Of a stretch of 64,000 bases of DNA, positions 1-64,000 are shown piece after piece. How positions within the stretch are numbered: position 1 is the first letter of the stretch; every line of letters starts with the position of its first letter. Origin of the DNA: an uncultured Chloroflexia bacterium. GTDB taxonomy: Bacteria; Chloroflexota; Limnocylindria; Limnocylindrales; CSP1-4. The notes beneath the pieces are model-generated. The model did not search any database. It was not told where the DNA came from and saw only the letters and a program-made list of their open reading frames with translations. Made by a program: the position numbers and the translations under genes. The stretch is from positions 1,472,001 to 1,536,000 of the forward strand of contig CAWHDR010000001.1 in assembly GCA_963828165.1 (NCBI GenBank), read 5' to 3'.

Positions 1-91
1 CACCGGTCCGCATGGTGATCTCCGGCACCAACGGGGCCGGCGCTGCGATCGTATTGGCGAGGATGAAGGCCTGGCGCTCGGCGGGGATCAC
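1..91 (-). CDS. Partial CDS (N-terminus only, runs off window), probable class I SAM-dependent methyltransferase of the predicted nicotinamide N-methylase type
   Basis: Own translation from GTG at 91: MIPAERQAFILANTIAAPAPLVPEITMRTG, resembling the FIxANT...PxVPEI N-terminus of this family; divergent from the GT87 gene. Confidence 0.45.
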   Translation of the reverse strand, partial: MIPAERQAFILANTIAAPAPLVPEITMRTG

Positions 92-153
92 GGGCCAAGT
101 CTGATGGTTGCGCCCGAGGTCAGGGCGGCGCGCCTCGCGGCTACCATCGCGAC

Positions 154-888
154 GTGAATGTGCGATGGACCGAGCTGTTCGACCGCCCGTCCATGGCGCT
201 CGCCGCATCCGCGGCGACCCTGCTGCTGCCGGTCCTGTTCGTGCTCGCCATCCCGAACCCGCTCGAGCAGGCGCCCGGGATCGATTTCGCCCTCTACCGC
301 GACGTGGCTGCACGCTGGGTCGACGGCGGACCGTTCTACGAGCCACGCCAGCTCTCCGGGCCGTACGAGGTCGCCCACGGCGACGTGCTCTACCCGCCCG
401 TCGGGCTGTGGTTGTTCGTCCCGTTCACGGTCCTTCCGGCCGTGCTCTGGTGGGGCATCCCCGCCGCGCTGACGATCTGGGCCGTATGGCGCGTGCGTCC
501 GCGGCCGGCAGTCTGGCCGCTCATGGCGCTCTGCCTGGCGTGGCCGACCACGCCGCTCAAGATCTGGACGGGCAACCCGGTCATCTGGTGCATGGCGGCC
601 ATGTCGATCGCCATCGTCTACCGCTGGGCCGCGCCCTTCGTGCTCCTGAAACCCAGCCTGTTCCCGTTCGCCTTGTTCGGGTTCCGAGAGCGCTCGTGGT
701 GGATCGGGCTGGTCGTGTTCGTGGCGCTGTGCGTGCCGTTCGGAGCGCTGTGGGCCGACTGGGTCGCCTCGGTCCTCAATTCCCGTGGCAGCGGGCCGCT
801 CTACTCCGTGCTGGAGGCGCCGATGCTGCTCTTTCCGCTGATCGCCTGGGCGGGTGCGACCCGTGGGAGGCGCCGGTCGGACTCGTGA
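154..888 (+). CDS. Polytopic membrane glycosyltransferase, GT87/DUF2029-like
   Basis: DFxxY near N-terminus, LYPP motif, GN motif, LLKP motif, multiple hydrophobic helices. Confidence 0.7.
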   Translation: MNVRWTELFDRPSMALAASAATLLLPVLFVLAIPNPLEQAPGIDFALYRDVAARWVDGGPFYEPRQLSGPYEVAHGDVLYPPVGLWLFVPFTVLPAVLWWGIPAALTIWAVWRVRPRPAVWPLMALCLAWPTTPLKIWTGNPVIWCMAAMSIAIVYRWAAPFVLLKPSLFPFALFGFRERSWWIGLVVFVALCVPFGALWADWVASVLNSRGSGPLYSVLEAPMLLFPLIAWAGATRGRRRSDS

Positions 889-970
889 TATGCCCCAAGG
901 CGTTGCAGACGTGCGACAAGCGGCCCCAAAGGGTGGCCCAGAGAGTCAATGCCCCATACACTGCCAGCCG

Positions 971-2191
971 ATGACCGAGCTTGCGCGCGACCCGGCGGGT
1001 GCCGGCCGCGCCGATCCGATCCTGCGCCTCGTCGAATCGCTGGCCACACGCCGCGACTCGAGCGATACGGGTTCGGCCGACGCGGACCGGTACCGCGCGT
1101 TCCTCGAGGCCCTGGGCGTCGCGGTCTACACCACCGACGCGGACGGCCGGATCACGTTCTACAACGAGGCCGCGGCAGAACTGTGGGGACGCCGGCCCGA
1201 GCTTGGCGAGGAGTGGTGCGGCTCCTTCCGGTTGTTCTGGACTGACGGAACGCCGCTGGCCCACGGTGACTGCCCCATGGCGATCGCCCTGAAGGAAGGT
1301 CGCTCGGTCCGCGGCTTCACCGCGATCGCCGAGCGCCAGGACGGCAGCCGGGTCGATTTCCAGCCCTACCCGACCCCGCTCTACGACCAGGGCGGACGGA
1401 TGATCGGCGCCGTGAACGTCCTGGTCGATATCACCGAACGGCGCCGCATGGAGGACGACCTCCGGGCGTCGGCCGAGGCGCTCGCTGCGTCCAACAGCGT
1501 GAAGGACGACTTCGTCGGGTTGATCTCCCATGAGCTGCGGACCCCGGTGACGACGATCTACGGCAACGCCCAGCTGCTGCGAGATCGTGTCGACCGCCTG
1601 CCAGAGGAGACCCGCGACGCGATGGTCGTCGACATCGCCGAGGATTCCGAGCGCCTCCTCGAGATCATCGAGAACCTGCTGCTGCTCTCCCGGATGCAGG
1701 CGGGCACGTCCGCGGAGCTGGAGCCGCAGGTCCTGACCCACGTGATCCGGCACGAGATCGGGGCCTTCTCGCGGCGACATCCGCACCGCGACATCCGGTT
1801 CGTGGGGATCCCCGGACACCACGTCGTCGTCGAGGCGGACCGCACGCACCTCGTCCTCCTGCTGCAGAACCTCCTCACGAACGCCCACAAGTACGGTGGC
1901 CCCGACGGCGCGATCGACGTGACGCTCGAGACGGTGGACCGCGAGGCGCTCGTCCGCGTGCTCGACCGGGGCCTCGGCCTCGACGACACCGATGCCGCCC
2001 GACTGTTCTCGCCGTTCTATCGCAGCACGGAGGCGCAGCGGACGGCCAGCGGCCTGGGTCTCGGGCTACCCGTCTGCGAGCGGATCGTCACGGCGCTGGG
2101 CGGGCGCCTGTGGGCCTCTCCACGGGAGGGCGGTGGCGCCGAGTTCGGGTTCGCGCTGCCGCTGGCACCGGCGCTCGGCGAGAGCGAGTAG
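971..2191 (+). CDS. Cytoplasmic PAS-domain sensor histidine kinase
   Basis: PAS (VYTTDADGRITFYNEAA...NVLVDITERR), H-box SHELRTP, N-box NLLTNAHKY, DRGLG, GLGLGL; no adjacent response regulator. Confidence 0.9.
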   Translation: MTELARDPAGAGRADPILRLVESLATRRDSSDTGSADADRYRAFLEALGVAVYTTDADGRITFYNEAAAELWGRRPELGEEWCGSFRLFWTDGTPLAHGDCPMAIALKEGRSVRGFTAIAERQDGSRVDFQPYPTPLYDQGGRMIGAVNVLVDITERRRMEDDLRASAEALAASNSVKDDFVGLISHELRTPVTTIYGNAQLLRDRVDRLPEETRDAMVVDIAEDSERLLEIIENLLLLSRMQAGTSAELEPQVLTHVIRHEIGAFSRRHPHRDIRFVGIPGHHVVVEADRTHLVLLLQNLLTNAHKYGGPDGAIDVTLETVDREALVRVLDRGLGLDDTDAARLFSPFYRSTEAQRTASGLGLGLPVCERIVTALGGRLWASPREGGGAEFGFALPLAPALGESE

Positions 2192-2205
2192 CACCGGCGG
2201 CCCGC

Positions 2206-2487
2206 ATGAAAGGCGATCGCGTCGAGGCGTTGGTCGATACCGGCGGCGGCGTGCAGACGTTCGACATCGTCGCCACCAAGGCAGGCCGGCGGATCGAGGT
2301 CAATAGCGCGCGCGGTGTCGTGGAAGTCACCGAGGTCACCAGATCCGGCAAGACCGTGCGGACCGGCCGGTTCATGGCCAACCGGCTCGTCGCCCTGATC
2401 GAACATCCGGCCGAAGGGCCGAGCAGCGCCTCGGTCGAGGTCTCCGAGCGCCGCCGGCTTCGGCCGGGCGACGGTTCGGCCGGGTGA
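2206..2487 (+). CDS. Small hypothetical beta-rich protein
   Basis: ATG 14 nt after kinase stop; GC3-biased codons; MKGDRVEALVDTGGG... Confidence 0.6.
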   Translation: MKGDRVEALVDTGGGVQTFDIVATKAGRRIEVNSARGVVEVTEVTRSGKTVRTGRFMANRLVALIEHPAEGPSSASVEVSERRRLRPGDGSAG

Positions 2488-2606
2488 ACGCGAGGCGGAC
2501 CCGGCTTGCCGCGGTCGCGCCCGAAGAACGCCCCGAGGCTGCGCTCGTCGCCGTGGAGCGCGGTGACGCCGTCTTCCAGGCCGCGGCGTGACGTATGGAG
2601 GTGGGC

Positions 2607-2966
2607 ATGGCGACGTCGCCGGAGGTCAACGCCTGGTTCGAGCGATACGACAACCCGATGAAACCCGTGGTCCTGCGAATCCGGGAGATCGTGCTCGAGG
2701 CGGATCCGCGGATCACTGAAACCGTGAAATGGCAGGCGCCGACATTCACCTACAAGGGCAACCTGGCCAGCTTTTACCCCAAGAGCCGGCAACACGCCAG
2801 CCTGTTGTTCCACCTGGGTGCGAAGATCCCGGGCGAGCATCCGCGCCTCGAAGGGACTGGCGACACGTCCCGGGTGATGAAGATCCGGAGCCTGGACGAG
2901 GTCGAGGCCGCTCGGACGGAGCTGGCTGCGATCGTCAAGGCGTGGTGCGATTGGCGCGAAGGCTGA
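2607..2966 (+). CDS. DUF1801 (YdhG-like) protein
   Basis: IREIVLEADPRITETVKWQAPTF motif; GGAGG SD before ATG 2607. Confidence 0.85.
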   Translation: MATSPEVNAWFERYDNPMKPVVLRIREIVLEADPRITETVKWQAPTFTYKGNLASFYPKSRQHASLLFHLGAKIPGEHPRLEGTGDTSRVMKIRSLDEVEAARTELAAIVKAWCDWREG

Positions 2967-3005
2967 CGACCGTATGGGTCGGCGGCAGCGGGTCGATCCG
3001 CCTGC

Positions 3006-3174
3006 TTCGACTGGGACGACGGCAGCCGCGTGAACGTCACCTTCGGCGCAACCGGCGATGCGATGAGCCCGGTCGCCGTCGAGCATGACACCGGCCCGAC
3101 GCCCGAGCCGCGGCCACCGCAGGGCCTACTGGCGCGACCGCCTGACCGCGCTCAAGACCTTGCTCGAGGGGTGA
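3006..3174 (+). pseudogene. Frameshifted C-terminal remnant of an SRPBCC/AHSA1-like protein
   Basis: FDWDDGSRVNVTFGATGDAMSPVAVEH, then after a frame change RAYWRDRLTALKTLLEG-stop; no start. Confidence 0.55.
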
Positions 3175-3178
3175 GCCA

Positions 3179-4255
3179 TCAAGGGCGGGGCCATGCCTGA
3201 TCCCAGCCGTCCGGCCCCAGCTCCCACACGTCGAGCTGGTGGGAACCGCCGGGTTGCGCGATCCCACCGACCAGGACGAGGACTCCCCGTTTGACGTCGA
3301 ACGCCAGGGCGTGCCCGTTCCGGGGCGTGGGGGCCGTCCCCGTGGACACCTTCGACCAGGCGTCCGTCCATCGCCAGGTGTCTGCCGCCATGGGCGTGTC
3401 GAGCCCGGTGCCCCCACCGAACATGACGATGCCGCCGAGTCGGTCGTCCCAGACGCCCGGGGAGTTGACACGCGGACCGGGGCCCTCGGGGTCCGCAACC
3501 TCGAGCCACGCCCCGTCACTCCAGCGCCACGTGTCGGCCAGGAAGTCGCCGTCGTTGCCATCGACCCAGTGACCGCCCTGCAGGAGGATGGCGTCGGTCG
3601 AACGGTCCTCCGTCATCAGGCTGACGAAGCGCGGGCGCGGGCCGACCTCGGCGATCCGCTCCCACTCGCCGCCCTCCCACGCCCACGTGTCCGCTTGCTG
3701 AACAGCGCCGGTCGAGCCGCCGAACAGCACCATCCGGTGTGAGGCGGCGTCAAAAGCGAGGCCGGCGCCCTCGCGCGGACCGGGCCCCGGGGCCGTGGTC
3801 ACCGACCAATCGCGGCCGTCCCATTCGAGGGTCTCGTCGAAGGCTTCGCCACCCCCGTCCACGCCACCGTGGACCACGACGACCTCTCGCTCTGGGTCGC
3901 GCCCGAGCGCGGCGAAGCTGCGCGCCGGGGGTCCCGCGGCGTCAAGGAGCTCCCATCCCTCGCCGCTCCAGCGCCACAGCTCCGTCGGCCGATCGGGACC
4001 GTTCTCGGTCGCGCCGTTGACAAGGACGACCCCCTCGAGCCGAGGATCGTAGAAGAGGCCGAACGTCTGGCCAAGCACCAGGCCGGCGACGCGGCCCGAG
4101 GGCGCGGGACTGCCGGATCCTGATGCCTCCGGCGCTGGTATTCCGTCCGAAGGAGGCGGCTCGCCCCGTAGCGGTGCCGCGGTGTCGGCAGGAGGGCCAC
4201 CGCAGGCGACGATGACGATGAGCGTTGCCACCACGAACAGACAGCGACCGGGCAT
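3179..4255 (-). CDS. Lipoprotein with Kelch-like beta-propeller repeats
   Basis: Lipobox-like VACG, Pro/Ser linker, repeated LFGG...DTWxWxGxxW units. Confidence 0.85.
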   Translation of the reverse strand: MPGRCLFVVATLIVIVACGGPPADTAAPLRGEPPPSDGIPAPEASGSGSPAPSGRVAGLVLGQTFGLFYDPRLEGVVLVNGATENGPDRPTELWRWSGEGWELLDAAGPPARSFAALGRDPEREVVVVHGGVDGGGEAFDETLEWDGRDWSVTTAPGPGPREGAGLAFDAASHRMVLFGGSTGAVQQADTWAWEGGEWERIAEVGPRPRFVSLMTEDRSTDAILLQGGHWVDGNDGDFLADTWRWSDGAWLEVADPEGPGPRVNSPGVWDDRLGGIVMFGGGTGLDTPMAADTWRWTDAWSKVSTGTAPTPRNGHALAFDVKRGVLVLVGGIAQPGGSHQLDVWELGPDGWDQAWPRP

Positions 4256-4415
4256 GCGGGGACTCCTGCGAGGTCAGTCGTGGCGGTAGTACACCGGCCG
4301 GGGCTTGATGGTTCCGGTCGGACGAAACACCGCAGTCGAGCGAGCGTGTCAGTTTTCTATCGCGCAACGACGGCGTCCCCGCCATGTGCGAAAGACGCCG
4401 TGGCCGTCACCGATG

Positions 4416-4583
4416 TCAGGGACAGTAGTACGGGGCCAGGTCCACGCCGTCGGCAGGATGCGGCCCGTTAACGCTGAGCACGTTGCCGGACTCGTCGAAC
4501 ACGATGCGACCAGCGTCGCGGATCCGAACGCCATTTGGCCCGATGAGATGGATGGGCTTGCCAACCACCGTGCGCGTCCCGTC
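4416..4583 (-). pseudogene. C-terminal remnant of a probable secreted protein
   Basis: Codon-biased segment DGTRTVVGKPIHLIGPNGVRIRDAGRIVFDESGNVLSVNGPHPADGVDLAPYYCP-stop with no plausible start; hairpin at 4371-4400 downstream. Confidence 0.4.
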
Positions 4584-4802
4584 CGCAGGCTGACGCGCCT
4601 TACGGAGCGCGAGCGCGAAGCCCTCGGGCAGATCGCCGAGGGACGCTCCAACCGGCCGATCGCCGAGCGACTCGGGATCACGACGAAGACGCTCGAGGGG
4701 ATGAGCGGCACGATCTTTGGCAAGCTCGGGCTCGAAGACGACCCGGACGTCAACCGTCGCGTGCTGGCCGTGCTGCTCTATCTCGACGGAGCCGGTGAGT
4801 AG
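4581..4802 (+). pseudogene. Isolated LuxR/NarL-type C-terminal HTH; receiver domain absent
   Basis: LTEREREALGQIAEGRSNRPIAERLGITTKT...IFGKLGL...NRRVLAVLLYL. Confidence 0.7.
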
Positions 4803-4816
4803 CGGACCGACCTTCG

Positions 4817-6154
4817 TCAGGCGGCCGGCGCCTCGACCTTGGCCTGCCCGACGGGCTCGTTCGCCGCGGCGGCGTACCGGCTCGAAAGCGTTCGGTACGG
4901 GCCGGAACGCAGCGCAAGGAGCGTCACGAGCAGCCCGATGGTGCCGGCGATGATGAAGATCAGCGCCATGCCACGATCGGGCCCGGTGCCGAACCACGAC
5001 CCGATGCTGTCGGCAAGCGCGCCGCCGGTCATGGACGGGATCACCCAGAACTGCGCGATGGGACCGATGAGGAACGCGGTGATCGGTGAGGCTGCGGTCT
5101 CGAGGGTCTGCGCGAAACCGAAGACCCGGCCCTGCTCCCCGAAGGGCACGACCTTCTGGATGACCGTCTGCTCCGATGCCTCCGCGACCGGGGCGAGGAA
5201 CAGGTAGACGAAGAACCCGATCGCGAGCGGCAGGATCTCGGAGCGGATGGGAAAGATGATCGTCACGCTCCACATCACGACGTTCGCGAGCAACAGCGTC
5301 CTGACCGGGTTGACACCCAGCCCGCGTCGGGCGACGAAGATCCCGCCGACGATGAACCCGAGGCTGGTGAAGGCGATCAGGAAGCCCCATGCCTCGACCG
5401 ACATCAGGGTCAGTCCGTAGGGGTCCATCAGCGACATGAACACGCCGCCCAGGAAATTGTTGAACATCGAGAAGAGCAGCAGCCCGAGCAGCCCGGGGAC
5501 GAGCCCGACCGCCCGGATCGCGCCCGCGATGTCGATCATTCGAGGCGAATCGGCGCTCGGCGTGGGCGCCTCCTCCTCGATGCGGATCGTCATGAGATGC
5601 GCCGCAGCGAGGGCCGTGACGACCACGGCGATGAGCACGCACGCGCCCATCCCGAGCTGACCGACGGCCAGACCGCTGAACACCGAGGTCAGGGCGAATG
5701 CGACCCCATTCGCCGTCCCCACCAGCCCGTTCGCACGATCGCGGCCCTCCTCCGGGACCAGGAGCGTGACCGTGGTCGAGAGGGCGACGGATCGCAGGTT
5801 GCCGGCGATGGCACCGCCCAGCACGAGTGCGATGAACGCCCAGAAGGCGGGGTGGCTGAGATCCCGCAGCGCCGAAGCCGGCGCGACGACGAAGACCACG
5901 CCGGCGAGCGCGAAGGCCGAGAGCGAGAGCCCGCTCGAGAGCAGCATCGACGTCCGTCGAAGGTGCCGATCGACGAAGGTCCCGAAGAACATCGCCGAGA
6001 GGGCGACCAGCAGCATGTACCCGCCGCCGATGATCGCCGTGGCCAGGACGGAGCGGGTCTCGATGTAGACCCAGAACGTCAGCGCGAACCACAGGAAGTT
6101 ATTCGTGACGTTGGCCACGAGCGTGTTTGCGACGAGCAGATGGAACGTACGCAT
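4817..6154 (-). CDS. MFS transporter, DHA3-like efflux
   Basis: About 12 hydrophobic segments, GTFVDRHLRR motif A, EQGRVFG. Confidence 0.9.
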   Translation of the reverse strand: MRTFHLLVANTLVANVTNNFLWFALTFWVYIETRSVLATAIIGGGYMLLVALSAMFFGTFVDRHLRRTSMLLSSGLSLSAFALAGVVFVVAPASALRDLSHPAFWAFIALVLGGAIAGNLRSVALSTTVTLLVPEEGRDRANGLVGTANGVAFALTSVFSGLAVGQLGMGACVLIAVVVTALAAAHLMTIRIEEEAPTPSADSPRMIDIAGAIRAVGLVPGLLGLLLFSMFNNFLGGVFMSLMDPYGLTLMSVEAWGFLIAFTSLGFIVGGIFVARRGLGVNPVRTLLLANVVMWSVTIIFPIRSEILPLAIGFFVYLFLAPVAEASEQTVIQKVVPFGEQGRVFGFAQTLETAASPITAFLIGPIAQFWVIPSMTGGALADSIGSWFGTGPDRGMALIFIIAGTIGLLVTLLALRSGPYRTLSSRYAAAANEPVGQAKVEAPAA

Positions 6155-6244
6155 CAGGTCACCAGCATGACGGCGCTACGGTCGGGGTCTGGGTCGTCCA
6201 CCGTCGCGCACCGTCGAGCAGGGCCCTGGAGCCCACGGGAACGG

Positions 6245-6289
6245 TGGAGCCGACACGCGGATTCTATCCGAGGCCTCGCTGTTTGCGAA
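6245..6289 (-). repeat. Degenerate copy of the 3' half of tRNA-Thr(CGT), putative att scar
   Basis: tggagccgacacgcggattctatccgaggcctcgctgtttgcgaa matches 22193-22237 at 37/45 positions ungapped, same orientation. Confidence 0.8.
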
Positions 6290-6454
6290 GTCGGCATCCC
6301 AAAAGGGGGCGGAGCGGACCCCGACGGGCCGGCTCCCAGGTCGAGCGGCCTGGTTTCCGACTTCTAGCGTGGCGGTCGACGTTGGGGGAACGACGGACTC
6401 GCGCAGGAATCCTCGCGTCCGAAATGGTAAAGTGAGCGAGTCAGCTACGTTCTG

Positions 6455-6473
6455 GTAGATTTGAGTAGGTTTG
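6455..6473 (+). promoter_or_regulatory. 10-bp-period direct repeats overlapping a likely -10 box and start of the HTH gene
   Basis: GTAGATTTG (6455-6463) and GTAGGTTTG (6465-6473); weaker CTACGTTCTG at 6445. Confidence 0.4.
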
Positions 6474-7171
6474 TGACTCGATCAGCGTCCCGCGACCCCG
6501 ACTGGGTGGGCCTCTCGGAGGCAAGCCGCGTGCTCGGCGTCTCACCTGCCACGCTCCGCCGCTGGAGCGATGCCGGCCGCCTTCGGGTGTTCACGACACC
6601 TGGCGGCCACCGGCGGTTCTCCCGATCTGCCCTCGAACGCCTCCTCCCGGCGGACAGATCTCGACGCCCATCGATCGGTGGCGCCGGCCTGTCGCCGAGC
6701 CGGATCGCACGGAGCTACCGGCGGGCGAGCCGCGAGGCGGCGCCGGAGCTCCCCTGGGTCCTGACCCTGACCGACGAGCAGCGCCTCCTGTTCCGGGAGC
6801 GGGGCCACGTCCTCGCCGCGAGCCTCCTCCAGTACCTTGACGCGCCGCAGCCCGAAGCGGCGACGCATCATCTGAAAGAGGCATCCGCCTCGGCCGCCGA
6901 GTACGGCACCGTTGCGGCGGCACTCGGCCTGTCTCTCAGCCAGACGGTCGAGGGCTTCCTCCGCTTCCGCGCGCCGTTCCATCACGAGCTGGCGGTGGCG
7001 GCTCGCCGGCGCGGGTTCGACACGGCCGAGACGACGGACCTGCTCGAGACCGCGGAGCGGGCGATGGATCGGCTGCTGGTGGCCACGATGACGGGCCACA
7101 CTCGAGCCGCTGGCACGGGCGGTCGACCCCGCCCGATAGCGGAGCGGACCGGGAAGGATCGCGAGGCGTGA
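6473..7171 (+). CDS. Excisionase/MerR-like HTH regulator with C-terminal helical putative sensor domain; first gene of heme operon
   Basis: WVGLSEASRVLGVSPATLRRWSDAGRLRVFTTPGGHRRF; GTGA overlap with hemA. Confidence 0.85.
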   Translation: MTRSASRDPDWVGLSEASRVLGVSPATLRRWSDAGRLRVFTTPGGHRRFSRSALERLLPADRSRRPSIGGAGLSPSRIARSYRRASREAAPELPWVLTLTDEQRLLFRERGHVLAASLLQYLDAPQPEAATHHLKEASASAAEYGTVAAALGLSLSQTVEGFLRFRAPFHHELAVAARRRGFDTAETTDLLETAERAMDRLLVATMTGHTRAAGTGGRPRPIAERTGKDREA

Positions 7172-8328
7172 ACGAGGCACCGTCCGTGCCGATCCTCGCG
7201 CTCGTGACCCATGCGCGTCACGTCCCTGCCATCGAGCGTGAGCGGTTCGCCACGGCCCTTCACCGGGAGTCGACCGGCCGAGCGTTCACGTTGGAGACCT
7301 GCCATCGGGTGGAGGCCTATGTCGGGAACGCCGACGACGCCGCGCGCCTCGCACTGGCACTGCCGGAGGGTGCTCGAACGTTGACCGGCGAGCAGGCGGT
7401 TCACCACGCGATGACCGTGGCCGTCGGGCGCGATTCAGTCGTCGTCGGCGAGGATCAGATCCTTCACCAGCTTCGGGCTTCGGTGGACGCGGCCCGCGCC
7501 GCCGGTACGCTCGACCCGGCGCTCGAACGCCTCTTCGCTTTTGCACTCCAGGCGGGGCGTCGGGCGAGGTCGTGGCGCCAGGGCCCAGGACGCTCGCTTG
7601 CAGAAGTCGCCCTTGCGTCGATCGAGCGCGAGGTGGGCACGCTCCGGGGCCACGAGATCCTCGTCGTCGGAGCCGGCAGGATGGGGCGGATGGCGGCACG
7701 TGCTGCGGTCGCCGCCGGAGCTTCCGTCGCTGTCGCGAACCGATCGGCCGACGGCGCCGCAGCGCTCGCCGCTTCGACTGGCGCCCGATTCGAGATGTTC
7801 GACCCCGACGCCCGGATCCGCGGGTTCGCCGGCGTCGTCGTGGCGCTCGCGGGGCCGTGGCCGATCGGGGCCGCCACGATCGATGCGCTGGCCGGGAGCG
7901 CGACCGTCGTGGTCGATCTCTCCGTGCCGGCGGCGATCCCCGTCTCGCTCGCGGAGATCCTTGGCGAGCGTCTCATCACGGCCGATGCTCTCGCCCTTGC
8001 CGACATCGGCCCTGCGGCGCAGGACGGTTCGGTAGCTCGACTCGACGCGCTCATCGAGCGCTCGACATTGGAGTTCCTGGCCTGGCTCCAGGGACGTGAC
8101 GGGCGGTCGGCCGCCGAGGCCCTGAAGCAGCGCGCGGATCGTGAGCGCGAGGCCGAGCTCGCGGCACTCTGGCGGCGGTTGCCTGGTCTCGAACCCGAGG
8201 CACGCACCGCGATCGAAGGAATGACCCGGCATCTCGCCGATCGGCTTCTTCGCGAACCACTCGAGCGCCTTGGTCGGGACACCGACGGCCGTGACGGGCG
8301 GGCGATCCGGGACATCTTCGCCCTGTGA
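7168..8328 (+). CDS. hemA: Glutamyl-tRNA reductase (divergent, compact)
   Basis: TCHRVEAY catalytic Cys motif, DSVVVGEDQIL, GAGRMG, ANRS, VDLSVP. Confidence 0.85.
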   Translation: MNEAPSVPILALVTHARHVPAIERERFATALHRESTGRAFTLETCHRVEAYVGNADDAARLALALPEGARTLTGEQAVHHAMTVAVGRDSVVVGEDQILHQLRASVDAARAAGTLDPALERLFAFALQAGRRARSWRQGPGRSLAEVALASIEREVGTLRGHEILVVGAGRMGRMAARAAVAAGASVAVANRSADGAAALAASTGARFEMFDPDARIRGFAGVVVALAGPWPIGAATIDALAGSATVVVDLSVPAAIPVSLAEILGERLITADALALADIGPAAQDGSVARLDALIERSTLEFLAWLQGRDGRSAAEALKQRADREREAELAALWRRLPGLEPEARTAIEGMTRHLADRLLREPLERLGRDTDGRDGRAIRDIFAL

Positions 8329-11054
8329 ACGGCTCAGAGGTCGCTATCGGATCGAGGGGCAGCGTGCTGGCGCTGGCTCAGGCGCGGCTGGTCTACGAGG
8401 CCCTGGAGCGGGAGGGCCATGCGAGCCGAGTCGTGGTCATCGAGACCGAGGGCGACCGCCGGGCGCCGGACACCGCGTGGGGCGAGGGAGCCTTCGTCGC
8501 CGCGATCGAGCGGGCGTTGCTCGATGGCGCCGTCGACGTCGCGGTCCACAGCGCGAAGGACGTACCGACCGACCAGGATCCACGGCTTTGCATCGCCGCC
8601 TACCTGGCCCGGGCGGACCCGCGTGATGCGCTCGTCGTCCGGACTGACGCGACCGAACGGAAGCTGGTCGACCTGCCGCCGGGATGTCGCGTCGGGACCG
8701 ACAGCCCGAGGCGGACGGGCTTCCTGCTGGCTCAACGGCCGGACCTCGTCGTCCATCAACTCCACGGCAACGTCGACACGCGGCTTCGCCGGCTCGATGC
8801 GGGCGAGACCGATGCGCTGGTGCTCGCGTGCGCGGGACTCGACCGGATCGGGCTCGGCGACCGGATCGCCGAGCGACTCGAGCCCGAGATCGTGCCGCCG
8901 GCTCCTGGGCAGGGTGCCATCGCCGTTCAGGTGCGGTCCGACGACGAGCGCATGCTCGCGGTGGCCGCGGCGATCGACGATCGGCGGACGCACCTGGCGG
9001 TCGATGCCGAGCGCGCCTTCCTGGCCGCGTCCGGGGGAGGCTGCCGCGCCCCGATCGGGGCCCTCGCGACGATCGTTGGCGGCGAACTGGAGCTGGTCGG
9101 GGGCTATGCCGGCCCGGACGGCGCTGGGCCGGTCTTCGCCCGCGGCCACGGTCCCGTCGCGGCCGGTGAGGATCTCGGCCGTGCGTTAGCGGCCGAGCTC
9201 GACCCGCGGACTCGCATTCGAGCGAGCGTGGGCCACGTCGATCCGGATCGGGAGTGGCCGACCGCCCCTCGCGTTCTGGTCACCCGAGCGGCCGAGCAGG
9301 CGGCCGATCTCCTGGCGGCGCTGCGAGACGCGGGCGTCGACCCCGTCCCCGTCCCGGCGATCGCGGTGGAGTTCGACGAACCGCGGGGAGACCTTGACGC
9401 CGTAGCCCGCCTCCTGCCCACATACGCGTGGGTCGTTGTCACGAGCGCAAACGGCGCCCGCGCCCTGCTCAAGGCGGCCGAGCGAGTGTTCACCGCGCTC
9501 GAGACGTCGAAGGTTGCGGCGATCGGCCCGGTTACTCGAGATGTCCTTGAGCGCGAGGGGATCGGAGTCGACTATCAGCCACTTGAAGCCAGCGCGACGG
9601 CCATGGCCGTCGGCCTCCCGTTCGATCCCGGCGATCGCCTGGTAGTCGTGCGCGGCGATCTTGCCGACGGCGAGATGGCGGCCACACTGCGGGCACGGGG
9701 GGCCCTGGTCGACGACCTGATCGCCTATCGGACGCGCGAGGCGCCGGAGCGTTCACGCGCACTCCTCAGAACCGCAGCAGCGGATGGACCGATCGCCGCC
9801 GCAGTGTTCACGAGTGGCTCGACAGTCCGAGGCCTGGTGTCGCTCGGGAATGCCACATCAGTCGACGTCCGGTCGTTCCCGGCGGTGTGCATCGGTCCCG
9901 AGACCGCTGACGAGGCCCGCGCGGCGGGTTTCCGGATCCTCGCGGTCTCCCTGACACCGGACTCGGCGGCGCTCGCCGCGACCACCGCACGGGCGCTTGG
10001 CTCTCCAGCCACAGGAGATCTCATGACACTCGACATCGAAGCACCGCCATCGCCCGGGCCGACCGCGCCTGCGACGTCGCTGCCCGTCCGACCCCGTCGG
10101 ATGCGGCGCACGCCGGCCCTGCGGGCGCTGGTCCGCGAGACCCACCTCCATCCCTCGATGCTCATCGCGCCCCTGTTCGTGCAGCCGGGCATAGGCCGCC
10201 GCGATCCGATCGGCTCAATGCCGGGTCAAGCCCGGCTCTCGCCCGATGTTGCCGCCGAGGAAGCGACGCGCCTGGCCGAGATCGGAATCGGCGGGGTCAT
10301 CCTCTTCGGCCTGCCAGGGGCGAAGGACGCGCTCGGCTCCGAGGCCTCCGACGACGACGGGATCGTCCAGGACGCGTTCCGCCGGATCCGGGCCCTCGAG
10401 CTGCCGCTCGCGACGATCGCCGACACGTGTCTATGCGAATACACCGACCACGGTCACTGCGGGCCGCTCGCTGCCGACGGATCGGTCGACAACGACGCCG
10501 CGCTCGTGCGGCTTGCCGAGACGGCCGTAGCCCAGGCGCGGGCGGGCGCCGATATCGTGGCGCCGAGCGCGATGATGGATGGCCAGGTCGGCGCAATTCG
10601 GGCGGCCCTCGACGCCGAGGGTTTCGGGCAGACCGCGATCATGGCCTACGCGTCGAAGCATGCCTCAGCCTTCTACGGCCCGTTCCGCGAAGCCGCCGAC
10701 AGCGCTCCGGCGTTCGGCGACCGGCGGGGCTACCAGATGGACCCGGCCAATGGCCGCGAGGCGCTCCGCGAGATGCAGCTCGACGTCGCCGAGGGCGCCG
10801 ACATCCTGCTCGTCAAACCGGCTCTGCCGGGACTGGACCTCATTGCTGCGGCACGGGCGCGGTTCGACGTCCCGATCGCCGCCTTCCAGGTGTCGGGCGA
10901 GTTTGCGATGTTCGCCGCCGCGGCGGAACGCGGTTGGCTGGACGGGCGGCGGGCGATGACCGAGGCGGTCACGGCGATCGTCCGGGCGGGTGCCGGGATC
11001 GTGATCACCTATGCCGCGGCGGACCTCGCGAGCTGGCTCCGGGAGGAGCGGTGA
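8325..11054 (+). CDS. hemC: Hydroxymethylbilane synthase - uroporphyrinogen-III synthase fusion (HemC-HemD), continuing in frame into HemB in this sequence
   Basis: HemC: GSRGSVLALAQA, AVHSAKD, GNVDTRL, PAPGQGA, GGCRAPIG; HemD: VLVTRA, TSANGA, FTSGSTV, CIGPETA. Confidence 0.9.
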   Translation: MNGSEVAIGSRGSVLALAQARLVYEALEREGHASRVVVIETEGDRRAPDTAWGEGAFVAAIERALLDGAVDVAVHSAKDVPTDQDPRLCIAAYLARADPRDALVVRTDATERKLVDLPPGCRVGTDSPRRTGFLLAQRPDLVVHQLHGNVDTRLRRLDAGETDALVLACAGLDRIGLGDRIAERLEPEIVPPAPGQGAIAVQVRSDDERMLAVAAAIDDRRTHLAVDAERAFLAASGGGCRAPIGALATIVGGELELVGGYAGPDGAGPVFARGHGPVAAGEDLGRALAAELDPRTRIRASVGHVDPDREWPTAPRVLVTRAAEQAADLLAALRDAGVDPVPVPAIAVEFDEPRGDLDAVARLLPTYAWVVVTSANGARALLKAAERVFTALETSKVAAIGPVTRDVLEREGIGVDYQPLEASATAMAVGLPFDPGDRLVVVRGDLADGEMAATLRARGALVDDLIAYRTREAPERSRALLRTAAADGPIAAAVFTSGSTVRGLVSLGNATSVDVRSFPAVCIGPETADEARAAGFRILAVSLTPDSAALAATTARALGSPATGDLMTLDIEAPPSPGPTAPATSLPVRPRRMRRTPALRALVRETHLHPSMLIAPLFVQPGIGRRDPIGSMPGQARLSPDVAAEEATRLAEIGIGGVILFGLPGAKDALGSEASDDDGIVQDAFRRIRALELPLATIADTCLCEYTDHGHCGPLAADGSVDNDAALVRLAETAVAQARAGADIVAPSAMMDGQVGAIRAALDAEGFGQTAIMAYASKHASAFYGPFREAADSAPAFGDRRGYQMDPANGREALREMQLDVAEGADILLVKPALPGLDLIAAARARFDVPIAAFQVSGEFAMFAAAAERGWLDGRRAMTEAVTAIVRAGAGIVITYAAADLASWLREER
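10023..11054 (+). CDS. hemB: Porphobilinogen synthase (Zn-type) with its own SD and ATG
   Basis: RPRRMR, DTCLCEYTDHGHCG, APSAMMDG, FYGPFREA, YQMDPAN, LVKPA; AGGAG upstream of ATG 10023. Confidence 0.92.
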   Translation: MTLDIEAPPSPGPTAPATSLPVRPRRMRRTPALRALVRETHLHPSMLIAPLFVQPGIGRRDPIGSMPGQARLSPDVAAEEATRLAEIGIGGVILFGLPGAKDALGSEASDDDGIVQDAFRRIRALELPLATIADTCLCEYTDHGHCGPLAADGSVDNDAALVRLAETAVAQARAGADIVAPSAMMDGQVGAIRAALDAEGFGQTAIMAYASKHASAFYGPFREAADSAPAFGDRRGYQMDPANGREALREMQLDVAEGADILLVKPALPGLDLIAAARARFDVPIAAFQVSGEFAMFAAAAERGWLDGRRAMTEAVTAIVRAGAGIVITYAAADLASWLREER

Positions 11055-11740
11055 GCGCCGACGAGCAACTCTACATCCAGGCCCTCGGCCTCGGGCTCGA
11101 TCCGGCCTGGCGGCGCCGGACGGACGAGGAACGTCACGACGATGGCTCCCACTTCGGCGAGGCGGTCGCGTCGACCGAGCTCGTCGGGGTGCGGAATATC
11201 AGCTACTCGTCGATCGGCATAGAGCCCGGGGTCGACCTGCTGTTCTGGCGGATGGCTCCGAGTATCGACGCCCTGGAGTCGTCGGCGGCCGCCCTCCTGC
11301 GCGCCGGCCTGGGCCGCTGGCTGACCGTGACCTACTCGCTCATCGGCCGGATCGGACCGTCGCAGTACGTGCGCAAGCCGACCGACCAGGATCAGTCGCT
11401 CTTCAGCGGCGAGCGCTCCCGCTACCTCGTCGTGTATCCGTTCACGAAGAGCACCGACTGGTACCTCCTCTCGAAGGATGCCCGCCAGGGGGTGATGAAC
11501 GAGCACATGCGGGTCGGCCACGACTACCCGACGATCCGCCAGGCCCTGGCGTACTCGTTCGGGCTCGACTCGCAGGACTTCGTCGTTGCCTACGAAACTG
11601 ATGACCTCGTCGCGTTCGGTGACCTGGTCCGGGCGCTCCGTTCGACAGAGAGCCGGCGGTCGACAGTCAGCGACACCCCGATCCTTCTCGGCGTCCATCG
11701 TCCGATCGACGAGATCCTCAGCCTGCTGGGGGCCGGCTGA
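11051..11740 (+). CDS. hemQ: Coproheme decarboxylase (chlorite dismutase family)
   Basis: VYPFTKSTDWYLL, EHMRVG, SFGLDSQDFVVAYETD; position in hem operon. Confidence 0.85.
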   Translation: MSADEQLYIQALGLGLDPAWRRRTDEERHDDGSHFGEAVASTELVGVRNISYSSIGIEPGVDLLFWRMAPSIDALESSAAALLRAGLGRWLTVTYSLIGRIGPSQYVRKPTDQDQSLFSGERSRYLVVYPFTKSTDWYLLSKDARQGVMNEHMRVGHDYPTIRQALAYSFGLDSQDFVVAYETDDLVAFGDLVRALRSTESRRSTVSDTPILLGVHRPIDEILSLLGAG

Positions 11741-13038
11741 TGGCCGGCACAGCCGCGGGTACCCGGACCGCCTCACTCGTCGAGCGGGCCGAACGGCTGT
11801 TCCCGGGCGGTGTCAACAGCCCCGTGCGCGCATTCCGCGCCATCGGCCGGCCACCGCTCGTCCTCGAGCGCGGCGAAGGACCGTACGTCTGGGATGCCGA
11901 CGGTCGCCGTTATCTCGACTTCGTCGGAGCATGGGGGCCGGCGATCCTCGGCCACGCCCACCCCAAGGTCATCGACGCGATCGTCGCCGCCGCGGCGAAT
12001 GGTTTGGCCCTCGGTGCCACGAATCCGCTCGAGATCGAGCTCGGCGAGGCGATCCAAGCGGCCATGCCGTCGATGGAGCGTCTCCGCTTCACGTCGTCGG
12101 GCACCGAGGCGGTGATGAGCGCGTTGCGGTTGGCGCGGGCGGCGACTGGTCGGGATCTCGTGGTGAAGTTCGCGGGCGCCTATCACGGGCACTCGGACAG
12201 CCTCCTCGTGGAGGCCGGCTCCGGAGTCGCCACCCTGGCGATCGCGGGTAGCGCCGGCGTGCCCGATGCGGTCGCCGCCACGACGATCGTGCTGCCGTAC
12301 AACGACCCTGCATCGGTCACGCTGGCCTTCGCCGACCATGCCGGCCGGATCGCGGCGGTGATCGTCGAGCCGGTGGCAGCGAACAGCGGGGTCATCCCGC
12401 CGGCACCGGGGTTTCTCGAGCACCTGCGGGAGACGACCGATGCGGACGGCGCCCTCCTTGTGTTCGATGAGGTCATCACCGGCTTCCGTGTCGAGCGCGG
12501 CGGCGCGCAGGCGCGGTTCGGTATCGAGCCGGACCTGAGCACGCTGGGCAAGGTCATCGGTGGCGGGATGCCGATCGGTGCCTACGGTGGCCGGGCCGAC
12601 CTCATGGAGCTCGTCGCACCGGCGGGTCCCGTCTACCAGGCGGGCACCCTGTCGGGCCATCCGCTGTCGATGGCCGCCGGGATCGCCACCCTGGCGGAGC
12701 TGACGCCCGATCGCTACGTCGCCCTCGAGGAGTCCGTCTCCGAGCTCGCGGCTGGCCTGGCCGATGCCGCGACGGCTGCGCAAGGCCCGGTCGCGGTCGC
12801 GAGGGTGGGCCCACTCCTGACGGTCTTCTTCCGACCGAGCGTGCCGACCGATGCCGCCGAAGCTCTCACCGCGGACCGCGCGGCGTATGCCCGCTTCTTC
12901 GGCTCGATGCTGGATCAGGGCGTCTGCTTGCCGCCGTCCCAGTTCGAGGCTTGGTTCCCATCGATGGCGCACGGCCGGGCCGAGATCGACGAGACGATCG
13001 CGGCAGCCCGAGTCGCGTTCGGCGAGGGTGCCGCATGA
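11740..13038 (+). CDS. hemL: Glutamate-1-semialdehyde 2,1-aminomutase
   Basis: PGGVNSPVRAF, SGTEAVM, FDEVITGFR, GKVIGGGMP, YQAGTLSG. Confidence 0.95.
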   Translation: MAGTAAGTRTASLVERAERLFPGGVNSPVRAFRAIGRPPLVLERGEGPYVWDADGRRYLDFVGAWGPAILGHAHPKVIDAIVAAAANGLALGATNPLEIELGEAIQAAMPSMERLRFTSSGTEAVMSALRLARAATGRDLVVKFAGAYHGHSDSLLVEAGSGVATLAIAGSAGVPDAVAATTIVLPYNDPASVTLAFADHAGRIAAVIVEPVAANSGVIPPAPGFLEHLRETTDADGALLVFDEVITGFRVERGGAQARFGIEPDLSTLGKVIGGGMPIGAYGGRADLMELVAPAGPVYQAGTLSGHPLSMAAGIATLAELTPDRYVALEESVSELAAGLADAATAAQGPVAVARVGPLLTVFFRPSVPTDAAEALTADRAAYARFFGSMLDQGVCLPPSQFEAWFPSMAHGRAEIDETIAAARVAFGEGAA

Positions 13039-14081
13039 GCGACCGCTTCGTGCGCGCCTGTCGGCTCGAGCCGGTCGACGCGACACCGATCTGGTTCATG
13101 CGCCAGGCCGGCCGCTCCTTCGCCGCCTACCGGAAGCTCCGCGAGCGCTACGGGATCCTGGAGCTCGCCAAGAACCCCGAGCTTTGCGCCGAGGTCACGT
13201 TGATGCCGGTTCGAGAGCTGGGGGTCGACGCGGCCGTCCTCTTCGCCGACATCATGCTGCCGCTCGAGCCGATGGGGGTCGGTCTCCGGATCGAGCCGGA
13301 GGTCGGGCCGATCATCAACCGACCGATCCGCTCGGCGGCCGACGTCGCCGCGCTCGGACCGTTCGACTCCGCCGAGGTGTCGTTCACCCTCGACGCCATC
13401 CGCCTGGTCAGGGGCGAGCTCGACGGCGCGGCCGGCGTCATCGGCTTCTCGGGTGCGCCGTTCACCCTCGCCTGCTACCTCATCGAGGGCCGCCCGTCGC
13501 GAGACTTCGCAACGGCCAAGGCCTTCATGTACCGCGAGCCGACGGCCTGGCATGACCTGATGGAGCGGCTGTCGACCATGGTCGTCGCGTATCTCCGTGC
13601 ACAGGTCGATGCCGGCGCCGACGTCGTCCAGTTGTTCGACAGCTGGGTCGGCGGGCTCGGCCCGGCGGACTACCGGGAGTTCGTCCAGCCCCATGTCGCG
13701 CGGATCTTCGCGGCTGTCCGCGATGTGCCGACGATCCATTTCGGGACCGGCACGGCGGCGCTGCTCGAACTCCTGGCCGAGGCCGGCGGTGACGTCATCG
13801 GGCTCGACCACCGGGTCTCGCTGGCCGACGCCTGGCGGCTCGTCGGCCATGATCGCGGCGTCCAGGGCAACCTCGATTCGGCCCGCCTGCTCGCGGGCTG
13901 GGAGGCGACGCGTCAGGGCGCTCTGGCCGTCCTCGACGAGGCGGCCGGTCGGCCCGGCCACGTGTTCAACCTCGGCCACGGCGTGCTGCCCGCGACCGAC
14001 ACGGACCTGCTGCGCCGGCTCGTTGCCCTGGTCCACGAGCAAACTGCTCGGACCGATCTCGTCACCGAGGTCGTCGCGTGA
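13035..14081 (+). CDS. hemE: Uroporphyrinogen decarboxylase
   Basis: PIWFMRQAGR, GAPFTLACY, QLFDSW, QGNLD, FNLGHG. Confidence 0.95.
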   Translation: MSDRFVRACRLEPVDATPIWFMRQAGRSFAAYRKLRERYGILELAKNPELCAEVTLMPVRELGVDAAVLFADIMLPLEPMGVGLRIEPEVGPIINRPIRSAADVAALGPFDSAEVSFTLDAIRLVRGELDGAAGVIGFSGAPFTLACYLIEGRPSRDFATAKAFMYREPTAWHDLMERLSTMVVAYLRAQVDAGADVVQLFDSWVGGLGPADYREFVQPHVARIFAAVRDVPTIHFGTGTAALLELLAEAGGDVIGLDHRVSLADAWRLVGHDRGVQGNLDSARLLAGWEATRQGALAVLDEAAGRPGHVFNLGHGVLPATDTDLLRRLVALVHEQTARTDLVTEVVA

Positions 14082-15034
14082 GCGGCTCGGATCGGCCCGG
14101 CGTGCTGCTCATGACCTACGGCTCGCCGGCCTCGCTTGAGCGCAAGGACATCCGGGAGTACCTCGCTCGCGTCCGTGGGGGACGGGAGCCGGATCCGGAC
14201 CTCGTCGACGAGTTCACCCGACGCTACCGGGTCATCGGTGGCTCGCCGCTGATCGAGATTACTCGCGCTCAGGCCAGCGCCGTCGCGGGTGCGCTCGGTT
14301 GGCCCGTCCAAATCGGCATGCGCTTCTCCGAACCATCGATCCTTGCGGGGCTGTCGGCGCTCGCGGAGGCCGGCGTCTCGAAGGTCGCTGCGATCATCCT
14401 CTCGCCGCAGTACTCACCGCTCTTGATGAGCGGCTACGTCCGGGCGATCGATGACGCGCGCGCGACGCTGGGCGATGGAGCGCCGGACGTCGTCGTCGCC
14501 AGTGCGTGGCACGACGAATCAGCGTTCGTCGCCGCGCTCGCGGGTCGCGTCGTCGATGCGCTCGCCCGGCTGTCACCCGAAGACCGCGTGACGGTCCACG
14601 TCCTGATGACCGCGCACAGCCTGCCAAAGCGGGTAGCCGAGCAGGAGCCGGACTACCTTGGACAGCTGCGGGCGACCGCCGAGGCCGTTGCCGTGAATGC
14701 TGGGCTGTCGGATCGGCACTGGACCTTCTGCTGGCAGAGTGCCGGCCATGAGCCCGGCGAATGGATGAAGCCCGATTTCGCGGACCTGATGCCGGAGATC
14801 GCCGCCCAAGGCGGGCGCTCGGTGCTCGTCGTCCCCGTGCAGTTCCTCGCGGACCACCTCGAGATCCTCTACGACGTCGACGTCGGGGCCCGAGAGCAGG
14901 CTGAGCGACGCGGCTTGAGCTTCCTGCGAATCGCGTCGCTCAATGCCGATGCTGACCTGGTCGAGGCGCTGGCCGCTGTGGTGCGTCGGACGCTGAAAAC
15001 GGGCGACCCGGCCGTCCTGGCCCAGCCATCCTGA
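14078..15034 (+). CDS. hemH: Ferrochelatase (coproporphyrin ferrochelatase CpfC by context)
   Basis: LLMTYGSP, GGSPL, PQYS, TAHSLP, QSAG..WMKP, DHLEILYDVD. Confidence 0.93.
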   Translation: MSGSDRPGVLLMTYGSPASLERKDIREYLARVRGGREPDPDLVDEFTRRYRVIGGSPLIEITRAQASAVAGALGWPVQIGMRFSEPSILAGLSALAEAGVSKVAAIILSPQYSPLLMSGYVRAIDDARATLGDGAPDVVVASAWHDESAFVAALAGRVVDALARLSPEDRVTVHVLMTAHSLPKRVAEQEPDYLGQLRATAEAVAVNAGLSDRHWTFCWQSAGHEPGEWMKPDFADLMPEIAAQGGRSVLVVPVQFLADHLEILYDVDVGAREQAERRGLSFLRIASLNADADLVEALAAVVRRTLKTGDPAVLAQPS

Positions 15035-15447
15035 GCGTGATCGGGAGAGCCCAGTCGGCATGGAGTTGAGCTTGGATCGGACCCGCGCGCCTGATAGGTG
15101 ATCAAGCGATCAAGGCCGCAACCTGCTGCGTCCGATGACAGCAGGTCTAGCGGGCTCTGACTGTGGATCCTCGGCTTCGCCGTGATGCTCGGCGAGCGCC
15201 GGACGTTGAGGTCTGACCCCGCAGAATTGCTCAGTCGGCAGTCTTCAGCGTCGTGGCACTTGGGTTGTGACGAGATTCGCGGCCACACCGGCTCATCCTG
15301 CTGTTACGAACCAGATGGTTCGTACGATCAAGCGCCGAGGCGCGATCGATCTGTCATCCGACGGTCACCGGCTCGTCACGCGCAGCGCCCAACCTTGTCC
15401 GCCAGCGGCGCCCACCTTCCAGGGCGCCCTAGACGGAGGACTGCGCC

Positions 15448-15828
15448 ATGCGCAAGCTCGTCGGGCTGGCTTTTGCCGGTCTGCTCGCATTGACCATCGC
15501 CGCTCCAGCGACCGCGAAGGCGTTCGGCACGATCTACGTGGACGACGTGGCGTACCGAACGTTCGCGAACCCGGCGAACGTGCCCGCCGGGACCGGTCGC
15601 GACCCGATCGCATCCTTCACCAACTTCGAGCAGGGCGGCGTCGCCCAGTTCGCTCCCGGTCGCGGATCGCATGGTGGCCGCTGGCAGGTCTGGACGGCGA
15701 CCTGGACCGACCTGGCGGACGCCCGCCTCCTCACATCGTGGGATGCCGTCATGGCGGAGGTCGACGCAGGCAACCTGACGTTGACGCGAGCACCTGAGGC
15801 GGACTTCCGCTGTCCCATCCTCCCGTAG
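15448..15828 (+). CDS. Small secreted protein
   Basis: GGAGG SD, signal peptide MRKLVGLAFAGLLALTIAAPATA, C-terminal FRCPIL. Confidence 0.75.
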   Translation: MRKLVGLAFAGLLALTIAAPATAKAFGTIYVDDVAYRTFANPANVPAGTGRDPIASFTNFEQGGVAQFAPGRGSHGGRWQVWTATWTDLADARLLTSWDAVMAEVDAGNLTLTRAPEADFRCPILP

Positions 15829-16173
15829 ACCATTCGGGTCTCACGGCCGCCGGATGATGTGACCGGTGGCCGTTGAGGCCGGCCGTCCGGCAGACGCCCA
15901 CCAACGGTGGGAGGTCTCGGTGGTGACCCTTCACAAACGATTTGCGGAATCGGGAGCCATGTACACACGGCCGAGTTGACGATGGCAGTACCGCCCCCGG
16001 ATCCTCGCTAAGGCAACTATCCAGAAGTAGGGACGTGTACGGCGTCGCTCGACGTCATACCGCGGACATCGTCCTGTCACATTGCGGTGGCAGGCTCGAC
16101 TCCGGATCTGCGCCCATCGCCTGGACGCGAGCAAGATCAGGCCCGGGTTGATCGGAAGGGAAGCGGGCAGCTG

Positions 16174-17238
16174 ATGAAGCGAACTTTGGCCCTCGCGGCG
16201 GTCGCCCTTGCGGTCGCCCTTGGCTCGATTCCGAGTGCCCTCGCGGCCAACGGGACCGCTGGCACCTGGACCCCCACAGGCAGCATGGCCGTCCCCCGCG
16301 CCGACGTGACGGCGACGCGGCTCGCTAGCGGCCGCGTCCTCGTGGTCGGCGGCGTCAACGAGCCCACGACCGAGCTGTATGACCCGGCAACCGGCGCCTG
16401 GCTCTCTGGCGGGACCCTGAACCAGCCGCGCTGGCTGCACGCCGCCACGGGCCTGGCCGACGGGCGGGTGCTCGTTGCCGGCGGCGGCGCCTACACCTCC
16501 ACAGCCGAGCTCTATGACCCGGCTACGAACCGGTGGACGTCGACCGGGAGCATGAGCGTCGACCGCTACGGGTTCACGGCGACACTGCTCCGCGATGGTC
16601 GGGTGCTGGTCGTTGGCGGGTTCTCGCTCAGTGGCACGCAGGCGACCGCCGAGCTCTTCGATCCGGCGACCGGTCGCTGGACCCGGACTGCGAGCCTCCG
16701 GGCGGCACGCCGGAACCACACCGCAACCCTGTTGCCGGATGGCCGGGTCCTGGTCGCGGGAGGCTTCAGCTCCGCTGGCTGGCTGCGCAGCGCCGAGGTG
16801 TTCGACCCCAGCCGCGGTCGGTGGACTCGAGCGGCGGACTTGACGACCGCTCGGGAGCACGCCACGGGGACCCTGCTCGGCAACGGGCGGGTGCTCGTGG
16901 CCGGCGGCGGCAACCCGAGCGCGACACGGTCGGCCGAGCTCTATGACCCGGCCTCGAACCGATGGACCCCGACGGGCAGCATGACTGGCTATGGCGGCAC
17001 CGCGGTCCTCCTCGCCGACGGCCGCGTCCTCAACGCCGGCAGCGGCACCGGCGACGTCTACGCACCCGCCACCGGCACCTGGACCCCGAGCGGCCCGATG
17101 GTCTTCCCCTACGCTTCCGCCGGCGCGGCCCTGCTCGCCAGCGGGCAAGTCCTCTACGTCGGCGGCACCAAGGTCAAGTACTGCGGCCAATACTCCTGTG
17201 ACGAGCCAGTTGCTGATGCCGAGCTCTACACCCCGTAG
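16174..17238 (+). CDS. Secreted Kelch-repeat beta-propeller protein
   Basis: Signal peptide; repeated HTATLLxDGRVLVAGG...AELYDPATxxW. Confidence 0.92.
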   Translation: MKRTLALAAVALAVALGSIPSALAANGTAGTWTPTGSMAVPRADVTATRLASGRVLVVGGVNEPTTELYDPATGAWLSGGTLNQPRWLHAATGLADGRVLVAGGGAYTSTAELYDPATNRWTSTGSMSVDRYGFTATLLRDGRVLVVGGFSLSGTQATAELFDPATGRWTRTASLRAARRNHTATLLPDGRVLVAGGFSSAGWLRSAEVFDPSRGRWTRAADLTTAREHATGTLLGNGRVLVAGGGNPSATRSAELYDPASNRWTPTGSMTGYGGTAVLLADGRVLNAGSGTGDVYAPATGTWTPSGPMVFPYASAGAALLASGQVLYVGGTKVKYCGQYSCDEPVADAELYTP

Positions 17239-17299
17239 CGGCCGATATCCGGCTCAGCCGTCCGCGCCGCGCGTGGGCGGACGGGATCACGCGGCCGCC

Positions 17300-17908
17300 T
17301 TGTCCGGCGGAACACGAAGAGCCGCGCGTTGGGCCCTGGTGGCTGCACTCGTCGCCGCCTGTGCGGGCCCGATCTCGACGCCGTCATCGGTCCGGGTCGA
17401 GTCCTCGGCCGCTCCATCGCGGTCCGCCGAGCCTGGCGAGGGGAGCCCTGCCGCGCCCTCGATTATCGACGCCGCATGGGCCCGGACCGATCTGACCGAT
17501 GTCGCAACGGGCGAGTCGTTCCGGATCGCCGACCTCGGTGGCCGCGTCGTCATCGTCGAGCCGATGGCGATCTGGTGCGTCAAGTGCCTGGCGCAGCAGC
17601 GCGAGGTGTATGCGGCGCTGGCCGAGCTCGACCCGGAGCTCGTCTCGTACATTCTCATCGACGTGGATCCGAATGAGACCGCCCCGGCGCTCGCGGAGTA
17701 TCGCTCGCGGAACGGGTTCACAGGCACATACGTTGTCGCCGGCAGCGAGACGGCCCGGGCGCTGGCCGCCGACTTCGGTGACCAGGTGCTCAACCCGCCG
17801 AGCACGCCGATGATCCTCATCGGCACCGACGGACGGATCACCATGACCGATCTCGGGCACAAGTCGGCTGGTGTCGTCGCGGAGCTCGCCCGCGACCACG
17901 GCGCGTAG
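17300..17908 (+). CDS. Thioredoxin-like (TlpA/ResA-type) lipoprotein; start uncertain
   Basis: Lipobox-like AACA, WCVKC active site, TPMILI cis-Pro motif. Confidence 0.8.
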   Translation: MSGGTRRAARWALVAALVAACAGPISTPSSVRVESSAAPSRSAEPGEGSPAAPSIIDAAWARTDLTDVATGESFRIADLGGRVVIVEPMAIWCVKCLAQQREVYAALAELDPELVSYILIDVDPNETAPALAEYRSRNGFTGTYVVAGSETARALAADFGDQVLNPPSTPMILIGTDGRITMTDLGHKSAGVVAELARDHGA

Positions 17909-17927
17909 GCCCTCAGGTCCGCCCGGC

Positions 17928-18602
17928 GTGGACGGCCTCTGGCTCTCGTTCTCATTGGGTGTCGCGAGCGCAGCGAGCCCGTGCCTGTTGCCGCTCTACC
18001 CGAGCTTCCTCGCGTATCTCGCGGCGAACGCGGGCGCCCTTTCGGGCCGACGCGGCACCGGCCTGCTCGGATTCCTCATCCTCGGCGGCGTCCTCACGAC
18101 GATGCTCGGGGTTGCCGTTGTACTCGTGGCTGTTTCGGTCCCGATCGGGTCCCTGCTCGGCTATGCGATCCCACTGGTCGATTCGCTCCTGATCGTTCTG
18201 GGGCTGCTGCTCCTTGCCGGGCGGAACCCGTTCGAGCGACTTCCCGGCGCCCGCGTCCCGATCGTCGGCAACCCCTTTGGCCAGGCGTACCTCTACGGCG
18301 TGATGCTCGGTCCGCTCGCGCTACCGTGTGCCGGCGCATTCGCGCTCTCGCTCATCGCGTATTCGGTCGGGCTCGCCGAAACCCTGCCGCGGATCGGGAC
18401 GTTCATCGCCTACGGCCTCGGGTTCGGGCTGCCGCTCGTGGTGCTGTCGCTGATCGCCGGTACGAGCCGCGAGCGACTGGTGCGGTTCGTGGTCAGGCAC
18501 CACCGTCCCATCGAGGTCGCCGGCGGCGCGCTGCTCGTCGCGGTCGGTGCGTGGGACTTCGCGACGAACCTGGAAAGCATCCGGCTCACGTTCGGCATTT
18601 GA
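17928..18602 (+). CDS. ccdA: CcdA/DsbD transmembrane-domain disulfide transporter
   Basis: SPCLLPLYP and LPCAG Cys motifs, YGLGFGLP, about 6 TM segments. Confidence 0.85.
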   Translation: MDGLWLSFSLGVASAASPCLLPLYPSFLAYLAANAGALSGRRGTGLLGFLILGGVLTTMLGVAVVLVAVSVPIGSLLGYAIPLVDSLLIVLGLLLLAGRNPFERLPGARVPIVGNPFGQAYLYGVMLGPLALPCAGAFALSLIAYSVGLAETLPRIGTFIAYGLGFGLPLVVLSLIAGTSRERLVRFVVRHHRPIEVAGGALLVAVGAWDFATNLESIRLTFGI

Positions 18603-18762
18603 GCTCGCCAGTCCGCGGCTTTGACTTCACGGCCACGTCCCGGCGATCGAGGCGGAGGCCGCCGGCGATGACGAGCACGACGCTAGCGACCGCCAGGATA
18701 TCCAGGCGTCGCTGCCCGCTCTCCGCCTGCCAGGGAGCCTCGCCGACGATTGCCTGAGCCCC

Positions 18763-20139
18763 CTAAGGGGTGGGGCAGATCCACGGGTCGCCGCAGAACG
18801 CCGCACTCCCGCCGACGATGGTCGCCGCGACGGTCATGGCCCGGATCTCGTCTGGGGAGGCGGTGGTGACGTCGCCACTCAGGATCGTGACGTCGCCGAG
18901 CGTGCCAGGTGCGAGGTGGCCCCGCCGAGCGTCGTCGCCCAGCATCCACGCCGCATCGAGCGTGACGCTCCGCAACGCCTGCTCGGCGGTCAGCAGCTGG
19001 TCCCGCAGCCACGATGGGGTCTCGGGCTGCGATCGCAGGCGCCCGTCAATCCCCGCGGCGGTGTGCTCCACAGGGCGCCCGAGTTCATCGGTCAGCTTGA
19101 GGTCCGGAAACGTCCACGGCGCATCGGTCGCCGAGGCGACGTGGAGCCCTGCGTCCACGAAGTCGCGCCAGCGGGCGAACTGGTCGGCCGCCTCGCCGGG
19201 GTCGTCGCGGTCGAACTCGGCGATGACGCGCGGGTCGAGGATCCAATCGGACGCTCCGTCGAGGTGGATCACGGCCCCGATGTCCATGGCCACCAGGCGG
19301 GCCAGCTGGTCGTCGGTCACCTGCATCGCGTGCTCGACCCGATGGTGGAGCCGATTCGGCCCGGTCGGGCCGATCGCCGCCTCGAAGGCGTCGAGGACCA
19401 GCTCCTGAGCGGCCGCGCTCATGGCATGGGCCGAGACCTGCCAGCCCGCGGCGTCCGCCCGGCTGATGGCGGCGGTGAGGTCCGCCGGCCCCCAGTTGAT
19501 GACCTTGCCCAACCCGTCGTCCAGATGGAGCTTCAGCCCCTGGACCCGGAGGCGGTCATCGACGGGGCCAGGCTCGCGGTCCGTGTACCAGTCCCCGAAG
19601 AACTCGCGGTCGTAGTTCAGCGCCAGGTAGGCGTCGACACGAAGCGGCAGGGCGTCGTCGGCGGCCAGTCGGGTTAGCTCATCAATCCGCTCCTGGTTCA
19701 CCCACTGTTCGGAGATCGAGGTCCATCCGCGGCGGACGACCGCGTCGATGGCCGCCTCCGCGGTGTCGATGCCGTAGTAGTCGCGATCTCCGATCCAGTG
19801 GGCATGGGCGTCGATGAACCCGGGGTACCCGACGCTGTCGCCGATGTCGACGACGGGGATGCCGTCGCCGGCGGCTGCCAGGACATCGTCCGGGGTGCCG
19901 ACCGAGACGACCATGCCGTCCTCGATGAAGACGGCCTCCGCGATCGGCGGATCGTCCATCGTGATGATCCGTCCGACAAGGACAAGGCTGCCGCTGTCGG
20001 GCGCGATGGGGATTCCGGCATCGGACGGCGCGGCGGCGGATCCACTCGGCGGCAATGGGGCGGTGGCGTTCGGCGAGCAGGCGACGAGCGCGCAGAGACC
20101 GGCCAAGCTGATGGCGCGAATCAGGCGTTCGGCGATCAT
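18763..20139 (-). CDS. Metal-dependent amidohydrolase family lipoprotein (YtcJ-like)
   Basis: LVAC lipobox, PGFIDAHAH, HAM, HRVEH, ATDAP, GHLAPG. Confidence 0.85.
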   Translation of the reverse strand: MIAERLIRAISLAGLCALVACSPNATAPLPPSGSAAAPSDAGIPIAPDSGSLVLVGRIITMDDPPIAEAVFIEDGMVVSVGTPDDVLAAAGDGIPVVDIGDSVGYPGFIDAHAHWIGDRDYYGIDTAEAAIDAVVRRGWTSISEQWVNQERIDELTRLAADDALPLRVDAYLALNYDREFFGDWYTDREPGPVDDRLRVQGLKLHLDDGLGKVINWGPADLTAAISRADAAGWQVSAHAMSAAAQELVLDAFEAAIGPTGPNRLHHRVEHAMQVTDDQLARLVAMDIGAVIHLDGASDWILDPRVIAEFDRDDPGEAADQFARWRDFVDAGLHVASATDAPWTFPDLKLTDELGRPVEHTAAGIDGRLRSQPETPSWLRDQLLTAEQALRSVTLDAAWMLGDDARRGHLAPGTLGDVTILSGDVTTASPDEIRAMTVAATIVGGSAAFCGDPWICPTP

Positions 20140-20376
20140 GGCGCGCCTCCTGGTCGGTTCAGCGTTTCGAGCAGGGTGTCCTCGGCGGCCGCGGCATCCG
20201 CGGAGCTGAGGTATTCGACGTTCGGGTCCCCGTCGACCGGCGGGTGAACCCCGGCCTCTGGGCCCTCGGCCTCGAGCGCCGGTCTTGTCCCATCTTCGTG
20301 ACAGCGAGAGCGGGCGGCCGTCGAGGCCGCCCGCTCAGCGGATCCGATCAGGCACTCGCCGGTGGCGAGGGACAAG

Positions 20377-21216
20377 CTACGGGGAGGGCGACGGACTTCG
20401 GTCGACGGCGTCCTCCGGATGCAGTTGCATGGTGGCAAGGACCTCCTCGAACCACGCCCTGTCGAATGGAGCGACGGCTGCTGGATCGTCCTGGGACACG
20501 CGAAGCGAGATCCAGTAGCCGCGGCCGGCGGTTGTGACGACCGCGAGGAGGTCGCAACCCTCGGACCCGATCAGTCCGGACGCCTCGCCCACCATGATCG
20601 GCTCGGTTGCCGTGCATTCCGGCGATTCCGCCATCTGCTCCGCGATCCAATCCTCCGGCGTGGAGTCCCCGATCGGCTGTGAGGTGATGGTCAGGAACAG
20701 ATGGTCCGTCAGGGTCGGGTGGGACAGGTGGTCGGCGTGGGGTTCGGTAATGGGATGGGTGGACGGGCCATCCGTCCAGGGCTCGGTTGCCGCTTCAGCG
20801 GTCCAGCCCTCGGGGTGCGCCACGGAGAATCCGTGCAGCGTCGAGGTGAATTGCTGGGTCAGTGGCGGAGCGGCAATTGGCGACGGGGATGGGTCGGAGG
20901 TGGCGGTCGGCGCAGGCGTGAGCGACGGCGATGCCGAAGGGGCGCCACCGACGCCGTCGGTCGCGGGCGGACCGAGCACCTGGGCACCGATGACGAGGGC
21001 CGCGACCACGGCAGCGGCGCCGAGGCCAAGGGAGACGATCTTGTTCATGAAGGGGAACCTCCGCGCCAGCCACCATGGGCTTCGGCGCTGTGGGGTCGTG
21101 TGCAGCAGGTCAAGGACCGTGCCCGCAACGCGGGAGACGTCTTCGTGACGGTCCTCGCGAAGCCACGACCGGATGACGCGGTCGACGTTCCGATCGGAAG
21201 ATCCACGTTCGTTCAT
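20377..21216 (-). CDS. Probable membrane-anchored anti-sigma factor
   Basis: Overlaps ECF sigma stop; short cytoplasmic N-domain, one TM, Pro/Ser linker, extracellular domain with two Cys. Confidence 0.7.
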   Translation of the reverse strand: MNERGSSDRNVDRVIRSWLREDRHEDVSRVAGTVLDLLHTTPQRRSPWWLARRFPFMNKIVSLGLGAAAVVAALVIGAQVLGPPATDGVGGAPSASPSLTPAPTATSDPSPSPIAAPPLTQQFTSTLHGFSVAHPEGWTAEAATEPWTDGPSTHPITEPHADHLSHPTLTDHLFLTITSQPIGDSTPEDWIAEQMAESPECTATEPIMVGEASGLIGSEGCDLLAVVTTAGRGYWISLRVSQDDPAAVAPFDRAWFEEVLATMQLHPEDAVDRSPSPSP

Positions 21217-21761
21217 CGAACCCCCTCCCGGGCCGTCGGCTGCGCGTCGTCGACGAGCGCGGTGCGCAGCTGCCGCGTGGCGTAATGCAGTCTCGAGCCC
21301 ACCGTCCCGAGCGGCGCGCCGACGATGTCGGCGATCCGGTCGAGCGGCAGGTCCAGATAGTGGTGCAGCACCACCACCGTCCGATGGTCCGTGGAGAGAC
21401 GCCGAAACGCGCGCTCGAGCTCGTCGCGATCGACGACCGCACCCGTGCCATCAACCACCATCGGTTCGTCGACCGCCAGCAGCCGCACGTTCGGCGCCCA
21501 GCGGCGCGACTTCCGGCCCTCGGCGTAGCAGGCGCGCACGAGGAGCCGGTACGACCAGGCCTCGAAGCGGGCCGGGTCGCGGAGCTGGGGCAGGTCCTGC
21601 CAGATGCTGAGCAGCGCCTGCTGCGTGGCATCCTCGGCAAGCGAGATGTCGCTCAGGATCCGGTGCGACACCGCCAGGAACCGATCCGCGATGGCATAGA
21701 CCAGGTCGGCAAATGCCTCCTGGTCGCCGCCCTGTGCACGTACCACGAGATCGGTGTCCAT
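21213..21761 (-). CDS. ECF RNA polymerase sigma factor
   Basis: DLVVRAQGGDQEAF, AEDATQ, FEAWSYR, region 4 GTVGSRLHYA. Confidence 0.92.
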   Translation of the reverse strand: MDTDLVVRAQGGDQEAFADLVYAIADRFLAVSHRILSDISLAEDATQQALLSIWQDLPQLRDPARFEAWSYRLLVRACYAEGRKSRRWAPNVRLLAVDEPMVVDGTGAVVDRDELERAFRRLSTDHRTVVVLHHYLDLPLDRIADIVGAPLGTVGSRLHYATRQLRTALVDDAQPTAREGVR

Positions 21762-22192
21762 GGCCCTTCCCGGGTGCGGCGACGGGTACCTCCCGACGCT
21801 ACATACGGTATGGGTGCCCGAGGGTCGCGTTTTTTTCAGTTGGGCTCGAAGCGGCCCCGGGTCGCGCATGTTCGGAAGCTGCCGCCACGCGCCGGACGCC
21901 GTTCTTTCGTGAGCGAGCGCGAGCGCGTGGGGGGCCCGGTCGGCCGCCACAAATGTCGTTCACTGGCCGCGCACTCCCGTTCACATGGACCTGCTGTGTG
22001 GACAGCAGGTCTTGAGGAGCATCTACGACGGGGCATCCGCCTCGCTGCTTGGGCCAGGGCCGCTCGTGAATCGCCACGTTGCGCCGGAGAACCCGTCCAG
22101 TTAGCAGGTCTTCGTCAGTTAGCAGGGATTCGCCAGCCGGGAGGACCGAGCTAACTCCGGACAGGTGCCCTTAGTAGGCACGAAAAAGGGAG

Positions 22193-22267
22193 TGGAGCCG
22201 ACACTCGGATTTGAACCGAGGACCTGCTGTTTACGAAACAGCTGCTCTACCGCTGAGCTATGTCGGC
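22193..22267 (-). tRNA. tRNA-Thr(CGT)
   Basis: GCCGACATAGCTCAGCGGTAGAGCAGCTGTTTCGTAAACAGCAGGTCCTCGGTTCAAATCCGAGTGTCGGCTCCA folds into a cloverleaf, anticodon CGT, encoded CCA. Confidence 0.97.
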
Positions 22268-22275
22268 GCCGCACG

Positions 22276-22281
22276 AGTATA
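22276..22281 (-). promoter_or_regulatory. -10 box of the tRNA promoter
   Basis: TATACT 8 nt upstream of tRNA 5' end. Confidence 0.5.
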
Positions 22282-22557
22282 GGCGACGCTCGATAGACAT
22301 CTGCTGAACGTGATACCAGCGCTCGCGCAAATCGTGCGTAGACCGGTGGCACAGCGCTGGTACAGCTGCGCGTTGCGCGGCGGCTGGTCGCCCCAGGCCA
22401 CCGGACTCGAACGGCGGCGCGCCGCTGCCGTTCAGATCAACGACGACGCAATTTGCCACGTTCTTGCAACCAACCTGTGACGCCAGCCGGACGACGCCAT
22501 CGTCGGCCGTTAGCCCTCCCGTGCGACCGTTCGAGGTCGAACAAGGAGGTGGCTCCC

Positions 22558-22728
22558 ATGCCCCAGAAGGAACATCTTCCGAGCGTGAGCTCCAAAGAGC
22601 AGCGCATGTACGAACACATCAAAGCCAGCGAGCGCAAGGACGGCCGCTCGCTGAAGCGCGCGAAGGCGATCGCCGCGGCGACTGTGGTCAAGCACCACAA
22701 CGAGGAGCGTCACCCGAAGTCGAAGTAG
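22558..22728 (+). CDS. Small basic protein, 56 aa (YEHIKxS...AxxIAAATV type)
   Basis: Strong AAGGAGG SD; helical basic sequence. Confidence 0.75.
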   Translation: MPQKEHLPSVSSKEQRMYEHIKASERKDGRSLKRAKAIAAATVVKHHNEERHPKSK

Positions 22729-22918
22729 GCCACAGATCCATCGACTGGAGGATGACGATGCCAGCGACGATCGAGCAAATGACGAGCTCGACTCTGATCG
22801 ACGCTCTCCCATCGACCGCGCCTGGAGAGCCATCGCCCACACCCACTGGAGCGATGTTTCCGGCAGGCCGGACGCACCCGGCAACTACCAGCAACTCGAG
22901 CGCTAGGGCGTCCGTTCG

Positions 22919-23311
22919 ATGATAAGTCTTCGACGTCTGCTCGTGCTCGAGGCCGTCGCCTTCGCGATCGCTTCGATCGTCCATTCGGGCGTCCTCACAA
23001 AGGTTTCGGTGGATCCCGGCGCCAACATCGCGGAGGGCGTGATCGCCGCCGTCCTGGCGGTGGCCGCTGTCGTGTCCTGGCTCCGACCGGCATGGACTCG
23101 CATCGCGGCCGGCCTGGCGCAGGGCTTCGGCCTGGCCGGATCGTTGATCGGCACATACCTGGCCTTCCGGGGCCTTGGTCCGAGCACGGTGCCGGACCTG
23201 ATCTTCCACGTCGCGGTCGTAGTCACGCTTGCGACAGGCCTCGCGGCGGCCATCCGGGGGCCGGGCGGAGGACCTTCCCCGCAGCAAGCGCGAAGCGCAT
23301 GGCAACGGTGA
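22919..23311 (+). CDS. Four-TM membrane protein
   Basis: Four hydrophobic segments; overlaps next gene. Confidence 0.6.
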   Translation: MISLRRLLVLEAVAFAIASIVHSGVLTKVSVDPGANIAEGVIAAVLAVAAVVSWLRPAWTRIAAGLAQGFGLAGSLIGTYLAFRGLGPSTVPDLIFHVAVVVTLATGLAAAIRGPGGGPSPQQARSAWQR

Positions 23312-23832
23312 TGGACCCGAACGTCGTGGACCAGAAGAACCTGGATATCTACGGGCACGAGCCGATCCCGTGGTCGCGACCGCTCGCCGAGCTCGAGAAG
23401 CTCGTGACCGGTCCGGGCTCGAGCGCCTGGATCGCAACGACCCGCCCCGATGGGCGTCCACATGTTGCCGGGGTCGGTGCCGTCTGGCACGACGGCAGGT
23501 TCTATGTCGTGAGCGGGCCTGGCACGCGCAAGAGCCGGAACCTCGCCGAGAACCCCAACTGCGTGATCTCGGTCGGCCTCCCGGGGATCGACCTCGTCGT
23601 CGAGGGCACGGTCGAGCGCGTCACCGATGCGGCCAAACTCCAGCGCGTCGCCGACGAGTACAACGCCCAAGGTTGGGATCCCAAGGTGAAGGACGGCGCG
23701 TTCACCGCCCCATACAGCGCGCCGAGCGCGGGGCCGCCCCCGTGGGACCTGTACGAAATCACCCCGACGACCGCGTTCGGCGTGGCCACTGACGACCCGC
23801 AAGGCGCGACCCGCTGGCGCTTCAAGGACTGA
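23299..23832 (+). CDS. Pyridoxamine 5'-phosphate oxidase-like split-barrel protein
   Basis: WIATTRPDGRPH, TRKSRNLAENP, VVEGT. Confidence 0.88.
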   Translation: MATVMDPNVVDQKNLDIYGHEPIPWSRPLAELEKLVTGPGSSAWIATTRPDGRPHVAGVGAVWHDGRFYVVSGPGTRKSRNLAENPNCVISVGLPGIDLVVEGTVERVTDAAKLQRVADEYNAQGWDPKVKDGAFTAPYSAPSAGPPPWDLYEITPTTAFGVATDDPQGATRWRFKD

Positions 23833-23881
23833 GCGGCGCGACGCCCTGGAGCCACGCCCTCGAAGGGAAGGTGATTCAGCG

Positions 23882-23995
23882 CCCGGCATCTACGCCGCGG
23901 AAGACGTGTGACAGCGCTCGATGAAGCGCGTGACTGCCGCAGTCGGCGAAGGTGCCACGACCCTCCGCCAGATCCACGAGTCCCTCAGCGAGTCG
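23882..23995 (+). pseudogene. C-terminal remnant of a thioredoxin reductase-like flavoprotein
   Basis: PGIYAAEDV*QRSMKRVTAAVGEGATTLRQIHESL versus family PGxFAAGDVR.xSxKRVASAVGEG; in-frame TGA at 23909. Confidence 0.7.
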
Positions 23996-24176
23996 GAGCC
24001 AGCAGCTGTAGCAGGCGCTCGGTAGAACGCCCCTGGTCCGGCGAGGTCCTTTCTCGCCGGCCTACGATGGCGGTCGGTCGCCACTGTGTAGGCGCCCGTT
24101 GCGACGCTGGTTCGCAGGGTCCGTCGTATGGTTCGCGTGTCCGCTGCGGACTCGTACGAGATCGAGGACAGCGTCT

Positions 24177-25142
24177 ATGAACGTGCCCACCACCCACTCG
24201 AGGATGTGGCGCGTTCTTGTGCTCGCCACGGCCGGTCTGCTTGGCCTGTCCGCTTGTACCGGAGGTGCGGTCGCGACCATGCTGGTCGCCTCGCCGTCGG
24301 CGCCGGCCGCTCCTGCGTCGGCTCCTGCCGCTGTCACCTCAGACCCTGCCGGGTCTGCCTCGGCATCGGCCGCGTCCGGCTCCGTGCCAGTTCCGCTGGA
24401 CGTCCTCGTCAACGGGATGAGGATCAAGGGCAGATGCTTTGGCGAGCGGCCGCCCGGTGCGCCGGCCGTCGTGCTATCCCATGGGATCGGTGGCGATCAC
24501 ACCGAGATGCAGGTGGTGGAAGACCATCTCCGGGGACGGACGATGGTGTGCGGCTATTCGCGGGCGGGTGTCGGCGATAGTGATCCGCCGGCGAGATCGC
24601 CGCGGCCGATCGCCGACGTCGTCGCGGAGATGCACGGCGTGCTGACCGAGGCGGCGATCCCACCGCCGTACTTCCTGGTCGGGTTCTCCGGCGGCGGGGC
24701 TCTGGTGATGATGTACGCGGAGGCACACCCGGACGACGTCGTCGGGTTCGTGTCGATCAACCCGGTTCCGTCGTACGACCACTGGATCGACCTGGCCCGA
24801 GAGGTGTGGACGCCCGAAGAGCTCCAGGCCAACGAGATCGACTGGTATGAAGGCGGAAACCTGGAGAAGATCGACATGACGGGCAACGCCAGCATGCTGG
24901 AGGATCCCCTTCCGCCCGACATGCCATACGCCGTGATGTTCGACGAGGATTGCGGCGGCGACACGGCATTCTGTGACCGGATCTTCGAGCCGCTCTCAGA
25001 GACGACCAAGGCACTCGCGCAACATGGCGAGGGCGGCCGGTTCGAGTGGGTCAAGGGAGCGGGCCACGACATCGACCTCAAGGAGCCCGAACGCGTTCGC
25101 GCTACCCTCGACGAGATCTGGGACGAGGCCACGCGGCCCTGA
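24177..25142 (+). CDS. Alpha/beta hydrolase lipoprotein
   Basis: LSAC lipobox, HGIGG, YSRAGVGDS, GFSGG nucleophile elbow, GAGH. Confidence 0.85.
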   Translation: MNVPTTHSRMWRVLVLATAGLLGLSACTGGAVATMLVASPSAPAAPASAPAAVTSDPAGSASASAASGSVPVPLDVLVNGMRIKGRCFGERPPGAPAVVLSHGIGGDHTEMQVVEDHLRGRTMVCGYSRAGVGDSDPPARSPRPIADVVAEMHGVLTEAAIPPPYFLVGFSGGGALVMMYAEAHPDDVVGFVSINPVPSYDHWIDLAREVWTPEELQANEIDWYEGGNLEKIDMTGNASMLEDPLPPDMPYAVMFDEDCGGDTAFCDRIFEPLSETTKALAQHGEGGRFEWVKGAGHDIDLKEPERVRATLDEIWDEATRP

Positions 25143-25279
25143 TGACCTGCGACGGGTCGCAGTTCGTCATCGGGCCCGCCCTCCTGCGCCTGGTGCTGAT
25201 GGGCCGGGACCTCGCGCCGACCGACATGGCGAGGATCGTGGAGCGGCCCATCGAGGCGCTCCGACCCGCCGGCCATTGA
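25142..25279 (+). pseudogene. Possible C-terminal remnant of a TetR-family regulator
   Basis: IGPALLRLVLMGRDLAPTDMARIVERPIEAL resembles TetR C-terminal helices; no HTH. Confidence 0.3.
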
Positions 25280-25347
25280 CGACCGCGAAGCGGCGGCCGG
25301 AAGCGCAGCCGGCCGCCGCTGCATGATCGGGCCGCGCCCGAGCGGGC

Positions 25348-25695
25348 CTACTCGGTCAGGCCGACGACGTGGCCCTCGGAGTCGGCGACGAGCGCGAGCT
25401 GGGCCGATCCATCGGGGCTGAACCTGGGCATGATCACCGAGCCGCCGAGCTCGGAAGCGCGGGCCAGCGTGGCGTCGATGTCGGCGACCTTGACATAGCC
25501 GGTGACATGGCCGGCGGAGCCGTCTGGCGTGCCACCGATCCCGACGACGATGCCGGTGTCCTCGTGGTTGGTCATGCCATAGCCGCCGGGGGCGCTGGTG
25601 TCGAGCTTCCAGCCGAACAGGTCGCTCCAGTAGCGCTGCAGGGCCTGCTGATCCTTGCCGACGATCTCGAAGTGGATGACGTTCGGTGCTGTCAT
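25348..25695 (-). CDS. VOC/glyoxalase family protein
   Basis: VIHFEI, YWSDLFGW, VADIDATLARASELGG, DSEGHVVGL. Confidence 0.9.
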   Translation of the reverse strand: MTAPNVIHFEIVGKDQQALQRYWSDLFGWKLDTSAPGGYGMTNHEDTGIVVGIGGTPDGSAGHVTGYVKVADIDATLARASELGGSVIMPRFSPDGSAQLALVADSEGHVVGLTE

Positions 25696-25749
25696 GGTTG
25701 ACCTCCTGTCGGGACAGAGGTCATGCGCCTCTCGGTCCCTTGCCCGGAC

Positions 25750-25776
25750 GACGAACGGGCAACGCCGAAATCGACA
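25750..25776 (-). promoter_or_regulatory. ECF-type promoter TGTCGA-N17-CGTC upstream of VOC gene
   Basis: Minus strand TGTCGAtttcggcgttgcccgttCGTC; resembles the ECF42 consensus as recalled. Confidence 0.5.
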
Positions 25777-25905
25777 TCCCGCGATTCGATCACCGCGAGG
25801 GGTTTCTGAGCAGACGCGGGCGAGGGCGCGAGCGCCGGTATCATTGGGGAAACCTCCCGCCATACGACCGGCCTCGGGCTCGAGGCTGCCAGGAGAGCCC
25901 CACCG

Positions 25906-26961
25906 TTGGACCTGATCGTCCTGTTCATCGCGCTCGTCGTCATCCTGATCGGCGCGGAGCTGTTCACCAACGGGATCGAGTGGTTCGGTCGCTCCCTGAA
26001 CCTGGCGGAAGGAGCGGTCGGCTCCGTGCTCGCCGCGGTCGGCACCGCGCTCCCCGAGACCCTGATCCCGATCATCGCGATCGTCTTCGCGACCGGCGCT
26101 TCGTCCGATGAGATCGGCGTCGGCGCGATCCTCGGGGCCCCGTTCATGCTCTCGACGCTGGCGATGTTCGTGACAGGTGTCGCGATCCTGGCCTTCCGGC
26201 GCCGCCGCGCGACGGGCGGCGAGCTACGCATCGACGCGGGCGTGCTCGCCCACGACATGCGCTACTTCGCGATCGCCTATGGACTCGCCATCGGATCCGC
26301 GTTCCTGCCGCAGGAACCGGCCTGGATCCGCTGGATCGCCGCGGCTGGCCTGATCGGGATCTACGCCTGGTATGTGCGAGGCCACCTGCGTGCCGATGCT
26401 CCCGAGGAGGAAGAGGAGCTCGCCCCGCTGCGGTTCCGGCGCGTCGATGTCCGAGCCCACCGCAACGATCCCGCGATCCCTCGTCTGCGCGCCATCAACC
26501 TGCAGGTGCTGGTCGCCCTCGGCTTCATCATCGTGGGCGCCGTCTTCTTCGTCGACGCGGTCGAGCATCTCGCATCGTCGATCGGCGTCAGCGAGGTGCT
26601 CCTCGCGCTCGTGATCGCGCCCGTGGCGACCGAGCTTCCCGAGAAGTTCAATTCGATCATCTGGGTGCGCCAGAACAAGGACACGCTCGCGATGGGCAAC
26701 ATCACGGGCGCGATGGTCTTCCAGTCGTGCATCCCGACCGTGGTCGGCCTGGTGCTCGCATCGGAAGCGTGGACGATCCGCGAGGGGTCGTACACGGCGT
26801 TCGCATCCGCCGGGATCGCGTTCGCTGCGTCGGCGGCGATCTTCCTGCCCATGGTGCGGCGGGGCGGGCTCCACGGCCGCCACCTACTGATCGGCGGCGT
26901 GTTCTATCTCGCCTATCTCGCCCTGGTGGTCGTGGTCGTGAGCGGCAGCGTACCCGCCTGA
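25906..26961 (+). CDS. Cation/Ca2+ exchanger (CaCA, YrbG-like)
   Basis: Alpha repeats GTALPE and ATELPE, AMGNITGA, about 10 TM. Confidence 0.9.
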   Translation: MDLIVLFIALVVILIGAELFTNGIEWFGRSLNLAEGAVGSVLAAVGTALPETLIPIIAIVFATGASSDEIGVGAILGAPFMLSTLAMFVTGVAILAFRRRRATGGELRIDAGVLAHDMRYFAIAYGLAIGSAFLPQEPAWIRWIAAAGLIGIYAWYVRGHLRADAPEEEEELAPLRFRRVDVRAHRNDPAIPRLRAINLQVLVALGFIIVGAVFFVDAVEHLASSIGVSEVLLALVIAPVATELPEKFNSIIWVRQNKDTLAMGNITGAMVFQSCIPTVVGLVLASEAWTIREGSYTAFASAGIAFAASAAIFLPMVRRGGLHGRHLLIGGVFYLAYLALVVVVVSGSVPA

Positions 26962-27065
26962 TAACGCGCACACACCCGCTGGGCTAACAGCATCACGGCC
27001 GCGGTCCCGTACGAATCGGTCATGGCGTGACGCACACCCGACCTCGGTACGGTGCAGTTCACCGT

Positions 27066-29609
27066 ATGTCACCGCACCTCACTCTCCCGGCCACGCTTCG
27101 ATCTGCCGTCCGCGGCCGTCCTCGTCCGGGCCTCCGCACGGTCGTCGTTGCCCCCGCGGTCGCGGTCATCGTCGGCATGGCGATCGTGGTATCGAACAGC
27201 GTCGCCGATGAGCTTCGTCGCAGCGCGACGGAGTCGGCGGTCCACAGCGTCGAAGCGATCGTGCGCGGCTACGTGGACCCATCGCTACAGGAAACGAGCC
27301 TCGACCTCGGGGCGCCTGTGGACCCAGCGATCGACGCCCAGCTCGAGCAGCTGACGCTGTCAGGCGAGATCCGCCGGATCAACATGTGGTCGCGGGACGG
27401 TCGCATCGTCTATTCGAGCGCCCCACAGCTCCGCGGCCGGCGCTTCTCGATCGGATCCACGATCGCGAGCGCCTACTCCGGCGAGAGCAGCGCGCGCTAC
27501 GCCGATGAGGGCGGGGCGGGCGAAGGGAACGACGGAGCCGACGAGGCGGTCGAAGGGGTTGCCCCGATGTCCGGTCATTTCCTCGAGCTGTACGTCCCGA
27601 TCCGGGGTGCCGTCGACGGAAACCCGATCGGCGTCTACGAGCTGTACCAGGACGCCCGGCTCATCGAACAACGCATCGACGGCACGAGATCCGGCGTGTT
27701 CATCGTCGCGATCGTGGCTTCGACCTTGTTGGTCGCCCTCCTCTGGCTCGCCTTTGGCGGCGCATCGCGGGTGCTCGCAGGTCAGAACCGCCGCCTCCAG
27801 GAGCAGGCCACGACCGAGCGACTCCTGCTCGTCGACATGCAACGCAAGGAGGAGCGATTCCGATCGCTCGTCCAGAATGCATCCGACGGGGTCGTCGTGT
27901 TGGGCGAGGATGGGCTGATCCGCTACGAGAGCCCGGCCGTCGAACGCATCCTCGGGCGACACGCGGGGGAGCGGGTCGGCCAACCGGTCGGCACCGACAT
28001 CCATCCCGACGACCGCGTCTCCGTGGAGCGCGGGTTGGCTGACGTCGCGGCCGCGGGCGGTTCCGAGGCCCGGGCGGAGTTCCGCGCCCGCCACGCCGAC
28101 GGCTCGTGGCGAACACTCGAGGCGATCGCCAAGAACCTCCTCGACGATCCAGCGGTGGGCGGCGTGGTCGTCAACTACCGCGACATCACCGAGCGCAAGA
28201 TCCTCGAGGAACAGCTCCGTCACCAGGCGTTCCACGACGTCTTGACCGGCCTCGAGAACCGCTTCCTGTTCCTCGATCGACTCGGTCACGCGCTGGCTCG
28301 GGCCGGCCGCGGGGGGCGACCGACCGCCGTCCTCTTTCTGGACCTCGACGATTTCAAGGCGGTCAACGACCGGCTCGGTCACGCCGAGGGCGACAAGCTG
28401 CTCGTGGCCGTCGCGCAACGGCTCAAGATCGTCACTCGCGACAGCGACACCGTCGCCAGGCTCGGTGGCGACGAGTTCGCGATCATCGTCGAGGAGACCG
28501 ATCCAGCGGAAGCCGAACAGGCCGCGGCTCGCATCCTCGCGACCCTCACGCCTCCCTTCGAGCTCGGGGAGCGACCGATCGCCGTTCGCGTGAGCATCGG
28601 GATCGCGATGCAATCGATCGACGGCGCTGACGCCGACGAGCTGCTTCGTCGCGCCGACATCGCGATGTACGCGGCCAAGGCCGCCGGCGGCAATCGCCAT
28701 GTCGCCTACGAGCCGCACCTCTACGACGCGACCGTGGCCCGGATGGAGTTGAAGGCCGACCTGCGCGGGGCCCTCGAGCGGGGCGAGCTGCACATCGCCT
28801 ATCAGCCCATCGTCGACCTCGCCACCGCCGAGATCCTCGGCTCGGAAGCGCTCATGCGCTGGAACCACCCGAAACACGGACCGGTCCCGCCGATGGACTT
28901 CATCCCGCTCGCGGAGGAGAACGGACTCATCCTCGAGCTGGGCCGTTGGATCCTCGAGACGGCGTGCCATCAGACCCGGGCGTGGCAAGCGGCCACCGGG
29001 CGCGCGGGGCTGTCGATCAGCGTCAACCTGTCGGGGCGACAGATCCTCGATCGGGACCTGGTCCCGGACGTCCACCGCATCCTGTCCGAGTCAGGCCTCG
29101 CCCCAAGCGCCCTGACCCTGGAGATGACCGAGAGCGTGCTCGTCCAGGATGTGGATGCGACCGTCGCCACACTCGGGGCGCTCAAGGCCATCGGCGTCCG
29201 CCTGGCCATCGATGACTTCGGGACCGGCTATTCGTCCCTCAGTTACCTGCGCCAGTTTCCGATCGACATCCTCAAGATCGACCGGTCGTTCGTCGCGAGC
29301 CTCGATGGCAGCATGGACTCGACTGCGCTCGTTCGCTCCATCCTCGATCTCAGCACGACCCTGCGCCTCGATACCGTGGCCGAGGGCATCGAGGAATCCG
29401 GGCAGCGCGACGTCCTGCGCGACCTCGGCGCCCAACAGGGCCAGGGTTACCTCTTCGCTCGCCCGATGGGGCCCGAGGACCTGGCCGATCTGCTCGCCGG
29501 CGCAGATGCCGCCGGCGACGCGCGAAACGGGTCGTCAACGCCTCCCATGGCGGCAACGCGCACGACCCGGTCCGCTCACCGGAACCCACCCACCGAAGCG
29601 CTCCGCTGA
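27066..29609 (+). CDS. Membrane sensor PAS-GGDEF-EAL c-di-GMP enzyme
   Basis: Two TM with extracellular loop, PAS, intact RLGGDEF, EALMRW, DDFGTGYSSL. Confidence 0.95.
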   Translation: MSPHLTLPATLRSAVRGRPRPGLRTVVVAPAVAVIVGMAIVVSNSVADELRRSATESAVHSVEAIVRGYVDPSLQETSLDLGAPVDPAIDAQLEQLTLSGEIRRINMWSRDGRIVYSSAPQLRGRRFSIGSTIASAYSGESSARYADEGGAGEGNDGADEAVEGVAPMSGHFLELYVPIRGAVDGNPIGVYELYQDARLIEQRIDGTRSGVFIVAIVASTLLVALLWLAFGGASRVLAGQNRRLQEQATTERLLLVDMQRKEERFRSLVQNASDGVVVLGEDGLIRYESPAVERILGRHAGERVGQPVGTDIHPDDRVSVERGLADVAAAGGSEARAEFRARHADGSWRTLEAIAKNLLDDPAVGGVVVNYRDITERKILEEQLRHQAFHDVLTGLENRFLFLDRLGHALARAGRGGRPTAVLFLDLDDFKAVNDRLGHAEGDKLLVAVAQRLKIVTRDSDTVARLGGDEFAIIVEETDPAEAEQAAARILATLTPPFELGERPIAVRVSIGIAMQSIDGADADELLRRADIAMYAAKAAGGNRHVAYEPHLYDATVARMELKADLRGALERGELHIAYQPIVDLATAEILGSEALMRWNHPKHGPVPPMDFIPLAEENGLILELGRWILETACHQTRAWQAATGRAGLSISVNLSGRQILDRDLVPDVHRILSESGLAPSALTLEMTESVLVQDVDATVATLGALKAIGVRLAIDDFGTGYSSLSYLRQFPIDILKIDRSFVASLDGSMDSTALVRSILDLSTTLRLDTVAEGIEESGQRDVLRDLGAQQGQGYLFARPMGPEDLADLLAGADAAGDARNGSSTPPMAATRTTRSAHRNPPTEALR

Positions 29610-29634
29610 CCCGATCCACCAGAGGTTCACCCCG

Positions 29635-30072
29635 ATGCCCATCCTGACTCCCCATCCGACCATCCGCCGCCTCCACCGACTCGCAGTCGCGGCGGCAACG
29701 ATCGCGATCGCGCTGATTGCGCTGACGGCATGCTCGGCGGCCGCGGAACCGGCGAAGACCGTCACGCTGCAGACCCTCAACGGTTCTGGCGTGACGGGGA
29801 CGGTGACCTTCGGCGCGCTCCGGGAAAAGACGGCGGTCGAGATCGCGGTCGAACCAGGCGGCAATCCGGACATGCCCGCGCACATCCACCCAGGCACCTG
29901 CGACGACCTGACGCCGCAACCGAAGTTCCCGCTGGAAAACGTCCGAAACGGGAGCTCGAAGACGGTCGTGCCCGCCTCGGTGCAAGAGCTGTTTGCCGGT
30001 GGCCTGGCCGTCAACATCCACCGCTCCAATGACGACCTGAAGACGTACACGGCGTGCGTGGATCTCCGATAG
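29635..30072 (+). CDS. CHRD/Cu-SOD-like fold lipoprotein
   Basis: LTAC lipobox, NGSGVTGT, PAHIHPGTC, NIHRS, ACVDL. Confidence 0.7.
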   Translation: MPILTPHPTIRRLHRLAVAAATIAIALIALTACSAAAEPAKTVTLQTLNGSGVTGTVTFGALREKTAVEIAVEPGGNPDMPAHIHPGTCDDLTPQPKFPLENVRNGSSKTVVPASVQELFAGGLAVNIHRSNDDLKTYTACVDLR

Positions 30073-30452
30073 CGCGTCCCTTTTCGCGGCTGCTGCTCAT
30101 CGGTGTCGTCGCGCCGTTGGTCCTTGCGTGTGCTGCTGCCGGCCAAGCCACGAGCACGAGCCCAGGCACGACGCTGAACGTGTCGATCAGGACAGCTGTC
30201 GGTGAGACCACGGCCTTCGATCCGGCCGAGACCGTCGTCGCACCCGGAGCTCCGATCTCGATCACCTTCCGAAACGCCTCGAGCCTTCCGCACAACCTGA
30301 CCTTCACCGGGTTCACCGCGGCGACCAGGACGATCGTGGAACCTGGCACCTCCGATGAGCTGGTCCTTTCGCCGCTCGCCGCCGGCGCGTATCCGTTCGT
30401 CTGCACCATCCACGAGGGCATGGCGGGAATCCTGACGATCCGGGCGACCTAG
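30054..30452 (+). CDS. Cupredoxin (blue copper) lipoprotein
   Basis: HNLTF...YPFVCTIHEGMAG type-1 Cu ligands H/C/H/M. Confidence 0.85.
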   Translation: MRGSPIARPFSRLLLIGVVAPLVLACAAAGQATSTSPGTTLNVSIRTAVGETTAFDPAETVVAPGAPISITFRNASSLPHNLTFTGFTAATRTIVEPGTSDELVLSPLAAGAYPFVCTIHEGMAGILTIRAT

Positions 30453-30514
30453 CGCATCGGCGGGCCACGCCGCCCGCGACCAAGCCTCGCCCGCGACCTG
30501 GCACGGCCCGCGAC

Positions 30515-31231
30515 CTAGCGCGGAACGGCGGCCTCGGCGAAGGACGCCATATCCGGGAACGTGGCATTCGGCGTGGCGACGGCCTCGGGCGTGGCACCCG
30601 AGCCCGGGCGCCCCTGGCGTCGATCGATCCACACCGTCGTCATCCCGAGGCGCTGCGCCGGGGCGTGGTCGTGAAACAGGCTCTGCGCCACATGAAGGAT
30701 GCGGTCCCGCGGCAGCTCGATGCGCCCGAACGCGGCGAGGAAGCCCCGCTCGGCGGGCTTGTACGAACGGACCTGCTGGGCCGTCACGATCCAGTCGAAT
30801 TCGACGCCCAGCCGCTCGTTCGATGCCGCGAACAGGTCGTCGTCGCAGTTGGTGATCACGCCCAGTCGGTATCGCGACTTGAGCCTGGCCAAGGCCTCGG
30901 CTGAATCGGAGAACGCCGGCCAATCGACCACCGAACCGGAGAAGGCCACCGACTCCTCCGTGGACGGCTCGAAGCCGAGCTCGCCCGCGACCCCCCGGAG
31001 CCCCGCGGCGAGGACGTGCCGGTAGGTCTGGTACGGACCGGCCTCCGCAGCCGCCTCGTATCCGGCGAAGCGTCTGAGCACGTCCTCGTCGTCGATCGAC
31101 GCGTTATGGGCCGCGAGGATCGGACGGAAGGCGTCAGCGAGTCCCGCCTCCCAGTCGATGAGGGTGCCGTAGCAATCGAACGTGAGGGCCTCGAACCGCC
31201 CGTAGTCGAGCCCGGGCCTGGGGTGCATCAT
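30515..31231 (-). CDS. Haloacid dehalogenase type II (HAD IA)
   Basis: FDCYGTLIDWE, ITN, SYKP, HVAQSLFHD. Confidence 0.9.
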   Translation of the reverse strand: MMHPRPGLDYGRFEALTFDCYGTLIDWEAGLADAFRPILAAHNASIDDEDVLRRFAGYEAAAEAGPYQTYRHVLAAGLRGVAGELGFEPSTEESVAFSGSVVDWPAFSDSAEALARLKSRYRLGVITNCDDDLFAASNERLGVEFDWIVTAQQVRSYKPAERGFLAAFGRIELPRDRILHVAQSLFHDHAPAQRLGMTTVWIDRRQGRPGSGATPEAVATPNATFPDMASFAEAAVPR

Positions 31232-31319
31232 GTCTCCGAAGCGCAGGGGGAGTTGCGCCCAAGCATCGCATGACGAAGCCGTGCCGGAACTGGCACCGGC
31301 GTGAGGTCGTCCCGGGCCA

Positions 31320-31727
31320 ATGACCATCAACCGCCGAACATCGTCGCTCCTTGCCGTCATGGTCCTCGCCCTCGCTGCATGTTCTCCTGGCGCCCCATCG
31401 CCGGTGGCCGCACCAGGGACCGGCTTGGCGATCACCGCCCTCGCCGGGCCGACCTGTCCCGTAGAAACGATCCCTCCCGACCCTGTGTGCGCGCCTCGGC
31501 CCGTCGCCGGCGCCACGGTCATCGTCCAGGACGGTCAGCACAAGAGCGTCGCGACCGTCGTCCTTGATGCCAGGGGAGCCGCGGTCGTCGCGCTCCCCGT
31601 CGGCGAGTACGTGGTCCAGCCGCAACGGGTGGCCGGCCTGATGGGCACCGCGGCGGCGACCGATGTCACGGTCGTGGACGGAACGCTGACGCCCGTCGTC
31701 CTCTCGTACGACACCGGGATCCGCTAG
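31320..31727 (+). CDS. Lipoprotein with GPTCPVE...C motif and small beta-sandwich
   Basis: LAAC lipobox, AGPTCPVE..PDPVC, YDTGIR end. Confidence 0.75.
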   Translation: MTINRRTSSLLAVMVLALAACSPGAPSPVAAPGTGLAITALAGPTCPVETIPPDPVCAPRPVAGATVIVQDGQHKSVATVVLDARGAAVVALPVGEYVVQPQRVAGLMGTAAATDVTVVDGTLTPVVLSYDTGIR

Positions 31728-31818
31728 ACCGCCCGTTCGTACCAATTCGTGGTGCCGCGGGGCACCGTCGCTAGGTTTGCAAGGTGGCTTGTAAGGGACG
31801 GCGACGTATGCTCCGGTC

Positions 31819-32568
31819 ATGTCGAAATCAAAGGGCGTTGGACGCGGGTTGCTTGACCTTCTGTTGCTGGGCGGGCTGATCGTCCTCGTCGCGATGCCTA
31901 CGCTCGCCGCCGAGCCTTCCACGTCTCCCTCCGCCTCCGCACTACCGTCCGCGACGGCCGCCCCGACCGAGGCGCCGACGGCCGCCCCCACCAACGCCCC
32001 GGCGGCGACCGCCGCGCCCACGGCCACCACCGCGCCCGCGGCAGAGCCCGACGAGGACGACGGTTCAGCCAGGCCCGAGAAGGCGCCCAAGGGGCCGAAG
32101 GCCAAGAAGGCCCCCGGGGTTGAGGTGACGATCAGCGGGACCATTGCGACCCGGACGGACGCCGACGGGAACACCGAGTACACGACCGTTGCCGGCGGCA
32201 AGACTCTCGTTCTCGAAGCCGGTCCCTCCTGGTTCTTCGGCGCCAACCATCCGCTCAAGCCCTTCGTCGGCAAGCGCGTCACGATCACGGGAGAGCAGCG
32301 CGCTGGCGAGGATGAGGTCGATGTCGAAGCCGTCGATGGGAAGCGCCTCCGCGCCGAGGGCAAGCCACCGTGGGCGGGCGGCTGGAAGCGTGTCGGAGAG
32401 CGGCATCCCGGCTGGACCCAGGAGAAGTGGGACCGCTGGCAGACGAAGTTCGCCGACAAGGCCAAGGCGCTCGGCACCGACTGCTTCCCGCCCGGCCAGT
32501 GCAAGGACAAGCCCGGCAAGGGCGGTGCCGACTCGGACGACTTGAGGGCGCCCGACGCCGGAGGCTGA
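31819..32568 (+). CDS. Secreted protein with Pro/Thr/Ala linker and OB-fold-like domain
   Basis: Signal peptide, APT repeats, AGPSWF, KPPWAGG. Confidence 0.7.
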   Translation: MSKSKGVGRGLLDLLLLGGLIVLVAMPTLAAEPSTSPSASALPSATAAPTEAPTAAPTNAPAATAAPTATTAPAAEPDEDDGSARPEKAPKGPKAKKAPGVEVTISGTIATRTDADGNTEYTTVAGGKTLVLEAGPSWFFGANHPLKPFVGKRVTITGEQRAGEDEVDVEAVDGKRLRAEGKPPWAGGWKRVGERHPGWTQEKWDRWQTKFADKAKALGTDCFPPGQCKDKPGKGGADSDDLRAPDAGG

Positions 32569-32584
32569 CCCACGTCACCGGCGA

Positions 32585-32748
32585 GTCCCGACGCGAGACT
32601 CCGCCACCGCCGCGTACCGACGCGAGACTCCGCCACCGTCGCGTCCCGACGCGAGACGCCGCCACCGCCGAGCCCCGACGCGGGAGTCCGCTATCGGTGA
32701 GTCCCGACGGGAGATTCTATCGGCGAGTCCCGGCTCCAAGACTCCGCC
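32585..32748. repeat. Intergenic tandem repeat, about 6 degenerate copies of a 29-bp unit
   Basis: Units start at 32585, 32614, 32643, 32672, 32701, 32727; consensus GTCCCGACGCGAGACTCCGCCACCGCCGC. Confidence 0.9.
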
Positions 32749-32969
32749 AAATGCTCGCGCCACGGAACCTTAGGCGGAGAATCGAACCGTGATCGATGGC
32801 CTGCTCGGCCGGATCCCTGCGTGGTCCCGCACGATCAAGCCCGGCGACGACGCCAGAGCGCGCCGAAAGGCCGCCTAACGTTCCCCCCACGAACATTTGG
32901 CGGACTTGTCGAGGCTTCGAGGCTGATCGCCACTGTGTCGCTGGGGACCCGCGCCGCTACGATGCCGGC

Positions 32970-33782
32970 ATGCGCCTGCCCGTGGCCCTGGTCCAGCTCG
33001 ATGCGACGGACGACGTCGACACCAACATCGCGACCGCCGCCAAGCTCGCGGCTGAGGCCGCCGCCGGTGGTGCCCGCCTCGTCGCCCTGCCGGAGTACCT
33101 GCAGTACCGCGGCGACGACGCTGGCTTCCGTGCCTCCGCACGACCCGTTCCTGGACCGCACACGGACGTTTTCTCCGAGGTCGCTCGCGAGCACGACGCC
33201 TGGATCCTCGTTGGCAGCCTCGCCGAGTCGTCAGGCGACGAGGCCCGCCCGCACAACACGAGCGTGCTGATCTCCCCGGATGGCTCGATCGCGGCGACGT
33301 ACCGGAAGATCCACCTGTTCGATGTCGCCGTGGACCAGGGCCCGGTCGATACGGAATCGGCCCGGGTCACCGCGGGCGAGGCGACCATCGTCGCCGATGT
33401 CGACGGAGTCGCCCTGGGCCTGTCGATCTGCTACGACCTGCGCTTCCCCGAGCTCTACCGATCGCTGGCGCTGGCCGGTGCTGAGGTGCTGACCGTTCCT
33501 GCGAACTTCACGGAACGGACCGGCCGCGATCACTGGGAAGTCCTCCTCCGCGCTCGAGCGATCGAGAATGGCGCCTGGGTCCTCGCGCCATCGCAGATCG
33601 GTGGGCCTCCAGGCGCGCCGGCGTTCGGTCGCTCGATGATCGTGGATCCGTGGGGCACGGTCGTGGCCCAGGCGCCGGACCGGGTCGGCATCATCCGGGC
33701 GGACGTGGAGACGGACCGCGTCGCCGCGGTCCGTCGTCAGATCCCTGTGCTGGCCAACCGGCGACCGGCGGCCTATCGCTGA
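32970..33782 (+). CDS. Carbon-nitrogen hydrolase (Nit1/deaminated glutathione amidase-like)
   Basis: LPEY, YRKIHLFD, ICYDLRFPE triad; HWEVLLRARAIEN. Confidence 0.92.
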   Translation: MRLPVALVQLDATDDVDTNIATAAKLAAEAAAGGARLVALPEYLQYRGDDAGFRASARPVPGPHTDVFSEVAREHDAWILVGSLAESSGDEARPHNTSVLISPDGSIAATYRKIHLFDVAVDQGPVDTESARVTAGEATIVADVDGVALGLSICYDLRFPELYRSLALAGAEVLTVPANFTERTGRDHWEVLLRARAIENGAWVLAPSQIGGPPGAPAFGRSMIVDPWGTVVAQAPDRVGIIRADVETDRVAAVRRQIPVLANRRPAAYR

Positions 33783-33796
33783 GCCCGAGGCCAGCC

Positions 33797-34909
33797 TCAG
33801 CGGATGAGCTGGACGCCGATCGACCCAGCATCGGTGATCGGACCACTGCCGACCGGACCCGACGTGATGTAGCGAACGAACCAACCGGCGAGACAGCTGC
33901 TGCTGCCGTTGCCGGCGATCGGCATGAGGGTCGTGCCGTTTCCCTGGCACGCGGCGTTGCTCCCACCGTTCTGATCCGACATATAGTCGAGGTAGAACGC
34001 GGTCACCCGGATGATGTGATAGACGGCCTTGCTTCCCCCGGTCGTGATGCATTCGCCGTCGCAGATCGGGATCAGGACCACTCTGCCGCTGAGCTTGTTG
34101 ACCTCGTCAACCATCTTCTTGGCGCAGTTGTTGCCGTTGTCCGAGGCGACATCCGCCGGGAAGGTGGCGAACTGGATGGCGGGAGGGTTGGTGACCTCGT
34201 CGTCGCAGTTGTTCGGCGTGCCGTCGAGGTCGAGGATCATGAACGAGCCGCCACCGGTCTTGCACAGGGGCACGATGTACTCCTGCCCGATCGGCGGATT
34301 GCCCGGCTGACTCATCTCCCAGTCGGCCTCGCTCGTGCCCAGGTCGCCGTTCTTCTCGCAGTCGGCGATGTTGACCGGGAACACGACGGGGAGGAATTGG
34401 CCGCCCGCCAGCGGGCCGGCGATCGCGGTTGCATCCGCGGAGGCCCTGAACTGGTTGATGCCGATCACCCGGGCGAACGCCGTGTCGAACAACTGATTGC
34501 CACCGGCGTGGACGCCCGAGGTCTCGCCGGGCATGACGCCATCGCCGACACGCGCGGCAGATGCCGTGCTGGTGACGACCGTATTGCCCGGGCTGAGGAG
34601 CTGGCCGGCCCGGTTCGTGTAGTAGGCGGCGACCGAGTCGAGCTGATTGGCGGTTGCGATCGAATTGACGGCGATCGCGACATCGGCGTCGGTCTTAGTC
34701 CCTCCGCCGAGCTGCTGGGCGATGACGGTGGCGCCGGCGTTCGCCACCGCGTCCGCCGCGTTCTGCACGCCACGCTGGTGGGCGTAGGCGTTGCCACCAT
34801 CGAGGATCAGGGCGACGCCGCCGATCATCGAGATCATCGCGATGACCGCCACGACGAGGATCTGGCCACGGGGCCGACTTCTCGGGCGCCTTGGCGTTGT
34901 CTGGTCCAT
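33797..34909 (-). CDS. TadG-like large pseudopilin (triplet A)
   Basis: RGQILVV prepilin site, LILDGGNAY...QNAADAVA, Cys-rich C-terminal domain. Confidence 0.85.
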   Translation of the reverse strand: MDQTTPRRPRSRPRGQILVVAVIAMISMIGGVALILDGGNAYAHQRGVQNAADAVANAGATVIAQQLGGGTKTDADVAIAVNSIATANQLDSVAAYYTNRAGQLLSPGNTVVTSTASAARVGDGVMPGETSGVHAGGNQLFDTAFARVIGINQFRASADATAIAGPLAGGQFLPVVFPVNIADCEKNGDLGTSEADWEMSQPGNPPIGQEYIVPLCKTGGGSFMILDLDGTPNNCDDEVTNPPAIQFATFPADVASDNGNNCAKKMVDEVNKLSGRVVLIPICDGECITTGGSKAVYHIIRVTAFYLDYMSDQNGGSNAACQGNGTTLMPIAGNGSSSCLAGWFVRYITSGPVGSGPITDAGSIGVQLIR

Positions 34910-34947
34910 GTTGGCCTCTGTCTTTCGGTGGTGGAAGGGATTCCGGG

Positions 34948-35454
34948 TCATGGCTGCTTCGGGCAGTTCAAGGCCGCCACGCCGTCAGTCGGGGTCAGCG
35001 GGCAGCTGTACTCGACTGACAACACCGAGGTTGCCTCGAACGTCACGCCGTTCTTGAACAGGATGTTGCTGACGAATGGGGTGATCGGGAAATACGTGGC
35101 CTCGAAGGACACGACGGCCAGACAGCCGACGGCGACGAGCGCGCATTGCTTGGAGGTATCGGGTGTGCCGTCGGTCTTGACCTGGTAGAAGTCGATCTCG
35201 ACGCTTGGGTCGCTGAGCTCGACGATCACCGTCTGGTCCTTCGCCCTCTTGATGATGCTGGGCTCGTACTGGTTGACGATCGCCATACGGGCGCCCTCGC
35301 GGGCAGCGTTGGTCAGGGTGTTGTAGGCAAAGACCGCGCGGCCGAGATCGAAGATCGCGACGAGGAGGAGCAGGAAGAGCGGGATGATCAGCGCGAATTC
35401 GACGAGGGCCTGGCCTCGGCGGCGCCGAGCGTTGTCGCGGCCGAAGATCTTCAT
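34948..35454 (-). CDS. TadE-like pseudopilin (triplet A)
   Basis: GQALVEFAL, DLGR, NAAREGAR. Confidence 0.9.
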   Translation of the reverse strand: MKIFGRDNARRRRGQALVEFALIIPLFLLLLVAIFDLGRAVFAYNTLTNAAREGARMAIVNQYEPSIIKRAKDQTVIVELSDPSVEIDFYQVKTDGTPDTSKQCALVAVGCLAVVSFEATYFPITPFVSNILFKNGVTFEATSVLSVEYSCPLTPTDGVAALNCPKQP

Positions 35455-36656
35455 GGCCGGTTCACCACCACAGCGCTGTTGCACGGGACTTGGGAGGACG
35501 CGACGATGGACTGGGTCGTGATCGTGTAATTACCGCTGGGTGCGCCTGGCCCATCCGAAACGGTCCCGGTGAAGCCGGCGCCGGTCCACACCCCCTGCGC
35601 GGAGTTGCGCTTGACCCCATTGAGTGAAGGCGCCGTGCACAGGCCCGAGGCCACCGTGACGTAGTTGACCTTCGTGTGCGTCACATCGCCCGTCGGGTAT
35701 GTGACGGTCAAGGAGACCGTGTAGGTGCCCGCGGTGTTGTACGTGTGGCTCGTGGTCGCGCCGGTGCCGGTGCCCTGGCCCGTCCCGAAGTCCCAGGCGT
35801 AGGCCGTCCCTCCCGGGGTGGATGTGCTCGTGAAGTTGACCGCCAGCGGGGGAGCACCGCTGTTTTGATTCGTGGTGAAGTTCACCGTGGAGACCGCGGT
35901 GACCGTCACGCCCATCGTGGCGGTGCTGGAGCCGAGCGAGTTCGTGGCCGTCATCGTCACGAGGTAGGTGCCGGGAACGATGAACACATGGCCCAGTGGA
36001 TCCTGCAAGGTCGAGTTGGGGGAACCGTCGTTGAAGTCCCAAAGCCAGCTCGTCGGGTTGCCACCTGAGGTGTCGCGGAATACGACGGTGAAAGGAGCGG
36101 GGCCGCTTAGTGCCGAAGGCGCCACGTCCCCGTTCCCGGTGAATGCTGCATTGGGTGGACTTCCGCTCGTCGTGTTGTCAGTGGCAGTCATGCCGGTCTT
36201 GACGGGGAAGACCGCCGTAGAGGAGACGGCCACGGATCCGCCCAGGATGTTGGAGATGCCTGGGGTGATGATCCCGAAGGTGCACGTGAGCCCCACGTGC
36301 GCCTCGTCGCCGAGGTCCTGGCCGGTGAAGGTCGGAGCCGGCGCCGTCTGGACGCCGCCGACCAGCGGGAGCTTGCAGTTGTTGGCGGCCGCGTCGTTTT
36401 TGATCTGGGCCTGGTAGCGAGCCTTGATCGCCGCATCGCCCGATCCCGACCACGCCTGCGGGTTGTTGGCCGCAAGGTTGGCGCCGATGCGCGCCATGCT
36501 CTGGAGGTTGATCCAGCCCAGGTACACGCGACCGAAGTCGAGCGCGATCAGCGTCAGCATCAGGATGATGGGCAGGACGAGCGCGAACTCGACGAGGCTC
36601 TGGCCTCGCGATCTGCGATCGCCGCGACCGCGTCGGGGGATGTTGGGGAGGCGCAT
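35451..36656 (-). CDS. TadE-like pseudopilin with two PKD domains and a PASTA-like C-terminus (triplet A)
   Basis: GQSLVEFAL; WLWDFNDG and YAWDFGTG...HTYNTAGTYTVSLTV. Confidence 0.88.
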   Translation of the reverse strand: MRLPNIPRRGRGDRRSRGQSLVEFALVLPIILMLTLIALDFGRVYLGWINLQSMARIGANLAANNPQAWSGSGDAAIKARYQAQIKNDAAANNCKLPLVGGVQTAPAPTFTGQDLGDEAHVGLTCTFGIITPGISNILGGSVAVSSTAVFPVKTGMTATDNTTSGSPPNAAFTGNGDVAPSALSGPAPFTVVFRDTSGGNPTSWLWDFNDGSPNSTLQDPLGHVFIVPGTYLVTMTATNSLGSSTATMGVTVTAVSTVNFTTNQNSGAPPLAVNFTSTSTPGGTAYAWDFGTGQGTGTGATTSHTYNTAGTYTVSLTVTYPTGDVTHTKVNYVTVASGLCTAPSLNGVKRNSAQGVWTGAGFTGTVSDGPGAPSGNYTITTQSIVASSQVPCNSAVVVNRP

Positions 36657-36711
36657 ACAAGGGATCCTTGGAGTACGGGTTCGGAGGTGTGTCACCGATG
36701 CTCGGCGAAGC

Positions 36712-36739
36712 ACCTTTCACGGTCCCTTGAAACGGTGCG
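36712..36739 (-). promoter_or_regulatory. Conserved upstream motif of Tad triplet A
   Basis: Plus strand ACCTTTCACG-N3-CCTT-N4-CGGTGCG, shared with 39411-39439. Confidence 0.5.
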
Positions 36740-36906
36740 AGCGTGCATAGCCCGGACGGGTCACGGGCGGGGGCGAGATAGTCCGGCCCGGGTCCTGCCT
36801 CGACGGCCCTCCGACTGCCCGCGACTACCCTCAATGCCAGCGATGCCCGCCTGAATCGAAAGAGCCGCGCCCCCGACGCGGCCCTTCCATTCCCCCGGAC
36901 GCCAGA

Positions 36907-37923
36907 TCAGTTGCTCAGCTTGATCACATAGCTGCCGTGGAACATGCCGGCGCAGGTGGTATCGGAGATCGCGCATACATCGCTTGCCGATGCGCTGCGA
37001 GTGATGCCGGTCAAGAAGTAGCCCGAGATGGTGCCCTCGTCCCCGCCGCCGCGCTTGGTCGCGCTGACGACGTGGAACAGCGCCCACCCGCGGAAACAAC
37101 CAGTGGTATGCGATCCGTCGGACACACCGCCGGCGGAGAAGCAATACGGTTCGCCCGGGATCGGCGGGCCGACGATCGGAACCGCGACGTCGCGGCCCGC
37201 GAGGGTCGTGTTGATGCTGGGCTGGCTCGGGCTGTTGGTGTCGAACAGCGCGTTGTGAACGCCGTTGTTGCTCTGACCGATGTACTGATTCAGGATCAGA
37301 TCACCGTTGATCGGCGCGCTTCCGTCGAGCGCGTCCTTGACGTCATTCGTCGAGACATTGCCCGTACCGAGATTCGTCCAGGCGACGTTCAGGACCGCCA
37401 GCGGGCTGTCGCTGCCCTGGCCGGTGGTCTTCTCGAAATCGGTCGTGTGCGTGTAGATCTCGAAGGGGAGCCCGGTCACCGGATCGAAGACTTCCTGGCT
37501 GAGGATGAACGGCGCGACGCCGATGAACTTCGTCGGGATGCCCGTCAACGCAGTCGCGGTCACGCTGACCTGCCACGTTCCCTGACCTACGACGCCTGCG
37601 AAGAAGTTCTGGTGCGGCGCGCCGATCTCGACCGTGACCGTCTTCGGCGTCAGGACGACGTTGACGTTCACGCCACCCGTCCCATGCTCGTAGCCGTTGT
37701 CCGTTGCCATGGAGAGGGCCGCGGCGGTCGGGTCCTTGCCATTCAGCAGGGCGTTGGCTCCCGCAAAGGCGGCAAGGTCCGCAGCATTCTGCTCGCTGCG
37801 TCGCTGGGCGAATGCGAAACCACCGTCGATCACGAGACCGACACCGGCCACGATCGCCACCAGGGCGAGCGCGAACAGCACCATGATCTGGCCGGGCTGT
37901 CGCGGCTTAGTGGATCTGGGCAC
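36907..37923 (-). CDS. TadG-like large pseudopilin (triplet B)
   Basis: PGQIMVLFAL, LVIDGGFAF...QNAADLAAFAGA. Confidence 0.85.
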   Translation of the reverse strand: MPRSTKPRQPGQIMVLFALALVAIVAGVGLVIDGGFAFAQRRSEQNAADLAAFAGANALLNGKDPTAAALSMATDNGYEHGTGGVNVNVVLTPKTVTVEIGAPHQNFFAGVVGQGTWQVSVTATALTGIPTKFIGVAPFILSQEVFDPVTGLPFEIYTHTTDFEKTTGQGSDSPLAVLNVAWTNLGTGNVSTNDVKDALDGSAPINGDLILNQYIGQSNNGVHNALFDTNSPSQPSINTTLAGRDVAVPIVGPPIPGEPYCFSAGGVSDGSHTTGCFRGWALFHVVSATKRGGGDEGTISGYFLTGITRSASASDVCAISDTTCAGMFHGSYVIKLSN

Positions 37924-38356
37924 TGCTGCTTCCCTTCATGGTCCACGTCCCGATGAGTCCGAGAAGTGGTGTGACGGCCCGATATGGAGCCGTGATCGTG
38001 ACCTGGACGGAATGCTTGCTGAAATCGCAGGGATCCGGCGCTACCGGGGCCCCGGCGTCATCGATACACATGTATGTCGGGTTACCGAGGGCGGGGATCA
38101 AGGACTTCTGCGTGGCGACGACGGCTGCCGTTTCCGCGCTCGCCGGCGACCCGGGGTTGCATGTGAGGGCGTCCGGTACCACGCAAGGGTGGACACTCGT
38201 GACCCGGGCGATCTCCCGCGCCGCTTGTGACACGCCGTTGAACTTGTAGACGGCCATCCCAAAATCCACGACGCCCATCAGGAGCACCAGGAAGATGACG
38301 ATGGTGAGCGAGAACTCCACGAGGCCCTGGCCTCGCTGCTCATCCCGGGTTCTCAT
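37907..38356 (-). CDS. TadE-like pseudopilin (triplet B)
   Basis: GQGLVEFSL, DFG, QAAREIAR. Confidence 0.88.
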   Translation of the reverse strand: MRTRDEQRGQGLVEFSLTIVIFLVLLMGVVDFGMAVYKFNGVSQAAREIARVTSVHPCVVPDALTCNPGSPASAETAAVVATQKSLIPALGNPTYMCIDDAGAPVAPDPCDFSKHSVQVTITAPYRAVTPLLGLIGTWTMKGSSSAQIH

Positions 38357-39360
38357 GGCGCGTTGACCGTCTGGGTGACGGCGACGGAGCATCCCGGCTT
38401 CGTGACCGTGAGCGTGACCGAGTGCGGGCCACTGCTCGGGAAGTTGATGTTGTTCAGGTTCTGACCAGAGCCCGTGATGGCTCCCGTCCAAGCCCAGGTC
38501 CAGCCGCCCGAGCCATCCGAGACGCTACCCGCGAGATTCATGCGATGCGGGTTGCCCCCGTTCGAGCGATCCGTTGCGGTGAACGAAGCCGTGGGGCAGA
38601 CGGGCCCTGGGCCACTGCCCGTGACGGTGATGGTCTCCTGCGCCGTGTCCGTCTGTCCGCGGCTGTCGGTGACCGTCAGCACGATGGTGTAGGTACCGGC
38701 GGCCGAATACGTGGTGAATGACGTCACGCCCGTCTTGGCGAAGCTCCACGAGTACGAGACGATCGTCGCGCCGACCGCCGATGATGCAGAGGCATTGACG
38801 TCGACCCGGAGATTCGGTGGCACGGATCCGGTTGTCGGGCTGGCCGTGAAGGCGGCCGTGGGCGCAGGGAGTGCGGGGAAGGTCACCCGGGGGACGACGA
38901 GGCACTCGGCGTCGGCGGTTGCTCCCAGGATCAGGTTGCTGCCGACGATGCTGGCGATGATCGGTGTCAGCAGGCGGAATGGCGACTCGACCGAGACAGC
39001 GACCTTCGGCGGGGTCCCACTTGCCGGGTACATGGCGTCCTTCACGCACACGGCCGGCGTCAGGTCCACCTTCGTCCGATCGACTTCCACGAAGCCGCCA
39101 TCTGCTTCGGTCAGCACGCCGCACATCACTGTGTTGGCGTCACTGCAGCCTTGATTGGCCTGGAAGGTGCCGCCCTGCGAAGCGACGAGGGCCCCTTCCT
39201 TGGCGGCATTCGTGATCGTGATCTGCGCGTAGAGCAGCCGTCCGAGGTCGAGCGCCGAAAGGAGCAGGATCAGAAAGACCGGGGCGATCAGCGCCAGCTC
39301 GACGACGCTCTGGCCACGGGTTCGCCTGCGACGACTGGGCATCACAAACAATCTCGGCAT
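38353..39360 (-). CDS. TadE-like pseudopilin with PKD domains (triplet B)
   Basis: GQSVVELAL, NAAKEGA, IVSYSWSF...GTYTIVLTVTDSRG. Confidence 0.88.
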   Translation of the reverse strand: MPRLFVMPSRRRRTRGQSVVELALIAPVFLILLLSALDLGRLLYAQITITNAAKEGALVASQGGTFQANQGCSDANTVMCGVLTEADGGFVEVDRTKVDLTPAVCVKDAMYPASGTPPKVAVSVESPFRLLTPIIASIVGSNLILGATADAECLVVPRVTFPALPAPTAAFTASPTTGSVPPNLRVDVNASASSAVGATIVSYSWSFAKTGVTSFTTYSAAGTYTIVLTVTDSRGQTDTAQETITVTGSGPGPVCPTASFTATDRSNGGNPHRMNLAGSVSDGSGGWTWAWTGAITGSGQNLNNINFPSSGPHSVTLTVTKPGCSVAVTQTVNAP

Positions 39361-39410
39361 CAAGTCCCCCGACAGATTGGTACGAAAGTCCCACGCATGG
39401 TGCCATGGTG

Positions 39411-39439
39411 ACCTTTCACGCGACCTTACGGGCGGTGCG
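39411..39439 (-). promoter_or_regulatory. Conserved upstream motif of Tad triplet B
   Basis: Plus strand ACCTTTCACG-N3-CCTT-N5-CGGTGCG. Confidence 0.5.
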
Positions 39440-39529
39440 GCAGCGCGCCGAGGATGGCCCGACCGGCGGGTACCTCAGGGGACCTCTAGGTCAGTTGGCA
39501 CGGGTCGATCCAGGCAGCACCATCCGCAC

Positions 39530-39757
39530 ATGACCAAGCGCATCGTTGCCGCGTTCCTGTGGTTCTACGCCGGCTGGTATGCCGGGGCCCTGATCGCCGA
39601 GTTCGTCGGTGTCAGCGCCCTGCTGGGTCCGATCATCGGTGCCGCCGCGGCCGGCCTGATCGTCGGCGACCCGCGCCGGATGATCTGGTCTGCCCGGGCT
39701 CCACGAACGTCGTCCGCGAAGGCAGCCGCTCCCGAGGGGCTCCCCGACCCCGCCTGA
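39530..39757 (+). CDS. Small two-TM membrane protein
   Basis: MTKRIVAAFLWFYAGWYAG...GDPRRMIW; GC3-biased. Confidence 0.7.
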   Translation: MTKRIVAAFLWFYAGWYAGALIAEFVGVSALLGPIIGAAAAGLIVGDPRRMIWSARAPRTSSAKAAAPEGLPDPA

Positions 39758-39790
39758 CCACTCGACCGTACCAACCCAAGCTGGGGGGAA

Positions 39791-39816
39791 CCGCCGGGCC
39801 TACCAAGGCCCGGCGG
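39791..39816. terminator. Hairpin between convergent genes
   Basis: CCGCCGGGCCT / AGGCCCGGCGG inverted repeat. Confidence 0.65.
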
Positions 39817-39827
39817 ATCTGCGTCTG

Positions 39828-41312
39828 TCAGCCTTCGTCGCCCGGCTCGCCGGGTAGCACGATGGTGAACGCCGCGCCCCGGGCCACGGCCTCCGCCCCG
39901 CCCCTGCCCGTCTCCCCGTTCCCGGCCCCTGGCCCGCCAGCAGGCTCCAGGATCAATTCCCCGCCCATCGCCCGGCACAGCTCACGCGAGACGTACAGGC
40001 CCAGGCCGCTCCCACCGTCCGATCCGGCCTCCTCCCCGCGCGCGAACCGCACGAACAACCGGTCACGGTCCGCCTCCTTGATGCCGGGTCCGCGGTCTTC
40101 GATGGTGAGCCGGACCGTTCGGTCCGCCTCGTCGGCGACGATCTTCGCCTCAACCGGGGTGCCGCCCCCGTATTTGACGGCATTGTCCAGGAGCGCCCAC
40201 AGGACCTGGTCGAGCTGGTCCGCGTCGGCGACGGCCAGCCAGCCTTCGGCGCCGTCCTCGAGCTCGAAGGGCACGTCGTCCACGCCAAGCGCCTCCCAGG
40301 CCTTGCGCGCGCGCGTCGACAGCGACACGACCTCGGTCCGTGGCTTGAGGGCGCCGGACTCCAGGCGGGTCACGGTCAGCAGTTGCCGGACCATGCGCGA
40401 CAGCCGCTCGGACTGCTCCGCGATGATCCCCAGCCGTCGATCGGGCGGGGCCAGCTCCTCGCTCAGCTGTTCCGCGTAGGCCCGGATGCTCGTGAGCGGC
40501 GTCTGGAGGTTGTGGCTCACGCCGCGCAGGAAGTCGTCCTTGGCCTCGTCGAGCTCCAGCAGCTGACGGTTCTGCGACTCCACGGTCGCGAAGAGCTGGG
40601 CGTTTCGGATGGCCGCGGCCATCGCGTTGGCGAAGAGCTCCAGCAGGTCCTGGTCCGCGGGCTCCCAGCGGCGGGTCGCCGGCAGCCGCCCGATCAGCAC
40701 CCCGATATCCGTCCCGCCGGCCCGCATGACTGCACGCAGGGGCCGCGAGACACCCGGGACGACCTCCTCTTCGTCGACGATCGACGAATCGCCGACCACG
40801 ACGGTCGCATCGATCAACGCGAACGCCGACGTCGCATCCGACGACGTCCGATCGACCAGCGCCTCAACGTCGTCGCGTGGCGAGACCTCGTCGATCGCCG
40901 CGAGGATCCGCCCGAGCTCCCGGTTGCGTCGCCCGAGGTCCGCGGCCAGTCGATTGTGGCTGTCGGCCAATCGTGCGAACTCGTCGTCGCCGGCGACCCG
41001 GATCGGGGTCGAGAGGTCGCCGGTCGACACTCGGTCCACGGCCGCCACGACGGAGCGGAGCGGGGCGGTCAGCTCGGTCGCCAGGGCATACGACGCAAAG
41101 ATCGCGAACGCCAGCACGATGGCGATCGCGAAGAGCAGGACCCGGCCGATCGTCTCGTCGGTGACCTGGAGCCGGAACGTCGTCTCGAGGACCAGCACGA
41201 CCAGCCCGAACGTGGCCAGCGGGAGCACCGACGCCACGATGAACGCGACCGTGAGCCGGGACCGGAAACTCAGCCGTGGCGCGGGTTCGGCTGGGCGCTC
41301 GTCCTCAGTCAC
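39828..41312 (-). CDS. Membrane sensor histidine kinase (HAMP, GAF-like, HisKA, HATPase)
   Basis: Two TM, HAMP (DDEFARLADSHN), SHNLQTPL, DNAVKY, DRGPG, GSGLGL. Confidence 0.92.
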   Translation of the reverse strand: MTEDERPAEPAPRLSFRSRLTVAFIVASVLPLATFGLVVLVLETTFRLQVTDETIGRVLLFAIAIVLAFAIFASYALATELTAPLRSVVAAVDRVSTGDLSTPIRVAGDDEFARLADSHNRLAADLGRRNRELGRILAAIDEVSPRDDVEALVDRTSSDATSAFALIDATVVVGDSSIVDEEEVVPGVSRPLRAVMRAGGTDIGVLIGRLPATRRWEPADQDLLELFANAMAAAIRNAQLFATVESQNRQLLELDEAKDDFLRGVSHNLQTPLTSIRAYAEQLSEELAPPDRRLGIIAEQSERLSRMVRQLLTVTRLESGALKPRTEVVSLSTRARKAWEALGVDDVPFELEDGAEGWLAVADADQLDQVLWALLDNAVKYGGGTPVEAKIVADEADRTVRLTIEDRGPGIKEADRDRLFVRFARGEEAGSDGGSGLGLYVSRELCRAMGGELILEPAGGPGAGNGETGRGGAEAVARGAAFTIVLPGEPGDEG

Positions 41313-42036
41313 CGGGCGCGCTCGTCGGGCTGCCGGGTGACGCCACCAGTCGATAGCCCACGCCGCGCACGGTCTGGACGTGCATCGGCCGGTTCGCGTC
41401 CACCTCGACCTTCTGGCGGAGGCGTCGCATCGTGACCCAGACGTAGGACGGATCGGCGTCTTCGGTCTCGGCCCAGCCCCTGGCGAGGAGCGTCTCGGTC
41501 GTGACGACCTGGCCGATGTTCGCGGCGAGGGCGTAGAGCAGCCGAGACTCGGTCGGGGTGAGCTGGACGACCTGCCCACGGACGGTCGCCTCGCGCCGGT
41601 GGAGGTCGAGCGTCAGGTCGGGGCCAAGGTCCAGGCTCTGGCGGGGGACCTTGTCGCCGAGGCGCCGAAGGACGCGATTGATGCGCGCCCGGAGCTCCGG
41701 ATAGTGATACGGCTTCGTGACGTAGTCCTCGGCGACCTCCTCGAGCAGGTCGGCCTTCGAATCGCCGGCGTCGATGGCGGAGAGCACGATGATCGGCAGG
41801 TCGGCATGCGTCTTGATCTCGCGCGCGAGGGTCAGGCCGTCCATGCGCGGCATCATCATGTCCACGATGAGCAGGTCCGGCCAACCGGCACGCAGCCGGC
41901 GGAGCGCCTCGTCCCCATCGCGCGCAGTGGCGATCTCGTAGCCGTCCGCGCGTAGCTGGTCGGCCAGCAATACGAGCAGGTTCGGGTCGTCATCGACGAT
42001 GAGGATCCGGGGGGCTGGTCCGCCGCCGCTCAGCAT
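41305..42036 (-). CDS. OmpR/PhoB-family response regulator
   Basis: IVDDD, VDMMMP, YVTKP, LTPTE, QTVRGVGY. Confidence 0.93.
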   Translation of the reverse strand: MLSGGGPAPRILIVDDDPNLLVLLADQLRADGYEIATARDGDEALRRLRAGWPDLLIVDMMMPRMDGLTLAREIKTHADLPIIVLSAIDAGDSKADLLEEVAEDYVTKPYHYPELRARINRVLRRLGDKVPRQSLDLGPDLTLDLHRREATVRGQVVQLTPTESRLLYALAANIGQVVTTETLLARGWAETEDADPSYVWVTMRRLRQKVEVDANRPMHVQTVRGVGYRLVASPGSPTSAPGD

Positions 42037-42427
42037 GTGCGTGAGTATGCCGCGCCTCCCAGGACCCGGGAGAGTACGGATGACGGTGCCCCCATGCACC
42101 GTTTCTCGCGTTTGTGCGGTCTTGTAGTCCAAATGGGGGATGACTTTCGACAGCAGACCAGTACTGTTGCCCACTCAAACGCCCTCGGGGGAGGGCAGGA
42201 ACTGAACAGTCGACCCGTCCCCGTTTCTGGGGAAGCGACCCTCGGGCCGAGCGCGCACACAAGCACTCATCTTTCGTTTCGATCTTTTCGGCAGCAGCGC
42301 GATCGACCAGAGCCACCCACCCGCACCACGATCTTGCACTCGGGATCGTGGGCCGCGGGGCTTTCGCTTCCCCCTTGAACTCGACGGGTATCCGTCACCA
42401 ACGCGTCAAGGGTTCAGGGAGGCCTCA

Positions 42428-44422
42428 ATGTCCGGTTCAACCGGCTCACGTTCCGTCGCTCGATTTCTCGTTGCCATCCAGGTCTTCCTGCTCGTGGCTT
42501 CTTTCTTCGCGCCCGTCGCGAGCCTGGCGGCCGAGCCGTCCGACGATCCGGGCGCCACCCCGAGCGCGGAACCGTCCGCCGAGCCCACGCCGGAACCGAC
42601 ACCGGAGCCCACGGCTGAGCCGACTCCCGAGCCGACTGCGGAGCCGACGCCTGAGCCTACCGCCGAGCCCACGCCGGAGCCGACCGCCGAGCCGACCGCT
42701 GAGCCCGACGGCCGACCCGACGGCTGAGCCGACCGCCGACCCGACGCCCGAGCCGACGGCTGCGCCTACGCGGGCCCGCGCCGACCTACGCGCCGAGCGG
42801 CCCGCCCTCCATCGAAAGCGACCTGGACGACTATCCACCCGGTGGCTTCGTCACGCTGACCGGCTGCGAACTGGCATGCCGGCGAGAGCGTCCACATCTT
42901 CGTGAATGACCACGTGGGGACGAGCTGGAGCCGGACGGTCGACGTGATCGCCGACGGCGACGGCAACATCCGCGACGCGTTCAACCTGCCGAACTGGTTC
43001 GTGGCCGACATATTCGTGTCGTCGCGACCGGCGCACAGTCTGGTATCGCCACGACGACGTTCACGGACGGCAATCGGTTCAGAGTTAGGACTGACGTGCC
43101 GGCGCGAACACGTCCACCATCACTTGGTTCGCTACAGCGCCGCGAACTGCACGGGCACCATCATGACTCGGGCTTCAGCAGGCCATGACGGGCGGCTCCG
43201 GCGCGAGCCATGGGTGTAACCGGCGCGTTCAGCCCCGCCAATCGATGCAATTTCAGCGGCATCGTCGATCAGCGGCTTTGCATTTGGCACGGTTGGACAA
43301 ATGGCTCGTTCGTCGATGCTCGGCCCTCAACGCCCGCCTGCCAGGCAACCTTCGAACGGCAAACGCTGAACACTCGGCAACTTCGTCGCGAACACTGCCC
43401 CGATGGCCGCGAGCCAGACTGTTGCCACGAACGAGGACACCGCCAAGCTCATCACGCTTTCGGGGAGTGACACCAACGGCCAGAATTTGACGTTTGCAAT
43501 CGTCGGTTCCCCGGCAAACGGCGGGCTCGGGAGCCTGGGCGCCCCGAGTTGCTCGGTCACAGCGGGCACTTCAACGTGCACGGCCACCGTCACCTACACA
43601 CCGAACCTGAACTTCAACGGCACCCGACAGCTTCACGTTTCGCGTGAACGACGGGACCGCGAACTCTGCGAACTGGCCACGGTCACGATCACCGTCACCC
43701 CGGTCGACGACAACCCGGTCGCGGTGGATGACGCCGGCGACGGTCGGCGAAGACTCGGGTGCCAACGCGATCAGCGTGCTCACCAACGACACCGACATCG
43801 ATGGCGGCCCCAAGTCGGTCGCCTCGGTCACCCAGCCTGCCCGGACCGTCGCCTCGCCGGCGGCGGCACCGGCGTCAGTACACCCCGAACTCAACGACTG
43901 CCGCAGCCCGGCGCACCGACAACTTCACGTACACCCCGGCGGCCGACCGCCACGGTCACGCCCTCGCCTCGTTGACCTTCCAGGTGCGCGACAACGGCGG
44001 GGTCACCGACGGTGGGCGTCAACCTCGACCAGAGCGCCACCACCGACACGATCGACGTGGCCCCAGTCGGTCGCCGCGCCCGCCGGGCCAACGGCACGGT
44101 CGCCATCACCGGCGACGGCACGCCAGTACACCCCGAGCTCCAACTTCGGCTTCACTGATCCCAACGACACCCCAGCTAATGCGTTCGACGAGCGTGGCCA
44201 TCACGACCCTGCCCGCCGACGACTCGCTCACGTCTGAGCGCCATGGCAACGTGATCCGCCGGTCAAGAGACCCCGGTCGGCAGCCTGGGTCAACCGCGGT
44301 TCACCCCGGCGGCCAACGGCCGGCGGCATCAGCCCTGCGGCACTCGTCTACACCCAGGTGCCGACTTCTTCGGCGTCACCAACGGTGGGGTCAACTCGAC
44401 GGGAGCCGACCGGCACCGTCAC
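42428..44422 (+). pseudogene. Frameshifted 5' part of the giant surface protein (signal peptide, EPT repeats, N-domain, cadherin-like domains)
   Basis: GGAGG SD plus ATG 42428; protein-like segments (DDYPPGG, VHIFVND...FNLPNWF, TNEDT...TYTPNLNFNG, VGEDSGANAISVLTND) hop between frames many times. Confidence 0.75.
42553..42770 (+). repeat. 12-bp-unit coding repeat (EPTA/EPTP linker)
   Basis: More than a dozen gagccgacngcn/ccn units. Confidence 0.85.
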
Positions 44423-45295
44423 GTGACCGTCACCAACGTCAACGACGATCCGGTCGCCAACGACGACTCGGCCACCGTGGCCGAGGACTCCATCGGCAAC
44501 GCGATCAACGTCCTGGGCAATGACAACGACGGCCCCGACGTCGGCGAGACGCTGCTGGTCACCGCGGTCAGCAACCCGCCCAACGGCTCGGCCGCCATCA
44601 CCGGCGGCGGCACCGGCGTCAGCTACACCCCGGATGCTGACTTCTTCGGGACCGACACCTTCACCTACACGATCAGCGACGGCAACGGCGGGACCGACAC
44701 GGCCACCGTCACCGTGACCGTCACCAACGTCAACGACGATCCGGTCGCCAACGACGACTCGGCCACCGTGGCCGAGGACTCCATCGGCAACGCGATCAAC
44801 GTCCTGGGCAATGACAACGACGGCCCCGACGTCGGCGAGACGCTGCTGGTCACCGCGGTCAGCAACCCGCCCAACGGCTCGGCCGCCATCACCGGCGGCG
44901 GCACCGGCGTCAGCTACACCCCGGATGCTGACTTCTTCGGGACCGACACCTTCACCTACACGATCAGCGACGGCAACGGCGGGACCGACACGGCCACCGT
45001 CACCGTGACCGTCACCAACGTCAACGACGATCCGGTCGCCAACGACGACTCGGCCACCGTGGCCGAGGACTCCATCGGCAACGCGATCAACGTCCTGGGC
45101 AATGACAACGACGGCCCCGACGTCGGCGAGACGCTGCTGGTCACCGCGGTCAGCAACCCGCCCAACGGCTCGGCCGCCATCACCGGCGGCGGCACCGGCG
45201 TCAGCTACACCCCGGATGCTGACTTCTTCGGGACCGACACCTTCACCTACACGATCAGCGACGGCAACGGCGGGACCGACACGGCCACCGTCACC
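44423..45295 (+). repeat. Three identical 291-bp tandem coding repeats
   Basis: Units start at 44423, 44714, 45005. Confidence 0.95.
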
Positions 45296-48200
45296 GTGAC
45301 CGTCACCAACGTCAACGACGATCCGGTCCTCGCCGCGATCGCCGATGACACCATCCCTGAGATGGCGGCCTTCGGCTTCACGGCCTCAGCGTCGGACATC
45401 GACGGTGATGACTTGACCTTCAGCCTCGACGGCGCCCCGGCCGGCGCCAGCATCGACCCGCTCACGGGCGAGTTCAGCTGGACCCCGAGCGAGGCCCAGG
45501 GCCCCGGCGTCTACACCTTCGACGTGGTCGTCACCGATGACGGCACGCCGGCCCTCGACGACACCGAGGAGGTCACCCTGACCGTCCTCGAGGTCAACCG
45601 CGCACCGACCGTCGCCCCGATCGCCGACGACACCATCCCGGAGATGGTGGCCTACACCTTCACCGCCTCGGCGACCGATCCGGACCTGCCCGCCAACGGG
45701 CTGACCTTCAGCCTCGACGGCGCCCCGGCCGGCGCCAGCATCGACCCGCTCACGGGCGAGTTCAGCTGGACCCCGAGCGAGGCCCAGGGCCCCGGCGTCT
45801 ACACCTTCGACGTGGTCGTCACCGATGACGGCACGCCGGCCCTCGACGACACCGAGGAGGTCACCCTGACCGTCCTCGAGGTCAACCGCGCACCGACCGT
45901 CGCCCCGATCGCCGACGACACCATCCCGGAGATGGTGGCCTACACCTTCACCGCCTCGGCGACCGATCCGGACCTGCCCGCCAACGGGCTGACCTTCAGC
46001 CTCGACGGCGCCCCGGCCGGCGCCAGCATCGACCCGCTCACGGGCGAGTTCAGCTGGACCCCGAGCGAGGCCCAGGGCCCCGGCGTCTACACCTTCGACG
46101 TGGTCGTCACCGATGACGGCACGCCGGCCCTCGACGACACCGAGGAGGTCACCCTGACCGTCCTCGAGGTCAACCGCGCACCGACCGTCGCCCCGATCGC
46201 CGACGACACCATCCCGGAGATGGTGGCCTACACCTTCACCGCCTCGGCGACCGATCCGGACCTGCCCGCCAACGGGCTGACCTTCAGCCTCGACGGCGCC
46301 CCGGCCGGCGCCAGCATCGACCCGCTCACGGGCGAGTTCAGCTGGACCCCGAGCGAGGCCCAGGGCCCCGGCGTCTACACCTTCGACGTGGTCGTCACCG
46401 ATGACGGCACGCCGGCCCTCGACGACACCGAGGAGGTCACCCTGACCGTCCTCGAGGTCAACCGCGCACCGACCGTCGCCCCGATCGCCGACGACACCAT
46501 CCCGGAGATGGTGGCCTACACCTTCACCGCCTCGGCGACCGATCCGGACCTGCCCGCCAACGGGCTGACCTTCAGCCTCGACGGCGCCCCGGCCGGCGCC
46601 AGCATCGACCCGCTCACGGGCGAGTTCAGCTGGACCCCGAGCGAGGCCCAGGGCCCCGGCGTCTACACCTTCGACGTGGTCGTCACCGATGACGGCACGC
46701 CGGCCCTCGACGACACCGAGGAGGTCACCCTGACCGTCCTCGAGGTCAACCGCGCACCGACCGTCGCCCCGATCGCCGACGACACCATCCCGGAGATGGT
46801 GGCCTACACCTTCACCGCCTCGGCGACCGATCCGGACCTGCCCGCCAACGGGCTGACCTTCAGCCTCGACGGCGCCCCGGCCGGCGCCAGCATCGACCCG
46901 CTCACGGGCGAGTTCAGCTGGACCCCGAGCGAGGCCCAGGGCCCCGGCGTCTACACCTTCGACGTGGTCGTCACCGATGACGGCACGCCGGCCCTCGACG
47001 ACACCGAGGAGGTCACCCTGACCGTCCTCGAGGTCAACCGCGCACCGACCGTCGCCCCGATCGCCGACGACACCATCCCGGAGATGGTGGCCTACACCTT
47101 CACCGCCTCGGCGACCGATCCGGACCTGCCCGCCAACGGGCTGACCTTCAGCCTCGACGGCGCCCCGGCCGGCGCCAGCATCGACCCGCTCACGGGCGAG
47201 TTCAGCTGGACCCCGAGCGAGGCCCAGGGCCCCGGCGTCTACACCTTCGACGTGGTCGTCACCGATGACGGCACGCCGGTCCTCGACGACACCGAGGAGG
47301 TCACCCTGACCGTCCTCGAGGTCAACCGCGCACCGACCGTCGCCCCGATCGCCGACGACACCATCCCGGAGATGGTGGCCTACACCTTCACCGCCTCGGC
47401 GACCGATCCGGACCTGCCCGCCAACGGGCTGACCTTCAGCCTCGACGGCGCCCCGGCCGGCGCCAGCATCGACCCGCTCACGGGCGAGTTCAGCTGGACC
47501 CCGAGCGAGGCCCAGGGCCCCGGCGTCTACACCTTCGACGTGGTCGTCACCGATGACGGCACGCCGGTCCTCGACGACACCGAGGAGGTCACCCTGACCG
47601 TCCTCGAGGTCAACCGCGCACCGACCGTCGCCCCGATCGCCGACGACACCATCCCGGAGATGGTGGCCTACACCTTCACCGCCTCGGCGACCGATCCGGA
47701 CCTGCCCGCCAACGGGCTGACCTTCAGCCTCGACGGCGCCCCGGCCGGCGCCAGCATCGACCCGCTCACGGGCGAGTTCAGCTGGACCCCGAGCGAGGCC
47801 CAGGGCCCCGGCGTCTACACCTTCGACGTGGTCGTCACCGATGACGGCACGCCGGCCCTCGACGACACCGAGGAGGTCACCCTGACCGTCCTCGAGGTCA
47901 ACCGCGCACCGGTGCTCGGCGCTATTGGCAACAAGTCGCTCAACGAAGGCGGCACGCTGACCTTCACCGCTACGGCGACCGATCCAGACATTCCTGTCAA
48001 TGGTCTGACGTTCAGCCTGACCAATGGCACGACAGGCTGCGGCGTGGGAGTCACCTGCGCGGTCCCTGCCGGCGCCAGCATCAACCCGACCACAGGTGCG
48101 TTCACCTGGACGACACCGGACAGCGGGACCTTCCGCTTCAAGGTCGTCGTTACCGACGATGGCTCGCCAGTGCTCTCCGATAACGAGGAGATCACAGTCA

Positions 48201-49186
48201 CCGTCAACAACGTCAACCCGACCGCGGACCTCGCCAACAACGGCCCGATCAACGAGGGCGGCACGGCCACGATCTCCTTCAGCAACCAAGCTGATCCTTC
48301 GACCGCCGACACAGCCGCGGGCTTCCACTACGCCTATTCGTGCAGCAATGCGAGCCTGGCCACCGCCACATATGCGCTGAGCGGCACGAGTGCATCAACC
48401 ACCTGTTCGTATCCCGATGGTCCCTCGACCCACACGGTCCGGGCCCGGATCATCGACAAGGACGGCGGCTACAGCGAGTACACAACAGTCGTCACGGTCA
48501 ACAACGTCAAGCCGGTCGTCACCTTCGCCGCGATCGCCGTCGATCCGGTGACAGGCGTGATCTCGTCCACGATGACCTACGCAGACGTGGGCGTGAATGA
48601 CACGCAGACGGCCACCTTCGAGTACCGCCTGAACGGGGTCCTGGTAGCCACGCACACGTCCGCTTCTACGCTGCCGTCGAGTGGCACCGCCCTGGACAGC
48701 TACACGGCTGCCCCCGGCTGCTACACGGTCGAAGTCACGATGTGGGTCACCGACAAGGACGGCGCCAGCTCCGACCACGCGGTCCGGAACGGCTTCACGC
48801 CGCTCGTCGACATCTACACGCCGAGCTTCAAGGCCCCGATCAAGAACAACGAACGGAATATCGCGAAGTACGGGAACGTCGTTCCGATCAAGGTCGAGCT
48901 CGCGAGCAACTGCTCGCCGGGCACGACCGTGACCAGCCCCGTCCTCCACATCACGATCGCACTAGGTAACGTCGCCGACGTTGTTCCGGACGCGACCCCC
49001 GTGATCGTGGCCGAGAGCGTCAGCAACGCCGATACCGGCACGCAGATGCGCGTGAACGGCGGGGGCTACATCTACAACTTCACCACCAAGAACCTGACCC
49101 AGGGCCAGGACTACACGATCCGCATCCGCGTCGGCAGTACGACCGGACCGATCATCCTGCGGGCCTTGTTCCAGCCCAAGAAGTGA
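44423..49186 (+). CDS. Giant repetitive adhesin-like protein, intact 3' part: cadherin-like and Ig-like repeats, PKD-like domains, C-terminal PxKF-like domain
   Basis: VNDDPVANDD..V.ED and FTYTISDGNGG repeats; P.GASIDP.TGEFSWTP repeats; FKAPI...GNVVPIKVEL...YIYNFTTK. Confidence 0.9.
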   Translation: MTVTNVNDDPVANDDSATVAEDSIGNAINVLGNDNDGPDVGETLLVTAVSNPPNGSAAITGGGTGVSYTPDADFFGTDTFTYTISDGNGGTDTATVTVTVTNVNDDPVANDDSATVAEDSIGNAINVLGNDNDGPDVGETLLVTAVSNPPNGSAAITGGGTGVSYTPDADFFGTDTFTYTISDGNGGTDTATVTVTVTNVNDDPVANDDSATVAEDSIGNAINVLGNDNDGPDVGETLLVTAVSNPPNGSAAITGGGTGVSYTPDADFFGTDTFTYTISDGNGGTDTATVTVTVTNVNDDPVLAAIADDTIPEMAAFGFTASASDIDGDDLTFSLDGAPAGASIDPLTGEFSWTPSEAQGPGVYTFDVVVTDDGTPALDDTEEVTLTVLEVNRAPTVAPIADDTIPEMVAYTFTASATDPDLPANGLTFSLDGAPAGASIDPLTGEFSWTPSEAQGPGVYTFDVVVTDDGTPALDDTEEVTLTVLEVNRAPTVAPIADDTIPEMVAYTFTASATDPDLPANGLTFSLDGAPAGASIDPLTGEFSWTPSEAQGPGVYTFDVVVTDDGTPALDDTEEVTLTVLEVNRAPTVAPIADDTIPEMVAYTFTASATDPDLPANGLTFSLDGAPAGASIDPLTGEFSWTPSEAQGPGVYTFDVVVTDDGTPALDDTEEVTLTVLEVNRAPTVAPIADDTIPEMVAYTFTASATDPDLPANGLTFSLDGAPAGASIDPLTGEFSWTPSEAQGPGVYTFDVVVTDDGTPALDDTEEVTLTVLEVNRAPTVAPIADDTIPEMVAYTFTASATDPDLPANGLTFSLDGAPAGASIDPLTGEFSWTPSEAQGPGVYTFDVVVTDDGTPALDDTEEVTLTVLEVNRAPTVAPIADDTIPEMVAYTFTASATDPDLPANGLTFSLDGAPAGASIDPLTGEFSWTPSEAQGPGVYTFDVVVTDDGTPVLDDTEEVTLTVLEVNRAPTVAPIADDTIPEMVAYTFTASATDPDLPANGLTFSLDGAPAGASIDPLTGEFSWTPSEAQGPGVYTFDVVVTDDGTPVLDDTEEVTLTVLEVNRAPTVAPIADDTIPEMVAYTFTASATDPDLPANGLTFSLDGAPAGASIDPLTGEFSWTPSEAQGPGVYTFDVVVTDDGTPALDDTEEVTLTVLEVNRAPVLGAIGNKSLNEGGTLTFTATATDPDIPVNGLTFSLTNGTTGCGVGVTCAVPAGASINPTTGAFTWTTPDSGTFRFKVVVTDDGSPVLSDNEEITVTVNNVNPTADLANNGPINEGGTATISFSNQADPSTADTAAGFHYAYSCSNASLATATYALSGTSASTTCSYPDGPSTHTVRARIIDKDGGYSEYTTVVTVNNVKPVVTFAAIAVDPVTGVISSTMTYADVGVNDTQTATFEYRLNGVLVATHTSASTLPSSGTALDSYTAAPGCYTVEVTMWVTDKDGASSDHAVRNGFTPLVDIYTPSFKAPIKNNERNIAKYGNVVPIKVELASNCSPGTTVTSPVLHITIALGNVADVVPDATPVIVAESVSNADTGTQMRVNGGGYIYNFTTKNLTQGQDYTIRIRVGSTTGPIILRALFQPKK
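45601..47904 (+). repeat. Eight near-identical 288-bp tandem coding repeats, flanked by two diverged copies
   Basis: Units start at 45601 + n x 288; only difference seen is C>T (Ala>Val) at 47280 and 47568. Confidence 0.95.
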
Positions 49187-49233
49187 CCAACTCAGCCCAC
49201 TAGTACAGCGCTCGTCCTACTCCGAGCGCGCGC

Positions 49234-49269
49234 AGAGGCCGGTCCCCACTGACCCGGGGGCCGGCCTCT
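49234..49269 (+). terminator. Hairpin after adhesin gene
   Basis: AGAGGCCGG...CCGGCCTCT inverted repeat. Confidence 0.65.
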
Positions 49270-49311
49270 CATCATGTCCAGTGCCTTGCGTTCAGGTCTT
49301 AAGGTGCGTCC

Positions 49312-49629
49312 ATGGTTAGGGATTCGCGTCGCCTAACGCACCGCGCACGTCTGACGGGTCGGGGGCAGATCACCGTGCCGAAGGCCATTCGGGACGCTCT
49401 CGGTGCTCGGCCCGGTGACGACATCGAGTTCGTTTCACGGGACGGCGAGTTGCTCGTCGAGTTGCGACCGAAGCGGAGCGTGCTCGACTTCGCGGGTATC
49501 GCCGCGGACGCGGCCGCAGCCATACCGCCCACCGCGAAGGCGATCGATGAACTGATCGAGCGCGGGATGACCCGAACTGCGATCGCCCGGCCGACGGGCA
49601 GTCCCTCGAGGTCACGGAGGTCGCGGTAG
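49312..49629 (+). CDS. AbrB/MazE/SpoVT-family DNA-binding protein
   Basis: ARLTGRGQITVPKAIRDALGARPGDDIEF. Confidence 0.85.
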   Translation: MVRDSRRLTHRARLTGRGQITVPKAIRDALGARPGDDIEFVSRDGELLVELRPKRSVLDFAGIAADAAAAIPPTAKAIDELIERGMTRTAIARPTGSPSRSRRSR

Positions 49630-49660
49630 ACCCGGCCGGCCCCTCACCTTGTCCGCCCGT

Positions 49661-50527
49661 CTACGGCGCCTTCGGGTCCACATAGCGGCAGCGATCCCGA
49701 AGCGGGCATTGGTCGTGCTCGGGGCGCTGGGCGTGGCAGACCTTGCGGCCGTGCTGGATCAGGTTGACGTGGGCCTCGTACATCTGGTCGGGCTCGAACA
49801 GCCCGAGGACCAGGTCGTGGGCCTCATCAAGCGAGGGCTTCGGTGGCAGCACGCCGACCCGGCGCATCACGCGGTCGACGTGGCGGTCGATCGGCAGCAG
49901 CGGCTGGCCGAAGCAGAACAGCAGCAGCACGGAGGCGGTCTTCTTGCCGATGCCATCGATCTCGTCCAGCCAGTCGCGCGCCTCGATCGCGGGCATGTCA
50001 CCGAGGAACTCGAGCGAATAGTCGCCGCGCTCCTCGCGGATCTTGCGAAGGGTCGTCTGGAGGCGGGGCGCCTTCTGGTTGGGCAGGCCGCCCGGGCGGA
50101 TGACGTCGGTCAGCTCGGGGATCGGCGCGAACTCGACGCGCGCCCAGTCCGGCGCCGCGCCGTCCGACAGCCCGAAACCGCCCCAGCCGGCGCCCGGCTT
50201 GTGCGCCTCGACCGGGCCGCCGCCCGGGTACGCGCGGCGGAGCGCCTCGAAGGCAGCCTCGGCATTGGTGTCGGCGGTGCTCTGGGTGAGGATCGTCAGG
50301 ATCAGCTCGCTCGTCGGGTCCAGGCGGCGCTCCCAGGTCGGGCGGCCGTACTTGGAGGCGAGGCCGTCGAGCACGAACGGCACGAGCCCAGGCCGGTAGC
50401 GCTCGAGCCGCTTCGCGAAGCTCCGCCCCGGGTCGCTGAACTTGCGCTTCTTCGGCCGCGGGCGGCGCTTGGGCTTCGGCGCGTGCCCCGGCGTGGGCGG
50501 CTGGACCAGCGGATCTTCGGCCGTCAT
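49661..50527 (-). CDS. nth: Endonuclease III-family HhH-GPD DNA glycosylase
   Basis: TILTQST, GIGKKTA, PIDRH, C-x6-H-x2-C-x5-C. Confidence 0.85.
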   Translation of the reverse strand: MTAEDPLVQPPTPGHAPKPKRRPRPKKRKFSDPGRSFAKRLERYRPGLVPFVLDGLASKYGRPTWERRLDPTSELILTILTQSTADTNAEAAFEALRRAYPGGGPVEAHKPGAGWGGFGLSDGAAPDWARVEFAPIPELTDVIRPGGLPNQKAPRLQTTLRKIREERGDYSLEFLGDMPAIEARDWLDEIDGIGKKTASVLLLFCFGQPLLPIDRHVDRVMRRVGVLPPKPSLDEAHDLVLGLFEPDQMYEAHVNLIQHGRKVCHAQRPEHDQCPLRDRCRYVDPKAP

Positions 50528-51660
50528 GCGATCGCCGCTCCGAGACCGATGAGCGTGGCGATGCGCTCGCCACAGCGTTCCAGGGGTGCCGTGCCTGCGG
50601 CCATCGCCTCCTCCACCGATTGCGGGAGTTCGGTCACCGGGACCGCGACCGCACCAACCTCCGCGAGGGCCGCGATGCCGTCGGGCTCGACGCCGCCACC
50701 GACTGCGATGCAGGGTACGCCCGCTGCCCCCGCGCGGCGCGCGACACCGAGCGCGGTCTTGCCGAAGGCCGTCTGGGCATCGATCCGCCCCTCACCGGTG
50801 ATGACGAGGTCGGCCCGCGCGAGCCGCGCGTCGAAGTCGGTGGCGTCCATGACGAGGTCCACGCCGGGGCGGAGCCCGAATGATCGAAACCGGTCCTGGA
50901 TCGACAGCAGCGCGTAGCCGACGCCGCCGGCCGCGCCGGCGCCCGGCGTCGCTCGCTCGGGCCGGCCGGCCTCGACGTCCATCGTGTCCGCGAATCGGTC
51001 GAGTCGGCGGTCGAGATCCTGGACGTCATCGCGCGTCGCGCCTTTCTGCGGGCCGTAGACGGCCGCGGCACCGGTCGGCCCGGACAACGGATTCGAGACG
51101 TCGCAGGCCACCTGCAGCTCTACGGTCGCGAGCCTCGGATCGAGGTCGGCGAGATCCACCGTGGCGGTGTCCCGGTCGGCATGGGCCCCGAGGCCGGTCA
51201 GCAAGCCGGCGCCGCCATCCGTCGTGGCGCTGCCGCCGATCCCCAGGACGATGCTACGGACACGGGCATTCAGCGCGGCCCGGATGAGGTCGCCGGTGCC
51301 GATGGAGGTCGCCCGGATCGGGTCGCGTTCGTCCGCGGTCAGCAGGGAGAGGCCCGAGGCCGCGGCCATCTCGACCGCCGCGCGCTGGCCATCGTCCGAG
51401 ATCAGCCATCGCGCCGTGATCTGGCGTCCGAGGGGATCGCGGACGGTCGAGGTCCGACGCTGCCACCCCCCGGCTGCCTCGATCGCGGCGAGCGTACCTT
51501 CGCCGCCATCGGCCAGCGGGCAGAGCAGGATCTCGTCGTCCGGGCGGGCGCGGCGCCAGCCGTCGGCCAGTGCCTGCGCGACCTGGACCGAAGTCAACGA
51601 CCCCTTGAACGAGTCCGGCGCGATCAGGACGGTGCGCCCTGCCGCCGGTCCGGCGCTCAC
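50524..51660 (-). CDS. glxK: Glycerate kinase, class I (GlxK/GarK)
   Basis: IAPDSFKGSL, PLADGGEGT, GIGGSATTDGG, GPQKGA, TGEGRIDAQTAFGK. Confidence 0.93.
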   Translation of the reverse strand: MSAGPAAGRTVLIAPDSFKGSLTSVQVAQALADGWRRARPDDEILLCPLADGGEGTLAAIEAAGGWQRRTSTVRDPLGRQITARWLISDDGQRAAVEMAAASGLSLLTADERDPIRATSIGTGDLIRAALNARVRSIVLGIGGSATTDGGAGLLTGLGAHADRDTATVDLADLDPRLATVELQVACDVSNPLSGPTGAAAVYGPQKGATRDDVQDLDRRLDRFADTMDVEAGRPERATPGAGAAGGVGYALLSIQDRFRSFGLRPGVDLVMDATDFDARLARADLVITGEGRIDAQTAFGKTALGVARRAGAAGVPCIAVGGGVEPDGIAALAEVGAVAVPVTELPQSVEEAMAAGTAPLERCGERIATLIGLGAAIA

Positions 51661-52196
51661 CGCAGGTCCTTCCAGAAGAAGGTAGTCGGTGTCGGCGTCC
51701 CGTCGGTCGCCAGGGCGTGGTTCGGCATCACGCCGAGCTCGACCCAGCCCTGGGATCGATAGAAGGCATCGGCTGCGCTCCCGGTCACGGTGTCGAGCAT
51801 GAGCATCCAGCGGCCGTCGGCGCGTGCCCGCTCCTCGGCCGCGGCCATCAACGCCGTGGCGATGCCGCGCCGCCGGGCCGAGCTGTGCACCAGGACCTTG
51901 CCGATCTCGGCGCGATGGGGCGAGTTGGGGTTGCGCGAGCGGATGAGCAGCGTGGAGCCCACCACGCGATCGTCGTCGAGCGCCACGAACGCCGAGATCA
52001 CGCCGTCGCGCACGTGGCCGATGCGTTCGGTCCACCAGGGTGCCGTCTCCTCCACCGTCACGCCGGCGAGGAAGTTGACCCCCGCGCCGCTGTCGACCGC
52101 GTCGACGAGCAGGGCCGCGAGATCCGGGATGGCCGCCCCGTACCCGGCCGCGTCGAGCTCGCGGATCGTGACGGGCGGTGAGGCGCGCTCGGTCAC
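51657..52196 (-). CDS. GNAT acetyltransferase
   Basis: HRAEIGKVLVH..ARRRGIATALM, LDTVTGS, FYRSQGW. Confidence 0.9.
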   Translation of the reverse strand: MTERASPPVTIRELDAAGYGAAIPDLAALLVDAVDSGAGVNFLAGVTVEETAPWWTERIGHVRDGVISAFVALDDDRVVGSTLLIRSRNPNSPHRAEIGKVLVHSSARRRGIATALMAAAEERARADGRWMLMLDTVTGSAADAFYRSQGWVELGVMPNHALATDGTPTPTTFFWKDLR

Positions 52197-54139
52197 CGGA
52201 TGGTCGGTTCGAGTCCTACGCGGCCCGCCGCGCGCCGGCGCTCCAGGTATTCCGGGATCCGGATCATCGGCGGGCGTTCCTGGTCGCCGACCTCGATCAC
52301 CTCGAGCGACAGGCGGCCCCTGCCCGAGCGAGGCAGCTTCATCGTGGAGCCCATCTCGGCGAACAGCCGCACCTTGCGCCGCTCCTCGAGCCGCTTGATG
52401 ACCGCCTGGAGGATCACGAACGACATCCGCGACAGCCCTTCGAGCTCCTGGTTGCGGTGGACCCGGCGTTCCAGGTCGACCTGCCCGAGGCCCTCGATGC
52501 CGACGCGCTCCGCCGCGTCGATGAGGTGGCCGATCTCGACCGCGTAGCCCGTGAAGAACGGGATCGACTCCAACAGCGAGCGGCGACCGGCGTACTCCCC
52601 GGCAAGCGGCTGGATGAGCCCCGACAGCTCCGGGTAGAAAAGGTTGATCAACGGCCGCGCGACGAGCTCGGTGACGCGGCCGCCGCCGCCTTCCTTGAGC
52701 ACCCCGTCGGTGACGATGGGCCGCTGGTAGTAGCCCTTGACGTACTGCAGGCGGGGCTCGTGAAGCAGCGGCCCGAGCGTCCCGTAGACCATCCGGTGAT
52801 GCCAGTTCTTCACGTCGGTGTCGGCCCAGACGACGATGTCGCCGGTCGTCTCGTACAGCGACTTCCAGAGCGCCTCGCCCTTGCCCTGGAACGAGCCGTA
52901 GCGCGACAGCACGTCGGGGTGCTGCACGACGCGTGCGCCTTCGGCCTCGGCGATCTCGCGGGTCCGGTCGGACGACGCCGAATCGATGACGAGGACCTCG
53001 TCGAGCAGCGGCACCCGCCCGACCATCTCGCGCATCGCGCGCCGGACGATCGGCCCGATGGTCTCCTCCTCATCGAGCGTGGGGAACACCAGCGAGACCG
53101 TGACGCCCTGCTTCTCCTTGAGCTGGACGAGGCGCCGCAGGTCGCCGAACTCGGCGTGATGGAAGTTCGACTCACCGAACCAGCGCTCGACGCGGGCCGG
53201 TACGGCACGCGCCTCCTCGGCTGCCCGGTCCGCGGCGGCCAGCGACTCCGCCTTGGCGGCGAGCGTATCGAACGTCGTACGGCCGATGGCCTCGCGGGTC
53301 TTGACCACCACGACGGTCGGCTTCGCGCGCGCGGCGATGGCCTCGGGAAGTGCCCCGAACAGGTACGAATCCGCGCCGTCGCCGCCCGGGGCGGCCGATG
53401 CGCCCATGACCACGAGGTCGGCCTTCTCCGCCTCGCGCAGGATGGCGTTGCGGACGTTGGGAGCCTCGCGCAGGACGGCCTCGCCCTTGCCCTTGAGGTG
53501 CTGCTTGATGAACGTGGTCAGGGCACGTTCCGCCTGGGCGCGGACCGCCATCGTGATACCGGCCGGCACGAGGTGGAGCACGACGACCGTCGCGCCGTGG
53601 TAGGTCGCGATCGCGTCCGCGAAGCGGATCGCGAGCTCGGCGTGCGGGCCGCCGCGGACGGGCACGAGCACGCGCTTGATCTCGCGCGTGCCACGCTGCT
53701 TGACGACCGCGATGTCGCACGGGGACTCGCGCACGACCTCGTCGATGGTCGGGGAGAAGACGGTCGGACCGCCGTTGCGACCGTCGTGGCCGGCGGGCGC
53801 CTTGCCGCCCCAGCCGAAGATGATGAGGTCGGACTCCTGCTCGGCGGCGGCCTCCGTGATCCCCTCGGCCGCGTGCCGGCCGATGCGGACGATCGGGTGG
53901 ATGGCGGTCCCGGCCGGGGCGTAGTCGAGCACCTTCTGGAGCAGCCGCCGGGCGTGCCGGGCGCGGGTCGCGCCCTCGGACAGGGGCATGCCCTCGGGGA
54001 CTTCCACGATGCCGAGCGCCGACAGCTCGCCGGCCCGCGGGTCGAGCATCGCCGCCCCGAGGCGGATCAGCTCCTCGGCCGTGCCGGGGTTGGCGACGGG
54101 GATGAGGATCCGGGCGGGCAGCGGGGAGCGCGGGCTCAT
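52193..54139 (-). CDS. gpgS: Tandem universal-stress (USP) domains fused to glucosyl-3-phosphoglycerate synthase
   Basis: USP1 RILIPVA...DLIIFG...SPCDIAVVK; USP2 RVLVPVRGG...DLVVMGA...FGALPE; GpgS PTLDEEETIG, GKGEALW, DTD, GGGRVTELVARP, QPLAGEYA, HRNQ. Confidence 0.88.
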   Translation of the reverse strand: MSPRSPLPARILIPVANPGTAEELIRLGAAMLDPRAGELSALGIVEVPEGMPLSEGATRARHARRLLQKVLDYAPAGTAIHPIVRIGRHAAEGITEAAAEQESDLIIFGWGGKAPAGHDGRNGGPTVFSPTIDEVVRESPCDIAVVKQRGTREIKRVLVPVRGGPHAELAIRFADAIATYHGATVVVLHLVPAGITMAVRAQAERALTTFIKQHLKGKGEAVLREAPNVRNAILREAEKADLVVMGASAAPGGDGADSYLFGALPEAIAARAKPTVVVVKTREAIGRTTFDTLAAKAESLAAADRAAEEARAVPARVERWFGESNFHHAEFGDLRRLVQLKEKQGVTVSLVFPTLDEEETIGPIVRRAMREMVGRVPLLDEVLVIDSASSDRTREIAEAEGARVVQHPDVLSRYGSFQGKGEALWKSLYETTGDIVVWADTDVKNWHHRMVYGTLGPLLHEPRLQYVKGYYQRPIVTDGVLKEGGGGRVTELVARPLINLFYPELSGLIQPLAGEYAGRRSLLESIPFFTGYAVEIGHLIDAAERVGIEGLGQVDLERRVHRNQELEGLSRMSFVILQAVIKRLEERRKVRLFAEMGSTMKLPRSGRGRLSLEVIEVGDQERPPMIRIPEYLERRRAAGRVGLEPTIR

Positions 54140-55524
54140 CCGACGCCCTCCGCGACCTTCGCGTCGGTCCAGCGCTCCACGAGGTACGGCTTCGTGCGCT
54201 CGAACGTGCGGGCCTGGCGCTCCACGCGATCCTCGGCCTCATCGGTGGTCACGTTGCGATTCTCGATGACGAAACTGCCCACGCGCCCGAAATAGATCGG
54301 CACGAGGGCCGCGACCAGCGTCTCGAGCGGGTGTTTCGGGTTTCGGGCGGTCACGACGAGGTCGTAGATGACCCGTGACCAGACGTCGTCCGGGAACTGG
54401 AACGCGCTCACGGCTTCAGCCATCGCCTCGGTCGTCGCCGTGGCCGACGCCACGTCCTCGCCGATCCCGAGCTTGGTCCGTGCCGCGTCGCCGATGCGTC
54501 CGGCGTCGGCAGCGAGCTCCATGACGGACTCGAGCGTCGCGGGCGCCAGCATCGAGCCCCACAGGTCGGCCAGGGTCATCGATCCCGTGTGGAACTCCGA
54601 CAGCAGCCGGAGCGTGTTCACGTTGAGCGGCGGCGGGTCGATGATCCGCTCGAAGCCGTAGGCGGGGACGTCGTGGCTGCCCTTGATGTCGAGCCAGTGG
54701 CCCTCGTGTTTCACGGCCAGCCGCAGGATCGTGCCGACGACCTGGCGGAACATGGGCCCCAGGTCCGAGCCCGGGTCCTTGGGGTCGTGGATCTTGGCGC
54801 CGAGGCGCGTCTGGCAGACCGCGAACCCGCCGGCCAGCGCGGAGGTCGTCATCCAGATGTCGATGCCGAACTTGCTGACGTCGTCGGTCCAGTCGTCGAG
54901 GGTCAGATAGTGCCGGACGAGATCGCCGCTGACCCCGAAGTCGCCACCGATCGGCTGGCGGATACGGTGCCCGTAGAGCGCCCGGGTCAACGGGTAGGTG
55001 ACGGTGTTCGTGATCGTGCCGTCGTACTTGTAGCGCGCGTAGAGCGGCGCCACGAAGTCGTAGCCGCCCTTGAGGATGGGTCCGGACAGGAGCTCGATCC
55101 ACTCGGGCACGATGCTGCGCAGGTCCGAGTCCACGACGACGAGCGCCTGGACCTTGAGCGCCGCGGCGATCTCGAAGATCGTGCGCAGGGCCGCGCCCTT
55201 GCCACCGACCCCGTCGATCTCGGGGTAGGTCAGGCTGACGCGCGAGAGCTTGTGGCTCGGGCGGACGAGCAGGATCTGCTCGATGTAGTCGGGCGGCTCC
55301 GTATCGATGACGACGCGCCCGGTTCCGTCCGGGGAGCCCGCGTCCGAATTGACGACCACGGGTCGCAGGTCCGGGAAGTACTGGACGAGACCGGCCTGAG
55401 CCGCGCGCACCACGTAACCGATGGTCGCTGCGTTCTTGAAGCTAGGGATGCCGACCATGATGTCGGCTTCACCGAGTCGGGCGATCTGTTCCCGCACGGC
55501 CGGAGTCAGGGCAGTCTCGGGCAT
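54136..55524 (-). CDS. Single-step glucosylglycerate/mannosylglycerate synthase-like glycosyltransferase (Ggs/Mgs type)
   Basis: VGIPSFKNAATI, DAGSPDGT, GKGAALRTIF, DSDLRS, RYKYDGTITN, RQPIGGDFG, FGIDIWMT, KIHDPKD. Confidence 0.75.
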   Translation of the reverse strand: MPETALTPAVREQIARLGEADIMVGIPSFKNAATIGYVVRAAQAGLVQYFPDLRPVVVNSDAGSPDGTGRVVIDTEPPDYIEQILLVRPSHKLSRVSLTYPEIDGVGGKGAALRTIFEIAAALKVQALVVVDSDLRSIVPEWIELLSGPILKGGYDFVAPLYARYKYDGTITNTVTYPLTRALYGHRIRQPIGGDFGVSGDLVRHYLTLDDWTDDVSKFGIDIWMTTSALAGGFAVCQTRLGAKIHDPKDPGSDLGPMFRQVVGTILRLAVKHEGHWLDIKGSHDVPAYGFERIIDPPPLNVNTLRLLSEFHTGSMTLADLWGSMLAPATLESVMELAADAGRIGDAARTKLGIGEDVASATATTEAMAEAVSAFQFPDDVWSRVIYDLVVTARNPKHPLETLVAALVPIYFGRVGSFVIENRNVTTDEAEDRVERQARTFERTKPYLVERWTDAKVAEGVG

Positions 55525-55584
55525 CGACCCCACCGTACCACCCCGCACGGGCGGAACGCCTTGCAGGTGCGCATCGGGGGCGCC

Positions 55585-56292
55585 TCAGCGGCGGGGCATC
55601 GGCGTCGTGATCCAGTCCGGAGCGACCTCGCCCGGTCGGTAGCGGGAGTTCGCGCCCTTGTACGCGAGGCCCCGGAAGCCCATCTCGCGCCACGAGCCGA
55701 TCCACGTTTCGACCGGGGGACGCACGAACATGCTCGCGCGCACCATGGGATCGCCGGGCAGGACCGAGGCGAGGAGCCGCTTGCGTTCGAGCAGCGGGAC
55801 GTCGAGCAGCCACTCCCCGTCGAGCCAGAGCAGGTCGACGGCCACGAGGTTCACCGGCTCGTCGTCGTCGAACTGCTGCGCCGCCCGTTCGGCCTGTTCG
55901 TCCTCGACCTGCTGTGCACGATCGAGGACCCGACCGCCCACGAGCGCCTTGGTGAGCAGCTTGCTGACCGACGGCATCGGCATGATGCCCGGGCGCAGGC
56001 CGGTGTCCTCGCCGCTGATCATCTTGGTGATGTAGGCATCCAGGATCACGCCGGAGGCCGTGGCGGCCACGGCCCCGGTGAGGGCCCGGGTGAGCTCCTC
56101 GTGCCCGACCACCTCGTCGCCGTCCAGCAGCAGGACGGCCGCATCACCCTGGGCGGCGGCGATGACCCGTAACCCGGACCAGACCGGCTCCACAACGGGC
56201 TCCGGGACGCGATCCGTGCGCCCGGCACCGTACTCCTGGAGGCGCAACTCTCGTGCCAGCTGGATGGCGTCGTCGTCGTCCATCTGCGGCAT
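55585..56292 (-). CDS. ATP-dependent DNA ligase adenylation-domain homolog with degenerate active site
   Basis: VEPVWSGLR (cf. EPKxDGxR), ILDAY, AVDLLWLDG, PLLERKRLL, RGLAYK..SRYRPG...W. Confidence 0.7.
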   Translation of the reverse strand: MPQMDDDDAIQLARELRLQEYGAGRTDRVPEPVVEPVWSGLRVIAAAQGDAAVLLLDGDEVVGHEELTRALTGAVAATASGVILDAYITKMISGEDTGLRPGIMPMPSVSKLLTKALVGGRVLDRAQQVEDEQAERAAQQFDDDEPVNLVAVDLLWLDGEWLLDVPLLERKRLLASVLPGDPMVRASMFVRPPVETWIGSWREMGFRGLAYKGANSRYRPGEVAPDWITTPMPRR

Positions 56293-56512
56293 CGTAGCCC
56301 TCCCGGTGACGCGTATCATCGGCCGGTGGCCACTGCCGCCCCCGTCCCGGGTCTTCCCGGCGTGCGGCTGTCGCTGCCGGACAAGGTGTCGGGGTGTTGC
56401 TGATCCGAGGTGTGCCCGAACCGCCGGATCGGATCCCGACCGTGCCCGTGGTCCCGCCGCTCGCCCCACCGGTTCGCCTCGCGCCGGCGGTGGCCCCGAT
56501 CTCGCCCGGGAA

Positions 56513-57511
56513 TCAGTCGGAGTAACCGCCCTGATGTGCCTGGCGCCAGGCCCAGGCCGAGCCGACGATCTCATCGAGGCTGGGCCGGTGCGGCCGCCAC
56601 CCCAGGATCTCCGCGGCCCGCGCCGCCGAGGCGACGAGCACCGGCGGGTCGCCCGTCCGTCGCGGCCCGATCTCGTGCGGGATCGAGTGGCCGACGACGC
56701 GCTCGGCGGCGGCGAGCACCTCGAGGTTGCTGAACCCACCACCGTTACCCAGATTGCAGATCACGGCGCCACGGGCCGTGCGCTCGTCGTCGCGGGCCGT
56801 GGCTTCGATCGCCCGCAGGTGCGCATCCGCGAGGTCAGCCACGTGGATGTAGTCGCGGACGCAGGTGCCATCGGGCGTCGGGTAATCGCCACCGAACAAC
56901 GTCACGGGTTGGCCAGCCTCGATCGCGCCGAAGATGGCCGGGATGAGGTGCGTCTCGGGGTCGTGGTCCTCGCCCAGCGCTTCCGTCGCGCCGGCGACAT
57001 TGAAATAGCGGAGCGTGACGCTGCGCGTGCCGTAGGCCCGGGCGTACCAGAGGAGGGCACCCTCGAACGCGCGCTTCGTCTCGCCGTACGGGTTGATCGG
57101 CCGGAGCGGGGCGTCCTCCGTGATGGGCGTGGCGTCGGGCACGCCGTAGACGGCCGCGGTGGACGAGAAGACGACGCGATCGACACCGACCTCGCGTGCC
57201 GCCTCGAGCAGCGTGATGCCGCCGGCGACGTTGTCGCGGAAGTAGCGGGCTGGGTCTTCGATCGACTCACCGACCAGCGAGCGCGCCGCACAATGGAGGA
57301 TCGCCTCGACGTTCTCGGCGGCGAGGAGGCGGGTCACCGTGGCGCTGTCGCCGTAGCTTCCGACGTGCAGTTGTGCCCCCTGCGGGACGGCGGAACGATG
57401 CCCGGTCGTGAGGTCGTCGAGGACGACCACTTCGTGGCCCGCCGCGATGAACGCCTCCGCCGAAACCGAGCCGACATACCCGGCGCCGCCGGTCACGAGA
57501 ACCTTCGTCAT
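56513..57511 (-). CDS. galE: UDP-glucose 4-epimerase
   Basis: GGAGYVGS, FSSTAAVYG, NPYGETK, LRYFNVAG, ETHLIP, DGTCVRDYIHV. Confidence 0.95.
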   Translation of the reverse strand: MTKVLVTGGAGYVGSVSAEAFIAAGHEVVVLDDLTTGHRSAVPQGAQLHVGSYGDSATVTRLLAAENVEAILHCAARSLVGESIEDPARYFRDNVAGGITLLEAAREVGVDRVVFSSTAAVYGVPDATPITEDAPLRPINPYGETKRAFEGALLWYARAYGTRSVTLRYFNVAGATEALGEDHDPETHLIPAIFGAIEAGQPVTLFGGDYPTPDGTCVRDYIHVADLADAHLRAIEATARDDERTARGAVICNLGNGGGFSNLEVLAAAERVVGHSIPHEIGPRRTGDPPVLVASAARAAEILGWRPHRPSLDEIVGSAWAWRQAHQGGYSD

Positions 57512-57544
57512 ACCCCGAACGATACGGGCGGACGCCGAACGGCG

Positions 57545-57934
57545 TCAGCGACGGCGTAGTCGATCGACGATCGAGCGGCGCCGGCGGACCTTGGGGGCAG
57601 GCTCGCGAGCCCCGGCCGGCGGAGCCGATGGAGCGGCCGGCGGGACAGGCTCGACGGGTGGCTCGGGAACGGTCTCGCCACGCGTGCGCATGACCTCGTC
57701 GAGGCGCGTGACGAGCCGCTGGGCCGCCTCGTTCTCCGGGTCGATGGTGAGGGCCTTGCGTGCGAGCAGGTAGGCACCGGCGTCATCCGCGTGCTCGAGC
57801 GCGACGCGCGCGAGACCGACCACGGCGATCGAATTTGCTGGATCGCTGGCGGCCACCTGCCGGTAAAGCCGTTCGGCCTCGTCGACGCGCCCGAACGACA
57901 GGGCCCGCTCGGCTTCGAGGAGCAGCTCGATCAT
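57545..57934 (-). CDS. Small TPR-repeat protein
   Basis: AERLYRQVAASDPAN, KALTIDPEN; Pro-rich basic tail. Confidence 0.8.
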   Translation of the reverse strand: MIELLLEAERALSFGRVDEAERLYRQVAASDPANSIAVVGLARVALEHADDAGAYLLARKALTIDPENEAAQRLVTRLDEVMRTRGETVPEPPVEPVPPAAPSAPPAGAREPAPKVRRRRSIVDRLRRR

Positions 57935-59301
57935 CCCGCCGGCTCCGAGCTGAGTCGCCGGCGTGCGAGGTCGAGCAGGCCGTCACGCGTGTTGACCGAC
58001 GGGTCGGCGATGACCCGCTCCAGGAGCCAATCCAGGAGGCGCCCAAGGCCGGGCCCCGGCGCGATGCCCAGCTCCGCCATCAGGTCCGAGCCGTCGATCG
58101 CGAGTCCGCTGAGGTCGAGTGCCACGCCCGCGGCGAGCTCCTTGGCGACGCGCGCGCGGAGCTCGTCCAGCCCACCGGCGTCAGGCGCCCGCCCGGATCC
58201 GATGTGGTCCGCCTCACGCAGCAGGAAGAGGTCCTCCAGCTCGTCGCGACCGATCTTCACGATGAACCGGCGGACGGCGGCATCCGACCAGCTCGGCTGA
58301 TACCCGAACATGTGATGGCGGATGAGGCGCACGATCCTCTGGCGCTCCGCCACGGGCCAGCGCCAGTCGTCGAGGAGCTTGTCGGCCAGCTCCGCGCCGA
58401 CCGACTCGTGGCCCAGGAACCGGCCGTCGGCCATCGTCAAGGGCTTGCCGATGTCGTGAAGCAGGGCCGCGAACCGGATCCACGTCGGCTCCCTCGCCGC
58501 CCCGTCGACCGCGCGGAGCGTGTGATCCCAGAGGTCCTCGCCGGGGACCTTGTTCTGCGGGATGCCGGGCTGCGCGGCGAGATCCGGGGAGATGGCGAAG
58601 AGCAGCCCGGTCTCGGCCATCAGCCGAAGGCCGACCGACGGACGCTGCGCGGACAGCAGCCGCCGCATCTCGATCGCGATCCGCTCGCCGGACAGGCGGC
58701 GCACGTTGTCGGCCTTCGCGCGGATCGCGGCCAGCGTCGCCGGCTCAACGTCGAATTCGAGCGTGGCCGCCAGCCGGACGGCGCGGACCATGCGCAACGC
58801 GTCCTCGTGGAAGCGCTGCGCCGGGTCGCCGACGGTCCGCAGGGTGCGAGCCGCAAGGTCGGCCTGGCCGCCGTGCGGATCGACGAGTCGTGGCGGTTCG
58901 CCGGGCTCGGCGCCCCAGGCCATCGCGTTGACCGTGAAATCGCGGCGGGCCAGATCCAGATGGATGGACTCGCTGAACTCGACCCGATGCGGCCGACGGA
59001 AGTCGGCGTAGTCGTGGTCGGAGCGGAACGTCGTGATCGCGACCTCACCGACCTCCGGAGAATCGGTCCGGACCGCGACCGTTCCGAACTTGTTCTCATA
59101 AACGGCGTTGGGAAACAGCTCGAGCGTGCGTTCTGGTAGCGCGGCGGTGGCGAGGTCCCAGTCCTCCGGCGGCCGGCCCAGGAGGCTGTCGCGGACGGAC
59201 CCTCCCACCACGTACGCTGCGTGCCCACCGGCCCAGAGCGTGCGCAGCAGGTCGGAGACGCCCTCCGGGATCGCGCGTTGGAGGTCGATCTTGGTCGACA
59301 C
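57931..59301 (-). CDS. cca: CCA tRNA nucleotidyltransferase with HD domain; start uncertain
   Basis: VGGSVRD, DWD, DLARRDFTVNAMA, EDALR, LLHDIGK. Confidence 0.92.
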   Translation of the reverse strand: MSTKIDLQRAIPEGVSDLLRTLWAGGHAAYVVGGSVRDSLLGRPPEDWDLATAALPERTLELFPNAVYENKFGTVAVRTDSPEVGEVAITTFRSDHDYADFRRPHRVEFSESIHLDLARRDFTVNAMAWGAEPGEPPRLVDPHGGQADLAARTLRTVGDPAQRFHEDALRMVRAVRLAATLEFDVEPATLAAIRAKADNVRRLSGERIAIEMRRLLSAQRPSVGLRLMAETGLLFAISPDLAAQPGIPQNKVPGEDLWDHTLRAVDGAAREPTWIRFAALLHDIGKPLTMADGRFLGHESVGAELADKLLDDWRWPVAERQRIVRLIRHHMFGYQPSWSDAAVRRFIVKIGRDELEDLFLLREADHIGSGRAPDAGGLDELRARVAKELAAGVALDLSGLAIDGSDLMAELGIAPGPGLGRLLDWLLERVIADPSVNTRDGLLDLARRRLSSEPAG

Positions 59302-59318
59302 GTCGCCCGCTCGGGGCG

Positions 59319-59834
59319 TCAGTTCCGCCCGAGGAACAGGTACGTCCGCCACGCGTCGTTACGCTCGTCCACGAGATACGGCGTGAACAGCGAGTAGATG
59401 TCGCTGCGCGGCTCGTGCGGCTCTCGCTTGAGTCGAAGCCGCGCCTCGTCCAGCGTCTTGCCGCCCTTCCGGTGGTTGCAGGGCTTGCAGGCGGTGACGA
59501 GGTTCTCCCAGCTGTGGGCTCCGCCACGGTGGCGCGGCATCACATGGTCGAGCGTGAGGTCGTGGGTCTGGCGGCCGCAGTACTGGCACGTGTGCCGGTC
59601 GCGCGCGAAGACCTCGCGACGGCTGAGCTTCACCCGCGGCCGCGGCCGGCGGATGAAGTGCTGGAGGCGGATCACGGAGGGCGCGCGGAACTCCGTCCGC
59701 GGCGTCCGAATCATCTGGTGGTCGTACTCGATCACCTCGGCCTTCTCACCGAACAGCAGTCGGAAGGCCCTTGGCAGATTGCAGACGTTGAGCGGCTCGT
59801 AGTTCTGGTTCAGAACGAGAACGACGCCGTCCAT
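59319..59834 (-). CDS. HNH endonuclease (McrA-like, Zn-binding)
   Basis: VLVLNQNYEPL, PSVIRL, RDRHTCQYC, TLDHVMP, SWENLVTACKPCN. Confidence 0.92.
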   Translation of the reverse strand: MDGVVLVLNQNYEPLNVCNLPRAFRLLFGEKAEVIEYDHQMIRTPRTEFRAPSVIRLQHFIRRPRPRVKLSRREVFARDRHTCQYCGRQTHDLTLDHVMPRHRGGAHSWENLVTACKPCNHRKGGKTLDEARLRLKREPHEPRSDIYSLFTPYLVDERNDAWRTYLFLGRN

Positions 59835-59892
59835 GGTGGGCGGAGGATAACAAGTTCACCGCAGCGTGCCGCGAACGTGCGCTTCGAGCGGC

Positions 59893-60357
59893 TCAGGAGC
59901 CGGTGACTCGCCACACGTCGTACTCCGCGGCCTGGCACGCCGCTCCGCCCGTTGGGGTGCCATCCGTCGACCGCTTCGGCCCGCAGGTCAGGGCGATCGT
60001 TCGTCGTGTGCCATCCGCCAGGTCCAAGATCACGAACCTGGGTTCTTGGAGGCCACCGACGGCGAACGTGACCTCGTTGGGCCCGTTGCCGCGCATGGTC
60101 GGATAGCCCGCGGTGACCGCTCCGGTGATCGTGGCTCCAGGGTCCGTGGCGTGGAGGATCGCGGTGGCCGCCTCGATGGCGGCCCTGCACACCTCATCAC
60201 TCAGCGGCTCGCATGGATGCTCGTGAGTCACCCAGTAGCCGTCGACCGCATGCGCGCCCTCGTCCCACCAGCCGTCGGCATTCGGCCGCGCACAGGACAT
60301 GACGATCGCCATCGTCGCGAGTACTCCCATGGCTCGAACCGGAACGCTCCATGTCAT
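59893..60357 (-). CDS. Cys-containing hypothetical lipoprotein
   Basis: Hydrophobic N-terminus with MSC, four further Cys. Confidence 0.6.
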   Translation of the reverse strand: MTWSVPVRAMGVLATMAIVMSCARPNADGWWDEGAHAVDGYWVTHEHPCEPLSDEVCRAAIEAATAILHATDPGATITGAVTAGYPTMRGNGPNEVTFAVGGLQEPRFVILDLADGTRRTIALTCGPKRSTDGTPTGGAACQAAEYDVWRVTGS

Positions 60358-60432
60358 GGGGAGAGGCTACGCGCCGCGACCCGCGGCGCGCCCCGTCTGA
60401 TGGTCCCAGCCGCCGGCCATGCCACGGGTCCG

Positions 60433-60583
60433 ATTCACCACCGGTGAATGAAGGTCTGCGAAGCGAGGTCGTGGCCGGGGTTGCGGGCGTGGTGTTCACT
60501 GCCGGTGAATGCCTCAGCGCAACTGGGGCCCCTACATACACTCATCGCCGGCCTGACCGCGCAATCATTCAGCGTCAGTGAAT
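60433..60583. repeat. Three 17-bp palindromes aTTCAc-N5-GTGAAT
   Basis: 60433 ATTCACCACCGGTGAAT; 60494 GTTCACTGCCGGTGAAT; 60567 ATTCAGCGTCAGTGAAT. Confidence 0.6.
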
Positions 60584-60598
60584 CGACGTAGGTCGCCG

Positions 60599-61543
60599 TT
60601 ACGTGCTCCGCCCAGTCGCGGCACCTGTCGCAGGGTCCCAGCCGCCGGCTTGGCCGACCTTGCTGCTGAGCGGCTTGCCGAGTCTGTCCGCGATGAACCG
60701 GGCCGCCTCGAGGACGCCGTCCAGGGAGACGCCATGCGTCCATCCCGAGGCGTCGAGGAAGTACACGAGGTCCTCGGTCGCGAGGTTGCCGGCGGCACCC
60801 GGGGCATACGGGCAGCCGCCGGTCCCGCCCGTGGCGCTGTCGAACGTCCGAACCCCTGCGGCCAGACCCGCAGCGACGTTGGCCAGCGCCGTGCCTCGCG
60901 TGTCGTGGAAGTGGAAGGCCTGCCGGCTGACACGGATGCCCGCCCCCTGGGCAAGATTCACGAGCTCGCCGACCTGGTTCGGCACCCCGACACCGATCGT
61001 GTCCCCGAAGCAGATCTCATCGACGCCGAGGTCGAGCAGCCTGCGCGCGACGTCTACCGCGGTCTGCGGCTTCACGCGCCCCGTGTACGGGCATCCGAAC
61101 GCGGTCGACACGTATGCGCGCCGCCACCATCCGAGCTCGCGGGCGCGGGCCAGGACCGGCGCGAAGGCCGCGAGGGACTCGTCGACCGTCATCCCGATGT
61201 TCTTCTCCGTGAACGCATCGGTCGCGGCGGTGAAGACGGCGATCGCCTCGACCCCGGCGGCCTCCGCGCGGGCCAGACCGCGCTCGTTCGGCACCAGGAC
61301 CGGGTAGCGAACGCTTTCGCTGCGCGGCAGAGCGGCCAGGAGCTCGTCCGCGTCCGCGAGCTGCGGGATGGCCTTCGGGGAGACGAACGACGTGACCTCG
61401 ATATCGCGCAAGCCGGCGTCGACCAGGAGCTCGATGAAGCGGAGCTTGTCTGCGGTCGAGATCGGCGTGGGCTCGTTCTGCAGGCCGTCGCGTGGCCCGA
61501 CCTCGTAGATCCGGACGCGTCGGTCGTCGGACCGCTCCGTCAT
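60599..61543 (-). CDS. hmgL: Hydroxymethylglutaryl-CoA lyase
   Basis: EVGPRDGLQNE, SFVSPK, GDTIG, HFHDT, GGCPYAPGAAGN. Confidence 0.95.
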   Translation of the reverse strand: MTERSDDRRVRIYEVGPRDGLQNEPTPISTADKLRFIELLVDAGLRDIEVTSFVSPKAIPQLADADELLAALPRSESVRYPVLVPNERGLARAEAAGVEAIAVFTAATDAFTEKNIGMTVDESLAAFAPVLARARELGWWRRAYVSTAFGCPYTGRVKPQTAVDVARRLLDLGVDEICFGDTIGVGVPNQVGELVNLAQGAGIRVSRQAFHFHDTRGTALANVAAGLAAGVRTFDSATGGTGGCPYAPGAAGNLATEDLVYFLDASGWTHGVSLDGVLEAARFIADRLGKPLSSKVGQAGGWDPATGAATGRST

Positions 61544-61567
61544 CGCGCGAAGGTCATCGACGAACGA

Positions 61568-61771
61568 TCAGCCGAGCGGCGGGTCCATCGCCCGCTCGAT
61601 GCGGGCGATCTCGACCTCGATCTTGCCGAGCAGGTCGATCGCCTCGACGTGCTCCGGGCTGCCGTGCTTCGCCGTGTTCCGCCGTTTGCGCGTGTCGCGG
61701 TGGAGGTCGAGCAGCGACTCGCGCGTCCTCGGCAGCTTCGTCTCGGTCGTCGGTGCCTTTGCTTTCTCCAT
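61568..61771 (-). CDS. Small helical hypothetical protein (67 aa)
   Basis: GC3-biased ORF between carboxylase and hmgL. Confidence 0.65.
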   Translation of the reverse strand: MEKAKAPTTETKLPRTRESLLDLHRDTRKRRNTAKHGSPEHVEAIDLLGKIEVEIARIERAMDPPLG

Positions 61772-61819
61772 GGGCGCAGCGTACCGCGTTCGCGATGCTC
61801 TGGACCCGGCGACATCGCC

Positions 61820-63844
61820 TCAGTCGGGGTCGTCGATGACGCCGAGGGTCTGCCCGCGCGTCACCTGCTCCCCTTCGGCCACGGCCAATTCGATCAAGCG
61901 TCCGGCACGAGGCGACTCGACGGCATGCTCCATCTTCATGGCTTCCAGCGTCACGACCGGGTCATCGGCGTTGACCGCAGAGCCGACCGCCACGTGGATC
62001 TTGAGGACCTGACCGGGCATCGGGGCGACGAGCTCCGTGCGGCCACCGGCGTGGGCCGCGGCCGCGCTCGCGGCGCGATCCACGTCCGGGGGCGGGGCCA
62101 CGCGGAACGGGGTGCTGCGACCGGCGAAGTCCAGGTGGACGGTGTCGCCGGCACGCACGATCTCGGCCCTCGTCCGGGCGTTTCCCGGCGAGAGTCGAAC
62201 GCTCCTTGTCTCGTCGTCGCTGACGAGGCGGATGGCCGGGGCCGCGTTGAGTCGGAAGCCGTCCCGTACGGGTGCCGCGGTCGTGCCTGGTTGGCGGTCG
62301 TCGTCGGCCAGGAGCGCGCGCGCCGCAGCGGACCAGGCCGCGTCCGGGATCCGTGCCCGCTGCGTCCAGTCGTCCGGCGGCCAGATGCGGTCCAGCGTGT
62401 CGGTTCGGGCTTGGCCGTCGCGGACCACCGGCTCGCGGACGAGCCAGCGCAGGAACCGCAAGTTCGTCGTCAGCCCAAGGACCACGGTCCCGTCGAGCGC
62501 CCGCGTCAGGCGCTCCAAGGCATCCGCCCGGTCGTTGCCGCGCGCGATGATCTTGGCGAGCATCGGATCGAACCGGCCACCGACCTGGTCGCCCTCGTCG
62601 ACGCCGGCATCGACCCGGACGCCGTCCCCGGACGGCCATCGAAGGCGCTCGATGCGCCCGGTCGCGGGCAAGAAGCCGCGCTCGGCATCCTCCGCGTAGA
62701 GGCGGACCTCGATCGCGTGGCCTTCGAAGTGGACGTCGTCCTGCGAGATCCCCAGCGGTTCGCCCGCAGCGATGCGGAGCTGGTCGGCGACCAGGTCACG
62801 GCCGGTCGTGAGCTCGGTGACCGGGTGCTCGACCTGGAGTCTCGTGTTCATCTCGAGGAACGTGAACGTGCCCCGGTCGTCCAGCAGGAATTCGCAGGTC
62901 CCGGCGCTCTCGTAGCCGACCGCGCCCGCCAGCGCCAGTGCCGCTTCGCCCATCGCACGGCGTCGCGCGGCATCGACCGCGGGGGAGGGCGCCTCCTCGA
63001 GCACCTTCTGGTGGCGACGCTGGATCGAGCAGTCCCGTTCGCCAAGATGGACGCCATTGCCCTGGTTGTCGAAGAGGACCTGGATCTCGACGTGCCGGGC
63101 TCCTTCGAGGAGCCGCTCGAGGATGAGCCGGTCATCGTGGAAGGCGGCCCGCGCCTCGCGTCGGGCGGCGGCTAGCTCTGTCGGGAGGCGGTCGGCGGAT
63201 CGAACGGTGCGCATGCCCTTGCCGCCGCCACCGGCCGCTGGTTTGACCAGCACGGGGTAGCCGATGCGTTGGGCCGCCTTGATGAGCGCGGCGTCCGACT
63301 GGTCGTCATCGTCGTAACCGGCAGGCACGGTGATGCCGAGGCTCGCCGCGAGCTTGCGACTGGCCGCCTTGTCGCCCATGGCCCGGATGGCTTCCGGTGG
63401 TGGGCCGACCCAGCGGATTCCGGCCCCGATCACGCGCTCCGCGAAGTCGGCATTCTCGGCGAGGAAGCCGAAGCCAGGGTGGAGGGCGTCGGCGTGCACG
63501 TGTCGAGCGGCGGCGACCACGGCGTCGGCGTCCAGGAGGTCGAGCGCGTCCGGGCCGTCCGTGGGTGGGGCCACGGCGCGGATGCCGAGTCGATCGCACG
63601 TCCGGGTGATCCGGGTCGCGATCTCGCCTCGATTGGCAATGAACAGGACGCCGATCGGACCGTTGTGCGCGGTGATCGTGGGATTGCCGGGTGTCTCAAA
63701 CGCGCCAATCGCGTCAGACGCGACACGCCAACGACCGCCCACGCGCCTGGCCGGCATCGCACCACTGGCAATCCAACGTTGAACCGACCGTGTCGACGTG
63801 CCAAGGCGCCGTGCGACCTCACTCGGGCTCAGTTCGTCGCTCAT
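61820..63844 (-). CDS. Acyl-CoA carboxylase alpha subunit (biotin carboxylase + BCCP, MccA/LiuD-like) with N-terminal excisionase-type HTH
   Basis: HTH LSPSEVARRLGTSTRSVQRWIASGAMPARRVGGRWRV; IANRGEIA, HPGFGFLAEN, GGGGKGMR, ERDCSIQRRHQK, EMNTRLQVEH, EAMKM. Confidence 0.92.
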   Translation of the reverse strand: MSDELSPSEVARRLGTSTRSVQRWIASGAMPARRVGGRWRVASDAIGAFETPGNPTITAHNGPIGVLFIANRGEIATRITRTCDRLGIRAVAPPTDGPDALDLLDADAVVAAARHVHADALHPGFGFLAENADFAERVIGAGIRWVGPPPEAIRAMGDKAASRKLAASLGITVPAGYDDDDQSDAALIKAAQRIGYPVLVKPAAGGGGKGMRTVRSADRLPTELAAARREARAAFHDDRLILERLLEGARHVEIQVLFDNQGNGVHLGERDCSIQRRHQKVLEEAPSPAVDAARRRAMGEAALALAGAVGYESAGTCEFLLDDRGTFTFLEMNTRLQVEHPVTELTTGRDLVADQLRIAAGEPLGISQDDVHFEGHAIEVRLYAEDAERGFLPATGRIERLRWPSGDGVRVDAGVDEGDQVGGRFDPMLAKIIARGNDRADALERLTRALDGTVVLGLTTNLRFLRWLVREPVVRDGQARTDTLDRIWPPDDWTQRARIPDAAWSAAARALLADDDRQPGTTAAPVRDGFRLNAAPAIRLVSDDETRSVRLSPGNARTRAEIVRAGDTVHLDFAGRSTPFRVAPPPDVDRAASAAAAHAGGRTELVAPMPGQVLKIHVAVGSAVNADDPVVTLEAMKMEHAVESPRAGRLIELAVAEGEQVTRGQTLGVIDDPD

Positions 63845-64000
63845 CGTGTCGCGATTGTCGCAGTCGCGCCGCGCGACGGCAAGAAGTGCCGCACCAGATG
63901 ACCGCACAGTGCGATGCTACGCATCTGACGTGGGCTCGACTCGGGGTTTCGATAGGGGGAGGGACGGATCTTGGCTGCTGATTCCAAACGCCGGATCGTG

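Follow-up and report, generated by a model that had tools for sequence, protein, structure and literature searches.

A Xis/BldC-type winged helix fused to a predicted 3-methylcrotonyl-CoA carboxylase alpha subunit in Chloroflexota, with a conserved candidate operator at the fusion gene's own promoter

A carboxylase subunit with an N-terminal winged helix

On the minus strand of the window (the whole 64,000-nucleotide stretch of DNA analyzed here), positions 61820-63844 encode a 674-aa product (P0001) in which a winged helix of the HTH_17 family is followed by a disordered linker and a predicted alpha subunit of 3-methylcrotonyl-CoA carboxylase (MCC); the enclosing open reading frame (ORF) spans 61820-63907 on the same strand. 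The gene and its downstream neighbors comprise the following features.

60599..61543, minus strand: HMG-CoA lyase gene, downstream of the fusion gene (NCBIfam PRK05692, 362 bits, cut-off 246)
61568..61771, minus strand: small ORF of 67 aa between the alpha subunit and HMG-CoA lyase genes, found in 8 of the 8 loci examined
61835..62035, minus strand: biotinyl (BCCP) domain, residues 604-670 (Pfam Biotin_lipoyl)
61934-61936, minus strand: biotinyl-lysine K637 in the AMKM motif, with A635, M636, K637 and M638 invariant
62036..62389, minus strand: BT-like region between BC and BCCP, residues 486-603 (3u9s alignment; AF2 strands at 537-582)
62390..63658, minus strand: biotin carboxylase (BC) domain, residues 63-485 (Pfam; paralogue comparison)
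63530-63571, minus strand: 18-aa deletion in the N-domain of BC, at about residues 92-105 (comparison with the BC paralogues of the genome)
63659..63697, minus strand: flexible linker, residues 50-62 (pLDDT below 50 at 50-58; length and sequence differ among loci)
63698..63844, minus strand: winged helix-turn-helix (HTH) domain, residues 1-49 (Pfam HTH_17 over 5-46; AF2 pLDDT 80-92; Foldseek)
63842..63844, minus strand: start codon ATG; the N-terminus M(S/A/P)(D/E)EL(S/T)P is kept in all fusion loci

The match to HTH_17 (PF12728) reaches 40.7 bits over residues 5-46, above the Pfam gathering cut-off of 27. In the enzyme part, Biotin_carb_N is matched in two stretches, which indicates a gap in the N-domain, and is followed by CPSase_L_D2 (residues 158-365), Biotin_carb_C (379-485) and Biotin_lipoyl (604-670). 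The preliminary description had proposed an excisionase-type HTH in frame with BC-BCCP and no methionine between them, and this is borne out: the Pfam domains lie in one uninterrupted ORF, and the junction (...AFETPGNPTITAHNGPIGVLFIANRGE...) contains no stop codon and no ATG, GTG or TTG before the start of BC. The disordered linker varies from 13 to about 45 residues depending on the locus. The gene call in the public genome (P0008, 645 aa) begins at Met30 and thereby bisects the HTH; given that residues 1-29 are conserved at 60-87% identity, this call is too short.

Compared with the two other BC paralogues of the genome, the fusion lacks 18 residues of the BC N-domain: 29 residues separate '..AV' from 'HPG(Y/F)GF' in the fusion versus 47 in the paralogues, the absent piece being the '..LADEAxxIGPA..' stretch, so that the earlier observation of about 18 residues missing around the ADEAV loop holds. 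A coupling of this deletion to the HTH was ruled out, because two HTH-less orthologues (L021 and L022) share it. The glycine loop, ERDCSIQRRHQK, E318, E331/N333/R335, R381 and AMKM are invariant in the enzyme part of the fusion and, judged from the sequence, the catalytic and biotinylation residues are intact.

The closest solved chains to the alpha subunit are those of MCC alpha (3u9s, 453 bits; human MCCA, 443 bits). The alignment with 3u9s covers residues 66-672, and no solved alpha chain matches residues 1-60. The beta subunit, encoded 5 kb upstream, scores 740 bits against Pseudomonas aeruginosa MCC beta (3u9r), versus 442 bits for the beta subunit of geranyl-CoA carboxylase and about 260 for that of PCC. 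With ATP-grasp catalytic residues, a BT-like region, an AMKM-bearing BCCP, an MCC-type beta partner and leucine-catabolic neighbors, the gene is assigned to the alpha subunit (BC-BT-BCCP) of MCC, an enzyme of leucine/isovalerate catabolism, the substrate specificity being predicted.

The gene order CT, MOSC, ECH, alpha, HMGL recurs over seven related loci, HMGL following the fusion in all seven and ECH lying upstream in six. The alpha and beta genes form separate transcription units 5 kb apart, with beta and the hydratase located upstream of alpha in other units. The small ORF carries its own -10-like element, GGTACGCT, and has no match among Pfam and NCBIfam families; the Atlas yields only unnamed Chloroflexota clusters for it. 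No integrase or mobile element was found at the fusion locus.

The fusion is conserved in two families of one class

Of 121 genomes sampled from the same Chloroflexota class, 57 carry the fusion: 17 of 35 in one family (f1), in addition to the genome of the window, and 39 of 40 in another (f3). None of the 361 sampled genomes from other families of the phylum has it. Thus, an architecture search of the kind proposed in the preliminary description finds that the fusion is not unique to this assembly. PF12728 and the BC domains occur together in 118 of the best 120 matches to residues 1-110, and the metagenomic homologues number more than 1000. A search for an HTH-less orthologue in f1 genera without the fusion produced, in four genomes, paralogue-level matches only (44-50% identity), which suggests that the alpha gene is absent there, as opposed to having lost its HTH. 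When residues 1-62 were used in a representative search, the 893 matches were mostly fusion fragments and proteins with 2-8 tandem HTH_17 domains, and they did not reveal the origin of the domain; nor does the genome of the window encode a close HTH paralogue, the next tblastn match having 37% identity (E = 4e-4).

The possibility that the HTH and BC are actually separate genes, joined through an artefact of assembly or gene calling, is practically negligible. The public gene call beginning at Met30 would fit it, and contigs from four public DNA runs cover pieces of the stretch, none spanning the HTH-BC junction, so that they are silent on a split. Against an artefact, the reading frame is unbroken across dozens of independent assemblies, and there is no start codon ahead of BC. 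Split fusions occur in only four loci (L017, L018, L019 and G381), in each case by a frameshift; to judge from the record titles, those in the first three are probably long-read errors. The conservation of the fusion refutes the artefact and, on this comparative evidence, the fusion is real and under selection.

The fused domain resembles Xis and BldC

In the AF2 model, the domain consists of helices at residues 7-14 and 18-27, strands at 32-35 and 38-42 and a third helix at 43-50, followed by disorder. The top Foldseek matches are Xis, BldC, RacA and RdfS, with TM scores of 0.77 for Pukovnik Xis and 0.74-0.77 for BldC-DNA; SoxR, CueR-type proteins and CarH are also among the matches. In a profile search against solved structures, Pukovnik Xis ranked first (E = 7.8e-9), with RacA at 4.7e-7 and BldC at 2e-4. 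Across 32 sequences, P7, A11, R19, Q22, R23, W24, R34, G36 and R38 are invariant, a set that includes the recognition-helix and wing residues. BldC is described as placing each protomer on one 9-bp direct repeat, head to tail, with K26 and R30 contacting bases and W31 contacting the phosphate backbone (PMC5859096); the invariant R19, R23 and W24 of the fusion align with these three residues.

The modeled fold, a winged HTH with a beta wing and a third helix, free of a coiled coil or effector domain, identifies the HTH as a Xis/BldC-type winged helix of the monomeric class. Typical members of this class are free-standing proteins of about 55-75 residues, whereas the present domain is followed by about 610 residues of BC-BCCP enzyme, so that it is predicted to work like the BldC/Xis class and yet is an untypical member. 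The features of classical MerR regulators are absent: no coiled coil follows the winged HTH, the putative site covers -10 to +1 of a promoter with a 17-nt spacer (see below), and the Pfam MerR match, at 17.7 bits, falls under the cut-off of 28.2.

A conserved repeat block coincides with the core promoter

Immediately upstream of the start codon, a short block of sequence overlaps recognizable promoter elements.

63847..63862, minus strand: O1, 16-nt block TGCGACAATCGCGACA, almost unchanged in 37 of the 38 unique fusion loci
63854..63859, minus strand: -10 hexamer GACAAT, in a layout shared with 46 candidate leaderless promoters of the genome
63861-63862, minus strand: extended -10 TG, preceding GACAAT
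63877..63882, minus strand: -35-like TTGCCG, 17 nt upstream of GACAAT, its TTG weakly conserved

O1 consists of two 9-bp direct-repeat units, (n)WMTGCGAC and AATCGCGAC, each with GCGAC at its end. The preliminary description had listed four repeat copies upstream of the gene, which read on the plus strand as TGTCGC at 63847-63852 and 63856-63861 (a 9-bp period), GTCGC at 63863-63867 and GCGAC at 63873-63877. Each of these copies is in place, but only the pair with the 9-bp spacing is conserved, as part of the O1 block kept in 37 of the 38 fusion loci; GTCGC at 63863 and the inverted GCGAC at 63873 are not conserved and were ruled out as parts of the element. Compared with the 12-mer, O1 has no mismatch in 23 of the 38 unique fusion loci, one in 13 and two in one, although the loci share descent, so that these counts exaggerate the independent support. 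Positions 0-15 are near-invariant, whereas the information content over positions -29 to -1 is about 0 bits, except for the weak TTG, which at -20 to -18 is conserved in 14-19 of 37 loci per position. In f1, the second repeat unit varies between GCGAC, GCGCC and GCGTC. O1 also contains a short inverted repeat, GCGA-N3-TCGC, and hence the direct-repeat reading is not the sole one.

Within the genome of the window, O1 is the best match to the position weight matrix (PWM), at 27.3 bits compared with 21.1 for the runner-up. Across the 121 genomes, the exact 14-mer has 60 matches, 40 of them at most 25 nt before a fusion start, against a background of 14 matches in 64 genomes without the fusion; the pattern GCGACRATCGCGNCA proved too loose, its G variant being common in the coding sequence of GC-rich genomes, and the A variant was used for matching. 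O1 is missing at the start of three HTH-less orthologues (L021, L022 and L049), which lie directly behind the hydratase gene. There is one exception in the other direction, a fusion locus that has the HTH without O1 (L138, in genome G196), and the exact 14-mer is absent from at least four further f3 genomes. By these comparisons, O1 is conserved, essentially unique per genome, placed on the promoter and co-occurring with the HTH.

The 46 candidate leaderless promoters of the genome have the form TGnTAnnnT, followed by 5-9 nt and then ATG or GTG. In f3, the start codon directly follows O1; in f1, it lies 9-12 nt past the -10 element, which is somewhat far for a strictly leaderless start. The extended -10 element, the discriminator and the probable transcription start all fall at least partly within O1, and the promoter of the fusion gene is predicted to be leaderless or near-leaderless. 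A simple consensus scan for sigma-70 promoters and terminators over 61400-64000 returned no sites; by hand count, TTGCCG and GACAAT together match 8 of 12 consensus positions, with the threshold of the scan set at 9. Among RNA runs, none is listed as covering 63300-64000.

Because O1 coincides with TG, the -10 element and +1, some of its conservation is attributable to RNA polymerase. We consider it unlikely that this is the full account, with O1 representing merely an unusually constrained core promoter and the HTH binding DNA non-specifically or tethering the enzyme to the nucleoid as RacA does. Such a reading gains from the exact coincidence of O1 with the promoter elements, from RacA, an architectural chromosome anchor, being the second-best profile match, and from the retention of the HTH without O1 in G196. 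However, the generic leaderless promoters of the same genome (TGcTAnnnT with variable discriminators) and the small-ORF promoter, where only GGTACGCT is conserved and the distance to the start codon varies, conserve the -10 element only. By contrast, non-consensus positions and a 6-nt discriminator of O1 are invariant across the two families. O1 is, moreover, absent from the HTH-less orthologues, and this reading does not predict the second copy that is kept within the gene by synonymous codons (see below). That O1 is the general promoter consensus of the genome was ruled out, since generic and small-ORF promoters differ from it and it is the single top match.

Another conceivable role of the HTH is activation, through MerR-like remodeling of the promoter or recruitment of polymerase to the weak GACAAT. 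The domain does belong to the MerR-like superfamily (hence the matches to SoxR, CueR-type proteins and CarH), and the -10 hexamer deviates from the TAnnnT usual in this genome. Classical MerR promoters have long spacers, whereas here the -35-like and -10 elements are 17 nt apart and the site extends from -10 to +1, a position in which a bound protein normally blocks polymerase. Furthermore, classical MerR activators are described as coiled-coil dimers bound in the -35/-10 spacer (PMC5859096), and there is no coiled coil in the fusion, so that we regard activation as very unlikely.

It also appears quite unlikely that an unlinked regulator binds O1 while the HTH serves protein assembly, for example, through head-to-tail contacts that build a higher-order or filamentous carboxylase. 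MCC filaments are reported in Leishmania and Legionella (PMC12776079; bioRxiv 10.1101/2022.08.19.504621), and Xis/BldC domains are described as oligomerizing head to tail (PMC5859096). Yet the invariant HTH residues are those that contact DNA in BldC, and BldC oligomerizes on DNA, not free in solution; O1 and the HTH co-occur gene by gene, and no conserved candidate regulator gene adjoins the locus, the upstream neighbors being variable.

A second copy of the block inside the coding region

The gene contains a further match to the O1 motif within the region encoding the HTH.

63701..63716, plus strand: O2 (CGCGCCAATCGCGTCA), an inverted copy of O1 with a lower score, in the part of the gene that encodes the wing and helix 3

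O2 scores 16.9 bits, the fourth-best match in the genome of the window, and lies 146 bp from O1, center to center, with a range of 137-146 bp over the loci. Of 37 loci, 17 have a copy of at least 13 bits at this position, compared with two background matches in 428 kb. The two conserved GCGAC units 9 bp apart that characterize O1 recur at O2 in f3, where the direct repeat is kept and the inverted repeat is broken. The two families reach the motif via different amino acids, using codons such as ATT, TTT, CGT and TCT, which on our reading of the sequences are rare in the genome. O2 outscores synonymous recodings of the same stretch in 25 of 34 loci, compared with 4, 2, 0, 1 and 1 of 34 for the controls, in a test that ignores codon-context bias. 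These comparisons indicate that O2 is maintained by synonymous codon choice, and it may be a second operator.

Self-repression by the alpha subunit

A conserved 9-bp direct repeat on the core promoter of the very gene that encodes the HTH is best read as self-repression: the alpha subunit probably represses its own promoter. We infer both the binding of the HTH to O1 and the repressive effect. The tethered helix of the alpha subunit would bind the two head-to-tail 9-bp units at O1, and the bound protein would exclude RNA polymerase or stop read-through from the upstream hydratase gene, so that alpha would limit transcription of the unit consisting of alpha, the small ORF and HMG-CoA lyase. The regulated operon would accordingly be narrower than the whole pathway, with beta and the hydratase outside the unit. 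O2, about 137-146 bp downstream, may serve as a second operator, and the multimeric enzyme could engage O1 and O2 at once, resulting in looping or a roadblock. In trigger enzymes such as BirA and PutA, a single polypeptide combines catalysis with sequence-specific DNA binding that controls transcription. The fusion is a candidate for this group: its catalytic and DNA-binding domains are apparently intact, and its own promoter carries a gene-specific candidate operator.

The preliminary description had gone further, with a carboxylase that represses its operon according to its assembly, biotinylation or acyl-CoA state. The conserved repeat on its own promoter and the intact HTH and enzyme favor the self-repression part of this proposal; sensing of state, which is nested within it, we treat as speculative and rather unlikely. 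Binding would then be set by free versus holoenzyme alpha, biotinylation, ATP or methylcrotonyl-CoA, and the presence of substrate, or a shortage of alpha relative to beta, would lift the repression of the operon. Between the HTH and BC, the disordered linker of 13 to about 45 residues could allow the enzyme body to occlude the HTH or to present several copies of it; alpha and beta are encoded in separate units 5 kb apart, where a balancing loop would be useful; and two candidate operators 137-146 bp apart would suit a multivalent binder. BirA and PutA are precedents for effector coupling in enzyme-repressors. However, the sequence gives no hint of an effector switch, AF2 gives no confident HTH-BC contact, and plain constitutive negative autoregulation accounts for all the data.

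In its most specific form, the holoenzyme itself would be the repressor, several tethered helices holding O1 and the candidate O2 and looping the roughly 140 bp between them, with occupancy set by alpha-beta assembly, biotinylation or methylcrotonyl-CoA. We consider this form doubtful; if true, a large metabolic complex would read leucine catabolic flux at its own promoter.

Relationship to known systems

Our literature search found no described example of this fusion, in agreement with the preliminary description, which knew of none. Few enzymes also act as repressors of the pathway they belong to, and these are valued as the simplest connection between metabolism and the control of genes; to our knowledge, none has been described among biotin-dependent carboxylases. 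PutA and RbkR, the archaeal riboflavin kinase-regulator, similarly combine an enzyme with a DNA-binding domain that controls genes of its own pathway, but their DNA-binding folds and enzymes are different, and neither is part of a large hetero-oligomeric holoenzyme. Like the present system, RbkR was discovered by comparative genomics (PMC5397151).

With respect to the DNA-binding domain, Pukovnik Xis (gp37 of a mycobacteriophage, 4j2n) is the best match in both sequence and fold (38% identity, TM 0.77) but is a stand-alone phage excisionase, an architectural recombination factor. BldC of Streptomyces (6ama, 6amk) is likewise small, with a MerR-like/Xis-like winged helix and no coiled coil, although its sequence identity to the fused HTH is only 28-30%. 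The 9-bp spacing of the direct repeats is the same, and the unit AATCGCGAC conforms to the scheme AATTxxxx(C) of BldC (PMC5859096). The fused domain is carried by a 610-residue enzyme and apparently has a single target promoter with GC-rich repeats (GCGAC), whereas BldC, at 68 residues, is free-standing and regulates many AT-rich targets pleiotropically. So far, the Xis/BldC-type helix is known as a free architectural or pleiotropic protein; if self-repression is true, it would serve here as a single-target regulator on a large enzyme.

Among enzymes, bacterial MCC alpha (LiuD), for example, P. aeruginosa 3u9s, has the same BC-BT-BCCP layout and an MCC-type beta partner, but the solved MCC enzymes retain the 18 N-domain residues deleted in the fusion. 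The proteobacterial liu genes are under a separate MerR-type regulator, LiuR. BirA acts as a dimer on a palindromic operator with biotinoyl-AMP as corepressor, whereas the fusion combines a Xis/BldC-type helix with direct repeats in its candidate operator. BirA, the textbook enzyme-repressor, resembles the fusion in belonging to biotin metabolism and in having a winged helix at its N-terminus, through which it represses an operon of its own pathway (PMC4016012; PMC3199775). It is a ligase, not a carboxylase, and its HTH belongs to a different family.

The subunit balance of biotin-dependent carboxylases is an old and partly disputed question. The subunits of Escherichia coli acetyl-CoA carboxylase are proposed to limit their own expression, AccB acting on accBC and the carboxyltransferase on accA and accD mRNA; the carboxyltransferase-mRNA model has been challenged, and AccB is described in the same source as having no DNA-binding motif (PMC11602165). 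The fusion, by contrast, has a recognizable DNA-binding domain and a defined candidate operator. The system thus offers a defined DNA-binding domain together with a candidate operator of 16 nt and a second, probable one, and the orthologues that lack both domain and site provide a natural control. It also adds a promoter model, with an extended -10 element and a predicted leaderless start, for an uncultured Chloroflexota class that is abundant in soil and freshwater.

Fusion of a winged helix to a carboxylase subunit

The preliminary description held that an excisionase-type helix-turn-helix (HTH) is joined in frame to biotin carboxylase (BC) and biotinyl (BCCP) domains, with no methionine between them near the BC start, and translation of the open reading frame together with Pfam searches bears this out. 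In the reading frame of the fusion protein, P0001, neither a stop codon nor a possible start codon separates the HTH from the beginning of BC.

Features of the fusion gene and its product
63907 to 61820, minus strand: open reading frame
63844, minus strand: conserved ATG start codon, giving the 674-aa protein P0001
Residues 5-46: HTH_17 (Pfam, 40.7 bits against a gathering score of 27)
Biotin_carb_N (Pfam), matched in two pieces
Residues 158-365: ATP-grasp domain (Pfam)
Residues 379-485: Biotin_carb_C (Pfam)
Residues 604-670: biotinyl domain (Pfam)

The genome's own gene call (P0008/P0009, 645 aa) begins at Met30 (window 63757), in the middle of the HTH, so that the automatic annotation hides the fusion. 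This call is too short, given that residues 1-29 retain 60-87% identity in relatives.

By similarity, the fusion gene encodes the alpha subunit of 3-methylcrotonyl-CoA carboxylase (MCC). Among proteins of known structure, MCC alpha chains match P0001 best (Pseudomonas aeruginosa 3u9s, 453 bits over residues 66-672; human MCCA, 443 bits), residues 1-60 having no match among solved chains. The product of a carboxyltransferase gene located 5 kb upstream matches MCC beta (3u9r) at 740 bits, compared with 442 for geranyl-CoA carboxylase beta and ~260 for PCC beta; an HMG-CoA lyase gene lies directly downstream of alpha (NCBIfam PRK05692, 362 bits, cut-off 246), and upstream of alpha there is an enoyl-CoA hydratase gene of the methylglutaconyl/carboxygeranoyl type. 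An alignment of 52 homologues shows no variation in the glycine-rich loop, ERDCSIQRRHQK, E318, E331/N333/R335, R381 or the AMKM biotinylation motif, so that the enzyme appears catalytically intact. The genome encodes two other BC paralogues (45-47% identity), both without the HTH. Relative to these paralogues, 18 residues of the BC N-domain (the '..LADEAxxIGPA..' stretch) are missing, as had been noticed initially. Among the three HTH-less orthologues compared, L021 and L022 share this deletion and L049 carries an insertion there, so that a connection between the deletion and the HTH is rejected and the deletion is a lineage trait.

In the AF2 model of the full-length protein (mean pLDDT 88.4), residues 1-49 form a confident winged helix, followed by a linker with pLDDT <50 (residues 50-58) and then by BC; the linker is 13 to ~45 residues long, depending on the locus, and shows no conservation. 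Foldseek matched the isolated domain model (pLDDT 81.6) to Pukovnik Xis (TM 0.77, 38% identity) and BldC-DNA complexes (TM 0.74-0.77), with RacA, RdfS, small terminase subunits and MerR-type proteins as lower matches, and a profile of 32 HTH sequences yielded Xis (E = 7.8e-9), RacA (4.7e-7) and BldC (2e-4). No variation is seen at P7, A11, R19, Q22, R23, W24, R34, G36 or R38. HMMER aligns R19, R23 and W24 with K26, R30 and W31 of BldC, of which, as described for BldC, the first two make major-groove base contacts and W31 touches the backbone (PMC5859096). No close paralogue of the HTH was found elsewhere in the window's genome. Proteins of 250-860 aa, such as P0123, P0126 and P0156, contain 4-8 tandem HTH_17 copies that are 30-42% identical to the fusion HTH and amount to arrays of Xis/BldC-like helices within one chain.

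Distribution of the fusion

A search with residues 1-110 retrieved 1251 proteins at E of 1e-3 or better, labelled Candidatus Limnocylindrales, Chloroflexota or 'uncultured Chloroflexia'. PF12728 and the BC domains occur together in 118 of the best 120 of the 1251 matches, the remaining two being the truncated calls of this genome. Among 401 sampled Chloroflexota genomes, matches across the HTH-BC junction were found in 9 of 24 genomes of family f1, to which the window's genome belongs, and 16 of 16 of family f3 from the same class, and the 361 genomes outside these families had none. With denser sampling of the class, 57 of 121 genomes carry the fusion (17 of 35 in f1 plus the window's genome, and 39 of 40 in f3), and families f2 (0/5), f4 (0/39) and f83 (0/1) lack it. 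The architecture is therefore not peculiar to this assembly but widespread, yet confined to one Chloroflexota class. These tallies take in genomes flagged as unpublished, none of which decides a claim: G442 and G451 are two of the 39 fusion-bearing f3 genomes (55 of 119 without both), G344 belongs to the 401-genome sample, G461 contributes one background motif match, and G427, G467, G446, G461 and G451 also enter one looser motif count.

Four fusion-less f1 genomes yield paralogue-level matches only (44-50% identity), and in these, the alpha gene itself, rather than just its HTH, seems to be absent. The fusion is interrupted by frameshifts in the HTH or linker at L017, L018, L019 and G381:C1:1796517-1796839; for the first three, sequencing error is more likely than a pseudogene because the assemblies look like long-read MAGs. 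The public contigs of four DNA runs do not span the HTH-BC boundary, and among the RNA runs consulted, none covers the locus.

A conserved block on the promoter of the fusion gene

All four repeat copies that the preliminary description located upstream of the gene are in place, but conservation is limited to the two spaced 9 bp apart, the third and the inverted copy, which lie further upstream, being specific to the window's genome. The comparison rests on 38 non-redundant fusion loci, made up of the window's locus and two sets of 14 and 24, with one duplicate removed from the second. In 37 of these, the conserved pair lies within a block, (T/C)GCGAC(A/G)ATCGCG(A/C/T)CA (O1; 63847-63862 in the window), with no mismatch to its 12-mer core at 23 loci, one at 13 and two at one. 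Block positions 0-15 are near-invariant, and positions -29 to -1 carry ~0 bits except for a weak TTG at -20 to -18. The exception, L138 of G196 (G196:C9:46880-49780), has ...GCACGGATAG-ATG before the start and an otherwise typical HTH, and counts against autorepression. The block also precedes the frameshifted L017, L018 and L019, with a one-mismatch variant at G381 (L128).

Scored with a position weight matrix, the window's own site reaches 27.3 bits and the next best in the 3.3-Mb genome 21.1. The 14-mer GCGACAATCGCG(A/C)C occurs 60 times in 121 genomes, 40 times at <=25 nt upstream of a fusion start (8 in f1, 32 in f3); the remaining 20 matches are dispersed: 14 fall in the 64 genomes that lack a fusion match and 6 at other positions in fusion-bearing genomes. 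Exact copies are present at G261:C33:22199-22212 and G418:C2:137202-137215, in genomes for which no fusion match was reported and where a contig end may truncate the fusion gene or the search may have overlooked it.

At the first start codon of long ORFs, the window's genome (G000) shows the pattern TG(C/G)TAnnnT, 5-9 nt, ATG or GTG in 46 cases, with variable discriminators (for example at C1:97881, 676533 and 2539365). These are candidate leaderless promoters, and they suggest widespread use of extended -10 leaderless expression in this class. The fusion gene has a matching layout (TG-C-GACAAT, CGCGAC, start). In f3, ATG or GTG directly follows the block, its first base occupying the seventh position beyond the -10 element, and the f3 fusion mRNA is therefore predicted to be strictly leaderless; in f1, 2-6 extra bases separate block and start codon. 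From this layout and the start position, the block is predicted to span the extended -10, the discriminator and +1. Part of its conservation must then be owed to RNA polymerase, which counts against autorepression, as does a consensus promoter scan that called no promoter at the fusion locus. We nevertheless read the block as more than a promoter: it is unique in the genome, the neighbouring promoter keeps only a -10-like element, and the HTH-less orthologues L021, L022 and L049, directly behind the hydratase gene, have no block at the start.

A second site inside the gene

The matrix scan of the 37 loci detected a weaker, inverted copy (O2) at a fixed place within the HTH coding region, 136-147 bp downstream of O1 (centre to centre).

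63701-63716, plus strand: O2, CGCGCCAATCGCGTCA, 16.9 bits, fourth-best match in the whole genome, coding for the wing and helix 3

An O2 of at least 13 bits is present at 17 of 37 loci, against a background of 2 matches of that strength in the 428 kb scanned. The encoded amino acids differ, VASDA(I/L)xAF in f1 versus VSRSSL in f3, and both approach the motif via codons such as ATT, TTT, CGT and TCT, which, in our reading of the sequences, are rare in these GC-rich genes. When synonymous codons were resampled from each gene's own usage, <=5% of recodings reached the O2 score at 27 of 35 loci (25 of 34 in a repeat run), compared with 4, 2, 0, 1 and 1 of 34 for five controls, namely this region on its forward strand and four regions elsewhere in the gene, the loci being related by descent and hence not independent trials. 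The codon signal is specific to that place and strand. The O1-O2 spacings fall into classes of ~137 and ~146 bp, which differ by one repeat unit and both lie near whole helical turns by our arithmetic (10.5 bp per turn).

One reading of the block is as a pair of 9-bp units, (n)WMTGCGAC and AATCGCGAC. BldC protomers are described as each occupying one 9-bp direct repeat, AATTxxxx(C), head to tail, with the wing in the AT-rich minor groove and R30 contacting a YpG step (PMC5859096); the second unit of the block fits this scheme. O1 may instead be symmetric, as the short inverted repeat GCGA-N3-TCGC inside it would suggest, but the f3 O2 site, AGCGACGAACGCGACA, keeps two GCGAC units 9 bp apart and breaks the inverted repeat, so that the direct-repeat reading is favoured.

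Candidate autoregulation by the carboxylase

A conserved, genome-unique site on a gene's own promoter combined with an invariant DNA-binding domain in its product is a classical signature of autoregulation, and because the predicted site covers -10 to +1, repression is indicated. The sequence data point to candidate autoregulation of the alpha gene by its HTH, with repression as the direction. Alpha would bind O1 through its tethered helices and shut off its own promoter, limiting expression of alpha, a small ORF behind it and HMG-CoA lyase, and this feedback would keep alpha at a fixed level. In f3, ~13 nt separate the hydratase stop codon from the downstream block, and there alpha may also prevent read-through from the hydratase gene. 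MCC is multimeric, and because the enzyme would carry several helices, O2 may add to repression, either by DNA looping or by acting as a roadblock. The beta and hydratase genes are in separate units, with variable genes inserted between in f1. The initial proposal that the carboxylase represses its own operon according to enzyme state is thus partly supported: the gene-specific candidate operator and the invariant HTH stand, but the regulated unit would consist of alpha, the small ORF and HMG-CoA lyase, with beta and hydratase outside it, and any response of binding to assembly, biotinylation or substrate would be speculative. What emerges is a putative enzyme-repressor with a defined candidate operator, readily testable. 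We infer, as a plausible origin, that a small self-regulated Xis-like gene and its promoter were captured between hydratase and alpha, with subsequent loss of the stop codon.

No published description of a DNA-binding domain on a biotin-dependent carboxylase was found in the literature; queries on carboxylase/HTH fusions, HTH_17 carboxylases and Limnocylindria gave no characterised example, as initially surmised. In the relevant passages of a review of carboxylase evolution, a DNA-binding domain is mentioned only for BirA (PMC3199775), and a preprint on Legionella MCC uses helix-turn-helix for a structural element within the beta subunit. Self-control of Escherichia coli ACC by AccB and by the carboxyltransferase has been proposed, in an account where AccB is without a DNA-binding motif and the carboxyltransferase mRNA model is challenged (PMC11602165).

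Neighbouring genes

61568-61771, minus strand: small ORF of 60-67 aa, between alpha and HMG-CoA lyase at 8 of 8 loci

The small ORF has the conserved sequence ...TRxELLALHRETRRRRNAAxHGSxEHxAAIDLLGRIEVEVARIERAMDPPLV and no match in Pfam, NCBIfam or the named Atlas families; its product could be an accessory subunit or partner of the carboxylase. Its promoter conserves only GGTACGCT, its own -10-like element, at a distance to the start codon that varies between loci, and some loci have a leader with GGAGGA ahead of the start.

Behind HMG-CoA lyase (window 57931-59834, minus strand) lie genes for an HNH endonuclease (171 aa) and a CCA-adding/poly(A) polymerase-family protein; this pair recurs in most related loci examined (L006-L016), a stable gene order that has no obvious connection with leucine catabolism. 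A MOSC-domain gene is found near beta and hydratase at the window's own locus (L004 5086-5895, minus strand) and at 4 of 7 related loci (L006, L012, L013 and L015).
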